This document shows, one piece after another, positions 1 to 11,970 of a stretch of DNA of 11,970 nucleotides. How positions within the stretch are numbered: position 1 is the first letter of the stretch; each line of letters starts with the position of its first letter. Below the pieces are notes generated by a model. The model was given only the letters and a program-made list of their open reading frames with translations, did no database searches and was not told the DNA's origin. A program made the position numbers and the translations under genes. This stretch comes from Fonticula alba ATCC 38817 (taxonomy: Eukaryota; Protista; Nucleariida), in assembly GCA_000388065.2 (NCBI GenBank), contig KB932214.1. One strand, 5' to 3'.

Positions 1-51
1 GGGGGGGGGGGGGGGGGGGGGGGGGGGGGCGCGCGCGGCCGGGGCACATAC

Positions 52-1145
52 CGTAGCGATGTGAGGGGGTCCAGCCGCCGGGCTCATGCTCGCGCGACCA
101 CCAGAAGGACACGAGCGCCCGCCGGGCCGGGTCGGTCAGCAGCCAGCCGGTGCCGGGTTGCGACGACACCGCCAGGAAGATGGACGCCAGCAGCAGGGCA
201 ACATCCAGCATCAGCAGGCCGATGCCGGCGAGCCGAAGCCGCAGCTGGGAGCGAGCGGGCGGCCGCGGCGCCGGGTGCGGTTAGGTGGGCATGTGGGCGC
301 GTGCGCGGAGATGGGGGTTTGCAGCTGGGGTTCAGTGCGATGCCGGGGTCCAGTGCGATAGGCTGATCGTGCGGCTGTCCGGACGTCCGAGTGACCGATC
401 GCGCGGCCGGCCGGATGGGGGAAGAGGCGGGTGGCCATGCGCGCGCGCGCGCGCGCACACCCCCATGCATGTGCCACACCGGAGATGCGACAAAAGGAAG
501 GGCAACGGCAAAATGCAACGTACAATGTAGGCGCGAGTCGGCCGGCCGAGCAGCGGCAGCCCCAGGGACAGGCGGTTGGGCCGGTCGATGGACGCGGCGC
601 CGCCGCGCTGGCGCTGGGGAAGCCACTCCCCGCGGAAGACAAACCCCAGGAACCCGGCAAAGGAGGCCCCATCGTCGGGGGGCGGTGTGGCGGCCGCCCG
701 CCGGGAGGCCGGCGTCGGCAGCGGCGCCCGGGCAGCCATCGGCGGGTCCTCCTCGTCCAGAGGCCCGACCAGCGGGCCATCCTGATACAGCGGCTCCAGC
801 GGGATGGACCCCGGGTGCAGGGGGTCCTCCTCGGCCAGGGACAGCCCGTCGGCCGAGCGCGGGCTCAGCAGGGCCCGCGAGCTGCCGGCCAGCGACAGGC
901 CCGACAGCGCGTGGTGCTCCGGCGACAGCTTCGGCCCGGCCGGCCGGTGGCAGGACCACTCGCGCAGCAGGGCCCCGGTGGCCGGGGCCGACTCCAGCCG
1001 CGCCAGTGCCTGCTGCAGGACCAGCTGCCGGAGCGGCTGGCCGATGAATTGCTGCGCCAGCCGGGCGGCGAAGGGTGTGCGTGTGTGTGTGTGGGGGGGG
1101 GGGGGGGTCTGGGGGGGGGGGGGGGGGGGGGGGGGGGGGTGGGGT

Positions 1146-1191
<46 letters not shown>

Positions 1192-2060
1192 NNNNNNNNN
1201 NNNNNNNNNNNNNNNNNNNNNNNNNNNNNNNNNNNNNNNNNNNNNNNNNNNNNNNNNNNNNNNNNNNNNNNNNNNNNNNNNNNNNNNNNNNNNNNNNNNN
1301 NNNNNNNNNNNNNNNNNNNNNNNNNNNNNNNNNNNNNNNNNNNNNNNNNNNNNNNNNNNNNNNNNNNNNNNNNNNNNNNNNNNNNNNNNNNNNNNNNNNN
1401 NNNNNNNNNNNNNNNNNNNNNNNNNNNNNNNNNNNNNNNNNNNNNNNNNNNNNNNNNNNNNNNNNNNNNNNNNNNNNNNNNNNNNNNNNNNNNNNNNNNN
1501 NNNNNNNNNNNNNNNNNNNNNNNNNNNNNNNNNNNNNNNNNNNNNNNNNNNNNNNNNNNNNNNNNNNNNNNNNNNNNNNNNNNNNNNNNNNNNNNNNNNN
1601 NNNNNNNNNNNNNNNNNNNNNNNNNNNNNNNNNNNNNNNNNNNNNNNNNNNNNNNNNNNNNNNNNNNNNNNNNNNNNNNNNNNNNNNNNNNNNNNNNNNN
1701 NNNNNNNNNNNNNNNNNNNNNNNNNNNNNNNNNNNNNNNNNNNNNNNNNNNNNNNNNNNNNNNNNNNNNNNNNNNNNNNNNNNNNNNNNNNNNNNNNNNN
1801 NNNNNNNNNNNNNNNNNNNNNNNNNNNNNNGGGGGGGGGGGGGGCCGCACCTCGCAGCCCGGCGACTGCAGCCACACCGGCAGCGTGGCGGTCGGGGCCG
1901 ACAGGAGCCCCAGCTGGGATTCCATGCTCTGGGAGGTGGTGGCGCCCTGTAGGTCCGCGGCCGAGGGGGCGTCCGCGTCGCCCCCGGCCCCGGGGGCCGC
2001 CATCAGGCCGAAGCGCATGGTGCGCGGACGCGCACCCTCCGTACCCGGCGGGGCGAACAT
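52..2060 (-). CDS. Hypothetical membrane protein, spliced and 3'-incomplete. Visible exons (minus strand): 2060-1851, 1051-524, 244-52. Further exons may lie in the gap 1192-1830 and beyond the left edge.
   Basis: ATG at 2060 in GCC-ATG context (MFAPPGTEG...WLQSPGCE) is followed by donor GTGCGG. Acceptor GCGCAG at 1052 opens QFIGQPLRQLVLQQALARLE...RPTRAYI, ending at donor GTACGT (523). A CTAAC branch (284-280) and acceptor CCCAG (245) open LRLRLAGIGLLMLDVALLLASIFLAVSS...SHRY, ending at donor GTATGT (51). Phases 0/0/1 are mutually consistent. One clear hydrophobic TM-like stretch. No family recognised. Confidence 0.65.
1192..1830. other. Assembly gap (639 N) inside gene 1, flanked by poly-G
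   Basis: N run with G tracts at 1094-1191 and 1831-1844. Confidence 0.99.
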
Positions 2061-2182
2061 GGCGCGTGCTCTCCGGAGGGCGAGGCGCCGCGAGGGAGCG
2101 GGATGGGGGGGAGGGAAAAAAAAAGAGCGGGAGAGGCGAGCGGGAGAGGCGAGCAAGGAGGGGCAGCGGATGTCGGCCGTGC

Positions 2183-2189
2183 GTATGTG

Positions 2190-2254
<65 letters not shown>

Positions 2255-2256
2255 GT
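2183..2256. repeat. (GT/CA)n microsatellite, about 36 units, slightly imperfect
   Basis: Directly visible dinucleotide tract about 125 bp upstream of the gene 1 ATG. Confidence 0.95.
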
Positions 2257-3126
2257 TGGTGGTGCTGTTGCGCGGCGGCGAGGGCTGGCGCCGCCAGGCG
2301 GGGCCCACTTGTCCCCTTTCCGGCCGCCGGGCCCCGGGCTCGCGGGGGAGGCCCCCGCTGGGGGGCGCGCGCGCGCGCGCGTGCAGGCTGCGATCTCGGT
2401 TCCCCGCCCGGTCCGCCGGGCAGCCGGCGCCACAACACAACAATCGGCCGGGCCGCGCCGCGGCACCCTGGCCGGGCCGGGCGGCGGTTCCTTCGGCGGC
2501 CTTGGCCCGCCCGCCCGCCCCCCCCCCCCCCCCCGGGCGGGGAAGAACTGGCGCACCGACGCCTGAGGGAAGGATGACCGACGCACCCGGGGGCATGCGC
2601 GCGCGCGCGCGTCCGAAAAGGGAACTCGCGCCCGGGCCGGGAGATCGGGCGGCACATCACCGGCGTCCGTCACGCGGGCATGCCACGTGCCGGATCACGC
2701 CACTAGGCTCGGCTCCGGCGCCGGCCCTGCGCGCTTCTGTCGGTGGGCGGGTGCAGAGGACGGCCGGGGGGGGGGGCCGGGACGGGGGGCCGGGACGGGG
2801 CGGGCGTCGGCCCCGGTCGGGGGAAGAGCCGCCCGGAAGCCCCCCGGCTTCTGACGCCCGAACGTGTCTTCCCCTGGGCGGGGCATGTCGCGCGTGCGCG
2901 CGCGCGCGCTGCGGGCAGATCGCGCCCTCGCCCGGCCCGCAGCCCACAACCAGCCGCCGGACGGCCCCTGCCCGGGGGCCGGGCGCGCGTGGGAAAATGG
3001 CTGTGTCAGCCCGCGGCCCGGGTAGCGTAATCTGGCCGGCGGCGGCGCGGCCGATCCCGCCGGCCGGGGGGGGGGAGGATTGGGCTTTCTGCCGGCGCCG
3101 CGCGATCACCGGCCCCGGGACCCCGG

Positions 3127-3194
3127 GCACACACACGCACACGCCCGCACACGCCCGCACACGCCCGCACACGCACGCACACGCACGCACACAC
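3127..3194. repeat. CA-rich short tandem repeat, (CACACGCCCG)x3 plus CACACGCACG variants
   Basis: Visible 10-bp tandem units upstream of the PEX5 ATG. Confidence 0.85.
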
Positions 3195-3325
3195 TTTGCC
3201 CTCACCCGGCCCCGACAGCACTCCCATCCGCCCCCGCATCCAGCCCCATCCCTCTACTTGATCCCTTTCGCCCCTCTTCGCGCGCGCGCCCGCCCGCCCG
3301 CTCCGGACATCCCCTGCACACAGCC

Positions 3326-5226
3326 ATGTCCGACAGATCGATGTGCGCTGCCAGCGGCGGTGGCCCGCTCGCGGCCAAGGAGCTGGCCGACTTCGCCCAA
3401 CAAGTGGGCCGGGCTGCCAGCGCGGGCCCGGACCCCGGCGCGGCGCTGGCCGCCCCCGAGTCCGTGCCCCACCCGGTTCCCCGGGCCACGGCGGCGGCCC
3501 GGGGCTGCCCCTTCCGCGGGGGCTCCGCTCGGCCGGTGGACAGCCTGCCCGGGCAGCAGCAGCTCCTCGTTCAGCCGGGCGACGGGCTGGCCACCGGCGG
3601 GCCGGTCCCGGGGGCCGGCCAGCGCGCGGCCGAGCTGGCCGGCGTCGACCATGTGCGATCGCTCGGCCCGCCCGTCCGCCCGCCCTCCCCCGCACGTGCC
3701 ATCTTCCCAGCACTGACCCTGTCGTTATTTTGTCTTCCCCCCCTCCCCCGCCCCCCCCCCCCCCCTGGGATCAGGCGGCGCTCCTGGCCGACGAGTGGGC
3801 AAGCATCTACTCGCCGGGGGGCTCGCCGGTGCTCGGGTCGCCGGTGACGGCCCGCCCGGGGCACGCCGTGTCGACGCCGCGGTGTCCCTTTTCCGCGGCC
3901 CTGGCCGGGGGCCCGGGGCTCGGGGCGCCCGGGTGGCACGGGCCCGGGGCGCTGTGGCCCGGGGCCGGGGCACCGCCCCCCGCGGCCGACGCCTACCAGG
4001 AGCTGGTGGCCGCGCCGGAGGACGTGGCCCGGCTGGACGCCCCGGCCGAGGCCGACGATGCGCCGGCCGAGTCGCTCCTCGACCCGGACACCCAGCGGCT
4101 CCTGCTCCGGGGGAGCGCCGGCGCGGCGGACCTCCTGTCCGGGCCGGGCCGCTTGCAGGCCGAGGCCGCGCGCGCGCATGCCGCCATTCGCGAGGACCCC
4201 ACGCTCGGGGGCGGGCGCTTTGCTCGGTTCATGGTGCGTGGCGCGGGTGCCGGGTCTTTTTCCTTCGTCCCCCCCCCCGGACCCAGGCTCCCGTTCCGAC
4301 ATGCCGCGTGGCCGCGCACCGCCACTGACTGACACCCCCACCGGATCTCCTTTCTCTCTCTGTGCGTGTGCGTCTGCGGCCCGGGCGGGCCGGCGGGCGC
4401 AGTTGGACCTGAGTGCCGGCGCCGCGACCATCCGGCCCGACGGCTCGGTGTCCGGCACGGCCGAGCCCCAGGCCGCCGACCGGCTCATCCTGCCCGGGGC
4501 CGATGACCAGGCCGGGCCCGAGGCCGAGGAGGACTTGTCCGGGGTCCAGGCGGCGGTGCAGGCCGCCGCGCGGGCCTTCGGCCTGCGCCAGCCGGCCGAC
4601 CGGCAGACCGCCCCGAGCACGACGGCCCCCGGCATGGCGGGAGACGACACGACCGTGGTCCCGGCGCCGCCGGGGCCCGGGCCGGAGGTGGTGGAGGCCG
4701 CGCGCCGGGCCGGCCTCCGGGCCTCGGAGGCGCCGGCCCCCGGGCCGGTCCTCACCTGCCCGATGACCGGGCGCCGGGTGGCCGTGCCGGCCGACGGCCC
4801 GGCCAGTGAGGCCGTGCGCCGGGCTCTGGGCGGGCCGCTGGCGGCCGCGCCGGCCGAGGCGCTGCCGGCCGCGTCGGCCGCCGCCCAGCAGTGCCCCTAC
4901 CTGTCGGCCAAGCTCCAGGGGGCCGAGCACCCGGCCGATGGGCAGGTGGCCGCGCACCACCCGGCCGGGTCCTGGGTCACGGCCTTCCGCCAGGCCATCG
5001 AGCCCCTGCGGCCGGAGCCCCGGCCCGGGCAGGCGCTCGACGAGTGGACCGAGTGGGAGGAGGAGACGCTCCCGGCGACCGGCTGGCGCCAGCACCGGTG
5101 GCTTGGCTGGGGCTATGAAGCGTGCGTGCCCGGGGTCCGGCCCCGGGGGCCCGTCTTGCGGCGTGCGATCGAGCCGGCTTGCTGACTCCCCCCCCCCCCC
5201 CCCCCCCCCCGCCCCCCCCCGCCCCG

Positions 5227-5262
<36 letters not shown>

Positions 5263-7867
5263 ACACGCACCACCGGCGTGCATGCATGCACAACATGGAC
5301 TCCCGCGCGCGCGCACACCTGCAGCTATCGCCGGGCGGACTTCACCGCGTACCGGCCTCGCTTCACGGCCCGCAGCCGGGCGCTCGAGCCGCTGTACCAG
5401 GCCCGCGCTGACCTCGGTCCCGGCGACCTGGCCGACGTGCTGGCCCTGGCGCGCGAGCTGTCCCTCGGCGGGCGGGCCGAGTCAGGTACGTGGGACAATC
5501 GCCCCCCTGCCCCGCCCCCCCCCCCCTCCCCTCCCGGTGTGTGTGTGTGTGTGTGTGGTGTGTGTGCTTCGCCCCTTGCCCGGCCTGTATCCTGACGCCT
5601 CGACCGGTTGGCCGGCCGGCCGGCCCCGACACCCAGCCGTCGCCCTGCTTGAGGCGGCCCTGGCCCCTGGGGGCGAGGTGTCGACGCCCGGGCTGGACTC
5701 GGACGTCGCGGCCGTCGCCGCCAGCCGGGCCGACCTCTGGCAGGAGCTCGGCCGGCTGCATGTGCAGCAGATGCGCGACGGGAGCGCCCTCGGGGCCCTC
5801 TGGGCCGCGGCCGGGATCCTCTACCCGGCGGAGGTGGCCGGCGCGTCGGCGGCCGGGTGGGGCCCGACCGAGGCGCCGGTCGCCGGCGTCCCGGCCGCGC
5901 CCGCGGCCCAGGTGCCCGGCATCTGGCTCGAATTGGCCGGGTGCTACCAGGCGGAGAAGTGCCGGCCGGAGCTCTTCAAATGTACGCTGCCCCCTGCTGC
6001 CCCGGTCCTCTGGCCGCCCGTGCTGACTGCTTGCTGTTGCCGGCCGCTTGCTTTGGTCTCCCCCTCCCCCGCCCCGCCCTCGGGTCCCGGCCAGGCGTCA
6101 TGCAGTGGCTGAACCTGGTCAGCCCTGGCCCGGAGCCCTTCGCGCCGGCCATGAACACCGAGCACTTCTTCGTGGACCTGGTGCGCGCGGTGGCCGGCGT
6201 CGGACAGCAGTGTGTCCAGGCCCTGGCGGCCCTGGGCCCGGACCGGGCGGATCACGGCCCCGAGCGGGCGCGGCTGCTCGATCGGCTGGCCGCATCGCAG
6301 GTGCGTCGCTGCTCGTTCCCCCGCCTCCTGGCTGCTGCTTCCCTTCTCGCCGCCGGGTGCCCGGCACGGGGTGCTCCGTCGGGTGGCCCCGGCGCGCCCC
6401 TCTTCCCTTGCGCTGACACCGCCGCCGCTCGGCACATGTTGCCGCGCCCCCCCCCCCTCCCCCGCGGCCGGCGGGGGGGTCGTGTCGCACACAGTCCGCC
6501 CTGTCGATGGTCCTGTCGGTGTCTCCCTCGCCGGAGGATGTGCGCTTCGCCTGTGAAAGCGCCACCATCATGGTGAACGCCCTGCTGGAGGCGCAGCGGC
6601 TGTCGGTGACCGGCGCCGGCGGGGCCGGCCCCGCGCCGGGGTCCCTCTCCTTCCGCCTGTACCTGGGGTACCTGCGCCTGGGCGGGCTGCTCGGTCGCGC
6701 CGGGGACCATGGGCCGGCGCTGGCGGCGCTTCGCCGGGCGCAGGAGGCCCTTCGGGGGTGGGCGCATGCCGCCGGCGCCGAGGGCGCCCCCTCCCGCCGG
6801 ACCCCCCGGCTGGACTACAACATGGGCATCAGGTGCGCGACACTCTGTCGGGGTGACAGCCGAAGGGGGGGAGGGGGGGGGGGGGGGGGGGATGGCCAGC
6901 CGCGGTACCACCTGCGCGAGGGGGGAGGGCCTAGCATACTGACCGCTGTGCTGTGTCTGCCGGATCGCTGTTGCGCGGGGCAGTTCTCTGGCTCTGGGCG
7001 CCCTGGAGGACGCCTGCGACCATTTTGCCTCCTCTCTGGCGAACCAGGTGTGTAAATGCCATGGCTGGCCATGCTCTTTTCTGCTCTCTCCTCTCTCTCT
7101 CTTTTCCCTTTTCCCTTTTCCCTTTTCTCTCTTCTCTCTTCTCTCTTCTCTCTCTTCTCTCTTCTCTCTCTTCTCTCTCTTCTCTCTTCTCTCTCTTCTC
7201 TCTCTTCTCTCTCTTCTCTCTTCTCTCTCCCCCTCCCCTTATCTCTTCTCTCTCTTCTCTCTTCTCTCTTCTCTCTTCTCTCTTCTCTCTCTTCTCTCTT
7301 CTCTCTTCTCTCTTCTCTCTCTTCTCTCTCTTCTCTCTTCTCTCTTCTCTCTTCTCTCTTCTCTCTTCTCTCTTCTCTCCTCTCTCCTCTCTCCCCCTCC
7401 CCTGATCTCCCCTCTCCCCCCTCCCCTCCATCTCCGCGCCACTTACACGCCCTCCACACCCCCCCACACCCCCTCCAAATGCCGCTCCCCAGCTGGAGGC
7501 CACTGACCACGCGGCCGAGGAAATGTACGCCTCAGAGGCGGAGGCCGCCGCCGCGGCGGAGCACGCCCTGCGCGGGCTGGCGATCGCCGATGCCGACGCC
7601 GCGGCGCCCGACTCCCCGATCCACGGGCTGCGCCGGGCCGCCCGGCACGCCCCCCCGGGGGCCCTCCTGCCGGCCGGGCACCCCTCCACCGCGCTGAGCC
7701 CCAGCGGCCAGGACGGCGACGCCGACACCTGGGAAGCCCTGCGCGTGACACTGGTGGAGCTGGGCGAGACGGCCCGGGCCAAGGCGGCTGCCAACCGGGA
7801 CCTGGCCGGCTGCCTGGCATGGGATCTCCCCCGGGGCAGGCTGGCCGCCGGGCCTCCAGGCCTTTGA
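3326..7867 (+). CDS. PEX5: PEX5-family peroxisomal targeting signal receptor (divergent TPR protein), 997 aa. join(3326..3652,3775..4233,4403..5121,5325..5485,5637..5981,6095..6300,6495..6832,6984..7047,7493..7867)
   Basis: All 8 introns are GT..AG with GTRYG-type donors and in-frame phases (0,0,2,1,1,0,2,0); spliced length is 2994 nt. Motifs matching PEX5 as I recall it: N-terminal Cys (MSDRSMC..GGPL), WASIY, WVTAF, PEX7 box DPTLGGGRFARFMLDLSAG. TPR matches: AVALLEAAL/ADLWQELG ~ AVLLFEAAV/EAWQYLG; PRLDYNMGISSLALGALEDACDHFASSLANQ ~ [58 protein letters not shown] ~ [27 protein letters not shown]. Confidence 0.88.
4192..4444 (+). other. PEX7-binding (PTS2 co-receptor) box of the PEX5-like protein, split by intron 2 (4234..4402)
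   Basis: Spliced peptide EDPTLGGGRFARFM|LDLSAGAATIRPDG aligns with human PEX5L [23 protein letters not shown] and plant PEX5 PKFQNSRFLQFVSKMSRGELII (recalled sequences). Confidence 0.7.
5187..5262. repeat. Near-pure poly-C tract in PEX5 intron 3
   Basis: About 75 nt of C interrupted by three G. Confidence 0.95.
7075..7430. repeat. Polypyrimidine TC-rich satellite (CTCTTCT / CTCTCTTCT units) filling PEX5 intron 8
   Basis: About 350 nt almost entirely C/T, with tandem 7- and 9-nt units in 7128-7380. Confidence 0.95.
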
Positions 7868-7968
7868 GGGGAGGCCCCGGCAGGCGGCCAGGCAGGCGGG
7901 CGGGCCCCAGGCAGGGTCCCTCGACTGCAAGCCCATCCGGCCGTCTCCCCCCCCCCTGGCTGGGGCCG

Positions 7969-8475
7969 NNNNNNNNNNNNNNNNNNNNNNNNNNNNNNNN
8001 NNNNNNNNNNNNNNNNNNNNNNNNNNNNNNNNNNNNNNNNNNNNNNNNNNNNNNNNNNNNNNNNNNNNNNNNNNNNNNNNNNNNNNNNNNNNNNNNNNNN
8101 NNNNNNNNNNNNNNNNNNNNNNNNNNNNNNNNNNNNNNNNNNNNNNNNNNNNNNNNNNNNNNNNNNNNNNNNNNNNNNNNNNNNNNNNNNNNNNNNNNNN
8201 NNNNNNNNNNNNNNNNNNNNNNNNNNNNNNNNNNNNNNNNNNNNNNNNNNNNNNNNNNNNNNNNNNNNNNNNNNNNNNNNNNNNNNNNNNNNNNNNNNNN
8301 NNNNNNNNNNNNNNNNNNNNNNNNNNNNNNNNNNNNNNNNNNNNNNNNNNNNNNNNNNNNNNNNNNNNNNNNNNNNNNNNNNNNNNNNNNNNNNNNNNNN
8401 NNNNNNNNNNNNNNNNNNNNNNNNNNNNNNNNNNNNNNNNNNNNNNNNNNNNNNNNNNNNNNNNNNNNNNNNNNN
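7969..8475. other. Assembly gap (507 N)
   Basis: N run between the PEX5 3' end and gene 3. Confidence 0.99.
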
Positions 8476-8581
8476 NCCCCCCCCCAGCCCCTTCTGTGTC
8501 TCGCCAGGCCGGTTGCGTTGGTGCTCTGACCAGCCGCTCCCCCTCGTCCCCTCGCGGCCGCCTTGCTGCGTCCCTTCTCGC

Positions 8582-8612
<31 letters not shown>

Positions 8613-8632
8613 CCGCCGTGTCCCAGTCTGCC

Positions 8633-9769
8633 ATGTTCCACCTTGCTCAGCATGCTGGCCGCCAGGCCATGTCGGCCGGCCGGCCGACGATCGCCCGCGT
8701 GGCCGCCGCCCACCAGCAGGCGGCTCGCGGCCCGGAGGAGGCCAGGGCCACGCGGGCGCCCCCGAGGGCGGGCTACTCCTCCTCGCCCACGGGCCAGGGG
8801 GTGTGGCCGTCCTCCGGGCCGGGCGCCATCGGCCAGCAGGCCCTCAAGGTGGAGGCCGACAAGCGGGCCAACAAGGAGCCCCAGGAGCAGCTGGGCCCGC
8901 AGCAGCACCAACTCCACCAGCAGAAGGACCAGTCGTGGACGCGCACCGGCCCCGGCGGGGGACCCGCCCCCCACAAGCCCCTGTCGCACTCCGCCCCCGC
9001 CTCTGCCCATGGCCGCACTGACCCCGAGTCTGCATTTGTCTCCGGCCCGGCCGGGACCTCCGCCGCGCCGGGGTTCTTCACCAGGCTCCTTCGCAGGACC
9101 TCGCACACCCTCCACCTCGACACGATGCCCAGCATGAACAAGGACCACGGCAAGATGCCCGGCTCCGGCGCGGCCGCCGGCCAGCAGAAGCAGCACGGCG
9201 CCTCGCAGGCCAAGCAGCAGCAGCAGCAGCAGCATGCCGACAAGATGGACGCCCAGTCGGCCTCCTCCAGCCACAGCCAGATGCACTCGGAGGGCAGCCA
9301 CTCCGGCGAGTTCCAGGCCGCCGGGTCCTTCTACTCCAGCAGCTTCTCCCAGGTGGGCGACGAGAAGCCCAAGATCTCCCGCGCCCATGGCCAGTGGACC
9401 GCCGACCCGCAGGGGCACATCACCGGCAGCGCCGAGCGCTTCGTCGACTCGGGCGCCGGCGAGCCCAAGCACGAGCGCTTCGAGTACTCGCCCGAGGGGC
9501 GCCTGAAGCAGGTGGCCGGCGGCCAGCAGCAGGCCAAGCTCGGCGCCAGCCAGCAGGAGCAGCAGAAGCACCTTGGCTCCGGGGCCGCCGCCGCCGCCGG
9601 CGGCGCCGGTGCCAAGCAGCACCAGCAGCAGCAGCAGCATGGCCACCAGCAGATGGGCGGCGCCGCCTGCCCGCCGGGCGCCGACGCCCAGAAGAAGGCC
9701 GGCGCCGCTTGCCCGCCCGGCAGCAAGCAGCAGAAGGGCTCCAAGCAGCACCAGGGCCAGTGCGACTAA
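8633..9769 (+). CDS. Gln/Gly/Ala/His-rich hydrophilic protein (378 aa from ATG 8633) with a partial MLF (myeloid leukemia factor)-like segment. An upstream exon may lie in the gap, and there may be an internal intron or second start.
   Basis: Uninterrupted ORF with strong GC3 codon bias and CAG tracts, GCC-ATG context at 8633 and TAA at 9767-9769. It is preceded by an intron-like end (CTGAC 8526-8530, (GT)n, TCCCAG 8626). The segment SFYSSSFSQVGDEKPKISRA..Q....P.G.I......DSGAGEPK (9326-9469) resembles human MLF1 SFCSSSVMTYSKIGDEPPKVFQASTQTRRAPGGIKETRKAMRDSDSGLEK, aligned by eye from memory. Confidence 0.72.
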   Translation: MFHLAQHAGRQAMSAGRPTIARVAAAHQQAARGPEEARATRAPPRAGYSSSPTGQGVWPSSGPGAIGQQALKVEADKRANKEPQEQLGPQQHQLHQQKDQSWTRTGPGGGPAPHKPLSHSAPASAHGRTDPESAFVSGPAGTSAAPGFFTRLLRRTSHTLHLDTMPSMNKDHGKMPGSGAAAGQQKQHGASQAKQQQQQQHADKMDAQSASSSHSQMHSEGSHSGEFQAAGSFYSSSFSQVGDEKPKISRAHGQWTADPQGHITGSAERFVDSGAGEPKHERFEYSPEGRLKQVAGGQQQAKLGASQQEQQKHLGSGAAAAAGGAGAKQHQQQQQHGHQQMGGAACPPGADAQKKAGAACPPGSKQQKGSKQHQGQCD

Positions 9770-10003
9770 GGGGCCCGGGCCCGGCCCGGGGGCCTGCCGA
9801 GCGGGGGGCGGGCCCCCCTGGGGCATGCGCCTGTGTGTGTGTGTGTGTGTGTGTGCCGCATACATGGCATATATGTATTGTGTGTATGAGTGCGCCTGGT
9901 CGTGCCCTGCAGCCAGCGCGTCGCGCACCCCCGCCCCCATGCCATGGTGCCTCTGTGCACGCGCGCACGCGCGCGTGTATGAGGACATTGTCCTGCTTGG
10001 GCG

Positions 10004-10179
10004 NNNNNNNNNNNNNNNNNNNNNNNNNNNNNNNNNNNNNNNNNNNNNNNNNNNNNNNNNNNNNNNNNNNNNNNNNNNNNNNNNNNNNNNNNNNNNNNNN
10101 NNNNNNNNNNNNNNNNNNNNNNNNNNNNNNNNNNNNNNNNNNNNNNNNNNNNNNNNNNNNNNNNNNNNNNNNNNNNNNN
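10004..10179. other. Assembly gap (176 N)
   Basis: N run between the convergent 3' ends of genes 3 and 4, followed by poly-G. Confidence 0.99.
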
Positions 10180-10658
10180 GGGGGGGGGGGGGGGGGGGTC
10201 TGTGTCCGTGTGTGCACTGTGGCAGCCCGACCAGGCGTGCCGGCGCAGGCCCGCGGCCCATCCCCCCCGCCCCCCACCCTCTGCCCGCGACCCCCCTCGC
10301 GCCCTGTCCTGCCGAATATACACCCACAGGAACCACGCATCGTGTGCTGGCCCCGCCCCGACCCAGAGAGACACATGCACACGCACGCGGATGGCGGGCG
10401 GTGGGGGGAAGAGAGGGGGAAACAAAAAAATGAATTGACACGAAAAGCGCTCCCGGTGCGGGAGGAAGCGCGGAGGTCCACAGGGGGAAGGGGGGCATTC
10501 CCCGCCCCGGGTGTGCCGCTTGTGCGTGCAAGAGAGGGGGAAAGCAGGGCGGGGAAAAAAAGCAGAGAGAGGAGGGCCGCGGGACTTGAGAGAGAGAGAG
10601 GGAGGGAGAGAAATGGCATAGCCGTGTCTCCCCCTGTCTCGCTCGCTCGCTCGCCACC

Positions 10659-11675
10659 CTAGATGAGGGCGTAGTACTCCACCGAGCGGATGGCGAACTT
10701 GTAGGACATCGGCGGTACCGGGAGCGACGCCACCAGGAGCGGCGACCCGCCACCGGCACCGGCCGATGACGAGGCCGACGGCCCGGAGGAAGCCAAGGTC
10801 GAGGGGGGGGCGGCCGCCCCTCCGGCGCCCGGCGACCCGACCGGCGCCGGGACCTCGTCCGGCTCCAGGACCACGTCCACCAGCCCGGCCGCCGGGTCGG
10901 GGAAGAACTCCGGCCAGTGGAGCGGCGCATTCCAGTAGAGGTCGCTGGGCTCGCTGATGCCGAACTCCAGCTTGCGCTCCAGCCACAGGGCCGAGCACAC
11001 CTGCCGCACGGAGGCCACGGGCATCTCGGCCGCCTGGGGGGAGGAGGACGCCCCGGCCCCGGCCCCGGCGGCCTGGCGCACAATCACCCCGGCCGCGGCG
11101 TCCGGATGGCTGACGTCCCACTGGGGGAGGATGCGCGGCGGGCCGATGCCCAGGCTCAGGCTGTCCGGCGTGGCACAGATGAAGATCGGCTCGGCGTCCG
11201 ACGAGGGGGTGGCCGGGCCCTCGTCGGAGGGCGACGACCCGGGGCCCGACGGCGAGTGGGACCCGGCTGCCTCGGCCTCCTCCGACTGGCGGCCGCGGCC
11301 GCGGCCGCGGTGGTGGTGGTGCTGGCCAGGGCGTCCGCCGTCGGACAGGTCCTCGGCGTCCGGCCCGGAGGAGTCCCCTCCGGCAGGTGGCAGCGCCCGC
11401 ACAGGTGGCGGCGCCGACTTCATGCGGATGTTCCCTTGGGCCAGCCACTCGCGGCGCTCGAGCCGGTGCCATGGGTACACCGCGCGCCGGGGATACAGCG
11501 AGAAGAGGAAGGTCTCGCCGATGCCGATGGACGGCGACCGGAGGCGCTTGCTGTCCGGGTGCGACCCGGTCAGCACGGACCCCGGCGAGGATAGATGCGT
11601 GTCCGGGTGCAGGTGGTCCGTGATGAAGGCTCCGAACAGGGCGCCGGACGTGGTCTCAATGAGGAGGAGGCCGAA
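10659..11675 (-). CDS. TLDc-domain protein (Oxr1/NCOA7/TBC1D24-type domain), terminal exon only; 5' exons lie beyond the right edge
   Basis: Acceptor CTCTGCACACAG at 11676, then 338 codons and TAG. Ordered TLDc motifs: LLLIETTSGALFGAFI, GIGETFLFSL..AVYPW, FICATPDSLSLG, SALWLERKLEFGISEPSDLYWNAPL, KFAIRSVEYYAL. These compare with OXR1 [56 protein letters not shown] and FFIQDIEIWAF (from memory). Confidence 0.85.
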   Translation of the reverse strand, partial: FGLLLIETTSGALFGAFITDHLHPDTHLSSPGSVLTGSHPDSKRLRSPSIGIGETFLFSLYPRRAVYPWHRLERREWLAQGNIRMKSAPPPVRALPPAGGDSSGPDAEDLSDGGRPGQHHHHRGRGRGRQSEEAEAAGSHSPSGPGSSPSDEGPATPSSDAEPIFICATPDSLSLGIGPPRILPQWDVSHPDAAAGVIVRQAAGAGAGASSSPQAAEMPVASVRQVCSALWLERKLEFGISEPSDLYWNAPLHWPEFFPDPAAGLVDVVLEPDEVPAPVGSPGAGGAAAPPSTLASSGPSASSSAGAGGGSPLLVASLPVPPMSYKFAIRSVEYYALI

Positions 11676-11970
11676 CTGTGTGCAGAGGGGCGGGGGGCGG
11701 GGGGGGCGGGGGCGTGGGCGCGATGGCGTAGGGGCACGCGTGATTGCGTGCAAAGATGCGCGCATAGGTGTGCGCCCATGCGCGGATGTGTGCAAACACG
11801 CACACATGCACGCATGCGCACATCCACGAACAGAGAGGCCAGCAGCAGAGGGCGAGTCAGCGAGGCGCATCGGGCGCACAGACGGGGAATAGCCACCCCC
11901 AGAGGAAGGGATCAGGCCGAGAAACCGCCCCCCCCCCACATGCGGCACGGGAGGAGGAGGGAGGCGAGTC

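What the first reader, a model, noticed from the sequence alone, without database searches (positions are those of the whole stretch)
3506..4900. Four heme-regulatory-type CP motifs in the N-terminal half of a PEX5
Seen: GCPFR (C at 3506), RCPFS (3883), TCPMT (4757) and QCPYL (4892). Apart from the N-terminal Cys (3344), these are the only cysteines in exons 1-3 (about 500 aa), and every one is Cys-Pro-hydrophobic. Established: CP[F/M/Y/V] is the heme regulatory motif of ALAS, heme oxygenase-2, holocytochrome c synthase and yeast Hap1. PEX5 imports catalase and is redox-controlled through its N-terminal Cys. I know of no PEX5 described with HRM arrays. Inference: a heme-sensing or heme-escorting peroxisomal import receptor that couples import to heme or oxygen status.
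Basis: partly seen in the sequence, partly recalled or inferred. Interest (0 to 1): 0.82.

Follow-up and report, generated by a model that had tools for sequence, protein, structure and literature searches.

The report
Heme-motif-like cysteines in Fonticula PEX5
The slime-mould-like fungal relative Fonticula alba makes a very divergent peroxisome import receptor (PEX5) whose floppy front half carries four extra cysteines, each in the Cys-Pro-Phe/Met/Tyr pattern known from heme-sensing proteins; about 60 other PEX5 proteins sampled here lack this, but heme binding is untested.

Summary
The window holds a nine-exon, expressed gene at 3326-7867 (+). It encodes NCBI "hypothetical protein H696_05792" of Fonticula alba, 997 aa. 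RNA contigs confirm all eight introns.

It is a real but very divergent PEX5:
- A PEX5 family profile matches residues 538-873 (hhalign probability 91%, E 1e-6).
- The best solved-structure matches are human PEX5.
- It keeps the N-terminal Cys, two WxxxF/Y motifs and a PEX7-binding box.
- Three of the four invariant PTS1-pocket asparagines are replaced.

In the first 520 residues the only cysteines are C7 and C61, C146, C381 and C426. The last four read CPF, CPF, CPM and CPY. No shuffle out of 20,000 reproduced this. They are also the only CP[FMY] in any reading frame of the surrounding 24.5 kb.

In about 60 distinct other PEX5 sequences, the N-terminal half nearly always has only the conserved Cys. 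None has a Cys-Pro-hydrophobic motif.

The array is therefore real, non-random and unique among the PEX5 sampled. The heme-regulatory reading is the best available hypothesis, at roughly 0.4. It rests on motif resemblance only. No orthologue with an alignable N-terminus could be found, so conservation could not be tested. No paper linking PEX5 to heme-regulatory motifs was found.

The parts
3326..7867 (+). PEX5-family gene, nine exons, 997 aa (NCBI H696_05792, Fonticula alba)
   Evidence: Model is identical to P0001. All eight introns appear as GT..AG joints in RNA contigs. It is named a hypothetical protein of Fonticula alba.
3344..3346 (+). Cys7, the conserved N-terminal Cys of PEX5 (the ubiquitin-acceptor Cys in studied PEX5, from established knowledge)
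   Evidence: The equivalent Cys is invariant in PEX5 alignment A1 (C14) and lies within the first ~22 residues of all 39 complete-looking panel N-termini, which were picked for having a Cys there.
3506..3514 (+). CP motif 1: Cys61-Pro-Phe (AARG-CPF-RG), 9-mer net charge +2, His49 upstream
3796..3810 (+). WxxxY motif (W117 ASIY), a PEX14/PEX13-docking type pentapeptide
3883..3891 (+). CP motif 2: Cys146-Pro-Phe (STPR-CPF-SA), net charge +1, His139 upstream
4216..4432 (+). PEX7-binding-type box RFARFM|LDLSAGAATI (aa 257-272), split by intron 2 (4234-4402)
   Evidence: The regex F..F[VMIL]..[ILVM] is found at a comparable place in 23 of 75 panel PEX5 and once in P0001. The nearest feature clusters of the N-terminal half carry PF25098 PEX18_PEX21_C.
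4757..4765 (+). CP motif 3: Cys381-Pro-Met (PVLT-CPM-TG, followed by RR), net charge 0
4892..4900 (+). CP motif 4: Cys426-Pro-Tyr (AAQQ-CPY-LS), net charge 0, His438 downstream
4973..4987 (+). WxxxF motif (W453 VTAF)
5431..7047 (+). TPR domain, aa 538-873, aligned to the PEX5 family profile. The PTS1-pocket Asn are replaced at A661, L799 and R807. R844 and N848 are kept.
   Evidence: hhalign probability 91%, E 1.1e-6. Invariant columns. PDB matches to human PEX5.
7724..7810 (+). C-terminal helical segment (DTWEALRVTLVELG...AANRDLAG) matching the PEX5 C-terminal bundle

Best explanation
The gene encodes the expressed, highly divergent PEX5-type peroxisomal import receptor of Fonticula alba. Its disordered N-terminal half has acquired four extra cysteines, each as Cys-Pro-Phe/Met/Tyr. 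PEX5 proteins normally keep only one Cys in that half. I read them as a selected array of CP-type heme regulatory motifs. In the reduced state each thiolate could bind ferric heme transiently, and oxidation to disulfides would abolish binding, as in heme oxygenase-2. Heme or redox state would then change how the receptor's unfolded N-terminal half behaves in its cycle of docking, membrane passage, Cys7 ubiquitination and extraction, and so tune import or receptor turnover. Shown here: the gene, its expression, PEX5 membership, the motifs, their non-randomness and their absence from other PEX5. Inferred: that the motifs bind heme, and any consequence for import.
For: The gene model and expression are confirmed. 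PEX5 membership rests on several results. hhalign gives probability 91%, E 1.1e-6 over 238 columns. The family HMM scores 18.5 bits against a best of 5.0 bits in 1000 shuffles, in three collinear stretches. The top PDB matches are human PEX5. The language-model and structure neighbours are PEX5 clusters. The motif array is non-random: 0 of 20,000 shuffles, and the only CP[FMY] in six frames of 24.5 kb. The motifs share no wider flanking similarity, so they are not copies of one duplicated segment (contexts). PEX5 N-terminal halves elsewhere are Cys-poor. Of 39 complete-looking N-termini, 31 have only the conserved Cys and 5 have one extra. The two scans (51 environmental ORFs, about 15,000 aa; 23 database PEX5, about 6,800 aa), which share some sequences, found no CP-hydrophobic motif in their N-terminal parts. 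The motif form fits published criteria: CP plus hydrophobic, non-negative 9-mer charge, location in a disordered region, and several copies as in BACH1 (PMC6356037, PMC11101860). Heme control of organelle import through CP motifs has a precedent in ALAS, per the reference to Lathrop and Timko in PMC11101860 and PMC6356037.
Against: There is no biochemical evidence. Published work states that a CP dipeptide alone does not guarantee heme binding (PMC6356037). Two of the four 9-mers have net charge 0, and the surroundings are Ala/Gly-rich. No orthologue with an alignable N-terminus was found, so there is no evidence from conservation. A proteome-wide count of CP-hydrophobic motifs in Fonticula disordered regions was not possible. 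Nearby His residues are no more frequent than expected. The eroded PTS1 pocket means the link to catalase import is unproven for this receptor.
Confidence: 0.4

Rival explanations
1. The four Cys are thiol redox-switch or extra thioester-ubiquitin acceptor sites without heme. They would form disulfides (for example C61-C146 and C381-C426, or with C7) under oxidative stress and gate the receptor cycle, extending the known redox sensitivity of the PEX5 N-terminal Cys.
For: They are the only Cys besides C7 in the disordered half. Other PEX5 avoid extra Cys there, which suggests that Cys in this region has consequences. PEX5 redox control through its N-terminal Cys is established knowledge for mammals and was not tested here.
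Against: This does not explain why every Cys is followed by Pro and then Phe, Met or Tyr, which is the statistically striking part. No known redox switch needs that context, except the heme-motif disulfide switch of HO-2.
Confidence: 0.2
2. CP[FMY] is a lineage-specific short linear docking motif for an unknown protein partner, such as a peroxin, chaperone or prolyl isomerase. It might compensate for the low number of WxxxF/Y motifs.
For: The tripeptide recurs four times with unrelated flanks in a disordered region, the usual signature of a short linear motif. Only two WxxxF/Y motifs are present, against a panel range of 0-8 with about 2-7 typical.
Against: I know of no domain that recognises Cys-Pro-aromatic. 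PEX14 binds amphipathic helices, which Pro disfavours (established knowledge, not tested). No other PEX5 has the motif.
Confidence: 0.13
3. It is a chance or neutral quirk: the Cys arose by mutation in a fast-evolving, very GC-rich, Pro-rich disordered region, and the pattern has no function.
For: The protein is an orphan in sequence, so there is no conservation evidence. Pro makes up 12% of the region, and CP follows 13% of Cys locally. The motif class and the region were chosen after seeing the data. With the loosest definition (any 4 of 12 Cys as CP-hydrophobic), my own estimate is roughly one such protein per ~6000-gene proteome.
Against: No shuffle out of 20,000 gave the array, with analytic estimates of 4e-10 to 3e-7. 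None of about 500 other local Cys is CP[FMY]. F, M and Y together make up only 3.8% of the region, and all four P[FMY] dipeptides follow Cys. The PEX5 family otherwise excludes Cys from this half.
Confidence: 0.15
4. The Cys bind a metal other than heme iron (Cu(I), Zn or an Fe-S cluster).
For: There are four thiols in a flexible region.
Against: The Cys are spread over 365 residues with no CxxC or CxC spacing. Cys-Pro-aromatic is not a known metal-site signature (my knowledge).
Confidence: 0.05

Closest known systems
PEX5 long-type receptors (human PEX5L, plant and amoebozoan PEX5), which act as PTS1 receptor and PEX7 co-receptor
   Same: A conserved Cys near the N-terminus, a disordered N-terminal half with WxxxF/Y motifs, a PEX7-binding box, and a C-terminal TPR domain plus helical bundle that align collinearly.
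   Different: It has four extra Cys, all CP[FMY], where other PEX5 have none. It has only two WxxxF/Y motifs. Three of the four invariant PTS1-pocket Asn are replaced. It is so divergent that Pfam and plain sequence searches miss it. At 997 aa it has long Ala/Gly/Pro-rich inserts.
Proteins with arrays of CP-type heme regulatory motifs: BACH1 (six CP), ALAS1/2, HO-2, Hap1, IRP2
   Same: Several Cys-Pro-hydrophobic motifs in disordered regions. RCPF and GCPFR resemble the ALAS and HO-2 motifs as I recall them. ALAS shows that CP motifs can put organelle import under heme control (PMC6356037, PMC11101860).
   Different: Heme binding here is untested. The carrier is an import receptor, not a cargo presequence, a transcription factor or a heme enzyme. 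There is no sequence homology to those proteins beyond the tripeptide.
Redox control of mammalian PEX5 through Cys11
   Same: A thiol in the unfolded N-terminal part of the receptor couples import to cellular redox state (established knowledge).
   Different: That mechanism uses the single conserved Cys. Here there are four further Cys in a specific sequence context.

Membership tests
PEX5 (peroxisomal import receptor) | C-terminal TPR domain homologous to PEX5 TPRs and the C-terminal bundle | tested here: met
   hhalign against an 18-sequence PEX5 alignment: probability 91%, E 1.1e-6, aa 538-873. Family HMM 18.5 bits against at most 5.0 bits in 1000 shuffles. Top PDB matches are human PEX5, E 0.012-0.02. 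Atlas neighbours are PEX5 clusters. Pfam TPR models do not reach E <= 1.
PEX5 (peroxisomal import receptor) | Conserved Cys within about the first 20 residues | tested here: met
   Cys7. The column is invariant in A1.
PEX5 (peroxisomal import receptor) | WxxxF/Y docking pentapeptides in a disordered N-terminal half | tested here: met
   Two motifs, W117ASIY and W453VTAF. That is fewer than in most panel members.
PEX5 (peroxisomal import receptor) | Asn ladder and Arg of the PTS1-binding pocket (A1 invariants N496, N596, N604, N631, R627) | tested here: not met
   In the hhalign alignment these columns pair with A661, L799, R807, N848 and R844. Three of four Asn are lost. Local alignment confidence is moderate.
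PEX5 long type / PEX7 co-receptors | PEX7-binding box (F..F[VMIL]..[ILVM]..G) | tested here: met
   RFARFMLDLSAGAATI at aa 257-272. The same pattern occurs in 23 of 75 panel PEX5. PF25098-bearing clusters are the nearest to the N-terminal half. Binding itself was not tested.
CP-type heme regulatory motif | Cys-Pro dipeptide followed by a hydrophobic residue | tested here: met
   CPF, CPF, CPM and CPY.
CP-type heme regulatory motif | Exposed or disordered location, and non-negative net charge of the 9-mer | tested here: met
   The N-terminal half is 45% Ala+Gly+Pro, with about 20% order-promoting residues. Predicted-structure confidence for the whole protein is low (Atlas mean pLDDT 0.49). Net charges are +2, +1, 0 and 0. 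Criteria come from PMC6356037.
CP-type heme regulatory motif | Cys-dependent, reversible heme binding with a functional effect | not testable with these tools
   This needs spectroscopy and mutants. PMC6356037 notes that CP motifs do not always bind heme.
CP-type heme regulatory motif | Conservation of the motifs in orthologues | not testable with these tools
   No relative with an alignable N-terminus was found. Exon 3 against 1.84 billion representatives found only itself. Word searches and metagenome loci also found nothing.

The most novel reading that the evidence does not exclude
The receptor is a heme carrier. Heme bound to the four CP motifs rides on the unfolded N-terminal half of PEX5 into the peroxisome. 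It is stripped off in the lumen when the receptor is pulled back out as an unfolded chain after Cys7 ubiquitination. This would supply heme to matrix enzymes such as catalase. It would explain why a receptor with an eroded PTS1 pocket is kept and expressed.
Probability: 0.08. Interest if true: 0.9.

Novelty: new variant of a known kind. Interest (0 to 1): 0.6.

Why it matters
PEX5 is among the most-studied import receptors, and its N-terminal half is usually kept free of cysteines apart from the one used for ubiquitination. A natural PEX5 with four heme-motif-like cysteines would be the first hint that cofactor (heme) or redox status acts directly on the peroxisomal receptor. That bears on how heme enzymes such as catalase are matched with their cofactor and how import responds to oxygen stress. 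The claim can be tested directly with short recombinant fragments. Separately, this is a previously unnamed PEX5 ("hypothetical protein") of a key lineage beside the fungi. It has a PEX7-binding box like animal, plant and amoebozoan PEX5, and an eroded PTS1 pocket. This is relevant to how fungal PEX5/PEX20 division of labour evolved.

Tried and rejected
- **Plain sequence searches found nothing.** Pfam gave no family at E <= 1. PDB phmmer with the whole protein, and with aa 1-300, 500-720, 545-700 and 690-860, gave no PEX5 match.
- **Relatives of the N-terminus were not found.** phmmer with exon 3 against 1.84 billion representatives found only itself. Word-indexed searches with aa 500-997 and 640-775 found only itself. 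A back-translated scan of metagenome contigs gave 48 pattern matches, none of them a relative.
- **Structure prediction was unusable.** AlphaFold2 on aa 500-997 without an alignment gave mean pLDDT 46, too poor for a fold search, so none was run.
- **GC3-based calling of coding frames** to build a larger Fonticula protein sample was not discriminating enough in this ~77% GC DNA. I used all six-frame ORFs of the 24.5-kb locus as a cruder baseline instead.
- **The profile search for more PEX5 was saturated** by generic TPR proteins and returned only 24 PEX5. It cannot show whether Fonticula has a second, canonical PEX5.
- **Rejected: a duplicated segment as the source of the four motifs.** The flanks are unrelated.
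- **Rejected: a DNA-composition artefact.** Only 13% of local Cys are followed by Pro, and none elsewhere by P[FMY].
- **His enrichment near the motifs** was considered and found unremarkable.

Full report
**Organism and gene.** Earlier notes of this scan name the genome as Fonticula alba, and the database record of the protein agrees. The window is about 77% G+C.

I modelled a nine-exon gene on the + strand: 3326-3652, 3775-4233, 4403-5121, 5325-5485, 5637-5981, 6095-6300, 6495-6832, 6984-7047 and 7493-7867. It encodes 997 aa. A search of 1.84 billion representative proteins with exon 3 returned one protein, P0001. It is identical to my model and is named "hypothetical protein H696_05792 [Fonticula alba]".

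Contigs of four RNA runs show all eight introns as GT..AG joints at the modelled positions. The listed contig pieces over three of the four motifs (C146, C381, C426) show no differing letters, and the tables report none anywhere. The gene is therefore real, spliced and expressed.

**The observation.** Residues 1-520 hold no other Cys. The seven Cys of the C-terminal half are followed by Y, R, V, V, E, D and L.

- In 20,000 shuffles of the N-terminal half, four CP occurred 15 times. Four CP[FMY], or four CP-hydrophobic, never occurred.
- The analytic expectations are 4e-10 and 3e-7.
- F, M and Y together make up 3.8% of the region, and all four P[FMY] dipeptides follow a Cys.
- As a local control for DNA composition, I translated all six frames of the 24.5-kb locus around the gene. 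ORFs of 120 aa or more held 509 Cys, 67 CP, 11 CP-hydrophobic and 4 CP[FMY].
- Those four are the PEX5 motifs and nothing else (Fisher p = 1.8e-9).
- The flanks of the four motifs are unrelated, so the motifs are not copies of one duplicated segment.

My own estimate allows for about 6000 proteins and a free choice of motif. The loosest definition (any 4 of 12 Cys as CP-hydrophobic) would give about one such protein per proteome. The natural definitions (all non-conserved Cys of the disordered half; residues F/M/Y) give about 1e-3 or less. A true proteome-wide count could not be made.

**Is it PEX5?** Simple searches fail. Pfam gives nothing at E <= 1. PDB phmmer with the whole protein gives nothing. 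Word-indexed searches find only the protein itself.

Evidence came from four directions:
- *Solved structures.* With aa 830-997 or 775-880 as query, the best matches among 177,635 solved-structure sequences are human PEX5 (five of the top six), with PEX5-related protein also listed at weaker E. E is 0.012-0.02, in two collinear stretches (RLDYNMGIS...HFASSLANQ and DTWEALRVTLVELG...RDLAG).
- *ESM Atlas.* The nearest named clusters to the full protein are almost all PEX5 (172-199 shared features). The two best structural rows are PEX5 clusters (TM 0.54 and 0.51 by the match).
- *A family profile built here.* I scanned metagenome contigs for a degenerate DNA pattern encoding WN[KR]LGA[ST]LAN. From the matches I extracted 51 long ORFs. 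Their HMM scores P0001 at 18.5 bits (E 5.6e-5). The best of 1000 composition-matched shuffles scores 5.0 bits. The match falls in three collinear stretches.
- *Profile comparison.* hhalign of an 18-sequence full-length PEX5 alignment (A1) against P0001 gives probability 91%, E 1.1e-6, over 238 columns from TPR1 to TPR7 (aa 538-873).

The N-terminal half also has the PEX5 landmarks:
- Cys7 (the column is invariant in A1).
- Two WxxxF/Y motifs.
- A PEX7-binding-type box, RFARFMLDLSAGAATI. The same pattern occurs at a comparable place in 23 of 75 panel PEX5. The nearest Atlas clusters of the N-terminal half carry PF25098 PEX18_PEX21_C.

One defining feature fails. Of the invariant pocket residues in A1 (N496, N596, N604, N631, R627), the hhalign alignment pairs three Asn with A661, L799 and R807. 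Only N848 and R844 are kept. This agrees with another first-stage note on the same gene (s1-065495).

The protein is therefore a PEX5-family receptor, probably still a PEX7 co-receptor. Whether it binds classical PTS1 is doubtful. Whether Fonticula has a second, canonical PEX5 could not be determined, because the profile search was saturated by generic TPR proteins. Unchecked scan notes report PTS1-like ends on other Fonticula proteins.

**How unusual are the cysteines for a PEX5?** In the 51 environmental PEX5 ORFs, the N-terminal parts (15,000 residues) hold 64 Cys and 2 CP. Both CP lie in doubtful upstream ORF extensions. There is no CP-hydrophobic motif. In 23 database PEX5 (P0002-P0025; Amoebozoa and others) there are 17 Cys and no CP in 6,757 residues. 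Of 39 complete-looking N-termini, 31 have only the conserved Cys and 5 have one extra. The three with more lack the PEX5 N-terminal consensus and are probably ORF artefacts. PEX5 thus normally excludes Cys from this half. Fonticula adds four, all in one tripeptide context.

**Reading the motifs.** Published work defines CP motifs as the best-explored heme regulatory motifs. They are short, surface-exposed stretches with a coordinating Cys followed by Pro. Binding is favoured by a positive net charge and by hydrophobic residues, and disfavoured by a negative charge. A CP dipeptide alone does not guarantee binding (PMC6356037). Such motifs typically sit in regions of very low structural confidence, and BACH1 has six (PMC11101860).

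The four 9-mers here are AARGCPFRG (+2), STPRCPFSA (+1), PVLTCPMTG (0, with RR just beyond) and AAQQCPYLS (0). The region is 45% Ala+Gly+Pro. The form therefore fits, most clearly for motifs 1 and 2. Nearby His residues (H49, H139, H438) are no more frequent than chance.

Full-text searches found no paper that combines PEX5 with heme regulatory motifs or Cys-Pro. None combines Fonticula with PEX5. An unchecked scan note reports CPV motifs in Fonticula ALAS.

**Mechanism.**
- *Shown:* an expressed PEX5-family receptor with a non-random, family-unique array of four CP[FMY] in its disordered half.
- *Inferred, from what CP motifs do elsewhere:* reduced thiolates bind ferric heme reversibly. Binding, or oxidation to disulfides, alters the behaviour of the unfolded N-terminal half during docking, translocation, Cys7 ubiquitination or extraction. 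Import or receptor stability would then follow heme or redox status.

I give this 0.4. The rivals are a heme-independent thiol switch (0.2), an unknown docking motif (0.13), a neutral quirk (0.15) and other metals (0.05). The boldest reading that the evidence does not exclude is a heme ferry into the peroxisome (0.08).

**Limits.** There is no biochemistry, no orthologue for a conservation test and no proteome-wide baseline. The AlphaFold model of the TPR half was too poor to use.

**Verdict.** This is a new variant of known kinds, a PEX5 receptor carrying a heme-regulatory-type motif array. Interest 0.6.

Noticed in passing
window 5431-7047 (aa 538-873): Three of the four Asn that are invariant in the PEX5 panel's PTS1 pocket are replaced (A661, L799, R807), while R844 and N848 are kept. 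The receptor may not bind classical PTS1, yet it keeps a PEX7-binding box. This matches scan note s1-065495.
   Followed up: partly
window 4216-4233 + 4403-4432: A PEX7-binding box of the animal, plant and amoebozoan PEX5 type is present in a lineage next to the fungi, which use separate PEX20-type co-receptors. This is relevant to when the PEX5/PEX20 split arose.
   Followed up: partly
window 5188-5262, 3751-3765, 7084-7403: The introns carry long homopolymer and microsatellite tracts: poly-C runs of 23 and 36 nt in intron 3, 15 nt in intron 1, and a ~320-nt CT-only tract in intron 8. CA/GT repeats occur in introns 3 and 4.
   Followed up: no
window 3586-3909: RNA contig word depth jumps to 150-360 here, against about 8 over the rest of the gene. 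Loose ends lie at the poly-C tract (3734-3766). This probably comes from unrelated C-rich or low-complexity contigs rather than from a separate abundant transcript.
   Followed up: no
window 8633-9769 (+); L001 15308-16444: The downstream neighbour is an intronless 378-aa gene with very high GC3 (0.95). Its product is Gln/His/Ala-rich and of low complexity, with no Pfam hit on record.
   Followed up: no
window 1192-1830, 7969-8476, 10004-10179: Three assembly gaps (runs of N), each flanked by G- or C-homopolymers. The PEX5 coding sequence itself is gap-free.
   Followed up: no
loci L002-L119 (metagenome contigs): In PEX5 from many lineages, the N-terminal half almost always has exactly one Cys, the conserved one near the start. 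This is a strong family-wide avoidance of Cys, seen here in 31 of 39 complete N-termini.
   Followed up: yes
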